Of a DNA stretch of 64,000 nt, positions 1 through 64,000 are shown one piece after another. A program made the translations under genes and the position numbers. The stretch lies in NCBI GenBank assembly GCA_964547345.1, contig CAZJMX010000006.1, positions 41,187-105,186 on the forward strand. Direction: 5' to 3'. Within the stretch, counting starts at the first letter, position 1, and every line of letters begins with the position of its first letter. Source of the stretch: an uncultured Smithella sp. GTDB taxonomy: Bacteria > Desulfobacterota > Syntrophia > Syntrophales > Smithellaceae. The notes below the pieces were generated by a model. The model made no database searches. It was not told where the DNA came from and was given only the letters and a program-made list of their open reading frames with translations.

Positions 1-1338
1 GCCACCACCGCGTTTGACGGCGCGCTCGCCACAATCAGGACATCCGGCGGCGAGACGTTGCCGCTTGCCGATCCGCGCGTTACAATCCTGTTCCCGTCCA
101 TGGGAGAAATCGCTTCGCAAATGCTGGCCGCCGTCTTTGCCAGTCAGGGTTTCCGGACGTTTGTTCAACCGGCGGCCGATGAAAACATTTTAAAAATCGG
201 CCGCGCCCACACATCATGCAAAGAATGTTTGCCGTTGATTCTGACCACCGGCGCACTCATTCACTATATTCGTCACATCCGGAAACCCGGAGAGCTTGTC
301 GCCTATTTCATGCCGACGGGATCGGGACCCTGCCGCTTCGGACAGTATGCCGTCTTCATGGAAGATCTTATTCAAAGAATGAAAATTCCCGATGTGGCCA
401 TTCTCTCCATTACCTCCGAGAATTCTTACGCCGGACTGGACGGCTTTTTCCGTTTGCGCACCTGGTGGGCCGCCATTATTTCAGATGCGCTGGAAGACAT
501 CCGCTCTTTGCTTTTGGTCAAAGCAGATCATCCGGACCAGGCGATGAAAGTTTTTGCCGATGAATCTGAACGCCTGGTCGATGCGCTCAAACAGACCGAT
601 TTTAAAACCCTGGTTTCCGTTCTCAAGGAAAGCCTCGCGCGGATGAAAGCCGTTCCCGGCGTCGATAAGCCCCGTCCGAACATCCCCGTTGTCGCACTGG
701 TTGGCGAAATTTTCGTCCGGCGCGACGAACTCTCCCGGCAGCGCCTGACGGAAAAACTTGCCGCACAGGGGTTTGCCGTCATCTGCTCTCCGGTTGGCGA
801 ATGGATTCTTTACACCAACTATCTGGTGAAAAAAAATATCGTCCGGCATGATTTTTCCACCTTGGGCCGGCTGAAATTTCTACTGGTCGAAAAGTACATG
901 GAGCATTATACGCGAAAGCTTCAAACCATCATGAGCAATTCGGGCCTTTTGCTTTCTCATCCTATCGATGTCGATGACATCATCCGGCATGCAGAGCCTT
1001 TCATGTCACCGCATCTGACCGGAGAAGCCATTCTGACCATCGGCAGCGCCATCCGTGAAATCGCCACATCAGTGTGCGGCGTCATTTCAATCGGCCCGTT
1101 CGGCTGCATGCCCAGCCGCCTTTCGGAATCGGTCTTGAACGAAGCGATGCACCGGAAGACCAAAACCTCGTTTCATCCCCAAGACGACACGCTGCGCGAG
1201 GTCTTGTCCGATTTTGACGAGTTGCCGTTTCTGTCGATTGAAAGCGACGGATCGCCTTTCCCGCAAATCATCAACGCCAAACTGGAGGCATTTTGCCTGC
1301 GCGCAAGGCGGCTGCACCGGAAGATGAGCGTCTGTTAA
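1..1338 (+). CDS. C-terminal part of a CoA-substrate-specific enzyme activase / 2-hydroxyacyl-CoA dehydratase-activator family multidomain protein (5' truncated by window)
   Basis: Frame is open from base 1. Motifs CLPLILTTG, SGPCRFGQY, VGEIFVR and GPFGCMP are typical of this family. Confidence 0.75.
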   Translation, partial: ATTAFDGALATIRTSGGETLPLADPRVTILFPSMGEIASQMLAAVFASQGFRTFVQPAADENILKIGRAHTSCKECLPLILTTGALIHYIRHIRKPGELVAYFMPTGSGPCRFGQYAVFMEDLIQRMKIPDVAILSITSENSYAGLDGFFRLRTWWAAIISDALEDIRSLLLVKADHPDQAMKVFADESERLVDALKQTDFKTLVSVLKESLARMKAVPGVDKPRPNIPVVALVGEIFVRRDELSRQRLTEKLAAQGFAVICSPVGEWILYTNYLVKKNIVRHDFSTLGRLKFLLVEKYMEHYTRKLQTIMSNSGLLLSHPIDVDDIIRHAEPFMSPHLTGEAILTIGSAIREIATSVCGVISIGPFGCMPSRLSESVLNEAMHRKTKTSFHPQDDTLREVLSDFDELPFLSIESDGSPFPQIINAKLEAFCLRARRLHRKMSVC

Positions 1339-1366
1339 AATCATTGAGTCGTTTAAGATTATTCGA

Positions 1367-1395
1367 TTGACACTGAACGAAGATTTTTCTATACT
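1367..1395 (+). promoter_or_regulatory. sigma70-type promoter for the substrate-binding protein gene
   Basis: TTGACA (1367-1372), 17 bp spacer, TATACT (1390-1395). Confidence 0.7.
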
Positions 1396-1595
1396 CAACG
1401 ACAAATAAAAAGACGTGCGCGGTTCAAGTGGCAGAGAGCTCCAGTAACATCAACAAATACGGTAGCTTCGGGCCATGCCACCAAGTTAAACTTCATTCAC
1501 CTTATACATTCGGTCCGACGACGCAAAATGACTAAATAGCCTACGACACGAAAATGAGTTCTAAACTATTTTAAAAAAGAAGAGGAGGACAGAAA

Positions 1596-2849
1596 ATGAA
1601 GCATTGGAAGGGGATAATTTTCACGCTGGTCAGTTGTTTGGTGATGACGTGGGCTGTGACGGCCACTGCCGACGATATTTTGATCGGCTTTTCGGGCCCC
1701 ATGAGCGGCCCTGCGGCTGAATACGGTCAGGATTGCTTCTATGGCATTGAAATGGCTGTGAATGAAATCAATGCTGCCGGCGGCATTATGGTAAAAGGTA
1801 AAAAATACAACTTTAAACTGGAAAAGTTAGACGATCGCAATGATCCGACAACGGCCGTAAACAACGCACGCCGCCTGCAGGCATCCAAAGCTATCGCCAT
1901 TTACAACGCCGTCTATACCACCATCGCAGCCATAGCGAAAATCAATGAAGAAAAAGGCAATGAATTCCTGCTGATGGCATACACCAGCACGCCTAAAGTC
2001 GTTCAGTTGGGAAACAAGCTCTTAATCGGCACGACGGCGCCTCCCTTTACTGTTTACATTCAGCAATTCACGGATCTGGCTCTGAAGAAAGGCTGGAAAA
2101 AAGTGGCCATGGTCACAACCACCGGCGCCTACGGTGAAGAATGGCGCAAAGCCTTCAGTGAATACTGGGTCAGCGTCGGCGGCTCCATTACGATCGACAA
2201 ACCGGCCAATTATTACACAGAAACGGACTTCTCGGCACCGCTCACGGCGGCACTTGCCACCAAACCGGATGCGATGCTCATCGGCGGCCCTTCGGCCACC
2301 ACCGCTCTGGTTATTGAACAGGCGCGAGGCATGGGCTTCAAAGGCGGCTTCATCGCCATCGACCAGGCCAAAATCGATTACATGGGCAATCTTCTTCGCG
2401 GCTATAAACTGATGAATAATACTATCGGTGTTGCCTCCCCCGTCACCGTCAAAACCCCGGTTACGGACTCTTTTGAAAAGAAATACAAGGCCATCTACAA
2501 GCGCATCATCACGTCTGAATGCCAGAGAAATTATGGCGCAACCTTTGCGCTGGCAGCGGCCATTTCGGCGGCAGGCACAACGACGGACGTGCGGGCCATC
2601 CGCGCGGCGTTTTCCAAAGGTCTGCCGATTCTCGGCGACAAGATTCCCACCGAAATCTTCGGCATCAACCCCAATGGCAGACTGTTGATCAACGGCTCCG
2701 TCCAAATGATTGAAAACGCAAAACTGTTACCACCGGAACAGTATTTCTGGTGGATCAAGTCCGACAAGGAATGGGATAACATCAAGAAGATTTCCAAGAG
2801 CCAGGCGAACATGTTTCGCTTCCAGCCTAAAATTGCGGATGTCGAATAG
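1596..2849 (+). CDS. ABC transporter substrate-binding protein, branched-chain amino acid (LivJ/K-like) family
   Basis: Signal peptide, IGFSGPMSGPAAEYG and AVNEINAAGGI motifs; GAGGAGG RBS. Confidence 0.88.
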   Translation: MKHWKGIIFTLVSCLVMTWAVTATADDILIGFSGPMSGPAAEYGQDCFYGIEMAVNEINAAGGIMVKGKKYNFKLEKLDDRNDPTTAVNNARRLQASKAIAIYNAVYTTIAAIAKINEEKGNEFLLMAYTSTPKVVQLGNKLLIGTTAPPFTVYIQQFTDLALKKGWKKVAMVTTTGAYGEEWRKAFSEYWVSVGGSITIDKPANYYTETDFSAPLTAALATKPDAMLIGGPSATTALVIEQARGMGFKGGFIAIDQAKIDYMGNLLRGYKLMNNTIGVASPVTVKTPVTDSFEKKYKAIYKRIITSECQRNYGATFALAAAISAAGTTTDVRAIRAAFSKGLPILGDKIPTEIFGINPNGRLLINGSVQMIENAKLLPPEQYFWWIKSDKEWDNIKKISKSQANMFRFQPKIADVE

Positions 2850-2866
2850 TATTTAACGATCGTCTC

Positions 2867-2906
2867 AAAAACCTCGGCGCGCTGTTTACGGCACGCCGAG
2901 GTTTTT
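2867..2906 (+). terminator. intrinsic terminator
   Basis: aaaaacctcggcgcgc...gcacgccgaggttttt hairpin with a T tail. Confidence 0.8.
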
Positions 2907-2932
2907 ATTTCTCCTTCTGGATATCAAAGGAA

Positions 2933-3427
2933 TTGATTTTGAAAGCAGCAAATACGAAAAACAACAAAAAGAAAAAAAGCAATTCAGCAAGCACGAGACG
3001 CATAGAAGTAAGCGCATCGGGCGTACATGGAAAAGGCGTGTATGCCGTCCGGTCGATTTCAGCAGGTGACATCGTCCTGGAATACAAAGGCGAAATCATC
3101 ACATGGCGTAAAGCGCTGACCCGCCATCCGCATGACCTAAGCCAGCCCAATCACACCTTCTACTTTCACCTCGACGACGGGCATGTGATTGATGGCAAGT
3201 GCAGTCTCGCCCCCGCAAAGTGGATCAATCATTCCTGCAATCCCAATTTGGAAGCAAAACAGGACGGCTATCGCGTTTTCCTGGAAGCCCTCCGGGACAT
3301 AAAGCCCGGCGAAGAACTTTTTTACGATTACGCCCTCATGATCGAAGGCCGCAAAACCGCCAAAGACAAGAAAGATCACGCCTGCCTGTGCGGCGAGACC
3401 AACTGTCGTAAGACAATGCTGGCATGA
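2933..3427 (+). CDS. SET domain protein-lysine N-methyltransferase
   Basis: GVHGKGVYA, INHSCNPN, GEELFYDY and post-SET CLCGETNC motifs. Start codon uncertain (TTG). Confidence 0.9.
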   Translation: MILKAANTKNNKKKKSNSASTRRIEVSASGVHGKGVYAVRSISAGDIVLEYKGEIITWRKALTRHPHDLSQPNHTFYFHLDDGHVIDGKCSLAPAKWINHSCNPNLEAKQDGYRVFLEALRDIKPGEELFYDYALMIEGRKTAKDKKDHACLCGETNCRKTMLA

Positions 3428-3470
3428 AATCAGGCGCAAGGTTCAAGGCAACAAGCAGAAGCTTACGCCA

Positions 3471-4415
3471 TCAGCCATTCGTTCTTTTTTCGCGGATAAA
3501 ATCGGCAAACATTTTGGGGAGAGGCGCTCTGAGAATCATTTCTTTTTGGGTTTGCGGATGCCTGAAAATAAGCCGGGCGGCATGCAGGGCTGAGTGCGGC
3601 AGAATCAGGATCCTTTGTAATTCGGCGGTGAACCCGTATTGAATAAAGTTTAAAAAAGCATTTTCGTCCCTGCCGTAGAGCTTATCGCCGACAATCGGAA
3701 AGCCCGCCGACTGCAGATGGGCGCGGATCTGATGAAGCCTGCCCGTTTCGGAAAAACACCGCACCAGGGAGATATCTCCGGCAACGAGAACTCTCCGAAA
3801 TCGCGTAAGAGCAGTTTGAGTCCCACCCGGCCAGGCTTTGCGCTTCTTGCTCACCGTTGATTCACTGTCGCGTCCCAAAGGCAAATCCACAATCAAATCC
3901 GCATCCGGAAAATGTCCGTGCACCAAAGCCAGATATTCTTTTACCCCCTTTGCCAGCCTGTGGGCCAGTGCATCCGCCCCAGCACCGTCAAAAGCCAGCA
4001 GGATGACGCCTGATGTTTCGCGGTCGATGCGGTGCACGGGATAAACTTTCCGCCCGTAGCGGTCCTCAAGCATTGCCGTCAGTGTATGGTTGAAATACCG
4101 TCCTGACGGATGAACCGGTAAATTCCCCGTTTTATTGACGGCAATAAAACCGTCATCTTCATAGAGGATGTTAATCCTGTTATCGATTTCCGGCTCGATG
4201 ATGCCACTTCCATCCCAGGCCACGATTTCGCCGCCCCGGAGCATTCTGGCGGGATCAATCGCGACAGCGCCGTCAATCAACAGCTTCCCATCGGCAATCT
4301 CCTGACGCCATTGATCCTGTGCAAAATAAGTAAAGCGGCCTGCCAGGTAGTGGTCCAGCGTTTCCGGCGCTGGAAGCTTCGGAATGACGGATGTGATGAT
4401 GCGCTTCCGGGTCAT
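3471..4415 (-). CDS. RluA/RluD family pseudouridine synthase
   Basis: S4-like N-terminus; VNKTGNLPVHP, HRIDRETSG, TGRLHQIR and PIVGDKLY motifs. Confidence 0.92.
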   Translation of the reverse strand: MTRKRIITSVIPKLPAPETLDHYLAGRFTYFAQDQWRQEIADGKLLIDGAVAIDPARMLRGGEIVAWDGSGIIEPEIDNRINILYEDDGFIAVNKTGNLPVHPSGRYFNHTLTAMLEDRYGRKVYPVHRIDRETSGVILLAFDGAGADALAHRLAKGVKEYLALVHGHFPDADLIVDLPLGRDSESTVSKKRKAWPGGTQTALTRFRRVLVAGDISLVRCFSETGRLHQIRAHLQSAGFPIVGDKLYGRDENAFLNFIQYGFTAELQRILILPHSALHAARLIFRHPQTQKEMILRAPLPKMFADFIREKRTNG

Positions 4416-4900
4416 GGCTTCAGGCCGGGCTTTTTTAGCGTTTCGTTTTCGATTTTGAGTTGGCGGACTAAAAAACTATCGAGTTGATTGGCAAAAGCCT
4501 GGCGGTCTTTCTTGCAGAAGACAGCCGGGCCGCCGGTAATCATGCCATTGTCCCGCAGTTCATTGAGTAAGTCACGCATGGCCAGGCGGTCTTTGATATT
4601 ATGCTCCGTATAGAGCATGCCTCGGGGATTCATCGCAAATGCGTTTTTGGCCACCACCCGGTCGGCAAGCGGAATGTCGGCGGTGATCACGAGATCACCC
4701 GGCTGTACAAGCCCGGCGATGCGGTCATCGGCCACATCCGGCCCCTCGGGAACCAGAATCAAAGAAAGATGAGCCAGCTTCTCCAGACGCAACGGTTTGT
4801 TGGCCACAAAGATCAAATCAATATTTAAGCGTAACGACGCTTTAATCAGAATATCTCTGATCACATTCGGAAAAGCATCCGCATCAATAAATATCTGCAT
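4412..4900 (-). CDS. YaiI/YqxD family protein (UPF0178)
   Basis: MQIFIDADAFP start and GDLVITADIPLA motif; ATGA overlap with the downstream gene. Confidence 0.88.
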   Translation of the reverse strand: MQIFIDADAFPNVIRDILIKASLRLNIDLIFVANKPLRLEKLAHLSLILVPEGPDVADDRIAGLVQPGDLVITADIPLADRVVAKNAFAMNPRGMLYTEHNIKDRLAMRDLLNELRDNGMITGGPAVFCKKDRQAFANQLDSFLVRQLKIENETLKKPGLKP

Positions 4901-5023
4901 AACCCCTCTGTCGCCATCTGCGCATAGCACTTCCTATACGTCAACGAATACTGTATCCGCATATTTTTGCATTTGATTTGATGCGAGCAAAACGATTGCA
5001 GAAATTGCCGCAATTCTCCGCTG

Positions 5024-6784
5024 CTAAAGCCCAATTTTTTTCTGAGCCATCACAATGTCCGGACTGTTCCACTTTTTCTGTTCCATCATTTCAATGAAGG
5101 CCCGGCGGTAAATTAAGGTCACTGTTACATTGACAGGACTGCCCGGAGACTGGAAGATGTAACTGCTTTGATCGCTGGCCTTTGCGGCAAGCCGATTATC
5201 GCTATGCACCGTCGTATGCCTCCAGTAGCTCACAGCGGGGACCACGTCCGTCCACATTTCCTTGAGAACCTTGGCAAAGGCCTTCCCCGGCATAGCTGCG
5301 TAATAACCGTTATTAAATTCGCCGACACCGCACCATTCGGGAAGCGTTGGACCTTCCTGCAGCGTCAACATATTTCCGGCGGCGTCCCTGGCTTCCACAA
5401 GGAGGATCATGTGCCTGAGCGGTGAGTCGGTGGGTATGTGATGTCCGGTTCGGTCGTTTACGAGCGTGACGTTCACCGTCATCTCGCCGCCGTTCACGGA
5501 AGCAGACGCCTGCATGGTAAGAGAATTACGGAGCAACTCCGGCGTCACGGTCATATTGTGCGAATGCAGGGAGGACGGATTTCTTTCAACGCCACCCCTA
5601 CCCGGCGCAATATTAGTCAGCGCCTTCCCGTTGTATAGGGTTGGCGACGGCATATGGCAGGCCTGACAGGTCTTGTATTGGGTGGACAGCGGGTTGGCAT
5701 AAGACGAATCCGCCCACTCCTGATACGATGTATAAACCGTCTGACCCCAGAAACCTCCGTAATGGCAGGCGGCACAATACCGGCTTTCACTGTACAGGGT
5801 TCTTTTGGCTTCGAAGGTGACAATATCAACGCCTCCAAAAGGAGAGAGCAAACCCTGTGCAATGCTGTTGCCGTCGGCAAGGGATCCCATAAAGAGCTGT
5901 GACCACAAACCGGTAGAGGTATCCGGCCGGAAGAGATCGATATTCCGCACACCGGGCTTGTTGACCGGGGGCAACCCCGTGCCTGGCTCTAGGTGCACGT
6001 AACCCACCTTGTGACAGAAATCGCAATGAACCCCGTACCTGTCTGCGCCTGTTACGCTCCGGGGATCAACATCACCACCCGTTGCGGCGCCGGGAATGTG
6101 GCAGGAGGTGCAGTTTCCCTTGCTCCCGGGAAAGTCAATGCGCCAGCCGGGGCCAAAATACGGCTGTGACGGGTCAAAGGGCTCGGGAACATCAAAGGTT
6201 CCCCATTGCGTTGTAATGGTCTTGTAAATCGTATCGGGGCTCTGATTGCCCAGGGTATCCTGCCCGTAATAGACAGAGAGAAAGCGGGGATTGACAGCCG
6301 ATCTCATATGGGCGTCGTGTTTGGCCATCTCGGTCAGCGCCGGGTGGCACTGACTACAGCTGCCCTGCTGACCCTCGGGAGAAATCCATGAATAGTTTTC
6401 ATCATCAACGAGCTGATGCCGGCGAATGTTGACCACCAGACCGCGGGCCGGGACGGACACGACCGCAAGCAGTGCGCAGTAATAACCTTCTTTCCAGGCG
6501 CTGATCCTTTTACCCTTGCCTGCCGGAACATCGTTCAGGGTAAAGGCTCCCGCGGCATCGGTCAGCGCGGATATTTCCGTTCCCTGCACAAGCACCGTCG
6601 CGCCTTGGACAGAATCATCACCGTCTCTAACCACCCCCGAGACGCTGCCGACAGGGATTCTTCCACCTCCATCGCTGCCGCCGCATCCCCAGAGGAGCAA
6701 AAAAATGCAAAGGACAAGGAAATTTGCAAGACAATACCTGGAAATTTTAGGGACTGAGGTCATGCCGATGGCGATATATTTCAT
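5024..6784 (-). CDS. pentaheme c-type cytochrome lipoprotein with an N-terminal carboxypeptidase-regulatory-like beta domain
   Basis: Lipobox LWGC; five CxxCH motifs (CSQCH, CTSCH, CDFCH, CAACH, CQACH); TGHHIPT motif in the C-terminal domain. Confidence 0.85.
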   Translation of the reverse strand: MKYIAIGMTSVPKISRYCLANFLVLCIFLLLWGCGGSDGGGRIPVGSVSGVVRDGDDSVQGATVLVQGTEISALTDAAGAFTLNDVPAGKGKRISAWKEGYYCALLAVVSVPARGLVVNIRRHQLVDDENYSWISPEGQQGSCSQCHPALTEMAKHDAHMRSAVNPRFLSVYYGQDTLGNQSPDTIYKTITTQWGTFDVPEPFDPSQPYFGPGWRIDFPGSKGNCTSCHIPGAATGGDVDPRSVTGADRYGVHCDFCHKVGYVHLEPGTGLPPVNKPGVRNIDLFRPDTSTGLWSQLFMGSLADGNSIAQGLLSPFGGVDIVTFEAKRTLYSESRYCAACHYGGFWGQTVYTSYQEWADSSYANPLSTQYKTCQACHMPSPTLYNGKALTNIAPGRGGVERNPSSLHSHNMTVTPELLRNSLTMQASASVNGGEMTVNVTLVNDRTGHHIPTDSPLRHMILLVEARDAAGNMLTLQEGPTLPEWCGVGEFNNGYYAAMPGKAFAKVLKEMWTDVVPAVSYWRHTTVHSDNRLAAKASDQSSYIFQSPGSPVNVTVTLIYRRAFIEMMEQKKWNSPDIVMAQKKIGL

Positions 6785-6823
6785 GATTTTTTCCTGCCAG
6801 TCATATTCATCATAACATTGTCC

Positions 6824-9800
6824 TTATCGCGGGTCGGGCGGAGTCGTGCGGTAATAACAGGATCCTGCTGTGGCTTCATCCACAAGAAACGGCGACCAGG
6901 CAATATTCCATGAGGACGGAAAAGGTTCGGCGGCAGGCCGGTAAAGATTCCCGTCCGCCACAAAGTTTGCAGGCAGAGTAAACTGAAAGCCGATGCACCC
7001 GTTGGCCGGGCACTCCATCGCCTTGGACGACCAACGGCATACGGCATCTTCGCATGAATATTGAATATCTTTTACGGTAGCGGCGCACCCGCAGGAATCC
7101 CCCTTCCACTCGCAAACAGAAGAAGGCTTGCAGGCTTCTTTTTCACCGTTGATAAAATCCTGTCTAAAGTTTGACATATCCATGGTCACCGTCAGGATGC
7201 CGGTGTCCGGCTGATAACCGACGCTCTCCCACGGCCAGGCTGCTTGTGCGGTAAATTGAAAAGGCGCCTTCATCACAACGCCATCCGGTCTCAGGGTTCC
7301 CAGCCTCACCATTTTAACCGAGTTTACGACACTGTCTGCATTCTTCCCCACATAGGCCTGAAATGTTACTTTGGTATCGGACTTCGCGTACACCAGATAG
7401 ACGAAGTACGTGTGCCCCGGCTGAAAATCGTTTTGTGAATTGGAGTGATAAGCGGTGTCAATATAGTATTTTCCCTGATTCGCAATCAGGTTAGAGCGCT
7501 GTCCCAGGCCCTGCCCCAACATCCTGATTTTCTGTTCCACGCCCGGAATAAGTTCGTTTGTGTTTAAGTATTGCCGGTAAAGTGGAATGCCCTTGCAGCC
7601 GGGCTCTCCGCAGGAAGGCTTCCAGGCACAGCCTGAAGCGCCGGGATCGCCCCCGCTGGACAGGCATTTGGGGAATATGCTGACGGTGACATGATCGTAG
7701 GGCGCCTGAAGACAGGACTGCTCAGAGGCGCATTCAAAGGTGATTTTCGGCAGGTGATAGAAGGTATCATTATTGAGGGCAATCGACCCGTTGGCTCCGA
7801 TTCCCTTGATGCCGCTCAGACTCCCGTCGTCGTCGTTTAGTTCCGTCTGGCGGTCCACATCGGTAAATGAATTAAACATGTCCCCCGCCTTTGTGCAGTA
7901 TTGCGCGTTGACTTTACCGGTATCCGTTGTCTGCTCACCGGGATTGAAAAGCGGAATCAAAACAAAGTGGCGCAGATCCACGTTATGAAAGGCAAGATTG
8001 CTGGAGTGAAAGGCAGGAGGATAGTAAAATCCGTTGGGCTGCTTCCATCCGATCGCCGCATTGGTGAGAATGCAGTCCCCAACGCCGTACCGGCTGTCTT
8101 TGGCGGCTTCTTTCGCCTTCGGTATTCCCAGCCCCCGGTTGGTATCTGCGCTCTTCTCGCCGTAAATATAATCGCCGTCGAGGGTTGTGATCGGCGTCGC
8201 CCGGATGTTGAGATAGGCGTTGGCCTCCTGATAGACCGGACCGTCATAGATATTATAAAACCGCTGATAGTTAAGAAAGTTATCCGTGGGGAAACTGATG
8301 CCTTCCCGTGAAAGCAGGCAGAAAGATCCTGTTTTCCCTTCACATCTAAGGCCGGTGAAGGTGTTTAATTTCGGTCCGGCAGCGGTGGCATAGTCATTAC
8401 CCTGCTGGGTTTGCCCCACAAAGACCGTTTTTCTGGTCAGCGCCCAGTAACCGTTAATCACCTGTTCATAGCTCCCGCCGGAGACCATCGTCAGGCCCGG
8501 CCCCAGAATATCGGTAAGCGCGCCGCCGGTAAAGAGAAACCAGTTGTTGCGCAGCCAGATGGCCGACCAGTTTTGCTGCCCCCAGTGAAAGGAAGACGTG
8601 TAGGAATCAATGACGGTCACCGAGCATCCGGCCGTATCGCCTTTTTGGCAGATTTTGTGTTTTCCTCCCTCGTCCAGCAGTGTGGGAAGATAATTGGAGC
8701 TGTCATTGATGTTCAGCACATTTTGAGAGATGGCATTTTCTATCGGAACCAGGATCGGCTGCACACCGGCATAGGCATCATCCGTGGTGATGCCGTTACA
8801 GGTCGTGATGCCGCCGATCGTCAAAAGAGAGTACTGGGCTGTGGAGCAGAAGTTTCCCTTGAAGGAATAGAGGGGCGCATGCGCGTCTTTCTGCATCGCG
8901 GAAACATATCCCGCAGGCGCGGCTTCGGGCGGACCCGCCGCCGGTCCGGCGACAATCCAGTAGCATGAACCGCAGGCGCCCGCGCCCGCAGCCATGTTGT
9001 GCTCATAGGTATTGTAAGGGTTGGCGATCAGAAAGACAGCCGGCGTCGCATAATCGCTCTGGCCGGCCATGGACTTGTTTTCCAGCCCTGTTCCTCCTCC
9101 GGACTTCGTTGCGGCATACACGCCGGGAACATTGCGCGGATTGTCCGGATACTTGAGCGCGGGCCGGGCGTAAATCCCTATGTTGGCCCGATAAATATTA
9201 TGGGCCTCAAATCCAGCCGACATGTATCCGTGGCCGATGGATTTGTAGCCGACATTTCGTTCGATGAGGAGATTCTTCGCACCCCGAAGCTCAATCCAGC
9301 GCGTCATGGAATCATGCACGGAGCAATCGCGGACAAAGGTGTCGGCAGGCGCATCATACACACCGTGGAATTGCAGCGGACTTCTGGCCAGCATGCCGCC
9401 CTGCCCCATCTGATAAAACTCCACACCCTGAAGCTGCACTTTGGCAAATCCCTGGCGGATGATGGCATGGCCCCCGAAATACCGGTTGGTATCGAGAGAA
9501 TCCGCGGCGGGAAGAATCGTCTCACTAATCGTTTTGCCTGCCGAGACGATGCGGATGTTCCGTGTTAAAAGTGCTACGGCCGCCCGGGTTTCAACCGTTT
9601 TGCGGGTAATCCCCTGCGCCGCGAGGCTATAAGAGGTCAGGTCATAGGCCTTGCTGTTATGCGGGTAGGATAGTGCACTCGCCAGGGTAATGACGCTTTT
9701 GCCGCCGCTGGTGGTAATATTGCCAATCTCTCTTTGTTCCGAATGGCCGGGCAGAAAATCCGTTGTCGTCACCACGATCTGATCCCCCGCTTCCCAGTCC

Positions 9801-10582
9801 ACAAGTCTGTCCAGTGTGATTTCGGTGGCACTGGCCGTGCCGTCAAGTCGCGTCCAGCTGGCGCCGGAGATGCTGGATATATTATCCGGATCAGTAATCG
9901 TGAGAGAGCCTTTGGTCATGCCCTTCTTGCCGAAGAGCTGCAGGGTGCCGCCGTAAGAGACGCCCAGCACCTTCCGGCCAAAAAACGCCATACTCGAGTT
10001 TGTCAGCGTTTCATCGGGCAGTTTTTCATAGTGGAAAAAATCGTCGTGGCCCGCCCACTTGTCGGCGGGAACGCCGCAGTAAGTTTTCGGGGCGTCGCTG
10101 GTCTTGCAGGCAATCCCTTCATTGTCGGTGTTGCTCCCGTATAAATGGATCACCAGAATGGATTGAAAAGGAAAGTCTTCACTGCCCGCAATCAAAGAGC
10201 CTTCATTTTCCACCAGAATGGATTTGGCCCAGAAATGCGTTTGTGTTTTGTCTGCGGTACTGCTCCACATTGTTTTGATGCGGTTAAAGGCGGATGATAC
10301 CCAGGAACCGGTTTCAGCCTCAGCCGCCACATCATCAAAGATCAGCTTGCCGCCATAGATGTTCACATTTTTGTAGGCGTAAATTTTACCCGGCGTCACA
10401 TGGATCTCCCGCGTCACCTGCAAATCCTGTGTTCCGTCGCCGAGAGGCAGGTACTCAGCGTTTGGAGGGGAAGATAAAGACAGGCCGCCTGCGGTCTCTC
10501 CGCCGCCGCCACATCCGGACATCAAAAGGAAAATGCTTAAGACAAGGAAATTTAAAAGATAACATCCGGGGAGCTTAATCAT
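6824..10582 (-). CDS. large G8-domain / parallel beta-helix lipoprotein (CEMIP/TMEM2-like)
   Basis: Lipobox MSGC after ATG 10582 (AGGA RBS). GVSYGGTLQLFG, WEAGDQIVVTTTD, VALLTRNIRI, FGGH and GVEFYQMGQ match G8-family proteins. C-terminus is Cys-rich. Confidence 0.75.
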   Translation of the reverse strand: MIKLPGCYLLNFLVLSIFLLMSGCGGGGETAGGLSLSSPPNAEYLPLGDGTQDLQVTREIHVTPGKIYAYKNVNIYGGKLIFDDVAAEAETGSWVSSAFNRIKTMWSSTADKTQTHFWAKSILVENEGSLIAGSEDFPFQSILVIHLYGSNTDNEGIACKTSDAPKTYCGVPADKWAGHDDFFHYEKLPDETLTNSSMAFFGRKVLGVSYGGTLQLFGKKGMTKGSLTITDPDNISSISGASWTRLDGTASATEITLDRLVDWEAGDQIVVTTTDFLPGHSEQREIGNITTSGGKSVITLASALSYPHNSKAYDLTSYSLAAQGITRKTVETRAAVALLTRNIRIVSAGKTISETILPAADSLDTNRYFGGHAIIRQGFAKVQLQGVEFYQMGQGGMLARSPLQFHGVYDAPADTFVRDCSVHDSMTRWIELRGAKNLLIERNVGYKSIGHGYMSAGFEAHNIYRANIGIYARPALKYPDNPRNVPGVYAATKSGGGTGLENKSMAGQSDYATPAVFLIANPYNTYEHNMAAGAGACGSCYWIVAGPAAGPPEAAPAGYVSAMQKDAHAPLYSFKGNFCSTAQYSLLTIGGITTCNGITTDDAYAGVQPILVPIENAISQNVLNINDSSNYLPTLLDEGGKHKICQKGDTAGCSVTVIDSYTSSFHWGQQNWSAIWLRNNWFLFTGGALTDILGPGLTMVSGGSYEQVINGYWALTRKTVFVGQTQQGNDYATAAGPKLNTFTGLRCEGKTGSFCLLSREGISFPTDNFLNYQRFYNIYDGPVYQEANAYLNIRATPITTLDGDYIYGEKSADTNRGLGIPKAKEAAKDSRYGVGDCILTNAAIGWKQPNGFYYPPAFHSSNLAFHNVDLRHFVLIPLFNPGEQTTDTGKVNAQYCTKAGDMFNSFTDVDRQTELNDDDGSLSGIKGIGANGSIALNNDTFYHLPKITFECASEQSCLQAPYDHVTVSIFPKCLSSGGDPGASGCAWKPSCGEPGCKGIPLYRQYLNTNELIPGVEQKIRMLGQGLGQRSNLIANQGKYYIDTAYHSNSQNDFQPGHTYFVYLVYAKSDTKVTFQAYVGKNADSVVNSVKMVRLGTLRPDGVVMKAPFQFTAQAAWPWESVGYQPDTGILTVTMDMSNFRQDFINGEKEACKPSSVCEWKGDSCGCAATVKDIQYSCEDAVCRWSSKAMECPANGCIGFQFTLPANFVADGNLYRPAAEPFPSSWNIAWSPFLVDEATAGSCYYRTTPPDPR

Positions 10583-10770
10583 TGAGGTCCTGCCGTTCCA
10601 TCTACGTTTCACTTCAATCGATAAGAGCTGTCGTTTTTCCGCTTGGGAACTATAGGCAGATGGTTTTTGGGTGTCAAGGTGAATTCTGGTCAGAGACGCC
10701 ATACCGCGCCATCTAAAACAGGCGTTGGCAGATCAGAATCTGTAACGAGAAACGATGATGAGCCCTTTGG

Positions 10771-10825
10771 AAAAAAAGACTGGATGTGCGGCTTGAAAAA
10801 TAGCAGCCGCGATTCATCCAGTCTT
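10771..10825 (-). terminator. intrinsic terminator of the CBS gene
   Basis: aagactggatg...catccagtctt stem preceded by an A run (U tail on the minus strand). Confidence 0.65.
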
Positions 10826-10937
10826 CCTTAATGCGATTTCGTGACCTTCGAAGGGTGGATTGCCTGATCTTTCCATGAAAATCCGAATACCACAAAAATT
10901 GCTTGTCCATTTCAAAGGTGTTTCACAGATCGGCCTT

Positions 10938-11387
10938 TCACTTAAATGCCGGTCTTTTGGGCAGAAGATTTATGTACTTAATCTCCGTCCGGGTCTCTTC
11001 ATATTGAAAGCCTAATAGGTCACGCATGGAAATGATGCCCACTACCCTCTTGCCATCCATTATCGGGAGATGTCGAATTTTCCCCTTTTTCATGGTCGTG
11101 ATGGCGTAATCCAAATCGTCTTCCAGAGTGGCTACGGCAACTTCCTTGGTCATGATATCCAGGATTTTTTTGTTTGTAAAATCCCCGGCGCGCACGAAGC
11201 ACTTTCTCACGATGTCTCTTTCGGTAATAATTCCAACCAGCTCGTTTTTCTCATTGCAGACCGGGAGCGCACCCTTATTGTGTTCGGCCAGCGTTTGAAT
11301 CGCAGTGGAGACCAATTCATCCGGTTCGACAGTGATCAACGATTGACTCTTGAATCCCGTTACCTTCAACATGTCGCGAATATTCAT
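10938..11387 (-). CDS. stand-alone CBS-pair protein
   Basis: GALPV..LVGIITERDI and IRHLPIMDG..VVGIISMRDL motifs. Confidence 0.92.
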   Translation of the reverse strand: MNIRDMLKVTGFKSQSLITVEPDELVSTAIQTLAEHNKGALPVCNEKNELVGIITERDIVRKCFVRAGDFTNKKILDIMTKEVAVATLEDDLDYAITTMKKGKIRHLPIMDGKRVVGIISMRDLLGFQYEETRTEIKYINLLPKRPAFK

Positions 11388-11706
11388 GTGTCACCTCCCT
11401 TGTCAGAATTAGAAAAATGCCCGTTTCATTTCAGATAGATTTTTGTTTTCTCCATAAAAGAATTGATCTTCAGGTAAAAATTAAAAACCATCCACCCCTA
11501 TCCTACTGTAATCGCTTGCAGATAAATACAATTAAGTTCTCAGTGAAATCAAGCATTTTCTTGAAAGTGATATTTTGTGACGCAAGGTGTTTGTCCTCAT
11601 GGAGGCAGTTGAACCGTGGCATCCCGCTGTTTCATTGTTGATTCATGCCTGAATATTAATAAGAAATTTTCAGGAGAGCACTTTGGCGGGCGCGGAGGAG
11701 AGGGGA

Positions 11707-11898
11707 TCAAAGAATTTCTTTGACTCGGCCCACGATGCCGCCCTCCAGGCGCACTTTGATACCGTGCGGATGCGTGGGCGACTTGGTGAGGATGTCTTGT
11801 ACAACGCCTTCGGTTAACGCACCCGTGCGCTGATCGGGCTTTTGTACGACTTTAACCCGTGCCCCCGCTTTAATATTGACGCGATTTGTTCCATCCAT
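11707..11898 (-). CDS. YwbE family protein (DUF2196)
   Basis: DQRTGALTEGVVQDILTKSPTHPHGIKVRL signature. Confidence 0.85.
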   Translation of the reverse strand: MDGTNRVNIKAGARVKVVQKPDQRTGALTEGVVQDILTKSPTHPHGIKVRLEGGIVGRVKEIL

Positions 11899-12035
11899 TG
11901 CTTAATCCCCCAATCTGGTTTCATCTAAAACTACCACGCTTTATTTAAATAATCCAACCAGCAAAAAACGCTGCTCATTTTTTATCGCTTTTGTGCTAGA
12001 ATCCAATCCACATTTCATATCACAGGAGTATTCCT

Positions 12036-12464
12036 ATGCGCGGCGATATACAAAAAATCATTTCAGAAAATAAAGTATGCGTCATGGCTACCGTGTCGGG
12101 CGGGGCGCCGCATTGTTCGCTGATGTCGTATGCAACAGACAAGGATTGCCGCGAGATCTATATGGCAACGCTCCAGGATACAAAAAAGTATCGCAATCTC
12201 ATCGCCAATCCATCCGTCAGCCTGCTGATCGATACCAGGGACTCGGATGAAAAGGGCAAAACCCGGGCGCTGACGGTAACGGGAATTTTTCAGGAGGCCG
12301 GAAACGACACAAGAAAAAAAGCAATTCGGGAAGCGCTGCTTGCAAAGCATCCCGAATTGAAGGATTTTTTTAATTACCCAGACGCCCGGATCGTTGTGAT
12401 CAAGGCTACGTCCTTGCAGCTTCTGGACGGAGTAACAGATTCGTATTTTGAACAACTGACGTAA
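12036..12464 (+). CDS. pyridoxamine 5'-phosphate oxidase-like FMN-binding protein
   Basis: VMATV..PHCSLM and TKKYRNLIANPSVSLLID motifs. Confidence 0.85.
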   Translation: MRGDIQKIISENKVCVMATVSGGAPHCSLMSYATDKDCREIYMATLQDTKKYRNLIANPSVSLLIDTRDSDEKGKTRALTVTGIFQEAGNDTRKKAIREALLAKHPELKDFFNYPDARIVVIKATSLQLLDGVTDSYFEQLT

Positions 12465-12484
12465 CCCAATGAAGGAGGTTTACC

Positions 12485-13033
12485 ATGGTCCAGAATTCAC
12501 GCGATGCCCGGAAAAAGAAAGTGATTGAAGTCTTAAACAAAGCCAGATCCATGGAGCTCTTCGCCATCCATCAGTACATGAATCAGCATTATAATCTCGA
12601 CGATATGGACTACGGCGATCTGGCCGCCAAGGTGAAACTCATTGCGATCGATGAAATGCGCCATGCCGAAATGTTTGCTGAACGCATCAAGGAACTGGGC
12701 GGCGAGCCGACATCCGATCTCGATGCCAAAGTGCAGAAATCTCAGAAATTCGACACGGTGTTTCCCTTTGACGCGAAACTGGAAGACGACACGATTGACG
12801 TCTATAATCAGTTCCTGCTGGTCTGCCGCGAAAACGGCGACAGCATCAGCATGAAGCTTTTTGAAACGATCACCGATGAGGAGCAGATTCACTTCAATTA
12901 TTTTGACAACGTCAGCGATCACCTGGCAAAACTGGGCGCTGCCTATCTGGCGCAGATTGCGGGAACGCCTGCCGATACCGGAGCGCCCTCGAAGGGATTT
13001 GTCACGGGGGCGGGCGGAGGGGCTACCGCATAG
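12485..13033 (+). CDS. bfr: bacterioferritin (Desulfovibrio type)
   Basis: Ferroxidase motifs ELFAIHQY, DEMRHAE (heme-ligand Met) and EEQIH; tail AGTPADTGAPSKGFV resembles Desulfovibrio Bfr. Confidence 0.9.
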   Translation: MVQNSRDARKKKVIEVLNKARSMELFAIHQYMNQHYNLDDMDYGDLAAKVKLIAIDEMRHAEMFAERIKELGGEPTSDLDAKVQKSQKFDTVFPFDAKLEDDTIDVYNQFLLVCRENGDSISMKLFETITDEEQIHFNYFDNVSDHLAKLGAAYLAQIAGTPADTGAPSKGFVTGAGGGATA

Positions 13034-13064
13034 ACCAAAAAGCAATTAAAGGTTCTTGACCCAT

Positions 13065-13097
13065 CAAAGGCTGGCTCTTCGCCGGCCTTTGTTTTTT
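13065..13097 (+). terminator. intrinsic terminator after bfr
   Basis: caaaggctggc-tcttc-gccggcctttg followed by a T run. Confidence 0.75.
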
Positions 13098-13248
13098 ACG
13101 ACACTTACGATCAGAGGCTATCTGCTCAGTCGTAATTTCGCTCAAGGAATTGATATTGGCACGTATGATATTTCTGGAATCTTTTCCCGGAATCTCCCCG
13201 TCTCTTCGTATAGTAAAATCCGCAGGCGAGAGTAGGTCTCCGCAGGAA

Positions 13249-14505
13249 TCAAGACGAAGCAGATTCCGGCGTGGTGTCATGACTGTTAATATACACTATT
13301 AGCGCCAGGGCCAACAAGGCGGCAGAGATGCCGAAGCCCCACTGGTAGGCCGCAGTGGGTAAGACTCCCGTTATCGATGGTGTCCAGTGACCCATGATGA
13401 TCCCCATCATATGTTGGAATACGGCTCCACCTAACATGAGAAAAAAATTCAGGGCCGTAAGGGCGGTTCCGGCAATGGAAAGGGGAAAGGTCTCTTTTAC
13501 CTGGACATAAAGAAGAGTAGAAGAAACACCGGTAAACCCGATTAGCCAGAATTGCACCAACAATCCCCAGTAAGGTAATTGCAGGTCCATGGCCAGGCTG
13601 AAAAAGACCAGCAGTGAGACTCCCTGCACTAACAGGATCAAGAATTTTCGTCGCCTCAGCTTGTCGGACAAACGACCCCAGAGAGGCGCACCGCAAATGG
13701 CCCCGACGGGAGTGGCTAACAAAATAAAGCTGGCAGTCGTTTTACTCAGGCCATAGATGTGCATCAGGTAAGGACCACCCCATAAGCCCATTAGAGTTAT
13801 CAACGCTCCATAGGAAGCGAATGAAAGCGGCGCAAGGCACCAGAAACGGCTACTGCTGAAAACGGTATGAAGCCCGGAAAAAATATTACGCATAGAGGGT
13901 GAAGCATGCGGCAGTGCACCAGCCTGCTGAGGCGGATGATTGCGTACCACCAGGTAAATTGCGACAGCCAGGAGCAACGTTATTCCTGCCATGCAGAGGA
14001 AAGCGCCACGCCAGCCAAATGTTTCACTCAGCAAGGCCAGCGGGGTGGTGGCAAAAATAGCCCCCATATTGCCAAGCGAGATCATGATGCCGGACAAAGT
14101 AGCAAACTCATGAGGAGAAAACCAAGTGGTAAATATTTTATAGGAACCCATCAGCGCGGCAGCCATACCGATACCGATTCCTGCCCGGGCCAATATCGCC
14201 ATGGTGCTGCTGCTTGAGAGAGCAAAAACTATCGCACTTACTGCCCCGATGCAGGCGAGTGAACTCATGACAACGCGGGATCCAAAACGGTCGAGCAATG
14301 GTCCCATTGGCAGTTGCGCCAGGCAAAAGCTGTAGAAGAAGGCGCCACCCAGCAGTCCAAGATTCTCGGGAGAAAGGCCCAGGTCATGGCTCAGCTCATT
14401 GGCGACAACAGCATTGGAGACCCGCCAGAATTGGGAGAGGATGAATATGGTGGCGCAAAGCGCAAAAATGCACCAGCGATAATGAGAAGAGAACGGTTTT
14501 TCCAT
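13249..14505 (-). CDS. MFS transporter
   Basis: About 12 hydrophobic segments; motif A GPLLDRFGSR and GRLSDKLRRR. Confidence 0.9.
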   Translation of the reverse strand: MEKPFSSHYRWCIFALCATIFILSQFWRVSNAVVANELSHDLGLSPENLGLLGGAFFYSFCLAQLPMGPLLDRFGSRVVMSSLACIGAVSAIVFALSSSSTMAILARAGIGIGMAAALMGSYKIFTTWFSPHEFATLSGIMISLGNMGAIFATTPLALLSETFGWRGAFLCMAGITLLLAVAIYLVVRNHPPQQAGALPHASPSMRNIFSGLHTVFSSSRFWCLAPLSFASYGALITLMGLWGGPYLMHIYGLSKTTASFILLATPVGAICGAPLWGRLSDKLRRRKFLILLVQGVSLLVFFSLAMDLQLPYWGLLVQFWLIGFTGVSSTLLYVQVKETFPLSIAGTALTALNFFLMLGGAVFQHMMGIIMGHWTPSITGVLPTAAYQWGFGISAALLALALIVYINSHDTTPESASS

Positions 14506-14873
14506 AAGAACTCACAAGGGATTGAAGGATTTCTATCTGATCAGGCCAGCATTTATGAAGGGAAATATAGAAAAAACGGACTTGCGTGTCAATGAAATAA
14601 TGACACGAAGGCATGATCAAGATAGGTTGTCACAAAGGATGGGTGATAGCTCATCGTCCGCTTCATGAAGGATATGGCACAACCTCCACATTTGTGATGA
14701 ATATTTCATTGACATAAGGGCCGCATCAATTTTATAGCTCTTTAAGAACAAGTGCAATTACCTTTCCACCTTAAAAGAAACGCACCAACCCAATGAATCT
14801 TGTTCGCAGACTATTTCGTATTGCAAGTTAAATAGGCCGCATCGAGAAGCATGCAGCAATAACCCCCAGGGAG

Positions 14874-16178
14874 ATGTCAATCATGCAACCACTGAAACCA
14901 GGGCCGCTTCCTCATCTGAACGTTTTGGACTTCACATGGGTATTGGCGGGACCTCACGCGACAAAGACATTGGCTGATATGGGTGCCAACGTCATCAAAA
15001 TTGAGCATTTTAAAAATGGCACAAATGAGAGGCATCAAGCCCTGCAGGTTGAGAAGAATGGCGTTGTCCAGTGTTCCTATCACCTTCACCTTAATCGGGG
15101 GAAGAAAAGCATGTGCATCAACCTCAAGCATCCCAAGGGGATAGAGCTGATCCACAGCTTGATCAGGAAAAGCGACATCATCGTCGAGAACTTTGCCCCC
15201 GGTGTCATGGAGAGACTGGGTCTCGACTATGAATCCGTGAAAAAGATCAAGCCCGATATTATCTATTGCTCCATTTCGGCCTGGGGGCACTGGGGACCGA
15301 ATGCGCAAAAGCCAGGTTATGACGCAATCGCACAAGCAGCAAGCGGATGGGTAGGACTGACATCGACGCATGTGGGGGCTCCCGTGGCCATTGGGGATAC
15401 GACCGCTTCGATGCACGCTTGCACGGCGATGCTGGCGGCCTTAGTTCACCGCATGATGACGGGACAGGGGCAGAATATTGATATCTCCCTGGTGGACTGC
15501 CTTTTCTCGATCCACGAGACCTCTTTCCCTTCGTATTGGATCAGTGAAGCTGCGGGCGCCCCATTTATCATGCCTCGGACATCAAAACAAAGCCCGACCT
15601 CGTCACCTTACGGGGTTTACACAGGAAAGAACGGTTCCATCTCGATTGCTCTGCTCTCGGATAATCGCTGGTCCGAGTTGGTCGATCTTATGGGACCGGG
15701 ATATGAATGGCTCAAAACCGACCCCCGGACCATCGATCTGGCCGCCCGCTGCAAGAGCGAAAACGTTCATCTCGTTCATAATGCCCTTGATGCCTGGGTC
15801 ATGTCGCAGGATTCCGTGGAAGAAGCCGAGCGTAAACTGGAGGAAACGGGTATTCCCTGTTGCCGGGTAAAAAGCATAGAGGAACTGGCCACAACGGATC
15901 CTCATATCGGAGCACGGGAAATGCGGCTGTCAATGCTTCAACCCTTTTTAGGACCCGTCAAGATGTACGGCAGCCCCCTGAAATTCTCGGAAACACCCGC
16001 TACGATCAGGGGCTACGCCCCCTTCCTGGGCGAGCACAATCGGGAAGTCCTCTCGACGATCCTGGGATATTCGGAAGAGGAAATCGATACGCTCTATAAG
16101 GAAGACGTTATTTATCAAGGACCGGAAGTGGAGAAGCTCCCGGAGGAACTGGAGAAGATGGGACATAAGATAGACTGA
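14874..16178 (+). CDS. family III CoA-transferase (CaiB/BaiF)
   Basis: VLDFTWVLAGP, LADMGANVIKIE, NRGKKS, ENFAPG and PGYD motifs; catalytic Asp in AIGD. Confidence 0.93.
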   Translation: MSIMQPLKPGPLPHLNVLDFTWVLAGPHATKTLADMGANVIKIEHFKNGTNERHQALQVEKNGVVQCSYHLHLNRGKKSMCINLKHPKGIELIHSLIRKSDIIVENFAPGVMERLGLDYESVKKIKPDIIYCSISAWGHWGPNAQKPGYDAIAQAASGWVGLTSTHVGAPVAIGDTTASMHACTAMLAALVHRMMTGQGQNIDISLVDCLFSIHETSFPSYWISEAAGAPFIMPRTSKQSPTSSPYGVYTGKNGSISIALLSDNRWSELVDLMGPGYEWLKTDPRTIDLAARCKSENVHLVHNALDAWVMSQDSVEEAERKLEETGIPCCRVKSIEELATTDPHIGAREMRLSMLQPFLGPVKMYGSPLKFSETPATIRGYAPFLGEHNREVLSTILGYSEEEIDTLYKEDVIYQGPEVEKLPEELEKMGHKID

Positions 16179-16366
16179 AAGAAAAATGAAACGGATGAGT
16201 AGTGTCTTGCAGCTTCATTGACCTGCTTTTGAATCTTGTACCCTATACAAAGTTTAGCTCACTGTAGTTTTCTGCGAAGAATATCATTTATGCAATGCGC
16301 AATTCATCTATTCATACCCTGTATGTCGGCATTATACAGAGTATCTCAAAGCCATTTTACCGGAGA

Positions 16367-17443
16367 TTAAATCGCTGCCAGAATCATGCGGTCAATCTTG
16401 GACAGGGGCAGCTTTTGCAAATCCGCAAGCGACGCCCAGCGCCAGGCCTGACAGCCGAGAGGGTTGAGAATTCCTTTCAATAAAAGGCAATCATAGGCAT
16501 GAAGCGTTATGCGAAAGTGCGTGTAGACATGATCAACTGAGGCCCGCTTTTCCCCTACACGGATGGATATATCCAGTTCTTCCTTGACGCTGCGCTTCAA
16601 ACCGGCTTCCCTATCTACCGCATCATCGATAAAACCACCCGGCAGTTTCCATAAAGATGCAAGCAACCCGCTTACGGGCCGCTTCACAACCAGCAGTTCT
16701 CCGCAGGCATTACGGATGACGGCGGCGGCAGCCTGCCGATGGGGAATGGCCGGAGCTTTCCGGGTTATGGGTAAAATACTTTGCAAACCGGCAAGCTGCG
16801 CGCGGCAGACTGAAGCGATGGGACAGTTCGAACAGGCGGGATTTTTGGGTCTGCAAATCGTTGCGCCCAAATCCATCAGCGCCTGATTGAAGTCGCCGGG
16901 ATGTCGGACAGGAATCAATGTTGCGGCAAGCACAACCAGATTCTTTTGTTCCCGCGCATCGTCCATGGGTTTCCGAATCGCAAAAACCCTGCTTAAAATC
17001 CGGCGCACGTTTCCGTCCACGGCGGGAAGCGGCTTTCCATAGGCAATGCTCAGGATCGCGCCCGCTGAATACGGTCCGATACCAGGTAGTGTTTTGATTT
17101 CTTCGGGTGTATCGGGAATTTTGCCGCCATATGCATCGACAATCATTCGGGCGGCCACGTGCAGATTGCGGGCGCGGGAATAGTAACCCAGGTTTTCCCA
17201 GGCTTTCAAAACCTGCTCAAGCGACGCATCAGCCAGAGCAACAACATCGGGAAACATTTCAAGAAAGCGCTGATAATAGGGAATCACCGTATCCACCTGG
17301 GTTTGCTGGAGCATGATCTCCGAAATCCAGATGCGGTAAGGATCACACGTCTGGCGCCACGGCAGCGGTCGCGACTGACGTCTGTACCAGATCAAAAGCC
17401 TTCGGCTGAGAAGCGTCTTCATTTGGGCGGTATCGTGAACCAT
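16367..17443 (-). CDS. mutY: A/G-specific adenine glycosylase
   Basis: ISEIMLQQTQV, LGYYSRARNL, LPGIGPYSA and VDGNVRR motifs; 4Fe-4S Cys motif; NUDIX-like C-terminus. Confidence 0.96.
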   Translation of the reverse strand: MVHDTAQMKTLLSRRLLIWYRRQSRPLPWRQTCDPYRIWISEIMLQQTQVDTVIPYYQRFLEMFPDVVALADASLEQVLKAWENLGYYSRARNLHVAARMIVDAYGGKIPDTPEEIKTLPGIGPYSAGAILSIAYGKPLPAVDGNVRRILSRVFAIRKPMDDAREQKNLVVLAATLIPVRHPGDFNQALMDLGATICRPKNPACSNCPIASVCRAQLAGLQSILPITRKAPAIPHRQAAAAVIRNACGELLVVKRPVSGLLASLWKLPGGFIDDAVDREAGLKRSVKEELDISIRVGEKRASVDHVYTHFRITLHAYDCLLLKGILNPLGCQAWRWASLADLQKLPLSKIDRMILAAI

Positions 17444-17627
17444 ACCCGCCTGTATATCCTATGCGTAAACGCATGACAATAGCGCTATTTACACCGTTTT
17501 TTCCACTTGACAGATAACAGTTTATAGGACAATCTGAGCGCCATTCGGACATACTAATCGTTGTTGCTTGCATCGTTTAAGTTTTCTGGTTAATTCATCA
17601 ATAAGGGTAATAGAGGAGATCAAAGAA

Positions 17628-18185
17628 ATGAAGAAAGAGGATTGTATTTTATTCAGTGGCGGCGCGCAGGGCGCGGAAGCGGAATTTGGCGCCAACGCTG
17701 AGAAATTTGGAATAGAAGAAGTGAATTTTACTTTTGAAGGACACACCATCATCCGTCACCGGGGACTTCGCGTGCTGAACCACGAAGAACTGAAAAACGG
17801 CGATGTTTCGCTGGAATATATATCGCGGCTGATGAATCGCCGCTATACGGACAACGTGACTTTCCGCAAAATCCTGCAAACCATCTGGTATCAGATCAAT
17901 AATGGTCAGGAAGTGTTTATCATCGGCGAAGTCCTGCCGGATAAAACCGTCAAAGGCGGAACCGGCTGGGGCGCGGAATTCAGCAAGCTGTGCAATAAAG
18001 CCCTGCATGTTTTCGACCAGAAAAAGAACGCCTGGTTTACCTGGAACAAGATCGACTGGATCGAATGCCAAAAGGGCGATGAACCGATGATCACCAAAGC
18101 CCACTTTGCCGGGGGAGGCACGCGCTTCCTGGAAGAAAGCGGCCGGAAAGCGATTGCTGCATTATTCGAAAGATCGATTAGCTGA
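17628..18185 (+). CDS. conserved hypothetical protein, possibly SLOG/Rossmann-like nucleotide-binding fold
   Basis: GAGGAG RBS; FSGGAQGAE and KGGTGWG motifs resemble SLOG-family loops. Confidence 0.55.
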   Translation: MKKEDCILFSGGAQGAEAEFGANAEKFGIEEVNFTFEGHTIIRHRGLRVLNHEELKNGDVSLEYISRLMNRRYTDNVTFRKILQTIWYQINNGQEVFIIGEVLPDKTVKGGTGWGAEFSKLCNKALHVFDQKKNAWFTWNKIDWIECQKGDEPMITKAHFAGGGTRFLEESGRKAIAALFERSIS

Positions 18186-18225
18186 TTTTCCAAACATCCA
18201 ATCGTAGAGCCCCCTTTCAGATCTT

Positions 18226-18257
18226 AAGGTCGAAGCGTTTCGTTTCGGCCTTTTTTT
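18226..18257 (+). terminator. intrinsic terminator
   Basis: aaggtcgaagcg-ttt-cgtttcggcctt followed by a T run. Confidence 0.7.
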
Positions 18258-18379
18258 ACGAGCTTTGTGAGTGCCATCGCCGGTTATATTTTTGCATCAA
18301 AGTCCCTCCGTTATATTCTTGACAGCACTCCCGGCTTTTGCTAGCCCTAATATCAAATATTATATTAAAAGGAGGAGCT

Positions 18380-20281
18380 ATGTCTGATTCGTTTACGTAC
18401 CAAGAGGTGTACCAGCAATCGATTTCCCAGCCCGATGTTTTCTGGGGTAAGGCGGCCGAAGCCATTCGCTGGACGAAAAAATGGGAAAAAGTTCTTGATG
18501 ACAGCAACAAGCCTTTTTACCGGTGGTTTGCCGGCGGCGAACTCAATACCTGCTATAACGCTCTGGACTATCAGGTCGAATCAGGCAGAAAAGATCAAGC
18601 CGCCATCATTTATGACAGCCCCGTGACCGATACGGTTACAAAGATTACTTATGGCGAGCTTCTGGAGAAAGTCTCCGTTTTCGCAGGCGCACTTAGCTCA
18701 ATCGGCGTCAAAAAAGGCGATACGGTCATCATCTATATGCCGATGATCCCGGAAGCGATCGTCTCCATGCTGGCCTGCGCCCGCATCGGCGCGGTGCATT
18801 CCGTAGTCTTTGGCGGATTCGCGCCCAACGAACTGGCCATCCGCATTGACGACGCCAAACCCAAAGTGATGATTTCCGCATCCTGCGGCGTTGAAGGCAA
18901 GAAGGTCCTGCCCTACAAACCGCTACTCGACGATGCCATTAAAATCGCCTCGCACAAGCCGGAAAAATGTATCATCTATCAGCGCCCCCAGGTGAAGGCC
19001 GACCTGATCGCCTCACGCGATCTGGACTGGAACGAATTTGTTGCAGGCGCAAAGGCAGCCCCCTGCGTGCCGGTCGCCGCAACCGATCCTCTTTACATCC
19101 TTTATACCTCCGGAACCACCGGCAAACCTAAAGGCGTCATGCGGGACAACGGCGGCCACGCCGTCGCGCTGAAATGGTCGATGAAAAACGTCTACGACAT
19201 TAAACCGGGCGAAGTCTTCTGGGCAGCCTCCGACGTCGGCTGGGTCGTGGGACATTCCTATATTGTTTATGCGCCACTGCTTTACGGCTGCACGACGATT
19301 CTTTATGAAGGCAAGCCAGTCGGAACACCGGATCCCGGCGCGTTCTGGCGCGTCATCTCCCAACACGGCGTCTCCATTTTATTTACGGCACCGACGGCAT
19401 TTCGTGCGATAAAAAAAGAAGACCCCAACGGCGAGTATTTGAAAAAATACAATATCGCCTGCCTGAGATATTTGTTTCTCGCCGGTGAACGCCTGGACAC
19501 CGACACGTATCACTGGGCCAGCGACATGCTGAAAATTCCCGTCGTCGATCACTGGTGGCAGACGGAAACCGGATGGCCGATCGCCGCCAACTGCATGGGC
19601 ATTGAGCCTTTCCCGATCAAAGCCGGATCGCCCACCAAGCCGGTGCCGGGCTATAACGTTCAGATTCAGGACATGGACGGCAAAAGGTTGCCAAACGGCG
19701 AGGAAGGTTCCGTTGTGATTGAGTTACCTTTGCCTCCCGGTTGCCTGCCGACCCTGTGGCACGACGACAAACGCTATCTCGAGTATGTCACGGAACGACC
19801 CGGCTATTACGTCACGGGCGACGGCGGGCGCTTCGATGAAGACGGATATGTTTATATCATGGGACGCATCGACGACGTCATCAATGTAGCGGGACATCGG
19901 CTTTCCACAGGCTCGATGGAAGAAATCGTCTCCAAGCACAAGGATGTCGCCGAATGCGCCGTTCTGGGTGCGGACGATCAGCTCAAAGGCCAGGTGCCGC
20001 TGGGCTTTGTTGTTTTGAAGGCGGGCGTGGACCGCAAGTCCGAAGACATTGTGGCGGAACTGGTCCAGATGGTGCGCAAGGAACTGGGCGCGCTGGCATG
20101 CTTCAAGGAAGCGGCTGTCGTAAAGGCGCTGCCTAAAACGCGGTCGGGCAAAATCCTGCGGAGCACCATGCGCAAGATTGTGGACGGCAAGGATTATATT
20201 GTTCCGTCCACGATCGACGATCCGGCGGTTCTGACAGCGATTGCGGAATCCGCCAAGACGATCGGGTACGGGAAGAAGTAG
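18380..20281 (+). CDS. prpE: propionyl-CoA synthetase / acetate-CoA ligase family
   Basis: YILYTSGTTGKPKG, DHWWQTETG, GRIDDVINVAGHRL and LPKTRSGK motifs; AGGAGG RBS. Confidence 0.88.
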   Translation: MSDSFTYQEVYQQSISQPDVFWGKAAEAIRWTKKWEKVLDDSNKPFYRWFAGGELNTCYNALDYQVESGRKDQAAIIYDSPVTDTVTKITYGELLEKVSVFAGALSSIGVKKGDTVIIYMPMIPEAIVSMLACARIGAVHSVVFGGFAPNELAIRIDDAKPKVMISASCGVEGKKVLPYKPLLDDAIKIASHKPEKCIIYQRPQVKADLIASRDLDWNEFVAGAKAAPCVPVAATDPLYILYTSGTTGKPKGVMRDNGGHAVALKWSMKNVYDIKPGEVFWAASDVGWVVGHSYIVYAPLLYGCTTILYEGKPVGTPDPGAFWRVISQHGVSILFTAPTAFRAIKKEDPNGEYLKKYNIACLRYLFLAGERLDTDTYHWASDMLKIPVVDHWWQTETGWPIAANCMGIEPFPIKAGSPTKPVPGYNVQIQDMDGKRLPNGEEGSVVIELPLPPGCLPTLWHDDKRYLEYVTERPGYYVTGDGGRFDEDGYVYIMGRIDDVINVAGHRLSTGSMEEIVSKHKDVAECAVLGADDQLKGQVPLGFVVLKAGVDRKSEDIVAELVQMVRKELGALACFKEAAVVKALPKTRSGKILRSTMRKIVDGKDYIVPSTIDDPAVLTAIAESAKTIGYGKK

Positions 20282-20339
20282 AAACCCCTTGCAGGGGCGC
20301 GATGTCAGGGGCATGGTTTATGGCTTATTGGTAAGAAGA

Positions 20340-20377
20340 AAAGATCCGGCTGGATTTAAATCTCCAGCCGGATCTTT
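20340..20377 (+). terminator. intrinsic terminator / perfect hairpin
   Basis: aaagatccggctgga-8 nt-tccagccggatcttt, a 15-bp stem. Confidence 0.75.
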
Positions 20378-20533
20378 CATTATTTCATCCGCTACGCCAG
20401 GTGGCTCCATCTTACGGATATCTCTTTCACATCCTATGACAAGCAGCAGTGATGCCCCTCATCGCGCTGCCGACATTTTTGCGCTTTTCCGATGACAATT
20501 TAATCAAGTTTTCCGGCAAGCCAATTCTAGTAC

Positions 20534-20579
20534 TTGACAATTGTTGATCGTTTGGCTAATAAAACTGAGCAACTGCTCA
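20534..20579 (+). promoter_or_regulatory. candidate promoter and TetR operator of the efflux operon
   Basis: TTGACA at 20534 with a weak -10; palindrome TGAGCA-AC-TGCTCA at 20566-20579. Confidence 0.55.
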
Positions 20580-20654
20580 ATATAAAGTTTTGCGGTTTTA
20601 TGGCCGATGATAGCGCAGACAAGGCGTAGAGGGTACTTGGAACGGAAAAGAAGA

Positions 20655-21296
20655 ATGAACGAAAACCGGCAGAACATTATTTGCGCCACTGAAAGTCTTT
20701 TGCGGACGCACGGTCTGGCCCGCCTGACAACGCGTAATATCGCCCGCGAGGCGGGTGTGGCGGAGGGATTGATTTATCATCACTTCAAAGACAAGGCGGA
20801 ATTAATCCATGAAGTTGTTGAACAGCGAGTTCATGCTGTCAAGAACGTGCTGCAGCATCTGCCCTTGAAAGCGGGACTCGGCACGTTGTCCGGCAATTTA
20901 GACGAGGTTTTGCAGGCGGTATACGATACGCATTATGAGATTGTGCCGATTGTCTGCTCGATCTTCGCCGATCAGCAGTTGCGCGTCCGTATGCAGGAAA
21001 TCATGAAGGAACGTGATGTTGGCCCGCAACGCGCCATCGATGGATTGGCTTTGTATCTGGCGGCGGAGCAGCGGCTGGGGCGGATTGCCGAAAACGTTAT
21101 TCCCCGGGTCGCCGCCAAATGCTTGTGGATGATCAGTCTCCAGGCGGCCATGGATGACCAATTAATGGGGAAGGAAGTCGATGCGGTCCGGAGCCGTCGG
21201 GAAATCCGTCAGGTCGTGCAAACCATGATGGCAGGCCTTGCGCCGCGATGTCCGGCAAAACAGAAAACATCCATTAAAAAGAGTAAAAGGTCATGA
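20655..21296 (+). CDS. TetR/AcrR family transcriptional regulator
   Basis: HTH TTRNIAREAGVAEGLIYHHFKDK. Confidence 0.93.
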   Translation: MNENRQNIICATESLLRTHGLARLTTRNIAREAGVAEGLIYHHFKDKAELIHEVVEQRVHAVKNVLQHLPLKAGLGTLSGNLDEVLQAVYDTHYEIVPIVCSIFADQQLRVRMQEIMKERDVGPQRAIDGLALYLAAEQRLGRIAENVIPRVAAKCLWMISLQAAMDDQLMGKEVDAVRSRREIRQVVQTMMAGLAPRCPAKQKTSIKKSKRS

Positions 21297-22804
21297 GAGC
21301 ATTTATCACGCGCATACCCTTTATTATGATCGCCTTAGTTCCCTTGGTCGGCTGTACTGTCGGTCCGGATTTCAAAAAGTCGGATACGGCCGCGCCCGAT
21401 CGTTATACGGAAGCGCCTCTGCCTGCACAGACGGTTGCCACTGCCTCGAAGACCGGAGAAGCGCAAAAATTTGTCTTTACCGAAGATTTGCAGGGTCAGT
21501 GGTGGACATTGTTTGGTTCGCCCGAACTCGATGCGATGATTAAAAAGGGCATCGAACAAAACCCGTCGCTTGCCGCAGCTCAGGCCGCGCTCAGGAAATC
21601 CGAGCAGGACCTTCGCGCGGCGCAGGGATCGATCTTATTTCCGGCGGTCAACGCCAATCTTCAGGCGTCAAAGCAGCGGACCTCCGGTAATGCGGGCATG
21701 GGTGACAGCAACACCTATAATCTTTACAATGCGTCGGTCGCCGTTTCCTATACGCTGGATATTTTCGGCGGCGGACGGCGTCAGATGGAATCATATCGGG
21801 CCCAGGTCGATTATCAGCGCTTCATGGTGGAAGCAGCCTATCTGACCCTGACTGCAAACATTGTGACGACGGCGATTACGGAAGCCTCATTGCGGGGGCA
21901 GATCGAGGCAACCCGGGAGATCATCGCGTCGGAACAAAAACAACTGGATGTGCTGGGTAAGCGATTCGAACTGGGGGCGGTGTCCAAAGCGTCCGTCCTC
22001 TCTCAAGAGACGCAACTGGCCATGACCCGCGCGGGATTGCCGCCACTGGAAAAGCAGCTCGACTTGACCAGGCATGCGCTCGCGGTCTTGACCGGACAGT
22101 TTCCCGGCGGAGCAAAACCGTTCCAATTCAATCTGGATTCCCTGCAACTGCCGAAAGAAATACCCGTCAGTCTGCCGTCAAATCTGGCGCGTCAGCGTCC
22201 CGATATTCAGGCCTCCGAAGCGCTGCTGCATCAGGCCTGCGCGGCGGTCGGCGTCGCGACGGCGAATCTGTACCCGCAGATTACGCTCTCCGCCGGCTAT
22301 GGATATCAGGCGATCAGCACGGACATCCTGTTTAACGGACAGAGCCTGATCTGGAATATAGGGGCCGGCCTTTTGCAGCCTGTTTTCCGCGGAGGCGAAC
22401 TGATCGCCAAACGCAGAAGCGCTGTTGCCGCTTATGATCAAACGGCGGCCCAGTACCGGCAGACGGTATTGAAGGCCTTTCAGGATGTTGCGGATGTCCT
22501 CATCGCGCTTCAAACGGATGCCCGGACTCTACAGGCCCAGATGCAGGCCGAGGCGGCGGCCCAGGCCGCGCTGGGGCTGATTGAACAGCAATACGAACTG
22601 GGAGCGGTAAATTTTTCGACGCTGCTGATTGCAAAGCGGGATTATCAGAAAGCGCGGATCAATGTGATTGCCGCGCGCGCCCAGCGGTATTCGGATACCG
22701 CCGCGCTGTTTGCAGCTCTGGGCGGCGGCTGGTGGAACCGGGAACCGGCGTCCGATGAAAAATTGAAGAAACAGTCGTTGAATGAGGTGATGAAGAATGA
22801 CTAA
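21293..22804 (+). CDS. RND efflux outer-membrane lipoprotein (NodT/OprM family)
   Basis: LVGCTVGPDF lipobox; RQRPDIQASE and ALGGGWW motifs. Confidence 0.93.
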   Translation: MRAFITRIPFIMIALVPLVGCTVGPDFKKSDTAAPDRYTEAPLPAQTVATASKTGEAQKFVFTEDLQGQWWTLFGSPELDAMIKKGIEQNPSLAAAQAALRKSEQDLRAAQGSILFPAVNANLQASKQRTSGNAGMGDSNTYNLYNASVAVSYTLDIFGGGRRQMESYRAQVDYQRFMVEAAYLTLTANIVTTAITEASLRGQIEATREIIASEQKQLDVLGKRFELGAVSKASVLSQETQLAMTRAGLPPLEKQLDLTRHALAVLTGQFPGGAKPFQFNLDSLQLPKEIPVSLPSNLARQRPDIQASEALLHQACAAVGVATANLYPQITLSAGYGYQAISTDILFNGQSLIWNIGAGLLQPVFRGGELIAKRRSAVAAYDQTAAQYRQTVLKAFQDVADVLIALQTDARTLQAQMQAEAAAQAALGLIEQQYELGAVNFSTLLIAKRDYQKARINVIAARAQRYSDTAALFAALGGGWWNREPASDEKLKKQSLNEVMKND

Positions 22805-23927
22805 AAAAATGGTCATCATGCTGATTGTTGTCGGCGTTATTTTTGGCGGAATTTTCGGATATAAGGGATTCCAGTCCTACATGATGAAAAAATACATGTC
22901 GGCGGGCGGCGCGCCAACGGTTACGGTGTCGGCCATTCCCGCCATTATGGATGAATGGCAGCCGCAAATTTCGGCGGTGGGCTCGCTGCGCGCTGTGCGC
23001 GGCGTCGAGGTGGCCAGTGAAGTGGCCGGTCTGGTGCAAAGCATCAATTTTAAATCGGGGGAAGAGGTCAGAGCCGGGCAATTGCTTACGCAGCTCAATG
23101 CCGATACGGACATCGCTCAATTGCAAACGCTTGCGGCAGCCCGCGATCTGTCGCAAAGTGTTTATGAACGAAACAAAAAGCAATTGCTGGCCCAGGCTGT
23201 TAGCCAGGCGTCACTGGACGCCGATGCCGCTGATCTGAAAGTCAAGCAGGCGCAAGTGGCCCAGCAGGAAGCCCAGGTGGTTAAAAAGGCGATTCGTGCG
23301 CCCTTTGCCGGTCGTCTGGGCATCAGTTCGGTCAATCCCGGCCAATATCTGAATCCGGGGGATAAGGTTGTCACGCTCCAGGCGCTCGATTCAATTTACA
23401 TTGATTTCTATTTGCCGCAGCAGGAACTGGCCCGTATTGCCGCAGGGCAGGTGGTGATCGCTGTGACCGATACTTACCCGAATAAAAAATTCAACGGCAG
23501 GATTTCCGCCATCAGCCCGAAGGTTGACCCGCAAACGCGCAATGTCCAGATTGAAGCCGTTGTGGCCAATCCCCGGCATGAGCTCCTTCCGGGCATGTAT
23601 GCGACCGTCAAGGTGCAGGCGGGTAAAACCCAACGTTACCTGACGATTCCCCGGTCCGCCGTCACCTTCAATCCTTACGGGGAGACGGTTTACATTGTGG
23701 AGGAAAAAGGCAAGGGGCAAGACGGCAAGCCATCGCTGTCTGTCAAACAAACATTTATTACGGTCGGACCGGCGCGTGGCGACCAGGTGGCCGTCCTCAA
23801 AGGTGTTAAAGAAGGTGAACGCGTGGTGACAAGCGGTCAACTCAAACTCAAGAGCGGCTCCCCCGTGGTGATCGACAATGCGGTGCAGCCGACCAATGAC
23901 CCCCATCCTGCCCCCAAAGATCCGTGA
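22797..23927 (+). CDS. RND efflux periplasmic adaptor (MFP)
   Basis: N-terminal anchor; IRAPFAGRLGI and LLPGMYA motifs. Confidence 0.93.
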   Translation: MTKKMVIMLIVVGVIFGGIFGYKGFQSYMMKKYMSAGGAPTVTVSAIPAIMDEWQPQISAVGSLRAVRGVEVASEVAGLVQSINFKSGEEVRAGQLLTQLNADTDIAQLQTLAAARDLSQSVYERNKKQLLAQAVSQASLDADAADLKVKQAQVAQQEAQVVKKAIRAPFAGRLGISSVNPGQYLNPGDKVVTLQALDSIYIDFYLPQQELARIAAGQVVIAVTDTYPNKKFNGRISAISPKVDPQTRNVQIEAVVANPRHELLPGMYATVKVQAGKTQRYLTIPRSAVTFNPYGETVYIVEEKGKGQDGKPSLSVKQTFITVGPARGDQVAVLKGVKEGERVVTSGQLKLKSGSPVVIDNAVQPTNDPHPAPKDP

Positions 23928-23943
23928 CGGAGAAACCGTACCT

Positions 23944-26900
23944 ATGAAATTTACCGATATCTTCATCAAACGTCCGGTGCTGGCCATTGTCCTGAGTCTG
24001 CTGATTCTGGTGCTGGGGCTTCGTTCCATTAATTTGCTGCCGGTCCGCGAGTACCCGAAAACCCAGAACAGCGTCATCACCGTCACCACGGTCTATACCG
24101 GGGCCGATCCGGAACTGGTTTCCGGCTTCATCACCACGCCGCTCGAGAACTCCATCGCCCAGGCCAACGGCATCGATTATCTTACGTCATCGAGCACGCA
24201 AAGCATGAGCACGATCACCGCGAATATGCGCCTCAATTATGACGCAAACGTGGCGATTTCCGAGATCAGCACCAAGGTCAACGCTGTGCTCAATCAGTTG
24301 CCCAAAGCCGCGCAGCAGCCAGTCATCACGATTTCCACCGGCGAAGATATCGGCTCCATGATCATCGGTTTTTACAGTAATGATCTGCCCATGAACAACA
24401 TTACGGACTATCTGATCCGGGTCGTGCAGCCCAAGCTTCAGGCAGTGGAAGGCGTTCAAACCGCCGAGATTATGGGCAAGCAGGAATTTGCCCTCCGGGC
24501 CTGGCTGGATCCGGATAAAATGGCCGCTAACGGTGTATCGGGTACGGATGTGACCAATGCGCTCGTCGCCAACAATTTCATATCCGCGCTGGGCCGGACC
24601 AAGGGACAAATGGTGACGGTGGATCTGACGGCGGCAACGGGCCTGCACACGCTGGATGAATTTCGCGATCTGGTCATCAAATCCGCAAACGGCGCGATTG
24701 TCCGCCTGGGGGATGTCGCCAACGTCACGCTCGGTGCGGACAGTTACGATATGACCGTCCGCTTCGACGGCAAAGCCGCCGTGTTCATGAGTATCAAGGT
24801 CGCCCCCAACGCCAACCTGATTACGGTATGCGACAAAGTTCGCGAGGCATTTCCGGCCATCGGGCGGCAGTTGCCCCAGGGGCTGGAAGGTAAAATAGTT
24901 TATGACGCAACCGATTACGTGGACAGCTCCATCAAGGAAGTGGTCATTACACTGATCGAAGCGCTGCTCATTGTTACGCTGGTGATCTTTTTGTCACTGG
25001 GGTCCGTCCGTTCGGTCATCATCCCCACGGTCGCCATTCCCCTGTCACTTGTCGGCGTATTTGTCATCATGCTGGCTCTGGGGTATACCATCAATCTGAT
25101 GACACTGCTGGCGCTGGTGCTGGCCATCGGTCTGGTTGTGGACGACGCCATCATTGTCGTGGAAAATGTGCATCGTCATATGGAAGGCGGCGTCTCACTC
25201 ATGCAGGCGGCCATGATGGGCGCGCGCGAACTCGGAGGACCGATCATCGCCATGACGGTGGTTCTGATCGCCGTGTATCTGCCGATCGGATTTATGGGCG
25301 GCCTCACCGGCGCGCTCTTTACCGAGTTTGCCTACACACTGGCCGGCGCCGTATTCGTGTCGGCCGTCATTGCCCTCACCCTTTCGCCGATGATGTGCTC
25401 GCGCCTTCTGAAAGCCCCCGTCCCGGGTGAACACCACCGTTTTACGGAATTTATTGATCGTCAGTTTAACCGGCTGCGCAACGGCTACGCCGGGCTTTTA
25501 CGGGGCGCACTTAATGCCCTTCCCGTGGTCCTGGTATTTGCCGCCCTTATCCTGGCCAGCAATTATTTCCTGTTTGCCAGTTCTAAAAACGAGTTGGCGC
25601 CACAGGATGATCAGGGTTTTATGATGGGCATGCTCACGGCCGCCCCAGACGCCACGCTTCAGCAGACGCAACTCTATTCTCTGCAGATGGCCGATCTCCT
25701 GAAAGACATTCCGGAAATCGACCATATTTTTCAAGTCGAAGGGTTCACCGGTCTTAATTCAGGATTTACCGGTCTCGTCCTCAAACCGTGGGATGACCGC
25801 ACCCGGACAACCAAGGAGTTGCAGCCGGAAATGCAAAACCGGATGGGTAAGATTGCTGGCGCCAACGCGATGATCTTTCAGCCGCCGCCTTTACCGGGGA
25901 CCGGGAACGGTCTGCCTGTGCAGTTTATCATTGGTACGACGGATTCCTTTGCCAGGCTCGACGATGTGTCGAAGGTCTTTATGCAGGAGGCGCAGAAAAG
26001 CGGCTTGTTCATGTATGTGGATACCGATCTGAAAATTGACAAACCGCAGACGACGATGGACGTGGACCGGGACAAGGTGGCGCAGATGGGACTCACTATG
26101 CAGGATGTCGGCGCATCGATGGCTTACATGCTGGGTGGCGGGTACGTTAATTATTTCAGCATGTCGGGCCGTTCCTATAAAGTCATCCCGCAGGTTAAAC
26201 AAAGTGAAAGACTGACGCCCGACCAGTTGATGAACTATCAGATCAAGACCGCCTCGGGCGAATCCATTGCCATGTCCACCTTTGCCACGCTCAAGACCCA
26301 GGCGGTGCCCGTCTCCATCAACCATTTCCAGCAGCTTAACTCTTCCACCATTTCCGGCATTCTCACCCCTGGCATTACCATGGGGCAGGCGCTTACGGAA
26401 CTCCAGACCATTGCCGGCCGTGTGTTGCCCGAAGGCTACAGCATCGACTACGGCGGAGAATCGCGGCAGTACATCAAGGAATCCAGCGCGCTCCTGGTGA
26501 CCTTCGCCTTCGCGATGATCATCATTTTCCTGTGTCTTGCTGCTCTGTTTGAAAGTTTTCGTGATCCGATCATTGTGCTGGTGAGCGTGCCGATGTCCAT
26601 TTGCGGGGCGCTGATCTTCATCAGCCTCGGCATCGGCGACGTGAGCCTCAATATCTATACCGAGGTCGGCCTGGTCACGCTCATCGGGTTGATCAGCAAG
26701 CATGGCATCCTGATCGTCCAGTTTGCCAACGACCTGCAGCGCGAAGGAAAAAGCAAGCGAGAAGCCATTGAGCAGGCGGCCACCACCCGTCTGCGGCCGA
26801 TTCTGATGACCACAGCCGCTATGGTGCTGGGTGTTATGCCGCTGGTGTTTGCCTCCGGCGCAGGCGCGGCGGGCCGTTACAACATGGGACTGGTCATCAC

Positions 26901-27009
26901 CACCGGCATCTCAATCGGCACGCTGTTCACGCTGTTTGTCGTTCCGGCCATGTATCTGCTGATGGCCCACGATCACACGAAGAATGCGCCCACGGAAACG
27001 GTGTCATAA
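23944..27009 (+). CDS. RND efflux permease (AcrB family, MexI/MexW-like)
   Basis: MKFTDIFIKRPV start; GLVVDDAIIVVEN and RLRPILMTT motifs. Confidence 0.95.
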   Translation: MKFTDIFIKRPVLAIVLSLLILVLGLRSINLLPVREYPKTQNSVITVTTVYTGADPELVSGFITTPLENSIAQANGIDYLTSSSTQSMSTITANMRLNYDANVAISEISTKVNAVLNQLPKAAQQPVITISTGEDIGSMIIGFYSNDLPMNNITDYLIRVVQPKLQAVEGVQTAEIMGKQEFALRAWLDPDKMAANGVSGTDVTNALVANNFISALGRTKGQMVTVDLTAATGLHTLDEFRDLVIKSANGAIVRLGDVANVTLGADSYDMTVRFDGKAAVFMSIKVAPNANLITVCDKVREAFPAIGRQLPQGLEGKIVYDATDYVDSSIKEVVITLIEALLIVTLVIFLSLGSVRSVIIPTVAIPLSLVGVFVIMLALGYTINLMTLLALVLAIGLVVDDAIIVVENVHRHMEGGVSLMQAAMMGARELGGPIIAMTVVLIAVYLPIGFMGGLTGALFTEFAYTLAGAVFVSAVIALTLSPMMCSRLLKAPVPGEHHRFTEFIDRQFNRLRNGYAGLLRGALNALPVVLVFAALILASNYFLFASSKNELAPQDDQGFMMGMLTAAPDATLQQTQLYSLQMADLLKDIPEIDHIFQVEGFTGLNSGFTGLVLKPWDDRTRTTKELQPEMQNRMGKIAGANAMIFQPPPLPGTGNGLPVQFIIGTTDSFARLDDVSKVFMQEAQKSGLFMYVDTDLKIDKPQTTMDVDRDKVAQMGLTMQDVGASMAYMLGGGYVNYFSMSGRSYKVIPQVKQSERLTPDQLMNYQIKTASGESIAMSTFATLKTQAVPVSINHFQQLNSSTISGILTPGITMGQALTELQTIAGRVLPEGYSIDYGGESRQYIKESSALLVTFAFAMIIIFLCLAALFESFRDPIIVLVSVPMSICGALIFISLGIGDVSLNIYTEVGLVTLIGLISKHGILIVQFANDLQREGKSKREAIEQAATTRLRPILMTTAAMVLGVMPLVFASGAGAAGRYNMGLVITTGISIGTLFTLFVVPAMYLLMAHDHTKNAPTETVS

Positions 27010-27053
27010 GATCTTCGGCATAAATTTCACAAACGGGATAAACGGCTTCGGTC

Positions 27054-27686
27054 TCACCTGATGAGCTTGGCCAGACGATCCCAGCGGACGCTCGTCTCTT
27101 CTGAATTCCACGACCAGTAAAGAATAAAAGCTTTCCCCTGAACATCCTTCAAATCGACAAATCCCCAGAAGCGGCTGTCCAGGCTGGAATCGCGATTATC
27201 GCCCATGACAAAAAGAGACCCCTGCGGAACCGTGACCGGGCCGAAATTATCACGCGGCTGGGCCTGGGCCGTAAAGATCAGAGGATCGTTGTAAACGCCG
27301 ACGGCATCCGTATACGGCTGGTCGTTGAGAAAGATTTGTTTGTTTTTGATTTCAATCTTGTCGCCGCCTGTTCCGATGACGCGTTTGATATAATCCTTCG
27401 ACCGGTCGCGAGGATAGATAAAAACGATAACATCGCCTCGCTTCGGATCGGTGATTGGAATAATTGTTTTTCTGAAATACGGAATTTTAACGCCGTAAAT
27501 GAATTTGTTGACGAAAAGATGATCGCCAATCAACAGCGTCGGAATCATGGAGCCGGATGGGATTTTAAACGCCTGGATCACGAAAGTAATGATCAGGGCG
27601 GCGATGACGGCCGCCGACAGGATCGCTTCAATGAATTCTCTGATTTTCGACTTTGTTTTTTTTGCGGATGTTTTATCCTTGTTCAT
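27054..27686 (-). CDS. lepB: signal peptidase I
   Basis: IPSGSMIPTL (catalytic Ser), YIKRVIG (catalytic Lys) and GDNRDSSLDSRFWG motifs. Confidence 0.95.
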   Translation of the reverse strand: MNKDKTSAKKTKSKIREFIEAILSAAVIAALIITFVIQAFKIPSGSMIPTLLIGDHLFVNKFIYGVKIPYFRKTIIPITDPKRGDVIVFIYPRDRSKDYIKRVIGTGGDKIEIKNKQIFLNDQPYTDAVGVYNDPLIFTAQAQPRDNFGPVTVPQGSLFVMGDNRDSSLDSRFWGFVDLKDVQGKAFILYWSWNSEETSVRWDRLAKLIR

Positions 27687-27715
27687 AGCTCAAACCTCTT
27701 TTATCAAAAATATTT

Positions 27716-28429
27716 TTAAATGATCCATCGGGCGATATCGTTGGATGCTGTGTAAACGGTCAGCCCGAAAATGATGATCCATCCGGCGATCGACAAGACG
27801 CCGGACGTTTTCCTCACCGGAGGAACGATTTTTTCGATCAGGTAGAACATCACTTTGCCGCCGTCAAAAACCGGCAGGGGCAATAAATTGATGACGGCCA
27901 GATTCAAACTGAGGAGGCCTGCAAAATTAAAGGCATGAAGGGCATGACTTTCGATCAGTGCGCCACCCTGAGAGACGATGCCGATGAGGCCTGTCATTTC
28001 ACCGCCGGATGTGAAAAGCGACGGAATCGACGCGACGATGAGACCTATTAATGAAAGAGATTTTTCAGTGGCTTTCATCAGCGCGGATAAAAACGACATA
28101 TCCTGCACCAGCATCCGGTAGGCGCACAGGGCGACAATGGCAAAAACGATATTCGCCGCCACACCGGCCAAAGTAAAAATGACCCGTCGCCATAACGGTA
28201 TGGCGAATAATTCATCTTCCGTTGTGATTGCCGGTTCAATGTATCCCCCCAGAGGGATTAGCGACAGGCGGTAATCGACGCCTCCCCAACTGAAGCCGGC
28301 AAGCCTTGGACCGAAACCGATGGAAAAAGTTTTCACCGGGATAGACACCATCCTTGCGGCAATCAGGTGCCCGAATTCGTGAACAAATATAATGATGCTG
28401 ATGACGAGCATGGCATACACATAAATCAT
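27716..28429 (-). CDS. site-2 (M50) intramembrane zinc metalloprotease, RseP-like but lacking PDZ domains
   Basis: HEFGH, FSIGFG, IPLGGY and NLLPLPVFDGG motifs; GGAGG RBS before ATG 28429. Confidence 0.88.
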   Translation of the reverse strand: MIYVYAMLVISIIIFVHEFGHLIAARMVSIPVKTFSIGFGPRLAGFSWGGVDYRLSLIPLGGYIEPAITTEDELFAIPLWRRVIFTLAGVAANIVFAIVALCAYRMLVQDMSFLSALMKATEKSLSLIGLIVASIPSLFTSGGEMTGLIGIVSQGGALIESHALHAFNFAGLLSLNLAVINLLPLPVFDGGKVMFYLIEKIVPPVRKTSGVLSIAGWIIIFGLTVYTASNDIARWII

Positions 28430-28495
28430 AACAAGACCTCCAAACATTTTTCCGTTTATCTGCAAAAACGCTTCTTTATGAAGACTTTATCAACA

Positions 28496-28780
28496 TCACA
28501 TTTTCCGGCGGTAATAGAAAACACCGAACATGTACGTATAAATGGATGTCAGGGCAAAAACGAGAATCGGATACATCGCATTGATGGATGGATGATAAAG
28601 ATAAATCGCAACGATCACCATCAGCCCATAGAGCGCTACCTGCTGCTGAAGGTTGGCAGCTTTAAGCTCAATGAGCTTCTCGCGCTCATCAACAACCGTC
28701 CGCCGGTCAATGAAATAAAAAACAATATAGATCACCGTGGTAATAATCACGATGATGCGCATGATCAAAATTTCATCCAT
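28496..28780 (-). CDS. small 3-TM membrane protein (DUF2178-like)
   Basis: Hydrophobic segments around a VDERE motif; AGGAG RBS; follows the XRE gene. Confidence 0.6.
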   Translation of the reverse strand: MDEILIMRIIVIITTVIYIVFYFIDRRTVVDEREKLIELKAANLQQQVALYGLMVIVAIYLYHPSINAMYPILVFALTSIYTYMFGVFYYRRKM

Positions 28781-28798
28781 ATAAACTCCTTGCATATA

Positions 28799-29002
28799 TT
28801 ACTCCTCAGACAGAAAAAAAATATCCTCGACCCGCACGCGAAGGAGCTTTGCAATGCGGAGCGCCAACTCCACCGAGGGAATGAATTTACTATTCTCGAT
28901 GGAGTTTACCGTCTGGCGCGAGCAACCCACTTTTTGGGCCACCTCCGCCTGCGTCAAATTTCCACAGGTCACACGGGCAATTTTCAATTTATTATCAACC
29001 AT
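28799..29002 (-). CDS. XRE family HTH transcriptional regulator
   Basis: LTQAEVAQKVGCSRQTVNSIEN..PSVELALRIA..VEDIF. Confidence 0.92.
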   Translation of the reverse strand: MVDNKLKIARVTCGNLTQAEVAQKVGCSRQTVNSIENSKFIPSVELALRIAKLLRVRVEDIFFLSEE

Positions 29003-29008
29003 GGATCA

Positions 29009-29049
29009 AATGTAACTCATACTTGATAATATGTCAAGTATATTTGACA
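29009..29049 (-). promoter_or_regulatory. leaderless promoter and palindromic operator of the XRE gene
   Basis: Minus strand reads TTGACA-17-TACATT-6 nt-ATG; palindrome TGTCAA-N6-TTGACA at 29032-29049. Confidence 0.65.
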
Positions 29050-29117
29050 CTATGTCTTGCACATTAGATACTCAAGAATGGATATTATCAATAATACTGC
29101 TTAAAATCCGCCCTAAT

Positions 29118-29155
29118 AAAAAAATCGGGCAACGCCTTTTGAGACGTTGCCCGAT
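29118..29155 (-). terminator. intrinsic terminator
   Basis: atcgggcaacg...cgttgcccgat stem with an adjacent A7 run. Confidence 0.8.
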
Positions 29156-29203
29156 CGTATCACCCGACTGATGCCGGATCTGTATGATTCAATCCAATAC
29201 CTT

Positions 29204-29975
29204 TTACAGCCTTCCATTCATCCAGGCCAGTTCAACGGATTTGACTTCGCTTACGGATCTGGCGCCGATCAGAATATCCACATGGCCGTACCCCGGCAGG
29301 TACTGGATCGTGCGATCGGCAGTCTGGATCATGTAGCCTGAATAGCTTCCAAAAGCGGCCGTCTGACAAATTCCGCCGGGACAGCCCAGTTCGCCGCCGA
29401 TAAACAAAAACGGCACCGTCACGGCCGCGTTGTTGTGATAATCCAGAAACGGACAATTGGCATAACCGGCAAGGTATGTGCCCTCCAGGTTCTGGATGTT
29501 GGGCCAGAAGCGGCTGAGCTGAGACTGGTATTTAAGGAGGACGTCAACTGTCGAAAAACCGCCGTAAACATTTGTCAGCTTGGCCTGCCCCCAGGTCCAG
29601 TAATACGCATACGCCAGAAGATCGGAGATCGTCTGCGGCGGCGCGGGAATGTCCGCCGGGTTGTAGGCAGCCAGCGCCGTTTTGATCAGGGCGGCATCCG
29701 TATCCAAGCTCGACACGGTGTTGGCAGGCGCGCGGGTTACGGTATTTTTTGAGTGAGGATAAAGGGCTCCGAATCTTGTCCGTTCATTCCCTCCGCCATC
29801 AGACAAAACGAGGGGATAGCTGGAATGCGTGCCCGCTTTAAACGACGCCACGGCGGCATTGAACTGATCCTGCGTTTTTTGTGTGGCCGGATTATCCGCA
29901 TTCCGCCACAGGCCCGAGCCGTCAAGCGAGATCATGCCCTTGAGGTCGCCTGAATATTTGGCGGCATAAGCGGTC
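29204..29975 (-). pseudogene. C-terminal remnant of an alpha/beta-hydrolase
   Basis: Begins at AYAAKYSGDLKGMISLDG (the segment after the nucleophile elbow) and keeps GYGHVD. No GxSxG motif or N-terminal half. Confidence 0.6.
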
Positions 29976-29995
29976 AGGTGAAAACAGGAAGCGCA

Positions 29996-31102
29996 TTATA
30001 CCTTGATAAAGAACCTGCCTTTATAAAGCAGGTAACCTATCAGCCAAAAGAAGAAGATGTGTGCCAAAGCATACAGCAGTGATCCATTCATGTTACCGGC
30101 CAGAGGAACAAAGATATTTTGATGCAGCCAGGCGCTTCCGGCCATCACATTGCCCTCGCCGTCGGGGATGCGAATTAGCAGGCGCAGCGTTTTGGCCCAG
30201 ACAGACGACAGGGCAAAAATGAGCAGGGGATTCATTCCGAAAACCACAAAGAATGAGGTCCATTTTTTATACCCCTTCATATCAATGATATAAATAAGCA
30301 ATGCGAAAAGCAGGGCGGCAAGACCGGCTGTATAGAGCACGTATGAACTGGTCCATAAGGGCTTGTTCAGAGGGAATACCAAACCCCAGAGGTATCCGGC
30401 TATGGTGAAAGCAGCTCCGTATAGCACCAGTTTCACCGGCGCACGATTTCTTTGCGTTTCTTTAATCATCATACCTGCCAGGTAACCGATCATGACGGTT
30501 ACGACCGCCGGCAGGGAACTCAGGATGCCTTCCGGGTCAAAGGGGATACCAAAGCCGCGATAAAGATGGTTCTCCCCCAGGATAGCGCGATCAAAGGGGA
30601 TGGCGGCATTGCCCGCAAGACTGTAAGGATCTGAACCACCAAAAAAGAAAAGGATGCCCCAGTAGATCAGCAGAATCAAAGCGCCGATACCGGGCAGCCA
30701 CCTGCGCGGCGCACTCAAAACGATGAGTGCGGCAATCCCGTAAGCCACTGCAATTCTTTGCAGCACACCCATGATTCTCACGTGCGAATAATCGGTCATC
30801 CATTGGGGATAGGTGTTGATGAAAAGGCCAATGGCAAAAATTAAAAGCGTTCTGCGCCCCACCCGCAAAAGGGATTCCCTGCTCAATGCGTTTTCATATT
30901 TCTCGAATGAGAAAAAGATCGATACGCCCACGACGAAAAGGAAAAAGGGAAATACCAGATCCGTCGGTGTACAGCCGTGCCATTCGGCATGCGCGAGCGG
31001 CGGGTAAACAAATTTCCAGCTCCCCGGCGTATTGACCAGAATCATGAGCACAATGGTCATTCCTCTCAATACGTCAAGGGCCAGGTATCGGTCTGATTTC
31101 AA
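29996..31102 (-). CDS. heparan-alpha-glucosaminide N-acetyltransferase-like membrane protein (HGSNAT/NagX/DUF5009)
   Basis: ALDVLRG, ILVNTPG, DLVFPFFLFVVG, GVLQRIA, DPEGILS and NKPLWTSSY motifs; TTG start overlaps the upstream stop. Confidence 0.85.
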   Translation of the reverse strand: MKSDRYLALDVLRGMTIVLMILVNTPGSWKFVYPPLAHAEWHGCTPTDLVFPFFLFVVGVSIFFSFEKYENALSRESLLRVGRRTLLIFAIGLFINTYPQWMTDYSHVRIMGVLQRIAVAYGIAALIVLSAPRRWLPGIGALILLIYWGILFFFGGSDPYSLAGNAAIPFDRAILGENHLYRGFGIPFDPEGILSSLPAVVTVMIGYLAGMMIKETQRNRAPVKLVLYGAAFTIAGYLWGLVFPLNKPLWTSSYVLYTAGLAALLFALLIYIIDMKGYKKWTSFFVVFGMNPLLIFALSSVWAKTLRLLIRIPDGEGNVMAGSAWLHQNIFVPLAGNMNGSLLYALAHIFFFWLIGYLLYKGRFFIKV

Positions 31103-31554
31103 TAGATCCCCATCGCGCACCCGCCGGCAAGCGTCCCGCCTAACTCGCGGCACTGTTCCAAGATTTCTTCGGTGATTTTTCCTTGGGCGATGACGGGGTT
31201 GAAAACGGTCTTAAATTTATAGCCCAGCGCAATGCGTTCGATGGCGCGTAGCGCCCCGGAACCGTCATTGCCTGCGCTGATGAAGACCACGAAAGGCTTG
31301 CGGAATATTTTGTCCTGCGCCTCACCGTAGGTTCGGTCAAAGAAATCCTTGAGCATGCCGGACATGTAGCCGAAGTTTTCCGGTGTGCCGACAGCCAGGC
31401 CATCGCAGGTCAGCAGGTCATCGAGTGTGGCGTTGGCGGCATTTTTCAAAATCACCTCGACGCCGTCGATGGCTTTCGCACCTTCAAAGACGGCATCAGC
31501 CATTTGTTTGGTATGTCCGGTCTGGGAATGGTAGACGATTAGTATTTTGGTCAT
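31099..31554 (-). CDS. flavodoxin-fold protein (WrbA-like)
   Basis: VYHSQTGHT and GTPENFGYMSGMLKDFFD motifs. Confidence 0.88.
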   Translation of the reverse strand: MTKILIVYHSQTGHTKQMADAVFEGAKAIDGVEVILKNAANATLDDLLTCDGLAVGTPENFGYMSGMLKDFFDRTYGEAQDKIFRKPFVVFISAGNDGSGALRAIERIALGYKFKTVFNPVIAQGKITEEILEQCRELGGTLAGGCAMGIY

Positions 31555-31560
31555 GAAATG

Positions 31561-31597
31561 CGTATCTCGTATCTCGTGAAGCGTATCTCGTGAAACG
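31561..31597. repeat. heptamer tandem array (CGTATCT family)
   Basis: cgtatct|cgtatct|cgtgaag|cgtatct|cgtgaaa. Confidence 0.8.
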
Positions 31598-31769
31598 CGG
31601 GAACGGCTGATGACCTCGCGTGACCTTCAGGTCATCAGGTTATTGGAATCGCTCCCTAAATCTCTTTAAAACAAGGGGACTTGCAACCCGCACATGTTCC
31701 CTTAAGGGTATAGGTGGTCGCGATTGTCACATCGGCTAAGAGCCGATTCGCCATGACAAAAAAAGATGC

Positions 31770-32516
31770 TTATGGCATTCTGGAAATGATGCCCAGGAAT
31801 CCATCAGGCTTTAACGAAGCTCCGCCGACCAGGGCGCCGTCGATGTCTTCCATCGCAATCAGTTCGGCAATGTTGTCTTGGGTCACGCTGCCGCCGTAGA
31901 GGATCCGGACATCATTGGCCGCCGAACCATGCATCTCTTTAAGCAGGCTGCGAATAAAGGCGTGTACTTCCTCTGCCTGCGCAGAGGTCGCGACTTTGCC
32001 GGTGCCAATCGCCCAAACCGGCTCATAGGCGATGACCACATCATTCATTTTTTCAATACCGGAAAGCGCGCCTCGCACCTGCCGCAAAACGACTGACTGC
32101 GTAATGCCCTGCTCTCTTTCCTCATCTGTTTCGCCGACGCAGACAATCGCCTGCAAACCTGAAGTCAGCGCTTTCTTGACTTTCAAGTTAACCGTCTCAT
32201 CGCTCTCTGAAAAATATTTGCGGCGCTCGGAATGGCCGAGAATGGCGTACGTGCAGCCGACATCCTTGAGCATCAGAGGAGAAATTTCGCCCGTGAATGC
32301 ACCCTTGTCTTCACAGTACATATTTTGCGAAGCCAGCATCACAGATGAACCTTTAATGGCTTCGCCTACACTGTACAGGGCGGTAAACGGCGGAGCCACA
32401 ACCACTTCACCGTTTTTCAAACCAACGGCTCCTTCTTTGATCGCTTGCGCCAGTGCGATGGATTCACTAATCGTATTGTGCATTTTCCAGTTGCCGGCGA
32501 CAATCCACTTTCTCAT
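31770..32516 (-). CDS. tpiA: triosephosphate isomerase
   Basis: AGNWKM, GHSERR, AYEPVWAIGTG and LVGGASL motifs. Confidence 0.98.
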   Translation of the reverse strand: MRKWIVAGNWKMHNTISESIALAQAIKEGAVGLKNGEVVVAPPFTALYSVGEAIKGSSVMLASQNMYCEDKGAFTGEISPLMLKDVGCTYAILGHSERRKYFSESDETVNLKVKKALTSGLQAIVCVGETDEEREQGITQSVVLRQVRGALSGIEKMNDVVIAYEPVWAIGTGKVATSAQAEEVHAFIRSLLKEMHGSAANDVRILYGGSVTQDNIAELIAMEDIDGALVGGASLKPDGFLGIISRMP

Positions 32517-32530
32517 AGAATTCCTCCGTT

Positions 32531-33706
32531 TCAGCCGAGTGCAGCGACAGCCGGCAGGGTCTTTCCTTCGAGCAGTTCCAGAAATGCGCCGCCGCCGGTG
32601 GAAATGTAAGATATCTTATCGCTCTTGCCTGTTTTGTGAATGGCGGTGTCTGTGTCGCCGCCGCCGACAATGGTGAGCGCTCCTGATGCAACGGCGGCAT
32701 CCACCATTTTGAATGTGCCTGCAGAAAACGGCGCAAGCTCAAACATACCCAGCGGCCCGTTCCAGACAATAGTTTTGGCGGATTTGACGGCATCGGAAAA
32801 AGCTGCGATGGTTGCCGGGCCGATGTCGAGGCCCATCCAGTCTTCAGGAATATCGTTGATGTTAACAATTTTCGTTTCAGCGTCCGCCGCCGGAACCCTG
32901 GCAATCACAGCGTCCACCGGCAGCAGGAACTGCACATTTCCAGCGTTAGCTTTATCCATGATCTTTCGGGCGAGGTCGAGCATCTCCGTCTCACAAATGG
33001 ATTTGCCGATATTGATGCCCTGTGCTTTCAGAAAGGTAAAGGCCATGCCGCCGCCGACAATCAGTTTATCGACTTTGTCGATAAGATTTTCCAGTACGGT
33101 AATTTTGTCGGATACTTTTGCCCCGCCGATGATGGCGACAAGCGGACGGACGGGATTACCCATCGCTTTATTGAAATATTCGATTTCGTTTTTCAGCAGA
33201 AATCCTGCTGCACAAACTTTAACAAATTTGGTGATGGCCGTGTTGGAGGCCGCCGCACGATGCGATACGGCAAATGCATCGTTGATATAGACATCGCAAA
33301 GTTCGGCCAGTTCCTGCGCAAACGCCTCATCGTTTTTGTCTTCGCCTGCATGGAAGCGCAGATTCTCCAGCAGGATCACATCACCTGCTTTCATGGCGGC
33401 AACGGCCTGTAAAACCTTGCCCCCGATGCAGTCATCAATAAAAGGAACATCTTTCTTCAAAAGTGCCGATAAAATCGGAGCCACCGGTTTGAGTGAAAAT
33501 TCTTCAACTCTTTTCCCTTTGGGCCGTCCGAGATGAGACGCCACAATCACTCTGGCTCCTTTTTCACGAATGTAATTGAGGGTGGCCAAACTTGCTTTCA
33601 CACGGGTGTCGTCCGTAACGTTGCCTGCTTTATCCATCGGCACGTTGAAATCCACCCGCACAAAAACCTTCTTTCCGCTGACATCGATTTGATCCAGATA
33701 CTTCAT
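32531..33706 (-). CDS. pgk: phosphoglycerate kinase
   Basis: RVDFNVP, SHLGRP, LLENLRF, GGAKVSDK and STGGGA motifs. Confidence 0.98.
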   Translation of the reverse strand: MKYLDQIDVSGKKVFVRVDFNVPMDKAGNVTDDTRVKASLATLNYIREKGARVIVASHLGRPKGKRVEEFSLKPVAPILSALLKKDVPFIDDCIGGKVLQAVAAMKAGDVILLENLRFHAGEDKNDEAFAQELAELCDVYINDAFAVSHRAAASNTAITKFVKVCAAGFLLKNEIEYFNKAMGNPVRPLVAIIGGAKVSDKITVLENLIDKVDKLIVGGGMAFTFLKAQGINIGKSICETEMLDLARKIMDKANAGNVQFLLPVDAVIARVPAADAETKIVNINDIPEDWMGLDIGPATIAAFSDAVKSAKTIVWNGPLGMFELAPFSAGTFKMVDAAVASGALTIVGGGDTDTAIHKTGKSDKISYISTGGGAFLELLEGKTLPAVAALG

Positions 33707-33725
33707 AGGCAATTCCTCGCTATTT

Positions 33726-34724
33726 TTATTTCATGATAAACGACAACAGTTCGAGCATCCGGTTGGAGAAGCCCCACTCGTTGTCATACCACGAAAGTAT
33801 TTTCACCATGTTGCCGCCGATGACGGTGGTATTGGGCAAATCCACAATCGACGAATGCGGATTGCCGTTGAAATCGCGCGACACCAGTTCTTCTTCCGAG
33901 CACAACAAAATGCCTTTCATGGCGTGCTGCGCATACGCTTTGAGTTTTTCATTCACTTCCTGTTTATGGGTTGCGCGCGAAAGGGTTGCCACAAAATCAA
34001 CCAGCGACACATTAGGGGTGGGCACGCGGATGGCCAGACCGTCTAACTTGCCTTTCATTTCGGGGATGACTTCCGCAATGGCGCGTGCCGCGCCGGTCGT
34101 TGTGGGAATCATCGACAATGCCGAAGCCCGCGCGCGGCGCAAATCTTTGTGCGGTTCATCAAGGACGACCTGATCGTTCGTGTAGGAATGAATGGTTGTC
34201 ATCAGTCCGTACTGAACACCAAATTCCGAATGCAGGATTTTGACAATCGGCGCCAGACAATTGGTCGTGCAGGAACCCATGGAGATGACATGGTGCTTCG
34301 ACCGGTCATAGTCCTCGGCATTGACGCCGAAGACAATTGTAACATCCGGATCCTTCGCCGGGGCGGAAATGACCACTTTTTTGGCGCCGGCCTTGAGGTG
34401 TTTTTCCGCGCCGTCCCGGTCGGTGAATTTTCCAGTGCTTTCCAGCACGACATCCACGTCCAGATCGCGCCAGGGCAGCTGTTCCGGATCACGGCTGGCA
34501 AAGGTTTTGATCTCTTTGCCGTCCACCACAATCGAATGGGGCGTGGACGTTATGTCGGCGGGAAGAATGCCATGCACAGAGTCATACTTGAGCAGATGAG
34601 CGAGTGTTTTCGGATCAGCCAGATCATTAACTGCGACAAACTCGACATCCTTCTTGTTGTAACCGGCTCGAAATACAAGACGACCGATTCTACCAAAACC
34701 ATTGATGGCGATTTTAACGGACAT
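33726..34724 (-). CDS. gap: type I glyceraldehyde-3-phosphate dehydrogenase
   Basis: INGFGRIGR, SCTTNCL and WYDNEWG motifs. Confidence 0.98.
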   Translation of the reverse strand: MSVKIAINGFGRIGRLVFRAGYNKKDVEFVAVNDLADPKTLAHLLKYDSVHGILPADITSTPHSIVVDGKEIKTFASRDPEQLPWRDLDVDVVLESTGKFTDRDGAEKHLKAGAKKVVISAPAKDPDVTIVFGVNAEDYDRSKHHVISMGSCTTNCLAPIVKILHSEFGVQYGLMTTIHSYTNDQVVLDEPHKDLRRARASALSMIPTTTGAARAIAEVIPEMKGKLDGLAIRVPTPNVSLVDFVATLSRATHKQEVNEKLKAYAQHAMKGILLCSEEELVSRDFNGNPHSSIVDLPNTTVIGGNMVKILSWYDNEWGFSNRMLELLSFIMK

Positions 34725-34820
34725 ATTTTCCTCCTGATACCAGTTTGCTTTGATGGACGAACTTTGCAGGCTGCGTCGTTATCCTCGGAAAGCGACGTGG
34801 CATGAATAACGGACATACAA

Positions 34821-34872
34821 AGATTAAACAAAAGCCCCGGGGATGTCAACCCCTTTCTCCACCCCTTTCTCC
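34821..34872 (-). promoter_or_regulatory. gap operon promoter with an upstream 12-bp tandem repeat
   Basis: Minus strand TTGACA (34849-34844), 17 bp, TAATCT (34826-34821); acccctttctcc x2 at 34849-34872. Confidence 0.6.
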
Positions 34873-34972
34873 ATGGGAACTATGGAACATCTTGAAGTTC
34901 CCAAATGAATCTGGTACAAAAACGAGGCAAAAGGTTCGGGATTCAAAGTTTAAGGCAACAAGGATAAAAAGG

Positions 34973-36385
34973 ATGATGAAAAGAACAAAAATTGTCTGCA
35001 CAATCGGGCCTGCGTCCGAAAAAGAAGAAATTCTCGAAGCCCTGATTCTAAGTGGCATGAACGTGGCGCGTCTTAATTTTTCGCACGGCTCGCATGAAGG
35101 CCATCTTGCAAAAATAAAAATGATCCGTGCGCTGTCCGACAAGCTGTCTTGTCCGATAGCCATTTTGCTGGATCTGGCCGGGCCGAAGATCCGCATCGGG
35201 TCCATTCCCGATCCCGGTATCCTGCTCACGCCGGGACACCCATTCATTTTAACCAGCCGAAATATTGAAGGCAGCATGACGGCGGTGTCTCTCGGTTATA
35301 AGGAACTTCCGAAAGAAGTCAAAACCGGCGACCGCCTGCTTCTGGCGGATGGCCTGATGGAGCTGTGGGTGGAATCGTCCGACGGCACGGATATCGTTTG
35401 CAAAGTCATCACAGGCGGCATTCTGACGTCGCACAAGGGAATCAACCTGCCAACCGGCACAATCCGCACCTCTTCCCTGACCGAGAAGGATCGCGGCGAT
35501 TTATTGTTCGGGTTGGAACATGATGTCGATTTTATCGCTTTGTCTTTCGTGAAGACGGCCGATGACATTAAAGCCGTCAAGGACATCATCGCCGGCAAAG
35601 GGAAAGACACACCGGTGATTGCAAAAATAGAAAAGCATGAAGCCCTGGATAACATTGAAGCGATCATGGATGTCTCCGACGGGATCATGGTGGCCAGGGG
35701 CGATCTGGGCGTGGAAATACCGCTCGAAGACGTTCCCCTCATTCAAAAAAGTTTGATTGCCAAAGCCAACAACCGCGGCCTGCCGGTGATCACCGCCACA
35801 CAGATGCTCAGATCAATGGTTTCCTCTCCGCGCCCGACCCGCGCGGAAGCAACCGATGTGGCCAACGCCGTCCTCGACGGCACGGACGCCGTTATGCTTT
35901 CCGAGGAAACAGCATCCGGCGACTATCCGGTGGAGGCCGTCGCGCACATGAGCCGCCTGATCACGGCCGCCGAGACCGGGTTCCCGTTTGAGAAATATCT
36001 GTCCATGATTCCTGAAAAGGATGTCTCCGAATCCGTCGCTCACGCCTGCTGCATTCTGGCGAATCATCTGGAAGCCAAAGCCATTGTGGCGCATACACAA
36101 TCCGGTATGACGGCGAGGTATATTGCGCGCTTCCGTCCGAGGCAGACGATTGTGGCGTTGTCGCCGAATATCAAAACCGTTCAACGTCTTTCCTTAAGCT
36201 GGGGATGCCATCCGCGCCTGATTCATACGCTTCGGAATACCGACGAAATGATTGAGACAGCCTCGCAGGCCGCGCTCACAGCAGGCGACGCCCGGATGGG
36301 CGATTTGATCGTCATTACCGTCGGTCATCCCATCGGCGTGACCGGAACGACAAATATGTTGAGGGTGAAAAGACTTAAGACGTAA
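34973..36385 (+). CDS. pyk: pyruvate kinase
   Basis: KIVCTIGPAS, RLNFSHG, IAKIEK, MVARGDLGVE and ATQML motifs. Confidence 0.98.
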   Translation: MMKRTKIVCTIGPASEKEEILEALILSGMNVARLNFSHGSHEGHLAKIKMIRALSDKLSCPIAILLDLAGPKIRIGSIPDPGILLTPGHPFILTSRNIEGSMTAVSLGYKELPKEVKTGDRLLLADGLMELWVESSDGTDIVCKVITGGILTSHKGINLPTGTIRTSSLTEKDRGDLLFGLEHDVDFIALSFVKTADDIKAVKDIIAGKGKDTPVIAKIEKHEALDNIEAIMDVSDGIMVARGDLGVEIPLEDVPLIQKSLIAKANNRGLPVITATQMLRSMVSSPRPTRAEATDVANAVLDGTDAVMLSEETASGDYPVEAVAHMSRLITAAETGFPFEKYLSMIPEKDVSESVAHACCILANHLEAKAIVAHTQSGMTARYIARFRPRQTIVALSPNIKTVQRLSLSWGCHPRLIHTLRNTDEMIETASQAALTAGDARMGDLIVITVGHPIGVTGTTNMLRVKRLKT

Positions 36386-36579
36386 AGCGCATCTCGTATT
36401 TAGTATCTCGTTGAAGACGGGCTAAAAGACACTTCATGAGATGCGCGAAAAGCCAAAAAGGATGAAGCGGGGCGCGAAACGTCCCACAAAATAGTCTATA
36501 GGGAACGGTTTTTTCGTCCGGCACATGTCGGTTGAAACCATTCCCAAAACGAGATACGAACGACGAACAACGAGATACC
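36381..36579. repeat. two inverted heptamer arrays flanking about 130 bp
   Basis: cgtaaag|cgcatct|cgtattt|agtatct|cgttgaa (36381-36415) and caaaacg|agatacg|aacgacg|aacaacg|agatacc (36545-36579). Confidence 0.7.
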
Positions 36580-36594
36580 ACCCAAGGAGGGTTC

Positions 36595-37179
36595 ATGCAC
36601 ATTTTAGCTTTTAACGGATCACCGCGGCCCAAGGGAAACACATCGGCCATGATCGCCTCCATGCTGGAAGGCGCGCGGTCGTGCGGCGCACAAGCAACTG
36701 AAATCCGGCTGCATGACATCAATTTCAAAGGCTGCCTGGGCTGTTTCGGTTGCCGGAAAAATCCTGGCTTTTGCAGTGCGAAAGATGATTTGAGCCCCTA
36801 TCTCGAAGCCATCAAGACCTGCACCGGAGTCATTGTCGGCTGTCCGATTTATATGTATCGCATTTCAGGGCAGATGAAATTGTTTGTGGACCGCGTTTAT
36901 TCGCTGTATGCCGGGCTTCCGCAAGGCGGCTATAAATCCATGGTGCCTGAGGGGAAAACCTTTGCCCTGGTCACGTCTCAGGGAGCGCCCAACTCCGTCC
37001 AGTATCAGAAGTCGATTAGCTATCTGGCCGGTATGACCGGCAGCGGTCTGGGCATGGAAGAGATCGGCAGAATCAACCACACGGAAAGCGAACCTTGTCC
37101 GGCAGCGGCCAATCAGGCGCTGATGGAACAAGCTTTCGACATCGGCCGCAAAATGATCAGGCAGATTGATGAGCGATGA
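36595..37179 (+). CDS. iron-sulfur flavoprotein (flavodoxin family)
   Basis: NGSPRPKGNT and CLGCFGC..C motifs; AGGAGG RBS. Confidence 0.88.
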   Translation: MHILAFNGSPRPKGNTSAMIASMLEGARSCGAQATEIRLHDINFKGCLGCFGCRKNPGFCSAKDDLSPYLEAIKTCTGVIVGCPIYMYRISGQMKLFVDRVYSLYAGLPQGGYKSMVPEGKTFALVTSQGAPNSVQYQKSISYLAGMTGSGLGMEEIGRINHTESEPCPAAANQALMEQAFDIGRKMIRQIDER

Positions 37180-38386
37180 AAAACTCTATATTGTTTTAAT
37201 GGGGCTCCCCGCCCGCGGCAAATCCACACTGGCCGTTCGCCTGAAGGAGGCTTTCCGCAAGGATTCCATCGCCACGCGTATTTTCAATAATGGCAACCTG
37301 CGGCGGATTTACCGTCCCCTTGAAGAGACATCGTCCGCCGAATTTTATTCTCCGGCTAATCTGGCCGCCGTGGAACTTCGAAAAAAATTCGCCCGCATGA
37401 ATATGGAAAGGGCGAAGGCCTATCTGCGCAATTCCGGTCAGGTGGCCATTCTGGATGCAACCAATGCGGGTCGTATCCGCCGGGAAATGATTGAACAATA
37501 CCTCGACGACCATCCCCTGCTGTTTATCGAGTGCATCAATGACGACGAGGGCATTCTCGCCTGGAGCATTCTGGAAAAAACAAAGCTTCCCGAATTTCAG
37601 CACATGGAGCGCAATAAGGCCGAAGATGAGTTCATCAAGCGTATCGCCTACTACAAAACGATTTACACACCGCTTAAAGCAGAACGCAATTATGTCCGTC
37701 TGGAATCTCTCCAGAATAAAATTATCGAGGAGAAGCATACCGACGCGATTCCCCTTTATGCGCGTCTGCGCGATTACCTGGTGACCGACGAAGTCAAAAA
37801 TCTTTTCCTGATCCGGCATACGCAAACGGAGCATAATATTGTAGACCGCATCGGAGGAGATCCCGGTCTCACCCCAAGAGGAAGAGAACAGGCGGAAGCG
37901 CTGGGGCAGTTTTTCGCCAAACGGAAAATATCCTATATCTTTACCAGCAGCAAACTAAGAACCAAGCGGACCGCGGAGGCCATCGCCGACAAGCAGAATA
38001 AGTGCCTCATTATCTCGCTTCGGGAGTTTGACGAAATCAACGCCGGAATCTGCGAGGGCATGACCTATGCCGAAATCGAACATCAAATGCCTCAGGTGTT
38101 CCGACAGCGGGAAACCAACAAATATACCTATGCCTATCCGGAAGGCGAGAGTTACGCGACGATGAAGACGAGAATCGAAGAGGGCATCAAAAAAGCATTC
38201 TTCCTCAATCGCGGCGCGGACAATGTGATGATTGTCGGACACCAGGCCGTCAACCGGATGATTCTGTCGCATTTTCTTTATCGCCGCCAGGAGGATGTCC
38301 CCTATATCTATATTCCACAGAATCGTTTTTATCACATTGCCTCTACGCAAAATAAGAAATTATTTGAACTCAAGCGCTATAATTAG
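37169..38386 (+). CDS. bifunctional 6-phosphofructo-2-kinase / fructose-2,6-bisphosphatase-like protein
   Basis: Kinase half: MGLPARGKS, AILDATN, FIECIND. Histidine-phosphatase half: LIRHTQTEHN..RIGGD, EINAGICEGMTY, YPEGESY, GHQAV. Confidence 0.88.
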   Translation: MSDEKLYIVLMGLPARGKSTLAVRLKEAFRKDSIATRIFNNGNLRRIYRPLEETSSAEFYSPANLAAVELRKKFARMNMERAKAYLRNSGQVAILDATNAGRIRREMIEQYLDDHPLLFIECINDDEGILAWSILEKTKLPEFQHMERNKAEDEFIKRIAYYKTIYTPLKAERNYVRLESLQNKIIEEKHTDAIPLYARLRDYLVTDEVKNLFLIRHTQTEHNIVDRIGGDPGLTPRGREQAEALGQFFAKRKISYIFTSSKLRTKRTAEAIADKQNKCLIISLREFDEINAGICEGMTYAEIEHQMPQVFRQRETNKYTYAYPEGESYATMKTRIEEGIKKAFFLNRGADNVMIVGHQAVNRMILSHFLYRRQEDVPYIYIPQNRFYHIASTQNKKLFELKRYN

Positions 38387-38524
38387 TCTTTCCGAAGGAG
38401 AGCCCCACCGCAGGCAGCACCTTGCGCTTCGCATTTCTTTTCCCCTTGCACTTGAACGTCAATGCTCATATACTTGCGCAAAATACATAATGGATATCCA
38501 CAGGATTTCTTAAGGAGGCAAAAC

Positions 38525-38971
38525 ATGAAAAAAACAATCATCATTTCAATAGCGTTCATTTTCAGCATGGCGTTTACAATAGCCGGCTGGGCGGCGGATC
38601 CGTCCATTACAGGGGTATGGTCGTTGCCGATTCTTAAAGGCAAGGACAAAGGCAAAGAAAGATCGCAAATCGAAATATTCGAAAAAGACGCAACGGTCTA
38701 CGGTAAAATTGTGAAGCTTCCCCCCGGAACCCCCGCCGACGCCCTGTGCACAACCTGTAAGAAAGAGCGGAAAGACAAACCGCTGATGGGCATGCTGATT
38801 CTCTGGGACATGAAAAAAGAGGCAGGCCGTTATGCTGAAGGTAAGATTTACGATGTTGATGAGGGCAAAGACTACAAAAGCAGCATGACGCTCGTATCAC
38901 CTGATAAACTGAAAGTTACCGCTTGTCTGTTGTTTCTCTGTGAAAGTCATTACTGGACAAGGGTGAAATAG
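38525..38971 (+). CDS. DUF2147 domain secreted protein
   Basis: Signal peptide; GKIVKL..C..C..PLMGMLIL and GKIYD..GKDYK motifs. Confidence 0.8.
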   Translation: MKKTIIISIAFIFSMAFTIAGWAADPSITGVWSLPILKGKDKGKERSQIEIFEKDATVYGKIVKLPPGTPADALCTTCKKERKDKPLMGMLILWDMKKEAGRYAEGKIYDVDEGKDYKSSMTLVSPDKLKVTACLLFLCESHYWTRVK

Positions 38972-39000
38972 TTTACAGTATCCGGTTGACGGCTAACAGT

Positions 39001-39053
39001 AAAAAAAAAGGCCCCTCAGTGTTCACCATGAATACTGCGGGGCCTTTTTTTTA
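39001..39053. terminator. bidirectional intrinsic terminator
   Basis: A run, ggcccctcagtgttca...tgaatactgcggggcc stem, T run, between convergent genes. Confidence 0.85.
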
Positions 39054-39057
39054 AGAA

Positions 39058-41142
39058 TTATTTCGAGTAGAAACCTTTGCCTTCCTTTGCCAGTTTTTCC
39101 AGCAAGGGCGAGGGCGTCCAGTATTCGGCGCCGACCATATCCTTATATTTGAGAATGGCGTCATACACTTTTTTCACGCCGACCGTATCGGCATAGAACA
39201 TCGGGCCGCCCAGGTAGATCGGGAATCCGTAACCATAGAGCCAGACCACGTCGATATCCAGGGGCCGCGCGGCAATGCCTTCTTCCAGAATCTTCGCACC
39301 TTCGTTGATCATGGAGTAAATCGCGCGTTCAATAATTTCCTGATCCGAAATGGCACGGCGTGTAATACTCACTTCCTTGGAGTGATTGATAATCAACTCC
39401 TCGATCATGGGATCGGGTGTGGCATTTCTTTTTTCATCGTATTTATAGAAACCTGCGCCGGTCTTCTGGCCGAAGCGCCCCATCTCGCAGATCTTGTCAA
39501 GAATCGTGTTCTTCTGCTCGCGTGGCGTGAGCGAGTCAAACTTGGCTTTGCGGTTGCGCCAGCCGACATCGAGTCCTGCCATATCGCCCATTGCATAGGG
39601 CCCCATCGGGAAGCCGAAGTTGTAAATGACTTTATCAATCTGCCAGGGAAGCGCACCCTCTTCCAGCATGAAGCCGCATTCGCGCGTACGCTTGGCCAGC
39701 ATGCGGTTGCCGACAAAACCGTCGCACACACCGACCAGCACCGGCACTTTGCCGATGGTCTTGCCGACCTTCATGGCCGTGGCGTAAACATCAGGCGTTG
39801 TCTTTGCGCCGCGCACATTTTCCAGAAGCCGCATTACGTTGGCGGGACTGAAGAAATGCATGCCCATGACATCCTGAGGACGTTTGGTGATGTTGGCGAT
39901 GTCGTCAACATTCAGATAGGATGTATTGGATGCGAGAATGACACCCGGTTTACAAACGGCATCGAGCTTGGTGAAAACTTCCTTCTTAATGGCCATGTCT
40001 TCAAACACGGCTTCGATCACCAGATCGACATCTTTCAAATCTTCATAAGCCAGCGTGGGTTTGATGAGCGACAGGCGCTTGTCCATGACTTCCTGCTTGA
40101 GGCTGCCTTTGGCTACGGTGTTGGCGTAATTCTTTTTGATCACGGCCATCCCTTTGTCGATAAATTCCTGTTTGACGTCCAGCAGAACGACCGGAATGCC
40201 TGCATTGACAAAGCACATGGCGATGCCGCCGCCCATGGTTCCCGCACCCAGGATGCCGACGGATTTGATGTCGCGTGTGGGCTGATCATCGGGTAGCCCC
40301 GGAATGCGGACGACTTCACGTTCGGCAAAGAAAACATGCCGCTGTGCTTTGGACTGGTCGGAGGCCTGTAATTCCGTAAAGATGGCGCGTTCCCGTTTCA
40401 TGCCTTCGGCGAAAGGCAATTCCGTGGCCGCCTTAACGGCTTCGATGCACTTGAACGGCGCGATGTAACCGCGTGATTTGCGGGAGATGCTTTTAGCAAA
40501 ATCTTCAAAAACAGTCGGGGAGTCGGCTTTCGCCTGAAGCTGGCTGACTTTACGGATCGGCAGTTTTTCGGCAACAACTTTTTTAGCCAGGGCCATCGCC
40601 GCCGCCTTCAGATCGCCATCAACGACTTCATCAAGAATGCCCATGGCTTTGGCTTTAGCTGCGGCAACCGGTGTGCCCGAGGTTATCATTTCGAGGGCCG
40701 CCTGCACACCCGCCACGCGGGGCAATCTCTGCGTTCCGCCCGCACCGGGAAGAAGCCCCAGTTTGACTTCGGGAAGGCCGACTTTGGCGCTTGAAAGCGC
40801 AATGCGGAAGTGACAGCTCAGGGGGATTTCAAGACCGCCGCCCAGAGCAGTTCCGTGAATCGCCGCAACAACCGGCTTAGGAGAATCTTCGATAAACTGG
40901 CAGACGTCCGGCAGAAAAGGTTCCAGGGGCGGTTTGCCGAATTCGCGGATATCCGCGCCCGCAATAAACGTGCGGCCTTCGCAAATAATCAGCATAACTT
41001 CAACATCCTTATCGGCAATGCCTTTTTCGATCCCTGCCTTGATCCCGGCGCGAACGGCCTGCGACAGGGCGTTGACCGGTGGATTATTAACGGTGATTAA
41101 ACCAATGTTACCTTCTTTGGAAAACGCGACGATTTCTGCCAT
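39058..41142 (-). CDS. fatty-acid beta-oxidation multifunctional enzyme (enoyl-CoA hydratase / 3-hydroxyacyl-CoA dehydrogenase)
   Basis: [39 protein letters not shown] and GFVGNR motifs. Confidence 0.95.
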
Positions 41143-41320
41143 ATGACTATCTCCTTTTAAGTTATTATTTGACCAGAGGGATGGCATGAAGCCGGCGTTT
41201 TGTCAAGATGCCAGGCCCCTTATTTCAGGGAGATTTCCCATAATGCTTTCTTGATAAGATCAAGGAAATGAGGTACTTTAAACAAAAAAGCAAAATGCAC
41301 AAGGATCAAGGATATAAGCA

Positions 41321-41665
41321 ATGATGTTTTATAAAAAAAGTAATGAGGGCTATTATTCGCGGGTTAAAGGCATTGATCAGAAGACGCTGGCCTATGGCGA
41401 CAGAACATTAATTGCAGAATTCCGGCTGAAAAAAGGCAGCCTTCTGCCAGTGCATTCCCATCCCAATGAACAGACGGGTTATCTGATCAGCGGTCACATG
41501 ATCTTTCTGGTAGGTAACGAGCGATATGACACGCTTGCTGGCGACAGCTGGTGCATTCCGGCAGGCGTCGAACACAGCGCAGAGATTATCGAAGATTCAG
41601 TGGCCGTCGAAGTGTTTTCGCCTGTGAGGGAGGATTACTTGCCGGACAAGAAGTGCTATGTTTGA
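41321..41665 (+). CDS. cupin domain protein
   Basis: HSHPNEQ and IPAGVEH motifs. Confidence 0.9.
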   Translation: MMFYKKSNEGYYSRVKGIDQKTLAYGDRTLIAEFRLKKGSLLPVHSHPNEQTGYLISGHMIFLVGNERYDTLAGDSWCIPAGVEHSAEIIEDSVAVEVFSPVREDYLPDKKCYV

Positions 41666-41689
41666 TTATATTGAAAGGAGACATCGGCC

Positions 41690-42457
41690 ATGAAACAGAT
41701 TTCATTGACGCCCGCTGCGGGCAAAAGGCTGATCGGCAAAGGCATCGCCAAACATCCGGAAGTCCTCACGGCCATGAAGGCTGGGACAGTTGTCATCATT
41801 GCCGGAACGACCAATGGCTATGTGGCCGAAGAGCTGCTTGCCACCATCGGGCAGGCGCATGACTTCAGTAAAAAAAGGTTTTTCCGCGGCATCGTTTTGC
41901 CTCCGGCACGCCCGAAAAAAGAAGACGGCAGACTTCCCGATGAAAGCAGTTTTCCGGGCGACGTCGTCATCCAGGACGGCGTCTGGCAAAAGGGTAAAAC
42001 TATTTTTGACGTTGTCGGTAACTTAAAGGAAAACGATGTCATTTTAAAAGGCGCAAACGCTGTCCATTTGGAATCCGGACGGGCAGCGGTCCTGATCGCA
42101 CATCCGCAGGCGGGAACCGTCGGCGCATCTTTGCCCGCCCACTATGGCCGACGCGTGAGGCTGATTCATCCGGTCGGTCTGGAAAAACGCATCTCCGGAA
42201 ATCTGGACAGACTTGCGGCGCAAATCAATGAACCGGGCGCTCACGGCCCGAGGCTCTTGCCCGTACCTGGGGAAGTGTTTACGGAGATCGACGCCATCGC
42301 CATGCTTACGGGCGCCAAAGCGCAACTGATTGCAGCCGGAGGCGTGGGCGGTGCGGAAGGAAGCATCTGGCTTGCCATCAGCGGGGATGCCGCCCAGGAA
42401 AACGGCGCGATGGCTTTAATTCAGTCGGTGGCAGGAGAGCCGGCGTTTGAGCTATAG
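41690..42457 (+). CDS. conserved hypothetical protein
   Basis: AGGAG RBS; long ORF with [19 protein letters not shown] and PVGLEK motifs; function not recognised. Confidence 0.75.
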
Positions 42458-42461
42458 AAAA

Positions 42462-42489
42462 CCAGAGGCCAGAGGTCAGAGGTCAGAAA
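42462..42489. repeat. heptamer tandem array (YCAGAGG)
   Basis: ccagagg|ccagagg|tcagagg|tcagaaa. Confidence 0.75.
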
Positions 42490-42502
42490 TGGGAGAAGTA
42501 TT

Positions 42503-42706
42503 ATGCCGGTTGTGAATGTAAAAATTGTTAAGGGAAGAAGCATCGAACAGAAGCGCAACCTCGTGGCCGCTGTTACGGACGCGGTCGCCAAAACGATAGA
42601 TGTCAAACCCGAAGCCGTCTGGGTCTTAATCGAAGAATACGAGCGTGAAAACTGGGCCGCCGGCGGCGAGCTTCGCTCGGATATCGCCGTCCGTAGCGGA
42701 AAATAA
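42503..42706 (+). CDS. 4-oxalocrotonate tautomerase family protein
   Basis: Catalytic Pro-1; GRSIEQKR and WAAGG motifs. Confidence 0.92.
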   Translation: MPVVNVKIVKGRSIEQKRNLVAAVTDAVAKTIDVKPEAVWVLIEEYERENWAAGGELRSDIAVRSGK

Positions 42707-42715
42707 GATCTTATT

Positions 42716-43117
42716 TCACGACATTTTCACATCAATCTCGATACTGGGTGGCGCATCCAGAAATTTCTTGACGGAGCAGGTTTGGGCGGCAGCGATGACA
42801 GCCGCCTTGTATTTCTGAGGAAATTCCGGCGGCAAAATGATATCCATCGAGAGCGTCTCCACGCGATGCGTTGTATCATTGCGAATAACGGTTTGCGTGA
42901 GTTTGATTTGGTCTGTGGGGATGGAGCGGGATTGGCAGAAGGATAAAACATAGAATCCGGCGCACATACCAATAGATGCAAGAAAGAGCTCAAAGGGTGA
43001 CGGCGCCGCATTGTCGCCGCCGTCTTCGACAGGCTGATCGGAAAGAACGGTAAAACCGCGAAAATGTCCATCCACTTTTTTATTGCCCGGAAAAGTTATT
43101 TCAAATTTTTCTTCCAT
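42716..43117 (-). CDS. OsmC family protein
   Basis: DQPVEDGG..PSPFELFLASIGMC and a C-terminal CSV. Confidence 0.88.
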   Translation of the reverse strand: MEEKFEITFPGNKKVDGHFRGFTVLSDQPVEDGGDNAAPSPFELFLASIGMCAGFYVLSFCQSRSIPTDQIKLTQTVIRNDTTHRVETLSMDIILPPEFPQKYKAAVIAAAQTCSVKKFLDAPPSIEIDVKMS

Positions 43118-43153
43118 TCGTTTATCTCCTCAATCATTGATCACAGACCTGCT

Positions 43154-43744
43154 TCAAGGAAAGAATTTATCAATGTCCCGGCTGACCAAGTCAAGCCAAT
43201 GCTTGCGCTGATGCTCCGTGCTGGTCACCATAACATTGAACATCCGGCGGTGAAAGGCGGGAATGCCGCACAGGCCGAAAATGCAATTCCCCCATATCGT
43301 CTCCAAAGGATCTCCGAAAACATCTTTCTCTCTTTGAGATTCGGTATTGGATGTATTAAAAACCAGCGCCGCTTTTGCTTTGAGCAAACCATGGGGAACG
43401 CCCTCCCCTGCATCCCCCTCCAGAAACTCATAAGCAACTCCGGGACGGATCACGCGATCCACCCAGCCCTTAAGGATCGCCGGTGGCTGCCCCCACCAGT
43501 TAGGGTGCACGATCACTATGCCATCCGCCGAGGCAATTTCTTCACAATGCTGCCTGATAAAATCGGGCAAGACAGTGTCTTTGGCGATTTCTGCGCAGCC
43601 CAGGAGCGGATCGAATTTCTCCGAATAAAGATCATGAAAGAAAACCGCATGTCCTTTTACTTTTAGCGCCTCAACCGCCGTTTGTGCAATGGCAGAGTTG
43701 AAGCTCACCCGATCAGGATGGGCCAGGATTAGTGAGATTTGCAT
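43154..43744 (-). CDS. NAD(P)H-dependent oxidoreductase (flavodoxin_2 / quinone reductase family)
   Basis: AHPDRVSFN, DLY and PNWWGQPPAILKGWVDRV motifs. Confidence 0.9.
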   Translation of the reverse strand: MQISLILAHPDRVSFNSAIAQTAVEALKVKGHAVFFHDLYSEKFDPLLGCAEIAKDTVLPDFIRQHCEEIASADGIVIVHPNWWGQPPAILKGWVDRVIRPGVAYEFLEGDAGEGVPHGLLKAKAALVFNTSNTESQREKDVFGDPLETIWGNCIFGLCGIPAFHRRMFNVMVTSTEHQRKHWLDLVSRDIDKFFP

Positions 43745-43929
43745 ATTGATGTTCCTTTTTTATGTCCGCCACCAGCGGGGAACATTACCCCTAAGTTCAA
43801 TCACTGCCTGTCCATATAAGACAGTCTCGGAGACCGGTATCCAGGAATATTAATTTATCATTCAATGTATTTTATTTATCACCGATTTCCCCGATCAGCA
43901 ATGGGGATTGATCATTACGTCACCATCAA

Positions 43930-45402
43930 TTAATCCTGCTTATGCTTGATTACAGTCAGCATAAGCAGGCTGATCAAACCGATAATGCACAACCAGGCAA
44001 ATGTATTTCCAATCACCGAATAAATTGTAAAGACTGATTTCATCGGAATATCGGCCAGCATGATTCTTTTGTTTGACGTGAAATAATTCTGTTTGGCGAT
44101 AATTCTCCCACAATAATCGGCTGCTATTGAAAGTCCTCTGCCGGTTGGCTTCAAGATGGAAAAACCGTTTTCAATCGCCCGGAAAACAGCCATGCGGGAA
44201 TGCACGGGGGTAAGCGTTGTTCCATCGAAGGAGGGAACAAGAAAAAGGCCCACATCATTATCGGCCGATCGGACGTAGCGGGGATGGTCGTTGTCAAAAC
44301 AGATGACGGACGCGATTTTCCCGTAAGGCGTTTCCTCCGTGGGAATCTCCTTGTTGCCTTTTTTGAAGTAGGGTTCTTCTACCATCGGCACCAGATAACT
44401 TTTTAGATATTTCCATTTAATCTTCCCCTCCGGATCAATCAATATGGATACATTCTCGCCCTTTTCTATATTGTCTTCATCCAGGATGCCGGCGGTGAGA
44501 AGCAAATACACATCTTTTTTATCTGCAATTTTTTGCCCATGCTTAACATAGGCATCGATATCCTCATCTGAAATCAAATCGGCGTATTCCTGCCAGGCAA
44601 TGATCTTTGCGCCCGCGTCAGCGGCTTTGACCGTTTTTGCTTCCAGCACCGCAAGAGATTCCTGAAGATTGAACAGGGATTGTCCCGGAATCTCGCCCAT
44701 GATTCTGGCCAAAGCATGGGCAGGAGTCGTCACGGCGGCCACGCGGACTGTTTCGGCAGGTTTAATCAAAAGCAGGCGAGCACCACCATAGAAAAAGACC
44801 GCCACCAGGACACACAAGTAAATCGCACCGACCCTCTTGATTCGATTGAAAACAAACCCATTTTCCCAGCAGTAATTGATGGTCGATGCAAACCAGGTTA
44901 TTAAAAAAGCAATCCCCCAGATGCCCGTGATGGACACAAGCTGCATCAGGGGCAAATTGCCGTATTGCGTGTAGGCGAGAGAGCCGTATGTTCCGTTACC
45001 GGGACGAAACGACATGGCGTATCTCATCACAATAAATGCGATTGGAAATATCAATGTTGACAGAAGACCCGACAAGCGATGAAACATAAGTCTGTCGGCA
45101 AGGTAAGGCAATGCCAGAATGAAGGACGGAATAAGATAATAAAATAGTTGCATCGGCAGCGGCACCGACGCCGGGTATAGTCCATACCAGGCAATGCATG
45201 AAGCTATCGTCATTACAACCACGGCTGCAAGATAACCGATTAGAGGTGTTTGCTGTCTTACAAAGCGTAGAAGTAAAGGCAGGGCAATCCAGGGCGCCAA
45301 AGCAAACGCCCACTGTCCGTCGGAAAAGATCATGAAGCCAAAGGACAGGGCCAGCCAGAGCCATGACCATTGATTTGTTCGTTGAATTTCGGGTCGTTGC
45401 AT
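43930..45402 (-). CDS. membrane-bound nitrilase-superfamily protein, apolipoprotein N-acyltransferase-like
   Basis: Multi-TM N-terminus with QLVSITGIWG; E-K-C triad in WQE, YLKSYLVP and ICFD; RAIENG. Confidence 0.8.
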   Translation of the reverse strand: MQRPEIQRTNQWSWLWLALSFGFMIFSDGQWAFALAPWIALPLLLRFVRQQTPLIGYLAAVVVMTIASCIAWYGLYPASVPLPMQLFYYLIPSFILALPYLADRLMFHRLSGLLSTLIFPIAFIVMRYAMSFRPGNGTYGSLAYTQYGNLPLMQLVSITGIWGIAFLITWFASTINYCWENGFVFNRIKRVGAIYLCVLVAVFFYGGARLLLIKPAETVRVAAVTTPAHALARIMGEIPGQSLFNLQESLAVLEAKTVKAADAGAKIIAWQEYADLISDEDIDAYVKHGQKIADKKDVYLLLTAGILDEDNIEKGENVSILIDPEGKIKWKYLKSYLVPMVEEPYFKKGNKEIPTEETPYGKIASVICFDNDHPRYVRSADNDVGLFLVPSFDGTTLTPVHSRMAVFRAIENGFSILKPTGRGLSIAADYCGRIIAKQNYFTSNKRIMLADIPMKSVFTIYSVIGNTFAWLCIIGLISLLMLTVIKHKQD

Positions 45403-45603
45403 ACTTAGTCATTCTTTCACATATCATGCCTCGGACAACCCGAAGCCGCATCCTCATACCATACCCGAGATCATCTTAAAACCTCTGATATGGCATTCTG
45501 GAACAATCTTCAAAGTCCTCAGATACCATCATGGATTATTATCATTTAATAAGGAGCCACAAATCATTTGAATCGGCAAAAGATACTTCTGCAGACCGGA
45601 AGA

Positions 45604-46254
45604 TTAATCCAGTGCTTTTTTAAGATATTTCATAAAATCGGCGCGGGGAATTTCTCTCGCGCCGAATCGTTTCATATGATCTGTCGTGACTTGACAGTCG
45701 ATGAGCTCAAAATCTTTTTCCGCAAGCGCTGCGGCATACGTGGCAAAGGCGACCTTGGATGCGTCGCTCTTTTTTGCAAACATGGATTCTCCGAAAAAGG
45801 CCCTGCCCATCATTACGCCGTAAAAACCACCGGCCAGTTCATCGCCATCCCACGCCTCGACAGAGTGAGCATAACCGGCCTGGTGCAACCTGACATAGGC
45901 CGCGATCATTTCCTTGGTGATCCATGTGCTTTGTTCACCCTTTCTGCTGATGGTGGCACAGTTTCTTATAACCTCTTCAAAGGCGACATTACTTGTGACG
46001 CGAAAAATGCTTTTTTTAATGGTCTGCCGCAGGCTGCTTGAGACCTTCAGATCCTTCGGGAAAAGAATGAGGCGCGGGTCAGGTGACCACCAGAGGATGG
46101 GATACTTGTCAGAATACCACGGGAAGATCCCCATGGAATAGGCCAGCACCAGCCGATCAACGCTCAGATCGGCGCCTACCGCAAGCAAACCGTCGTCGTC
46201 GGCCCGTTCGGGCGGCGGGAAAACAAGTTTTTTAGTCAATTTATAAACGGGCAT
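45604..46254 (-). CDS. aat: leucyl/phenylalanyl-tRNA--protein transferase
   Basis: AYSMGIFPW, WWSPDPR, FFGESMF and IDCQV motifs. Confidence 0.96.
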   Translation of the reverse strand: MPVYKLTKKLVFPPPERADDDGLLAVGADLSVDRLVLAYSMGIFPWYSDKYPILWWSPDPRLILFPKDLKVSSSLRQTIKKSIFRVTSNVAFEEVIRNCATISRKGEQSTWITKEMIAAYVRLHQAGYAHSVEAWDGDELAGGFYGVMMGRAFFGESMFAKKSDASKVAFATYAAALAEKDFELIDCQVTTDHMKRFGAREIPRADFMKYLKKALD

Positions 46255-46291
46255 ATGGTTTTTTCATGCAAATTATAATACGGATCAACTC

Positions 46292-46319
46292 AGAACAAGG
46301 GGTTGCAACCCCTTGTTCT
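46292..46319. repeat. REP-like perfect palindrome, copy 1
   Basis: agaacaaggggttg|caaccccttgttct; 26-bp core identical at 58755-58780. Confidence 0.85.
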
Positions 46320-46356
46320 CTCGTGCATCGCACCTTGAATTCGGGCAAAGAATCAT

Positions 46357-48624
46357 TCACTGATATTTAAATTCAAGCTGGCCTGCCTTAAACCCAACCG
46401 TGACGCTGCCGCCCTTTTTCAGTCTGCCGAAGAGCAGCTCTTCGGCAAGCGCATCTTTGATCTCCGTTTGAATGAGCTTGGCCAGCGGCCTTGCGCCGAA
46501 TTTATCATCGTACCCTTTTTCGGCCAGCCATCCTCTTGCGGCATCGGTCACGTCCAGTTTCACTTTTTTCCCGCCTAGCTGCGAGCCCAGATCATTGATA
46601 AACTTATCGACGACTTTTTTCATGACGGCGGGGGTAAGCGGGTTGAAGGTGATGATCGCGTCAAGCCGATTGCGAAATTCAGGATTAAAGAGTTTTTTGA
46701 TCGCCTCGCCGCCCTTCGATCTTGCATCGGCTTTTCTGTCACCGAATCCGATCGTCCCCCTTTCCATCTCCTTTGCACCGGCATTGGAAGTCATGATGAG
46801 GATGACATTCCTGAAGTCAGCCTTCTTTCCATTGTTGTCCGTCAGCGTTGAGTAGTCCATCACTTGAAGCAATATGCTGAAAATATCGGGATGCGCTTTT
46901 TCGATCTCGTCGAGCAACAGAACCGAGTATGGGTGCTTCCTGACCGCATCGGTCAGCAGGCCGCCCTGATCAAAGCCGACATAACCGGGAGGCGCACCAA
47001 TCAACCTCGCCACAGCATGCTTTTCCATATATTCGCTCATATCGAAACGCGTGAAATTTACACCGAGCACGCATGCCATCTGCTTTGCGACCTCGGTCTT
47101 GCCGACACCCGTGGGCCCCGCAAAAAGGAAGGAGCCAATCGGCCGCTCCGGTACACCCAAACCCGCACGCGATCTCTTGATGGCGGAGACCAGCGAATGG
47201 ATGGCGCTGTCCTGACCAAAGACCACAGCTTTAATTTCCGTCTCCAGATCTCTCAATTTGTCCGTGTCGGACGCGGAGATGGTGAGTGAGGGTATCCGGG
47301 CGATATGCGCGACAATGGCCTCAATCTCCTTGACGCCGACCACGGGTTTGCTCTTGCCGCAAACAAGCAGCTTTCGCGTTGCACCTGCTTCATCAATCAC
47401 GTCAATGGCCTTGTCCGGCATAAACTTGTCATTGACATATTTTGCGGAAAGTTCGGCGGCAGCCTTGATGGCGGCATCCGTGTAACGGACACCATGGAAA
47501 TCTTCGTAATATGAACGCAGGCCTTTTAATATATCAATTGTTTCCTCTATGCTGGGCTCGTGAAGTTCTATCTTCTGGAACCGCCTTGAAAGAGCGCGGT
47601 CTTTCTCAAAATAGTTTTTGAATTCCTCATACGTGCTGGCGCCGATGCAGCGAAGCCAGCCGGAATTGAGCACCGGTTTCAAGATATTCGAGGCATCCAT
47701 CGAACCGCCGCTGGTCGCTCCCGCGCCGACGATGGTATGAATCTCATCGATAAAGAGGATGACGCCGGGAATCTTTTCGAGTTCCCTGATGGTGGCCTTC
47801 AGGCGTGCCTCAAAATCACCGCGGTATTTAGTGCCCGCAAGCAGCGCTCCCATATCAAGCGAATAAAGGGTCGTGTCCTTAAGCGGTTCAGGGATAGATC
47901 CCTTGTGGATATTGAGCGCAAGACCCTCTACCAGCGCGGTCTTTCCCACGCCCGGTTCACCGACGAACACGATATTGTTTTTCCGGCGCCGGCTGAGCAC
48001 CTGTATGGTGCGGAGAAGCTCGGCTTCGCGGCCCACCAGCGGGTCGATCTCTCCTGCCGCTGCCTTTTCGATCAGATTGATGGTGTAGAGCTTCAAGGGA
48101 TCTTTAGACACGGGCCGCGTGGGCTCGGTCTGGCCGGTGCCGGGTTCCCGCATTGGGTCTTCAAGCGGCAATCCGTCCTTCTCGTCCCCACTGAAACCTG
48201 CTCCGCCGTGGGATATGTAATTGAGCACATCAAGGCGCGAGATGCCCTCCTCCTCAAGAAAATGCGCGGCAAAGGAATCGGGTTCACCATAAAGCGCCGC
48301 CAGAAGATCGCCTGCCTCGACCTCGGCCTTTTCGGCAGACTGGACATGTATGATCGCCTGCTGAATCACCCTTTGGAATCCCAGCGCAGGGACAGGGTTG
48401 GAACGCTTGCCCGGAGGAAGTACAGGGATGTTCTTGGCGAAGAAGGCCTCGATATTGTTTTTAATTCTAGCGACATCGCCGCCGCAGCCTGTGACGATCT
48501 CGATACCCAGTTCGTCATGGATGAGCGCAAACAGGATATGCTCGGCAGTCAGATATTCATGCCGACGTTTTTTTGCATCTTGGATCACTGCATCGAGCGC
48601 CAAGCTCAGTTCTTTATTGATCAT
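46357..48624 (-). CDS. clpA: ATP-dependent Clp protease ATP-binding subunit
   Basis: Two AAA+ modules (GEPGVGKT, GPTGVGKT), no ClpB middle domain; IGF loop; ATGA overlap with clpS. Confidence 0.96.
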   Translation of the reverse strand: MINKELSLALDAVIQDAKKRRHEYLTAEHILFALIHDELGIEIVTGCGGDVARIKNNIEAFFAKNIPVLPPGKRSNPVPALGFQRVIQQAIIHVQSAEKAEVEAGDLLAALYGEPDSFAAHFLEEEGISRLDVLNYISHGGAGFSGDEKDGLPLEDPMREPGTGQTEPTRPVSKDPLKLYTINLIEKAAAGEIDPLVGREAELLRTIQVLSRRRKNNIVFVGEPGVGKTALVEGLALNIHKGSIPEPLKDTTLYSLDMGALLAGTKYRGDFEARLKATIRELEKIPGVILFIDEIHTIVGAGATSGGSMDASNILKPVLNSGWLRCIGASTYEEFKNYFEKDRALSRRFQKIELHEPSIEETIDILKGLRSYYEDFHGVRYTDAAIKAAAELSAKYVNDKFMPDKAIDVIDEAGATRKLLVCGKSKPVVGVKEIEAIVAHIARIPSLTISASDTDKLRDLETEIKAVVFGQDSAIHSLVSAIKRSRAGLGVPERPIGSFLFAGPTGVGKTEVAKQMACVLGVNFTRFDMSEYMEKHAVARLIGAPPGYVGFDQGGLLTDAVRKHPYSVLLLDEIEKAHPDIFSILLQVMDYSTLTDNNGKKADFRNVILIMTSNAGAKEMERGTIGFGDRKADARSKGGEAIKKLFNPEFRNRLDAIITFNPLTPAVMKKVVDKFINDLGSQLGGKKVKLDVTDAARGWLAEKGYDDKFGARPLAKLIQTEIKDALAEELLFGRLKKGGSVTVGFKAGQLEFKYQ

Positions 48625-48947
48625 TCCCTCTCCATTGTACATTTCAGCGGAAATTGATTTTGGGCCGCCATTTCATGCACCGCTATGATTTTTGTCTCGG
48701 CAATCTCCCGCGTATATAAGCCACAAAGGCCCGCCCCCTTTTTATGCACACTCAGCATAATCTGAGTCGCCTCGGCAGGCGACTTGTGAAAAACCGTCTC
48801 CAGCACGTGGATGACGAATTCCATGGTAGTATAGTCATCATTGAGCAGGATGACGCGATACCGGGAAGGCTCTTTCGCCTCCTGCCGCTCTTTTTCGGCA
48901 ACATTTTCATCTGATTTAATCTTCTCTTCGTTCATGACCATCCCCAA
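48621..48947 (-). CDS. clpS: Clp protease adaptor
   Basis: YRVILLNDDYTTMEFV and FPLKCTME motifs. Confidence 0.96.
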   Translation of the reverse strand: MGMVMNEEKIKSDENVAEKERQEAKEPSRYRVILLNDDYTTMEFVIHVLETVFHKSPAEATQIMLSVHKKGAGLCGLYTREIAETKIIAVHEMAAQNQFPLKCTMERE

Positions 48948-49100
48948 ACGTTAATCTGATTGTAGTTTGCACGGAAATATTCCACCGGTCAATAGCAAAG
49001 GCAGGAGATGGGGGAACTGCGGAATGGCAGAATTATTTTTTGTAGCCCTTACCGAATCCATCATATTGAAAATCTATAGACAATTGATATTTTTTCGAGA

Positions 49101-49646
49101 TCAATCTTCGTATGGCCCTAAAAATCTCTCCCCGTTGAAATGAATTAAATGTGTGGGTGCATCCGCCACCCAAACCTCTGTTTCCCAAGAGATATCGTTC
49201 AGATATTTCAGCATGGCGCGCCGATCCATAAAAGCGGTCACAAATACCAGACCGGCGCTTGAACCCGCAAACAAATCTTTTAGCTCTGCCCTTCTTTTGG
49301 GATTCACCGGCCCATGACTGGTCACCGCTTCAATGAGAAGCAGCCAGTTTTTCTTTGCATGATAGACCACAACGTCCGGCATCTTGCCGTGCTCTTCTAT
49401 CTTTACACCCAGAGAAGACAATGTAACTGCATCATAGTAAGCCCATTTCAATTGCGTATCGCCCACGTAAATCATATGGCCGCCAGGGGTGTATAGAGCG
49501 CAAAAATCTTTGATGACTTTCTTTATGAGAATATTTAGCCGATCGGGAGAGAACCTGATTTTCTGGCCCTCCGCAAACTGCACGGGCACTCTGGGCATCA
49601 CCCGTTTATTTTCGTCTCTTTTCTTCACAGTTTTGAATGCGGGCAT
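49101..49646 (-). CDS. stand-alone C-terminal catalytic domain of a BsuBI/PstI-family restriction endonuclease (truncated gene or remnant)
   Basis: YVGDT, HGKMPDVV, LIEAVTSHGP, WETEVW and HFNGERFLGPY motifs; N-terminal region absent; GAGGA RBS before ATG 49646. Confidence 0.75.
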   Translation of the reverse strand: MPAFKTVKKRDENKRVMPRVPVQFAEGQKIRFSPDRLNILIKKVIKDFCALYTPGGHMIYVGDTQLKWAYYDAVTLSSLGVKIEEHGKMPDVVVYHAKKNWLLLIEAVTSHGPVNPKRRAELKDLFAGSSAGLVFVTAFMDRRAMLKYLNDISWETEVWVADAPTHLIHFNGERFLGPYED

Positions 49647-49822
49647 CTGTATTTCCTCAGATTTGCTTTCATGGGCACAAAATGCTTCTTCTATTTTCAC
49701 TTCGTTTCACTTTTTATTTATTGTCTTTGCCATCACTGTTCGATTCCGATAAGGTTAGCTTGAAAAAATTGCTGATGTGATTAATCTCTTGTTTCCTTTG
49801 AATATAGATTTTAAAATAAATT

Positions 49823-50539
49823 TCAACTCATCTTGACCCAAAGGTGGCACAAGTCGATTATGTCAAGGCCGCCCTTTCTCAGATGTTGTGATTTGAAAGT
49901 ACTGATCCCTGTGGCCGAATCGTTGCTAAGCAGTTGCAGCATGTCAGTTTCGCTCCAGACCGAATCAGGTTCAACCACTAGGTCCCGAATCCAGATGTTT
50001 ACTTGGCCAAGCCAGTGATTAAAGGAGCGATCCTGAATATATGCGATCATTGCTGCAAAATTATGCGCAGCGCCGTGATGGCCGAATTTGAATCGCTGGA
50101 TACCACCTGTCGTACCGGGTTCTGTAGTAACGTATTCTCGCTCGTCTCGGTCTTTTTCTTTCGGCGTTGGGAGGCGCTTGCACTCGATAGGGAATAGCGC
50201 GTCAAATTGTGAGTACCATTTATTTTCAATGATAAGCATAGCGGCACGTGGTTTCACGGTAAGATCTATTTTTCTGTTGCCAAGTGTTTCATCGCTCGTT
50301 TCTGTTCGGAACTGGACATGGCTCCAAGCGTTCGAGTAGTAGGCGGCAGTATTGAGGTAATCGCATAGATATTCTGTCAATTTCGTTTCCGTATGTTCTG
50401 CTGGTCGGTCAGGATGGTCGCGCCATAGGGGAAGTTGCTGGGCAATAAAGCCTACGAGTTCCAGCTTCGCTGTGGAAGGCAGTTGAATATCCGGATCGAG
50501 CTTGCCTGATTGAATGATGTTGAAACTGTCTGTCAGCAT
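49823..50539 (-). CDS. hypothetical protein, putative PD-(D/E)xK nuclease
   Basis: E..LT, KIDL...IECKRL and GGIQRFK motifs; starts 11 bp after the methyltransferase stop. Confidence 0.6.
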   Translation of the reverse strand: MLTDSFNIIQSGKLDPDIQLPSTAKLELVGFIAQQLPLWRDHPDRPAEHTETKLTEYLCDYLNTAAYYSNAWSHVQFRTETSDETLGNRKIDLTVKPRAAMLIIENKWYSQFDALFPIECKRLPTPKEKDRDEREYVTTEPGTTGGIQRFKFGHHGAAHNFAAMIAYIQDRSFNHWLGQVNIWIRDLVVEPDSVWSETDMLQLLSNDSATGISTFKSQHLRKGGLDIIDLCHLWVKMS

Positions 50540-50550
50540 CCTTGTTAATC

Positions 50551-53400
50551 CTAAAACCCTTGTTCGGCCAAATCGGCAAGTGTCTCATCCGCATCCCGGA
50601 GAGCGATAGAGCGAAGCCAGTATCTCAAACGGTTGGGCTTGAGAAGGTACATGCAGGCTCCGTCATAAAGTCGGGCAATACGAGTTACATTGAGACCTGC
50701 ATTGCGTTCTTCGCGCAACAGAACGTCGAGTTTCCCTTTAAGTTCATCCGCTCCGGTCCAGTCCACCTTTCCCCTACCAAAGACATAAGGCTGACAAATC
50801 ACACCCGGCCAATCATATTCATCTAAAGCACGTAGTTTATTCTTTTTGTAAACGCTGTTGATCCTGGTTGTGAAAACGTCGTTGAACGCGGGCAGAGCGG
50901 CAAGTCCGGCCTCTTTCATGGCAAGAGAGTCCTCGCCGAGGCGAATAATATCACGATAATAATCTACTATATCGGAGGCGATGATTTGTTCTAAGGAAGC
51001 CATAGAAAGCGAACCGCTCTCTGGAAATGGAAGCGAGAGAATATCAATTTCTGATAATGTAGTAGCCTTCTGTGTAAAGAGTCTAACGCTGATAGCTGCA
51101 GCAAATGCTTGAAGTGGAATTTTATCTTTCTTGAGCCATGCTTCTATTTCTGCGAGCAAAGAAACGTCACTCGGCTTTGAGCCGATGATACCAACGACTT
51201 TATTCTTGTAAGTGAGATAGCCGGAAAGCCAAGCCGCAAAATCCATATCCATGTGCTCACGAATCAGCAGCATTGGCGATGAAAAGCGTCTTGGTGTATA
51301 AGAGGTCTTGAATAGAGTGTCATTTACCTTGGTTATTGCGCTCTTGTCAATACCGTTGGCTGTGATGGCTTCGGAAGGAAGAAGTGGCTTTCCCGTCAGA
51401 TGCGGAGCTGGTGATCTCTTCCCAGATTTTCCAACGATAAATCCCTCTCCATAGTCCCATTTCATATCGGCGGCAAACTGCCCAAGTGTTCTGTATTTCC
51501 TTAGCCGATCCACGAACCCACTCACGCGTCCTCCACCGAGCAGGTTACATCGCCACACAGCATCATTGCTCAGGACCAAAGACCGAGGCAACCAGTGCAT
51601 ATCGTAATAATCAATGTCAAAGCCCTGCTCCGCATCGACGCGGCCACTGCGGCGGAATGTCGCGTGGAGAATTCGGCGATTCGGAGGCGGTACTCGAGAT
51701 TCGGCAACGACGATAACAACCTTGGTATCTGCTCCACCCTTCTGGAAAAGACCACGGACTGAGATGAAATCAAGGATTTCCCGGACATCCCAATGCTCCA
51801 TGAATTTGCGCCGAAAACTCAGCGACTGCTGGTTGTAAAGAAAATTATACTGTTGGAGCATGGAAAGCACACCACCGGTAGCCAACATCTCCATGGATTC
51901 GTGAAGAAAGAGATAGGCAATCTGCTTGTCTGGCAGAGCGCCGTATTCCTTCTGGTATTGGTCATAGGCCCTTTGCGCACCATCAGTGTCCAGTTTCGAG
52001 GCAAAAGGTGGATTGCCAACGATTACGCCGACCGGCTCCTTAATCATTTTCTTTTCGCGAGTTTCGAAGAAGCAACCTTTGTGGATGGTGGTTCCCTTTA
52101 AGGATCGGAAGAGTTTCACGCTGGATCGAATCTCCTCTGGTTTCAGCGCATCGCAGAGCGCGAGGCAAAGGCTGAACGCAGCGAGTTCGACTGCATCTTC
52201 CTCGACATCCACACCCCGGAGCCTTTTTGTAAGCAATTTTTTAAGGATTGTTTGGGGTGGCGGTGCCCAGTCGTTTCGAGAACGCCAGTGGAGCACCAGT
52301 CGTTTATAGGCTTCAACGAGAAAAATGCCAGATCCACAAGCCGGGTCCAGAATGACTTCGTCATTCTTTTCCAGTCGATCCAGCCTCTCCCAACTTAAGA
52401 CTTCGCCAATCATTAGGCGGACGACAAAATGTGGCGTATAGACCGCCGTTTCCGTGTCATTAACGAAAAGCTGGTAGATGTGGCTGATAAATTCCACCGG
52501 CAAGTCGGCAAAGGAATATCGCTGCCAAAGCGTACGTTGACCGTTAGGTTCCTGCCGTCCTTCCACAAGACAGGCATAATGGACAAGTTGTCCGTTACCG
52601 CAAAGCCTGTCGCGATCCTCGTCGTCAAGGACGAACACATGCCCGTTGAATCGTTCTTCCAGGTGATCGAGCAAAGCGACAAGAGCCTGACCATCCGCAA
52701 GCACTTGGAAGAAATTGTCCGCTCCAGGCAAAAAACGGCTAAAAAAGCCGGGCTCAAAAACTTTTCGCTTTTCGAGATATGCTATAAGCACCGAAAGAAT
52801 GAGCAAGCGTCGCCGAAGTTTTTTGGGGAGGAAGCCTTTATCGTTAAGTTCCTGGTGCAATTCCTGAACTGCGGTAATAAGTGTCTTTTGTGCTGATTGC
52901 CTGCTGGATAGGAGTTGTTTGCATACTGCCGGATCATCCCAGAGCGTTCCGGTGCGGAGCCGTTCGGCATTCCACCAGGGTTCTGCGGCGATTTGGGAAG
53001 AGAGTTTCAGCGTGCGAAAGGGTTTGCAAACGATTTCGCCACCACTTTCGAAGTCAGGCCGGTGTGCACAACGGAAAAGCTGCACTAAACCGCTTGTAAA
53101 ACGATACACAAGCGGCACACCACCCCAACTCCAAAGTCGTTGGTGCAATTCACCGAAATTACAGCCCTGTGCTGGCCCATCCGAGTGATAGAGGAATGCC
53201 TGCGCTATAGGTGTTTTGCCATCACGAGGTGCTTCGAAGAATACAGCATCCGCCAGATAATGCTCGGCCTTTTCCATTATGGCTACTTCTTCGGCGGGTC
53301 GATTGGTCGGGATGTAACCCTGAACAGGCACAAGGCCGTCCACAACATCATGGCTGCCGGAAACATTGAAATCTATTAGCCACTTTCCAGGATTATCCAT
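50551..53400 (-). CDS. large N6-adenine DNA methyltransferase (type IIG/Eco57I-like architecture)
   Basis: ISHIYQLF, YTPHFVV, motif I ILDPACGSGIFL and motif IV VGNPPF; long N- and C-terminal extensions. Confidence 0.88.
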   Translation of the reverse strand: MDNPGKWLIDFNVSGSHDVVDGLVPVQGYIPTNRPAEEVAIMEKAEHYLADAVFFEAPRDGKTPIAQAFLYHSDGPAQGCNFGELHQRLWSWGGVPLVYRFTSGLVQLFRCAHRPDFESGGEIVCKPFRTLKLSSQIAAEPWWNAERLRTGTLWDDPAVCKQLLSSRQSAQKTLITAVQELHQELNDKGFLPKKLRRRLLILSVLIAYLEKRKVFEPGFFSRFLPGADNFFQVLADGQALVALLDHLEERFNGHVFVLDDEDRDRLCGNGQLVHYACLVEGRQEPNGQRTLWQRYSFADLPVEFISHIYQLFVNDTETAVYTPHFVVRLMIGEVLSWERLDRLEKNDEVILDPACGSGIFLVEAYKRLVLHWRSRNDWAPPPQTILKKLLTKRLRGVDVEEDAVELAAFSLCLALCDALKPEEIRSSVKLFRSLKGTTIHKGCFFETREKKMIKEPVGVIVGNPPFASKLDTDGAQRAYDQYQKEYGALPDKQIAYLFLHESMEMLATGGVLSMLQQYNFLYNQQSLSFRRKFMEHWDVREILDFISVRGLFQKGGADTKVVIVVAESRVPPPNRRILHATFRRSGRVDAEQGFDIDYYDMHWLPRSLVLSNDAVWRCNLLGGGRVSGFVDRLRKYRTLGQFAADMKWDYGEGFIVGKSGKRSPAPHLTGKPLLPSEAITANGIDKSAITKVNDTLFKTSYTPRRFSSPMLLIREHMDMDFAAWLSGYLTYKNKVVGIIGSKPSDVSLLAEIEAWLKKDKIPLQAFAAAISVRLFTQKATTLSEIDILSLPFPESGSLSMASLEQIIASDIVDYYRDIIRLGEDSLAMKEAGLAALPAFNDVFTTRINSVYKKNKLRALDEYDWPGVICQPYVFGRGKVDWTGADELKGKLDVLLREERNAGLNVTRIARLYDGACMYLLKPNRLRYWLRSIALRDADETLADLAEQGF

Positions 53401-53579
53401 CGGTAAACTCTCATTTGATCGGATGTTAATAAATAATTATATCAAAAAAATCTTCCGCTATCTTTTGCGGAACGATTTGTGAGAAACCTCCCCTGTTTTT
53501 GATGAGACAAGTTATTTGCAAGCCAGCAACACTTCCCCATCCAAGCTGGTTATTCAAAGAAGTGATGTCCGAATTTACA

Positions 53580-53738
53580 TCACTGCGTCAGCAGTTTTTC
53601 CAGCTCGATAAATATCTTGCTCAAATTCTCCGGCTGCGTGCCGCCGGCTTGGGCCATGTCGGGGCGGCCGCCGCCTTTGCCGCCGACCAGTGGGGCCAGT
53701 TCCTTGATGATGTTGCCGGCATGGAATTTCGAGGCCAG
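53580..53738 (-). repeat. second, diverged copy of the alaS 3' end (52 codons plus stop)
   Basis: Direct repeat of 54473-54631 at offset 893; 50-bp identical core 53638-53687 = 54531-54580; 44/52 aa identical. Confidence 0.95.
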
Positions 53739-53957
53739 TTAACGCTCTCTTCCTCTTCTAACAATTTCAACGATTTCTTTTGTCGTAACATTTGCCTTAA
53801 TGGATCTAACATTCAACGGGGAAGAGACTATCTTTTCCGGAACCAAGGCAAAAGTTCGTCCATCCTTTCTTTGAATTAAAACCTTACCCGTGGTTTCAGC
53901 CTGTTCAAGCACGGCAGCAAGCTTTTGACGGGCTTCTGAATATGTGTAAACTTGCAT
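53739..53957 (-). CDS. Phd/YefM-type antitoxin
   Basis: YTYSEARQKLAAVLEQA...VLIQRKDG; GGAGG RBS at the end of the toxin gene. Confidence 0.8.
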   Translation of the reverse strand: MQVYTYSEARQKLAAVLEQAETTGKVLIQRKDGRTFALVPEKIVSSPLNVRSIKANVTTKEIVEIVRRGRER

Positions 53958-53958
53958 A

Positions 53959-54351
53959 TTAAACCTCCAAGGTTTCGATGTTTAGCAGCTGCGCGGCTAC
54001 TTTGAGCTTACGATCCAATGTCAAAAGAGGCGCATTATGTCTGATCGCACAATCCACAAAATATGCATCGTAAGCATACAGGTTACTTTGTTTAGATATT
54101 TTTAAAGCGTGGACAAAGTCTGTCTTGATATACCTAAGCGGTATACTATCATAAATGATTAAGCCTTCTTGGGCTGCTTCCAGTGTGAGTCTGTTTTGTT
54201 TAAACATGGCAGAGAAAGCATTTCCGACTTCCCACGGAGTTGACCCAGGCGCTATCAATGTATTACCAGTTGTTAATTCAATAATCCTATTGCGCTCAGG
54301 TTCATCCACAATAACCGCAAGCAGAGCAGAGGTATCAATGACAATATCCAT
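53959..54351 (-). CDS. PIN-domain (VapC-like) toxin
   Basis: VIDTSA, WEV, YAYDAY and LLTLD provide the acidic tetrad. Confidence 0.9.
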   Translation of the reverse strand: MDIVIDTSALLAVIVDEPERNRIIELTTGNTLIAPGSTPWEVGNAFSAMFKQNRLTLEAAQEGLIIYDSIPLRYIKTDFVHALKISKQSNLYAYDAYFVDCAIRHNAPLLTLDRKLKVAAQLLNIETLEV

Positions 54352-54380
54352 TCACATCCCCCAAACATGTATTCGTGACA

Positions 54381-54408
54381 ATTGTACAACAATAGCTGCT
54401 TTTGTCAA
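54381..54408 (-). promoter_or_regulatory. TA promoter with a TGTACA palindrome over the -10 box
   Basis: Minus strand TTGACA-16-TACAAT; ttgtacaa at 54382-54389. Confidence 0.6.
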
Positions 54409-54472
54409 GTTTCAGCGATAGCCAGATTCGGCAACAACCTCGAACCCCGGAACAACAAAACCATTTTATTTG

Positions 54473-57115
54473 TCACTTCGTCAGTATCTTTTCCAGTGCA
54501 GGAAAGATATTCGCCAGATTTTCCGGCTGGGTGCCGCCGGCTTGGGCCATGTCGGGGCGGCCGCCGCCTTTGCCGCCGACTATCGGGGCCAGTTCCTTGA
54601 TGATGTTTCCGGCGTGGAATTTATTGGCAAGATCCTTGGTGACCATACACAAGAGCAAGGCTTTATCGTCGGCTTTGCTGCCCAGCAGAATAACGCCGGA
54701 GGCCATTTTGTCGCGCAGCTTGTCGCCGAAGTCGCGCAGCGTTTTGGCATCGGCAATGCTCACTTCGGCGGCCAGTACTTTAACGCCTGCGATTTCTTTT
54801 ATCTGACTCATCAGGTCGCCGGAATCCTTGGCGGCAAGTTTTCCCTTAAGCGCTTCAATTTCTCTTTCCAGCTCACGGGTCTGCTTTAAAAGCTTATCGG
54901 CGCGGTCATACACTTCAAAGTGCCCGGCTTTGAACAATCCCGCCGTGCGCCTGAGTTCTTCCTCGGCCTTCTGAACGTGGAGAAGTGCTTCCTTCCCGGT
55001 GACGGCCTCCAGTCGCCGCACGCCCGCAGCAATCGCCGATTCATGCATAATTTTAAGCAGGCCGATGTCGCCCGTGCGCTCCACATGCGTGCCGCCGCAA
55101 AGCTCCATGCTCATATCGCCCATTTTCACAATGCGCACGGTCGCGCCGTATTTTTCGTCAAAGACCGCCGTCGCACCGGTTTTGAGAGCGTCTTCAAGTG
55201 AACAGACATCCGTCTGAACCGGCAGGTTCTTGCGGATGATGTCGTTTGCGATGGTTTCGACGCGCGCGAGTTCTTCATCCGTGATTTTGGAAAAATGGGT
55301 AAAGTCGAAACGCAGCCGCTCGGCGTTAACAAGCGAGCCGGATTGTTTGATATGGTCGCCCAGAACGGCTTTAAGCGCCGCCTGCAACAGATGCGTGCCG
55401 GAATGATTGGCGGCGATGGCGCGGCGTCTTTCCAGATCAACCACCAGACGGGCGCTCACGCCGATCTTCACGTCACCTGTCCGGACAACGCCTTTATGGA
55501 CGATAAATTTCTCAATGGGTTTTTTCGTATCTTCAACGATGAAATGGAAACCCTGCCCCTCCAGGTAGCCTGTATCGCCTGCCTGACCGCCGGATTCTCC
55601 GTAAAAGGGCGTGGTATCGAGGACGATTTCGGCCTTTTGGCCGGCGTGCGCCGCATCTGCCGGCTTTCCATCCACAAATATCGCCGTGACTTGCGCCTCG
55701 TCTTTCCTGACGGCCTCGTATCCGCAAAACTCGCTGACAACGCCGGCGCTTGAAACCTTGAGATAGCATTCCGCCACGGCTTCTTCTCCGCTGCCTTTCC
55801 ACGCGCCGCGAGCGCGTTCGCGCTGGCGTTCCATCTCGGCCTCGAAGCCTTCCGTGTCGAGCGTGATCTTATCTTTTTTGACGATGTCCGCCGTCAGATC
55901 CACGGGAAAACCAAACGTGTCGTAGAGTTTAAAAATCACTGCGCCAGGCAGAACCGACTGCCCCGCATTTGTAAGCGCCGCTGTTTCTTCCTGCAAAATG
56001 CGCAGCCCGGCATCGAGTGTTTCCATGAAACGCTGTTCTTCGTTGAGGATCACCTTGGTGATATAAGAAGCCTTGTCCGCGAGATCCGGATAGGTGTACT
56101 TCATCATGTCGATGATCACCATGGCCGCTTCGTTCAAAAACGGTTTGTTGATACCGAGCATTTTTCCGTGGCGCGCGGCGCGGCGCAGGATGCGTCTGAG
56201 CACATAACCGCGGCCTTCGTTTGCGGGCATAATCCCGTCGCCGATTAAAAAAGTAACGGCGCGGCTGTGGTCGGCAATCACCCGGATGGAGACATCGTTG
56301 TCTGCGTTTTTGCCGTAGGATTTACCTGAAAATTTTTCAACAAAACGGATAATCGGCGCAAAAAGGTCGGTATCGTAATTGCTTTTGACGCCCTGAATGA
56401 CGGCGGTGAGGCGCTCCAGCCCCATGCCCGTGTCGATGCTGGGTTTGGCAAGCGGCGTGAGTTTGCCGGTTTCGTCGCGGTCATACTGCGTGAAGACGTT
56501 GTTCCAGATTTCCAGATGGCGGTCGCAGTCGCAATAGACGTCGCATTCGGGACGGCCGCAGCCTGTGCCTTCCCCCTGATCGAAGAGAATTTCAGAGCAG
56601 GGACCGCAGGGGCCGGTTTCGCCCATCATCCAGAAATTGCTTTTTTCGCCCATGCGGACAATGCGGTCCGCGGAGACTTTCATTTTCTCGTGCCAGATTT
56701 TAAAGGCTTCGTCGTCGTTTTCAAAAATCGTCACCCAGAGTTTTTCTTTAGGGAGCTTCACGACATCGATCAGATATTCCCAGGCCCAGGTAATAGCCTC
56801 TTCCTTGAAATAATCGCCGAAGGAGAAATTGCCCAGCATTTCAAAAAAGGTGTGGTGGCGCGCGGTGTAGCCGACGTTTTCCAGGTCGTTGTGCTTGCCG
56901 CCGGCGCGGGCGCATTTCTGACAGGTGGCCGCTTTGGTGTAGCCGCGGTTTTCCAGGCCTAAAAACGCGTTTTTAAACTGCACCATGCCCGCGTTGGTAA
57001 ATAGCAGCGTGGGATCGTCCTTGGGGATGAGCGATGAACTCGTCACCCGCGTGTGCCCTTTGCTTTCAAAAAATTTTAAAAAACTTTCCCGTATCGCATC
57101 ACCCGTCGTAACCAT
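54473..57115 (-). CDS. alaS: alanine--tRNA ligase
   Basis: LLFTNAGMVQFK, HHTFFEMLGNFSFG, DTGMGLER, editing HSGTH and [19 protein letters not shown] motifs. Confidence 0.98.
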   Translation of the reverse strand: MVTTGDAIRESFLKFFESKGHTRVTSSSLIPKDDPTLLFTNAGMVQFKNAFLGLENRGYTKAATCQKCARAGGKHNDLENVGYTARHHTFFEMLGNFSFGDYFKEEAITWAWEYLIDVVKLPKEKLWVTIFENDDEAFKIWHEKMKVSADRIVRMGEKSNFWMMGETGPCGPCSEILFDQGEGTGCGRPECDVYCDCDRHLEIWNNVFTQYDRDETGKLTPLAKPSIDTGMGLERLTAVIQGVKSNYDTDLFAPIIRFVEKFSGKSYGKNADNDVSIRVIADHSRAVTFLIGDGIMPANEGRGYVLRRILRRAARHGKMLGINKPFLNEAAMVIIDMMKYTYPDLADKASYITKVILNEEQRFMETLDAGLRILQEETAALTNAGQSVLPGAVIFKLYDTFGFPVDLTADIVKKDKITLDTEGFEAEMERQRERARGAWKGSGEEAVAECYLKVSSAGVVSEFCGYEAVRKDEAQVTAIFVDGKPADAAHAGQKAEIVLDTTPFYGESGGQAGDTGYLEGQGFHFIVEDTKKPIEKFIVHKGVVRTGDVKIGVSARLVVDLERRRAIAANHSGTHLLQAALKAVLGDHIKQSGSLVNAERLRFDFTHFSKITDEELARVETIANDIIRKNLPVQTDVCSLEDALKTGATAVFDEKYGATVRIVKMGDMSMELCGGTHVERTGDIGLLKIMHESAIAAGVRRLEAVTGKEALLHVQKAEEELRRTAGLFKAGHFEVYDRADKLLKQTRELEREIEALKGKLAAKDSGDLMSQIKEIAGVKVLAAEVSIADAKTLRDFGDKLRDKMASGVILLGSKADDKALLLCMVTKDLANKFHAGNIIKELAPIVGGKGGGRPDMAQAGGTQPENLANIFPALEKILTK

Positions 57116-57593
57116 CAACGTCTTCCTCCACTTTTTTTCCCAATTCTTTTAAGATCAGGCCCGGTGGGAATCCTCGTCCCATCAGGCTTTGAAAAATTCT
57201 CTGCTTTTCTTTCACATCCAGGAGAGGCGCTTTCTTTTTGGCCGCCTTCTTTCTGATCAGGATTTTGATTGCTGCTTCTTCCGTTAATTCCTGACGCGCC
57301 GACGCAACGGCGTCGTCAATCAAACGGGCCTGTATGCCTTTTTCCTGCAAACCGGCCGAAATTTTACGATTGCCCCAGAGTTTGTTAACCGCCAGATTGC
57401 GCGCCCATTGCAAGGCAAAAGACGCGTCATTGAGATACTTCAAATCGTGGAGTTTTTCCAGTGCTTCTTTAATAACAACTGCGGGAAAACCTTTTTCCCG
57501 CAGTTTCTTTTCCAACTCTTTTTCCGAATGCGGCCGCAGCGATAAAAGCCGGTAGGCTTTTTGCTTCGCTGCCGCCAGATCTAATACTTTCAC
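57099..57593 (-). CDS. recX: regulatory protein RecX
   Basis: LLSLRPHSEKEL, YLNDASFA and LMGRGF motifs; directly follows recA. Confidence 0.88.
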   Translation of the reverse strand: MKVLDLAAAKQKAYRLLSLRPHSEKELEKKLREKGFPAVVIKEALEKLHDLKYLNDASFALQWARNLAVNKLWGNRKISAGLQEKGIQARLIDDAVASARQELTEEAAIKILIRKKAAKKKAPLLDVKEKQRIFQSLMGRGFPPGLILKELGKKVEEDVDGYDG

Positions 57594-57594
57594 G

Positions 57595-58626
57595 CTATTC
57601 TTCCTGCTGCGCGATCCCCAACTTGGTGCGGACATCGCTTTCGATCTGAACCATGAGGTCATGATTTTCTTTCAGGAAAACGCGGGAGTTATCGCGTCCC
57701 TGGCCCAGCCTGTCGCCTTTATAGGAATACCACGCGCCGCTTTTCTCGATGATGCCGTTTTCCGCCGCCAGATCCAGCACATCGCCTTCGCGGGAAATGC
57801 CCTCGCCAAAGATGATATCAAATTCCGCCTCACGGAAGGGCGGCGCCATCTTGTTTTTAACCACTTTGACCTTGGTTCGAAAGCCAACCACTTCCTGGCC
57901 GTTTTTGATGGAGGTCATCTTGCGGATATCGAGCCGCTGCGACGAATAGAATTTCAAAGCGTTGCCGCCGGTAGTCGTCTCCGGATTGCCGAAGAAAACG
58001 CCTATTTTCATGCGCAGCTGATTGATGAAAATCACGGTGGTTTTGGATTTGCTGATCGAGCCGGTGAGTTTGCGCAACGCCTGAGACATCAACCGCGCCT
58101 GCAAGCCCATCTGGGCATCCCCCATTTCACCCTCCAATTCCGCCTTAGGCACCAATGCCGCCACGGAATCGACAACTAAAACATCGAGTGCGCCGCTACG
58201 CACCAGCGTTTCGGCAATTTCGAGGGCCTGTTCGCCCGTATCCGGCTGGGAAATTAAAAGATCATCCGTGTTAACGCCGATCTTCTTGGCGTAAGTTACA
58301 TCCAGGGCATGTTCTGCGTCAATATAGGCCGCAATGCCGTTTTTCTTTTGCGCCTCAGCAACAACATGCAAAGCCAACGTCGTTTTTCCGCCGGACTCCG
58401 GCCCGTATATTTCAATCACGCGGCCGCGCGGAACACCGAACGTTCCCAGTGCAATATCCAGGCTTAGCGATCCGGTGGAAATGGCCGGAACATCCGCCAC
58501 CCGCTCCGAGCTGCCCAGTCTCATAATCGATCCCTTACCAAACTGCCTTTCAATCTGCGTGATCGCTAAATCCACGGCCTTCGACCTGTCCATATCTGCA
58601 CACATAATATCTTTATCCTCCTTCAC
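57595..58626 (-). CDS. recA: recombinase A
   Basis: [24 protein letters not shown] and GGNALKFY motifs. Start may be a downstream ATG. Confidence 0.98.
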
Positions 58627-58642
58627 CCTGTTGTTTTTTATA

Positions 58643-58677
58643 TAGCTTGTAGCTCATGGCTCATCGTTCGTGGTTAA
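58643..58677. repeat. degenerate heptamer array upstream of recA
   Basis: tagcttg|tagctca|tggctca|tcgttcg|tggttaa. Confidence 0.55.
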
Positions 58678-58754
58678 ATCGTTCGCGACTTGGCGCTGCC
58701 AGTATCGTGCGTCTAAAGCTTCTTTACAAAAGTATTGTGCTGCAAATCCGCTTG

Positions 58755-58780
58755 GAACAAGGGGTTGCAACCCCTTGTTC
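58755..58780. repeat. REP-like perfect palindrome, copy 2
   Basis: gaacaaggggttgcaaccccttgttc. Confidence 0.85.
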
Positions 58781-59039
58781 TGGGGCATTGGCTCATACCT
58801 ATTCAAAGGTATTTCTGACGCACCATACCAGATCACAGCTTTTATGCCTTGTACTCAGCCATCTGTTTCTTGTCCAGTTTAAAAAAATCGCGCCTCTTTC
58901 CTTCTTTTGTCCCCCGCTGGCGGGGGTGAAGGGGGTGGATGCGGAAATCCTTTTTTTATTTTTCGCCTCTCTTTGTTGAGAAAGTTGATAAGTTAACAGC
59001 ATCTCTCTGTCTCTCTTAAGGGAATCAGGAATCCCGTTT

Positions 59040-59621
59040 TCATATCAGCGGAAACACGGCCAGCTTTGTATAACTGGCCCCCTGAGGCCCCAGCCGGCTT
59101 TGAAACAAAATGAATTCCCGGACGACAAATTCCCCCGCATGGAAATGCTCGTGGCGCCCCAGGACCTTCTCGATGCCGCCTGTCGCCTGAAATGCTTTGA
59201 GCCGGGCCAGCGTGACATGGGCGCGATACATCCGGTTTTCGCGCGCAAAGCCCTGCGCCTCGAAATCGCCGTCGAGCGCACTTTGCAGCGCCAGAAGTTT
59301 TCCCACCTCGCCGGTTACGTGAGACCACAGCACGCGCGGTTTTCGCACATCGGGAAAAACGCCCAGCTTCTCCACGGCAAGCGTCAGCGGCGAAAAGGCA
59401 TCCGTTCTTTTTTTCACTGCGGCGCTGATGTTTTCCGCATCGGCCTGGCTGATATTATCGAAAAATTTCAATGTCAGGTGCTGGCCTGTCGACCGCGTCC
59501 AGCTGACTTGTCCTGTGATTTCCTTGCGGAGCTTGTCCTGCTCGCGCGCGATGGCTGCAAGCAAACGCTCGGGAGGTTCAATGGCCAGAAAAGCACGGAT
59601 GTCTTTTACCCAACTTGCCAT
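59040..59621 (-). CDS. thpR: RNA 2',3'-cyclic phosphodiesterase (2H family)
   Basis: RAFLAI, HLTLKF and HVTLAR motifs. Confidence 0.92.
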   Translation of the reverse strand: MASWVKDIRAFLAIEPPERLLAAIAREQDKLRKEITGQVSWTRSTGQHLTLKFFDNISQADAENISAAVKKRTDAFSPLTLAVEKLGVFPDVRKPRVLWSHVTGEVGKLLALQSALDGDFEAQGFARENRMYRAHVTLARLKAFQATGGIEKVLGRHEHFHAGEFVVREFILFQSRLGPQGASYTKLAVFPLI

Positions 59622-59624
59622 CCC

Positions 59625-60872
59625 CTAACGTCTCTCCTGTAAATAATTTTTCAGCATCATGAGCGCCGTCTCCGCTGAAACCTGCTTGTTTCTTTTGCGA
59701 TCCCAGCGAAACGAATGATGACGGCAAATCGTTTGGCGTCCGTCGGAAAGTGCTATAAAAACCGTCCCGACCGGCTTTTCTTTTGTGCCTCCGGAAGGTC
59801 CTGCAATACCGGTAGAAGACAAGCCCAGATCACATCCGGAAAGTCTCCGGACACCTTCCGCCATCAGGCGCGCCGTCTCTTCACTCACCGCACCCTGCTT
59901 TTCGATGACGTCTGCGGAAACGCCGAGCATTTGAATTTTCGATGGGTTGCTGTACGTAACCAGACCGCGTTCAAAGTAGGCTGAACTGCCCGAAACGTCC
60001 GTGAGGCGATGGGCAATAAGCCCCCCCGTGCAGGATTCGGCCACGGCAAGGGTCAGTTTCTTTTCCATGAGTATTGCCCCAATGATTTCCTCCAGCGTTT
60101 GTTCGCCGTATGAAAAAATGCAATCTCCCAGCCGTAAATCCACCTCATCCTGCGCCTGTTGCAGATTTTTTTGCGCCTGTTCACGGGAATCGGAACGCGC
60201 AATCAGCACCAGATGATTTTCGGGAAAAACGGGATAAAATCCAACGCTCACCCCGAGGGCGTCAAAATTCACATCCGCCAACCTTTCATCCACCGCCGCC
60301 TCCGAGAAGCCAAAGGTTTTGATCGTCTGCTTCACCATCTGCTTTACTGCTTGCGGAAAATGACGGCGCAAAACCGGGATGACGCCTTCCGGCAGCATCC
60401 GGTGGGTTTCAGAAGGAACGCCGGGAACCACAAAAACCAGCTTGTTTCCGACCGGCAGGGCAAAGCCTGCCGCGGAGCCTGCGGGATTGGGAATCACTTC
60501 CGCACCCGCGGGGAACATGGCCTGTTTTGTATTGTTTTCCGTCCAGCGCAGGTTATACCGGACAAATTTCTCTTTGAGATCGGCCAGAACTTTTTCATCT
60601 GTGTATAAGGGCAGATCAAACGCGCTGGCCACCGCAGCCGTTGTAATATCATCGGCCGTCGGTCCCAGGCCGCCGGTGCAGATCACGGCGTCGGTAAAGG
60701 ACAGAAGATAATGCAGGCGGGCTTTGATGATATCGGCCTGGTCGCCCACAGACATCATGATTTCAACCGGCCAGCCCTGTAAATTCACCTCCCGCGCGAT
60801 AAACGATGAGTTCGTGTCGGCCGTGCGCCCGTTCATTAATTCATTGCCGATGGTGAGGATGCCAATCTTCAT
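59625..60872 (-). CDS. cinA: competence/damage-inducible protein A (with NMN deamidase domain)
   Basis: IGNELM, TGGLGPTADD, AESCTGG and TGIAGPSGG motifs. Confidence 0.95.
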   Translation of the reverse strand: MKIGILTIGNELMNGRTADTNSSFIAREVNLQGWPVEIMMSVGDQADIIKARLHYLLSFTDAVICTGGLGPTADDITTAAVASAFDLPLYTDEKVLADLKEKFVRYNLRWTENNTKQAMFPAGAEVIPNPAGSAAGFALPVGNKLVFVVPGVPSETHRMLPEGVIPVLRRHFPQAVKQMVKQTIKTFGFSEAAVDERLADVNFDALGVSVGFYPVFPENHLVLIARSDSREQAQKNLQQAQDEVDLRLGDCIFSYGEQTLEEIIGAILMEKKLTLAVAESCTGGLIAHRLTDVSGSSAYFERGLVTYSNPSKIQMLGVSADVIEKQGAVSEETARLMAEGVRRLSGCDLGLSSTGIAGPSGGTKEKPVGTVFIALSDGRQTICRHHSFRWDRKRNKQVSAETALMMLKNYLQERR

Positions 60873-61336
60873 AATACCCCTGTTAATGCCAATAGGAATA
60901 ATACCAGTCCGGCGTAAACGCCTGCACCGAGATCATCGGCCACGACGCCCCAACCACCGGGCAGATTCTGGAGACGATCCACGGGGAAAGGCTTCCAGAT
61001 ATCGAAAATGCGAAAAAGAACAAACGCCGCACATAAATACAATCCGGTAATCGCCACAGGCAGCATCGTGACCTGAAGGCCTGCAATTTCGTCAATGACA
61101 ATCCGTTGATCATCTTTTTTCCCGTAAAGAGCTTCCGCCTGACCGGCAACATAAATAGAGGCGGCGGAGATTGTAACCACAAAGACCAGACGAAAAACCC
61201 ACGGCAGAGGATAGCTGAGCAGGCAAACCAAAACGCCAACAACAGAGCCGGCCGTTCCCGGTACAACAGGCGACAAACCTGCGCCAAAGCCCGTAGCCAG
61301 TAGCTTGATGATTTTATCTTTTCCGGCGGTCGCCAC
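60869..61336 (-). CDS. pgpA: phosphatidylglycerophosphatase A
   Basis: PGTAGS, IVIDEIAG, FRIFDIWKP and VADD motifs. Confidence 0.93.
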   Translation of the reverse strand: MATAGKDKIIKLLATGFGAGLSPVVPGTAGSVVGVLVCLLSYPLPWVFRLVFVVTISAASIYVAGQAEALYGKKDDQRIVIDEIAGLQVTMLPVAITGLYLCAAFVLFRIFDIWKPFPVDRLQNLPGGWGVVADDLGAGVYAGLVLFLLALTGVL

Positions 61337-61588
61337 GTCAATTCCTTAATAGTATTATTATTATCAGCAAGTTAGATATGAGAAACCTAGCCTCTTTTTC
61401 GGCGCGTGTCAAACTTTTTCAACAGCCTTTTCAAAGCAGATATCACCAGAACGCCAATTAGAACGTTCGTTCTATATCATACACTTTTGAATGCTGTCAA
61501 GCAATCTTAATAGATGGCCCGTTTAAATTTGGCAGGGTCGCCAAATTATGGTATGTGGCTGTCAAATAAAGGAATTTCAGAGAAAAAT

Positions 61589-62080
61589 ATGATCCCTATT
61601 GTATCCATTGTCGGCAAATCCAACTCTGGAAAAACAACGCTTCTGGAAAAACTAATCGCTGAGCTTACGGCAAAAGGCCATCGCGTCGCGACCATCAAAC
61701 ATAACAAGCATGGCTTCAACATCGACCACGAAGGCAAGGACAGTTACCGGCATAAAAAAGCCGGCGCGCGGATGACGGTCGTCTCCTCTCCCCAGCAACT
61801 GGCGCTTGTGCAGGATGTCGATCACGATCATTCATTTGAAGAAATCCGGGACAAGTTCATTTCCGGTGTGGATATTATATTAACCGAAGGCTTCAAGGTT
61901 AATGACTATCCCAAAATAGAAGTCTATCGCGCCTGCCTCAAACGTGATCTGATCAGTAAAAAGGAAGATGGCCTGATTGCGGTCGCGACCGATATCAAGC
62001 TGGAGGTAGATGTCCCCTGCTTCGACATTAATGATTCAAAGATGATTGCGAATTTTATTGCAGAGAAGTTCCTAAAATAA
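61589..62080 (+). CDS. mobB: molybdopterin-guanine dinucleotide biosynthesis protein B
   Basis: GKSNSGKTT, IKH, GKDSYRH and EGFK motifs. Confidence 0.93.
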   Translation: MIPIVSIVGKSNSGKTTLLEKLIAELTAKGHRVATIKHNKHGFNIDHEGKDSYRHKKAGARMTVVSSPQQLALVQDVDHDHSFEEIRDKFISGVDIILTEGFKVNDYPKIEVYRACLKRDLISKKEDGLIAVATDIKLEVDVPCFDINDSKMIANFIAEKFLK

Positions 62081-62163
62081 AAAAAACTACTTTTTTTGCT
62101 AAAAATCCGTCCAGCGGGACGATGTGAACCCCTCGATTGGCGCTTTTTTTATTTCAGCTGAAA

Positions 62164-62745
62164 CTATTTTCGCTTATAAATGAAATTGCGAATTTCGGGC
62201 TGGCCTAAGAACTTGACCTCGACATGGCGCAATCCCTGAGAATCGGACCATAAACGCAGTATTTTGCCGTCGGCGGTTGTTTCCCCTTTTTCAAAAACAA
62301 ATTTTATTTCAACAAGAGATCCGACTTTCGGAGATGCGCAATCATTTTCCTGCAGGAGCAAATGAGTCCCCCCTCCGGAAACGTCAACGATCTGAGTTTC
62401 CTGATCATAGCAAAAAGCGCGCATTTTGGGCAGCACGATGAAATTGATTCTAGGCCATAGACGCAGGTCGCAGGCAAAAGGATGAGTAAGCTGCCTGATA
62501 ATAATCCGATGATCCGAGGTAATGTTTTCAATTCTGGCCTGAAAGCCTAAGCGTTGGTTTTTTTGCTTTACGGGGCAATAGGTGAAGAAAAGCAGCGACA
62601 TCAGCGCCGAACTATCCAAAACGGGTTGGGTTTGTTCAACAGCAATCCTGCTTTCATCCAAAAACTCAATAAAATGAGATCGACGGACATCGTCTTCCAT
62701 CAGACGCAGTTGAATTTCATCTTTTTTCCGAATATCCGAAAGCAT
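62164..62745 (-). CDS. PilZ domain protein
   Basis: RLWPR (RxxxR) and DVSGGG (DxSxxG) motifs. Start codon uncertain. Confidence 0.75.
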   Translation of the reverse strand: MLSDIRKKDEIQLRLMEDDVRRSHFIEFLDESRIAVEQTQPVLDSSALMSLLFFTYCPVKQKNQRLGFQARIENITSDHRIIIRQLTHPFACDLRLWPRINFIVLPKMRAFCYDQETQIVDVSGGGTHLLLQENDCASPKVGSLVEIKFVFEKGETTADGKILRLWSDSQGLRHVEVKFLGQPEIRNFIYKRK

Positions 62746-62907
62746 AAAAATATTTTCCTCACGAAAGATATCTTGCCTTTCCGGTTCAGGCAAGTGCCAT
62801 AGCCTGCATGCGCCATCGCGCAACAAAGCATGACATCCTTATGGTAACGGTCAAAAAATCATAATCTTTAGAAAAAAACCGATACGCCCGTCACAATTTA
62901 TTCCGGA

Positions 62908-63999
62908 TTACGCTTTGATCTTTAAATGATCCTGCAAATGCTTTTTAAATGCGGCGAAGTCTTTGGACATGTTGACAGCGCTGCCTTCGCGACAAAGCAG
63001 ATCTTTCATGCTCTCCGGCAATTCGGGTTCGACGCCCAGCAGACGTTTAATCTCTTCCGGAAATTTGGCCGGGTGCGCGGTTTCCAGACAGATAGCCAGC
63101 TTCGAATCACCGGTTTTGGCAAAATAGGCCTCGAGTCCGGCCCAGCCCACCGCGCCATGCTGTTCCAACACCACATGATAGCGTTCATAAACCCTTTTGA
63201 TGGTTTTGCGGGTCTCCTCGTCGGAAACGCTCACGGAGAAGATGCGGCGGCGCATTTCGTCGATGTCAGGATAACGATGCACCACGCCCACACGGTCTAC
63301 CGTGCCGCCGTAGAGTTCAAAGAAGCGCGCCAGATTGCTGGGATGCCCGACATTCATGGCGTTGGAAATACAGGCGCGCGACGGAGATACTTTTGCATAC
63401 TTACCGCTTGCCAGAAAATTGGGAAATTCGTCATTTTCATTGGTGGGCATAATGAGCTTGGCCACCGGCAGTCCCATCCGGCGCGCGTATTCGCAACCCA
63501 GGGCATCACCGAAGTTCCCGGAAGGCACGGAAATCAGGACTTCTTCATCCGCCCCTGCGAGCTGGGCATAGGCGTAGACATAATATACGATCTGCGGGAG
63601 AATCCGTCCGAAGTTGATGGAATTGGCCGATGATAAATTAAACCGGGAAAGTTCCGCATCGGCAAAAGCTTCTTTCACCAGATTCTGACAGTCGTCGAAT
63701 TTTCCATCCACGCAAAGCGCTCGGACATTTCCGCCGATGGTGTCGAGCTGCTTTTTCTGCATCAGGCTCACTTCGCCCGCCGGATAGAGAATGGTCACAT
63801 CAATGCCCGCAACACCCTTATAAGCCTCGCCCACGGCGCTGCCGGTGTCGCCGGAGGTGGCGACCAGGATGTTGAGCCTCTCCCCTTTCGGGCGGCAGTG
63901 GCTCATGAGTCTGGCCATCATGCGCGCGGCAAAATCCTTAAACGACGCCGTCGGCCCCTGATCGAGACGCATCACAAACGCCCGCGGATAAACCGCCTC
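62908..63999 (-). CDS. thrC: threonine synthase (5' truncated by window)
   Basis: GPTASFKD, ATSGDTG, SANSINFGR, PSGNFG and TAHPAKF motifs. Confidence 0.95.
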   Translation of the reverse strand, partial: EAVYPRAFVMRLDQGPTASFKDFAARMMARLMSHCRPKGERLNILVATSGDTGSAVGEAYKGVAGIDVTILYPAGEVSLMQKKQLDTIGGNVRALCVDGKFDDCQNLVKEAFADAELSRFNLSSANSINFGRILPQIVYYVYAYAQLAGADEEVLISVPSGNFGDALGCEYARRMGLPVAKLIMPTNENDEFPNFLASGKYAKVSPSRACISNAMNVGHPSNLARFFELYGGTVDRVGVVHRYPDIDEMRRRIFSVSVSDEETRKTIKRVYERYHVVLEQHGAVGWAGLEAYFAKTGDSKLAICLETAHPAKFPEEIKRLLGVEPELPESMKDLLCREGSAVNMSKDFAAFKKHLQDHLKIKA

Positions 64000-64000
64000 C

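Follow-up and report, generated by a model that had tools for sequence, protein, structure and literature searches.

The region downstream of alaS in the genome of an uncultured Smithella sp. appears to be a hotspot of gene exchange in which ordinary recombination has left a scar, and it does not look like a new mobile system. Within the window (the whole stretch of 64,000 nt that was analysed), the 3' end of alaS is present twice, and a small predicted toxin–antitoxin (TA) module lies between the copy in use (end A) and the displaced copy (end B). It is rather probable that DNA from another Smithella was joined to the chromosome by homologous recombination within alaS and by an illegitimate joint at its far end, through either homology-facilitated illegitimate recombination (HFIR) or single-crossover entry of a recircularised fragment.

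Two alaS ends in one locus

The last 159 nt of alaS recur as a second copy, which is 84% identical in the repeat-family listing and lies 893 nt away, start to start. In-register comparison gives 133 identical bases of 159 and no gaps, the longest identical run being a 50-nt core at repeat positions 52–101 (Table 1). At the protein level, 44 of 52 residues are identical and both frames stop at the equivalent codon. The likeness ends 3' at the stop codon and 5' at the base following the Phd stop (53739/53738), and past their stops the two copies run into unrelated sequence. In the entire genome, which comprises 4.05 Mb on 87 contigs, the alaS end occurs in two copies only (E 1.3e-78 and 1.1e-43), which excludes chance as the source of the repeat. 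The genes are arranged in the order alaS with end A, PIN–Phd, end B, methyltransferase and nuclease genes, and clpS; re-measurement thus confirmed the repeat, its core, its spacing, and the layout as described in the original prediction. End B lies in frame with Phd, behind its TAA, and is presumably an untranslated relic without function. The hairpin past its stop, found by a consensus scan, is probably the original alaS terminator, and end A, at least its 3' half, was probably supplied by incoming DNA.

Table 1. Features of the alaS locus (positions within the window)
Feature	Positions	Strand	Remarks
alaS	54473..57118	-	881-aa ORF, intact; last 159 nt are end A
End A	54473..54631	-	alaS 3' end in use, stop included
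50-nt core of end A	54531..54580	-	identical to 53638–53687; encodes a 16-residue segment
Spacer	54352..54472	-	121 nt; first ~60 nt, then cassette leader
Promoter-like TTGACA-16-TACAAT in spacer	54408..54381	-	consensus scan, 11/12 positions match
PIN-domain toxin gene (predicted)	53959..54351	-	130 aa; PF01850, 1.1e-13
Phd/YefM-type antitoxin gene (predicted)	53739..53957	-	72 aa; PF02604 3.2e-9, TIGR01552 1.2e-5
End B	53580..53738	-	displaced alaS 3' end; open frame, own stop; Pfam DHHA1 1.2e-11
50-nt core of end B	53638..53687	-	in-register comparison
Terminator-like hairpin + T run	53453..53472	-	108 nt past end B stop; consensus scan only
Variable block	49101..53400	-	three genes between end B and clpS
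Eco57I/N6-type methyltransferase	50551..53400	-	949 aa; variable block
Protein without family	49823..50539	-	238 aa; variable block
Protein with BsuBI/PstI nuclease C-terminal domain only	49101..49700	-	199 aa; variable block
clpS	48621..48947	-	after variable block

Such a layout might also arise if the assembly had fused two strains living together, with different sequences after alaS, into a chimera. In many Smithella bins, contigs break off at the alaS end or several contigs have one (G041, G112, G142, and G301), and the Logan contigs of four sequencing runs holding the locus break at the 50-nt core, so the two sides cannot be linked there. However, in all four of these runs (they may be the source samples and are not counted as independent studies) one mismatch-free contig of 861 nt spans both new junctions (53700–54560), at a depth 0.85–1.3 times that of the flanks. 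The same order was found on one contig of an independent metagenome-assembled genome from another record (G006), and the core is probably shorter than the reads. The chimera is therefore extremely unlikely.

All 26 differences between ends A and B fall outside the core, for which the neutral chance is (109/159)^26, about 5e-5. The comparison yields dN of 0.116, dS of 0.466, and dN/dS of 0.25. Together, these values show that both ends diverged as working alaS alleles under purifying selection, and the proposal that end B came from a functional allele is upheld. They also bear on a tandem origin within this lineage, in which the alaS end would have been duplicated locally, the module would have inserted between the two copies, and the spare copy would have diverged. 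This is the simplest route to a direct repeat, and the short spacing suits it; however, neutral drift to 16% would not spare the frame, the conserved residues, and the core, the low dN/dS indicates that both copies were functional while diverging, and unrelated sequence follows the two stops, which makes a tandem origin very unlikely. The identity of the core itself needs no special explanation. The alaS genes of Smithella relatives are open frames of 880–896 aa with 82–91% identity, and 40–49 of the 50 core positions match in other Smithella alaS genes, so the shared core largely reflects conservation.

The surroundings of the two ends also differ. The end B protein sequence is 92–94% identical to the alaS ends of three other Smithella genomes (G018, G021, and G019), and the first bases past its stop resemble the sequence downstream of alaS in G019, G021, and G013. 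The sequence following end A is shared with G006 only. The G+C content is 40–42% in the TA segment and 53–57% in alaS. The searches yielded neither a donor nor a pre-insertion allele above about 85% identity, so that the direction of transfer is inferred; the recombination route is inferred as well.

A member of an integron-cassette family beside alaS

PIN and Phd are two small, adjacent, co-oriented genes separated by one base, with the toxin gene preceding the antitoxin gene, an order absent from the original prediction, and both domain families characteristic of a type II TA system are present; the toxin and antitoxin functions are predicted from these domains and the gene order. The PIN gene is single-copy in the genome, and among 47 Smithella genomes this Phd was found only in the genome of the window (G000) and in G006. 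PIN has 80 relatives at 68–82% identity, mostly from Desulfobacterales, and the nearest relatives of the module as a whole (68–87% identity, 160 loci) come mostly from the same order. PIN precedes Phd in all 145 of these loci in which both genes were found.

Many of the relative loci are bounded by G/TTCTAC and TAGAAC-palindrome sites. GTTCTA occurs at most 130 nt from PIN in 62 of the 134 loci with enough upstream sequence, TAGAAC with an imperfect palindrome starts at the Phd stop, and flanking repeats are present in several loci. In one of them (L111), PIN–Phd occupies the first cassette position next to an intI homologue (43% identity over 311 aa), located ~235 nt from the cassette start. 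Judged by these boundaries, PIN–Phd is shown to belong to an integron-cassette family of Desulfobacterales. The window copy shares with integron cassettes the borders of its family (G/TT... and the palindrome from the Phd stop) and a promoter-like site, but it differs in lying outside an integron and away from intI and attI, next to which relatives are found, and in being flanked by alaS sequence; no attC was found at its 3' end, where alaS-like sequence directly follows the Phd stop. The genome does contain an integron integrase (404.5 bits against a cut-off of 265 bits) with a canonical attC beside it, located on another contig (C35), away from the module. In the spacer, only positions ~80–117 resemble the cassette family, and positions 2–89 match G006 only, at 90%. 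None of the 160 module relatives adjoins alaS sequence, and the supposed tie between the TA module and alaS was thus not borne out.

Displaced ends and variable cargo in Smithella

In about 40 Smithella genomes, the space after alaS is occupied by differing TA, restriction–modification, and other genes, after which conserved genes follow; a single empty site was found, in G022. Homologues of the 199-aa protein of the window lie downstream of alaS in nine genomes (G010, G016, G041, G042, G044, G048, G054, G058, and G007). This distribution marks the region as a hotspot for the exchange of TA and restriction–modification genes in Smithella.

A displaced second alaS end was detected in 4 of the 41 genomes with an alaS end (47 searched), namely G000, G006, G007, and G010, and among three of them both the cargo and the position of the joint differ, two joints cutting cargo genes short. 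G006 carries the same unit at the same place as G000, with the same spacer and an intact Phd (94% identical), with the PIN gene mostly deleted and with 33 more nucleotides of alaS-like sequence past the Phd stop; the duplicated end is 159–190 nt long in the two. Synonymous divergence between G000 and G006 is 0.26 for Phd and 1.00 for alaS, so the unit is younger than the split of the two species. In both, the displaced end has its left edge at the Phd stop, some 50–85 nt upstream of the core. The corresponding edges of G007 and G010 are found within the core itself, at two separate points no more than about 10 nt apart. G010 has its native end and terminator, as at the empty site, displaced behind a multi-gene island, with the joint at the start codon of a DUF1848 gene, and in G007 a YhcG gene that breaks off near residue 118 of 368 precedes a decayed alaS end. 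Three different joint positions thus occur, and cargo genes are cut at them; those of G007 and G010 look like accidental joints and not like cassette borders. Microhomology at the joints (TAA(A)G in G006 and AAxGC in G010) is possible, although it is short, ambiguous, and judged by eye; an illegitimate joint of the kind left by HFIR or single-crossover insertion would show 0–10 bp of it.

The search for a recombinase was negative. Ends A and B enclose PIN and Phd only, and the block downstream holds the methyltransferase, the protein without family, and the nuclease-domain protein. No recombinase was found among 5 proteins of the window and 49 proteins encoded downstream of alaS at about 40 Smithella loci, and, of the 317 tyrosine-recombinase matches in the genus, the 150 listed (those of the complete genomes G005, G007, and G015 included) place no integrase near alaS. 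The original prediction had proposed a possible integrase-free cassette array, for which repeated alaS ends with variable cargo would be expected in relatives. Its integrase-free part is supported, and relatives with repeated ends and differing cargo do exist; a dedicated array system is not supported, as more than two alaS ends were found in none of 47 genomes from the genus or 339 from the order. Likewise, a restriction of the crossovers to the conserved 15-residue segment to which they had been assigned is not supported, given the edges upstream of the core and at two points inside it, and the joints within YhcG and at the DUF1848 start codon do not fit cargo moving as units. The TA module may, as the original prediction has it, select against loss of the 893-bp segment; in G006, most of the toxin gene has already been lost.

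The same data bear on a dedicated site-specific cassette system acting on alaS, in which units of an alaS end plus cargo would be put in and taken out at the conserved core by a recombinase encoded elsewhere, such as the integron integrase of the genome or a Xer-like enzyme. The core common to both ends, the G007 and G010 displaced ends that start inside it, the cargo varying between genomes, and a module derived from an integron cassette in a genome that has its own integron integrase and attC could be explained in this way. However, integron integrases cut at GTT or AAC triplets, and the core contains neither. Moreover, the module lacks attC, the displaced end of G000 and G006 begins upstream of the core, cargo genes are truncated at the joints, more than two ends were found in none of the genomes searched (47 of the genus, 339 of the order), none of the 160 module relatives is adjacent to alaS, and the core is matched in the alaS of other species. 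Such a system is unlikely.

It was also considered that the locus is the remnant of a prophage, integrative mobilisable element, or ICE that brought a substitute end and for which the alaS 3' end served as attB, and that the integrase and almost all of the remainder were later deleted while the addictive TA module was kept. TA modules are common survivors of decayed elements. Direct repeats with an identical core are present, a substitute end is in use with the original displaced, and the methyltransferase/nuclease block could be a second remnant. On the other hand, an intact version was not found, recombinase genes are lacking among the neighbour proteins and near alaS in the searches described above, and in-contig double alaS ends were not found outside the genus among 339 genomes. 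The crossover points also differ between insertions, the module is an integron cassette and not part of a phage or ICE gene set, and no report of alaS as an attachment site for integrative elements was found in the literature searched. The remnant is an improbable explanation.

A probable one-sided recombination scar

Recombination with one homologous side probably explains the locus, as follows. The incoming DNA, from another Smithella lineage, would have carried its own 3' part of alaS, about 60 nt of downstream sequence, and the PIN–Phd module. On one side, homologous recombination would have occurred within the resident alaS; on the other, an illegitimate joint right after the Phd stop would have connected the DNA to the resident alaS about 36 nt upstream of the present end B. 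Two routes may lead to this structure: a linear fragment may have entered by HFIR, or it may first have become circular and then been taken into alaS by a single crossover. Because the incoming DNA carried a complete alaS end, the essential gene would have stayed intact with end A, and the resident end, together with its terminator, would have moved 893 bp downstream, where it persists out of use as the relic end B.

PMC3240628, which cites the original work on Acinetobacter, pneumococcus, and Pseudomonas stutzeri, defines HFIR and describes a closely related outcome: 56 of 60 E. coli clones had instead a 109–950 bp duplication of the homologous lacZ end, ascribed to single-crossover entry of a recircularised, partly degraded molecule. 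The likeness to the alaS locus is extensive: one side is homologous (here alaS) and one joint illegitimate (here probably so), no recombinase of its own is involved, the foreign segment is about 1 kb, and the insert is flanked by a second, partial copy of the homologous end. The borders of the cargo are arbitrary as well, as seen for the YhcG gene cut in G007. The published system used plasmids or transforming DNA in the laboratory, whereas the present case is natural, in an uncultured syntroph, between species about 15–20% diverged, and what was duplicated is the end of an essential gene whose integrity had to be preserved.

In E. coli, icd is the target of e14 and phage 21, both of which bring a substitute gene end with them. 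Other integrative elements aimed at the 3' ends of protein genes are reportedly SGI1, at trmE, and the dusA islands. The alaS locus resembles all of these in that the end of the incomer is used, the original is displaced, and the copies have diverged around an identical core. In contrast, those elements encode an integrase and use one fixed crossover point, whereas here no integrase was found, the joints differ, and the cargo is a 734-bp TA segment or a truncated gene. Minimal mobile elements in Neisseria, reportedly alternative gene sets between core genes that are swapped by homologous recombination in the flanks, resemble the variable genes after alaS with conserved genes beyond, but flank-to-flank replacement leaves no duplicated gene end. 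The four displaced-end relics indicate that some acquisitions used one homologous flank only.

Several observations stand against a one-sided scar. The possible microhomology at the joints is short and ambiguous. The joints of G007 and G010 cluster in the core more than expected at random in a 200-nt target, which could be the mark of a preferred site. In G000 and G006, the joint falls precisely on the cassette/attC border formed by the Phd stop, a place that a random break would rarely hit. Finally, the right part of end A and the left part of end B differ by 25–27% between G000 and G006, while the module is 7–15% diverged; co-transfer does not predict this, and A would need to have been replaced later by another allele and B to have drifted neutrally. 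It is conceivable, though quite unlikely, that alaS is a recombinase-free landing pad, with units of gene end and cargo re-inserted by RecA at the 50-nt core in the alaS of relatives. Such units would be freed as circles through recombination between the ends, or taken up as linear DNA, and the TA cargo would penalise their loss. The clustering of the G007 and G010 joints in the core and a module younger than the species sharing it are possible traces of such a process. If true, host recombination alone would suffice to run such a cassette system.

As a scar of one-sided recombination, the alaS locus reveals no new kind of mobile element. It would be a natural example of an essential conserved gene that serves as a single homologous anchor for foreign DNA without an integrase. 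It also points to an integron cassette that escaped its integron and moved between orders, from Desulfobacterales to Syntrophales. The duplicated gene end is the tell-tale scar of such events, and a systematic search for such ends could gauge one-sided recombination among uncultured bacteria.

The repeated alaS end and what it encloses

A repeat search of the window returned two copies of a 159-nt sequence, 84% identical and 893 nt apart, one being the 3′ end of alaS in use (end A, with which the 881-aa alaS ORF terminates) and the other a displaced second copy (end B). The copies stand in register without a gap, with 133 of 159 bases and 44 of 52 residues identical, a stop at the equivalent codon and a longest identical run of 50 nt (the core); the observation behind the original prediction is confirmed. 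Their similarity is limited at one side by the stop codon and at the opposite side by the first base past the Phd stop. On its own, end B is still recognised as a DHHA1 domain. A third copy was not found in the whole 4.05-Mb assembly, and a candidate further alaS end, located between clpS and the gene for the 199-aa nuclease, reached a local alignment score of 21, which equals background. The segment between the ends carries a PIN-Phd toxin–antitoxin gene pair (the module) behind a near-consensus promoter (TTGACA-16-TACAAT) and has a G+C content of 40–42%, compared with 53–57% in alaS.

Coordinates of the features discussed (positions on the window unless another sequence is named)
Feature	Sequence	Position	Remarks
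alaS end A	window	54473-54631	3′ end in use
alaS end B	window	53580-53738	displaced copy
Core in end A	window	54531-54580	50 nt
Core in end B	window	53638-53687	50 nt
PIN gene	window		130 aa; between ends A and B, first of the pair
Phd gene	window		72 aa; between ends A and B, second of the pair, after the toxin gene
Phd/alaS relic border	window	53738-53739	in frame, TAA between
Phd/alaS relic border	L034 (G006)	2042-2055	in frame, TAA between
Candidate third alaS end	window	48900-49130	rejected
Post-alaS space	window	48621-54472
Short BsuBI/PstI-type nuclease gene	window	49101-49700
Short BsuBI/PstI-type nuclease gene	L048	5915-6445
Short BsuBI/PstI-type nuclease gene	L055
Integron integrase gene	L173:1-2841 (G000 C35)	1501..2841	TIGR02249, 404.5 bits, cut-off 265

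The stretch is present in four sequencing runs of one study, possibly its source. In all four, an 861-nt Logan contig with a perfect match crosses both new junctions, at a depth of 0.85–1.3x that of the flanks. The Logan contigs of these runs break at the core, and taken alone they are compatible with the tandem order or with an intact alaS plus a circle; a joint bypassing the 893 bp is not listed among them, such contigs losing rare variants as well as breaking at the core. The tandem order is seen on the MAG contig and on an independent contig of G006, a second Smithella genome.

Displaced ends in related genomes and the origin of ends A and B

An alaS end is present in 41 of 47 Smithella genomes, and four of these genomes contain a displaced end: the window's own (G000), G006, G007 and G010. 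The predicted recurrence in relatives with varied cargo was borne out in part. In G006 the unit (spacer, module and displaced end) is as in the window, with a spacer 88% and a Phd gene 94% identical, a PIN gene cut down to its last ~65 nt, and alaS-like sequence that begins directly past the Phd stop and includes, on its upstream side, 33 nt that the window copy lacks. In both genomes the relic is in frame with Phd, with only a TAA stop between, and the 33-nt length difference is also in frame; this arrangement is probably a coincidence, since its chance is about 1 in 9. In the complete genome G007 the displaced alaS end is decayed, containing both a frameshift and a stop, and is orthologous to end B of G006; it begins within the core and is preceded by a YhcG gene truncated near residue 118 of 368. 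In G010, alaS carries a foreign-type end, and a separate contig holds the native-type end from mid-core on together with its native terminator, in the arrangement known from G022, the empty site at which alaS directly adjoins the conserved far flank. The displaced end of G010 lies directly behind fragments of a helicase gene and of a nuclease gene, and its joint (the border between cargo and displaced end) lies at the start codon of a DUF1848 gene, whose place in G044 and G054 is after the nuclease gene. A related island lies between the alaS stop and the terminator in G016, there without duplication.

Within the genus, other apparent double ends were rejected, namely two alaS contigs in G041 and a second gene, 44% identical, in G043; a 56%-identical fragment at the contig start of G046:C92 is a possible further case. 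A search of 339 genomes in the order gave multiple matches in five, none of them a tandem, and no further in-contig double end was found: one case is a frameshift at one place (G124), two are contig ends (G112, G301), one is a 40%-identical second gene (G242), and one consists of three co-binned contigs, 76–83% alike over their full length (G142). Each of these three contigs (C16, C21 and C94; L166-L168) of G142, a MAG of a sister genus, holds an alaS end, a methyltransferase gene, a nuclease gene and a DUF1848 gene. Three strains or species are mixed in this bin, and the gene order is an old one.

All 26 differences between ends A and B fall outside the core; under drift of end B as a redundant copy, an untouched core would have a probability of (109/159)^26, about 5e-5. 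The Nei-Gojobori estimates are dN 0.116 and dS 0.466. Since the differences spare the core, and given these dN and dS values, the two ends served working alaS genes of different lineages while they diverged and were brought together later, in agreement with the proposal that end B was once a functional end. The end B protein is 92–94% identical to alaS ends of three other species, and end B continues into sequence resembling the alaS downstream region of those species and into a terminator-like hairpin. The ~90 nt after end A have a match elsewhere only in G006. From these sequence relationships, the resident end can be read as end B with the sequence after it, and the incomer as the spacer, the module and end A, of the latter at least the 3′ half. 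Identity comparisons with 38 further ends give conflicting signals for the parts left of, within and right of the core, and such tables do not independently settle which end is resident because the closest relative is only ~85% identical over the alaS body. A hairpin directly after alaS (…CATTCCCGAC…GATCGGGAATCC…) is conserved in G004, G005, G014 and G044, its first arm alone is kept in G018, and it was seen within the first ~60 nt past the stop (L071, L056, L046, L072 and L076). Its possible identities are the alaS terminator and a small repeat element.

The PIN-Phd module as a putative integron cassette

PIN has at least 80 relatives in species genomes (68–82% identity among the matches listed) and Phd at least 80 in metagenome contigs (69–86% among those listed), most of them in Desulfobacterales; no closer copy, above 82% for PIN or 86% for Phd, was among the matches listed. 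Within the genus this Phd occurs in G000 and G006 only, and a 34-nt pattern scan of genome contigs for the module likewise matched only G006. Both genes were detected in 145 of 160 related loci (L078-L157, L174-L253), always in the order PIN to Phd (145 of 145), whereas the usual VapBC order is the opposite; alaS sequence was found near none of the 160. By its sequence features the family resembles integron cassettes. G|TTCTACC opens many copies, ~17 nt ahead of the promoter, the Phd stop overlaps TAGAAC, the start of an imperfect palindrome ending in GTT, and direct repeats flank several copies. At one locus (L111) the module is the first cassette, since only ~235 nt separate its start from that of an intI homologue. 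The alaS-borne copy is devoid of attC. By eye, the first bases of end B can be paired with the spacer that follows end A into an attC-like hairpin, through an inverted match of 7 nt in G000 and of 8 nt in G006; this was treated as chance because the pairing positions differ between the two genomes. The window genome has an integron on a separate contig. Its integrase scores over the curated cut-off, a canonical attC (…CCTAAC … GTTGGGC) closes its first cassette, and small divergent ORFs run off the contig start. Synonymous divergence between G000 and G006 is 0.26 for Phd and 1.00 for alaS, so the unit was shared after the two species split.

Proposed recombination at alaS and the hotspot behind it

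A dedicated cassette array at alaS, as originally predicted, is not supported. Several points speak against a site-specific cassette system: the joints lie at three different positions, genes are cut at two of them, a recombinase was not found nearby, and the number of alaS ends never exceeds two. The integrase-free character of the insertion, proposed together with it, did hold, as none of 49 proteins tested from the relatives' post-alaS regions is a recombinase or transposase; genus-wide, no tyrosine recombinase near alaS was among the 150 of 317 matches listed. The differing joints, cut genes, lack of a nearby recombinase and limit of two ends fit recombination that would be homologous at the alaS border and illegitimate at the opposite one. 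Two routes are candidates. Homology-facilitated illegitimate recombination is described with 3–10 bp of microhomology (PMC3240628). The same study reports a different origin for 56 of 60 E. coli clones, in which a partly degraded molecule had recircularised and entered by a single crossover, leaving a 109–950 bp duplicate of the homologous lacZ end (PMC3240628), the same anatomy as at alaS. The sole difference between the routes would be whether the part of end B left of the core is donor-derived. Three observations fit the recombination reading poorly: the joints of G007 and G010 lie within ~10 nt of each other inside the core, the joint of G000 and G006 falls on the cassette/attC border, and the right part of end A and the left part of end B are 25–27% diverged between G000 and G006. 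The divergence of the latter part agrees with neutral drift at the Phd synonymous rate (pS 0.22), and that of the former requires later allele replacement. In the literature searched, alaS was not found as an attachment site; one paper that mentions the gene has it as a qPCR control. That alaS acts as a landing pad for host recombination is, in our estimate, quite improbable.

The region downstream of alaS was taken from ~40 Smithella genomes (L033-L076) and its ORFs were clustered. The far flank is conserved, with an HpaB-like gene, a VTT-domain gene and others; in G000 and G007 it is clpS-clpA, in contrast to the HpaB-like and VTT genes of most others. BsuBI/PstI nuclease proteins of 180–201 aa recur after alaS; they are reduced to the C-terminal domain, whereas 322-aa forms have an N-terminal HTH domain as well. 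Their genes adjoin that of an Eco57I-type methyltransferase or of a Schlafen-type helicase which includes an S24 peptidase domain. Apart from the empty site of G022, Smithella genomes differ widely in content here, with restriction–modification genes (PstI-like, Eco57I-like), toxin–antitoxin-type modules (YafQ-like, HipA, Fic), a Schlafen-type helicase, MazG and metabolic genes among them. Across the ~40 loci, the space after alaS is a genus-wide hotspot for toxin–antitoxin, restriction–modification and other defence-like genes.
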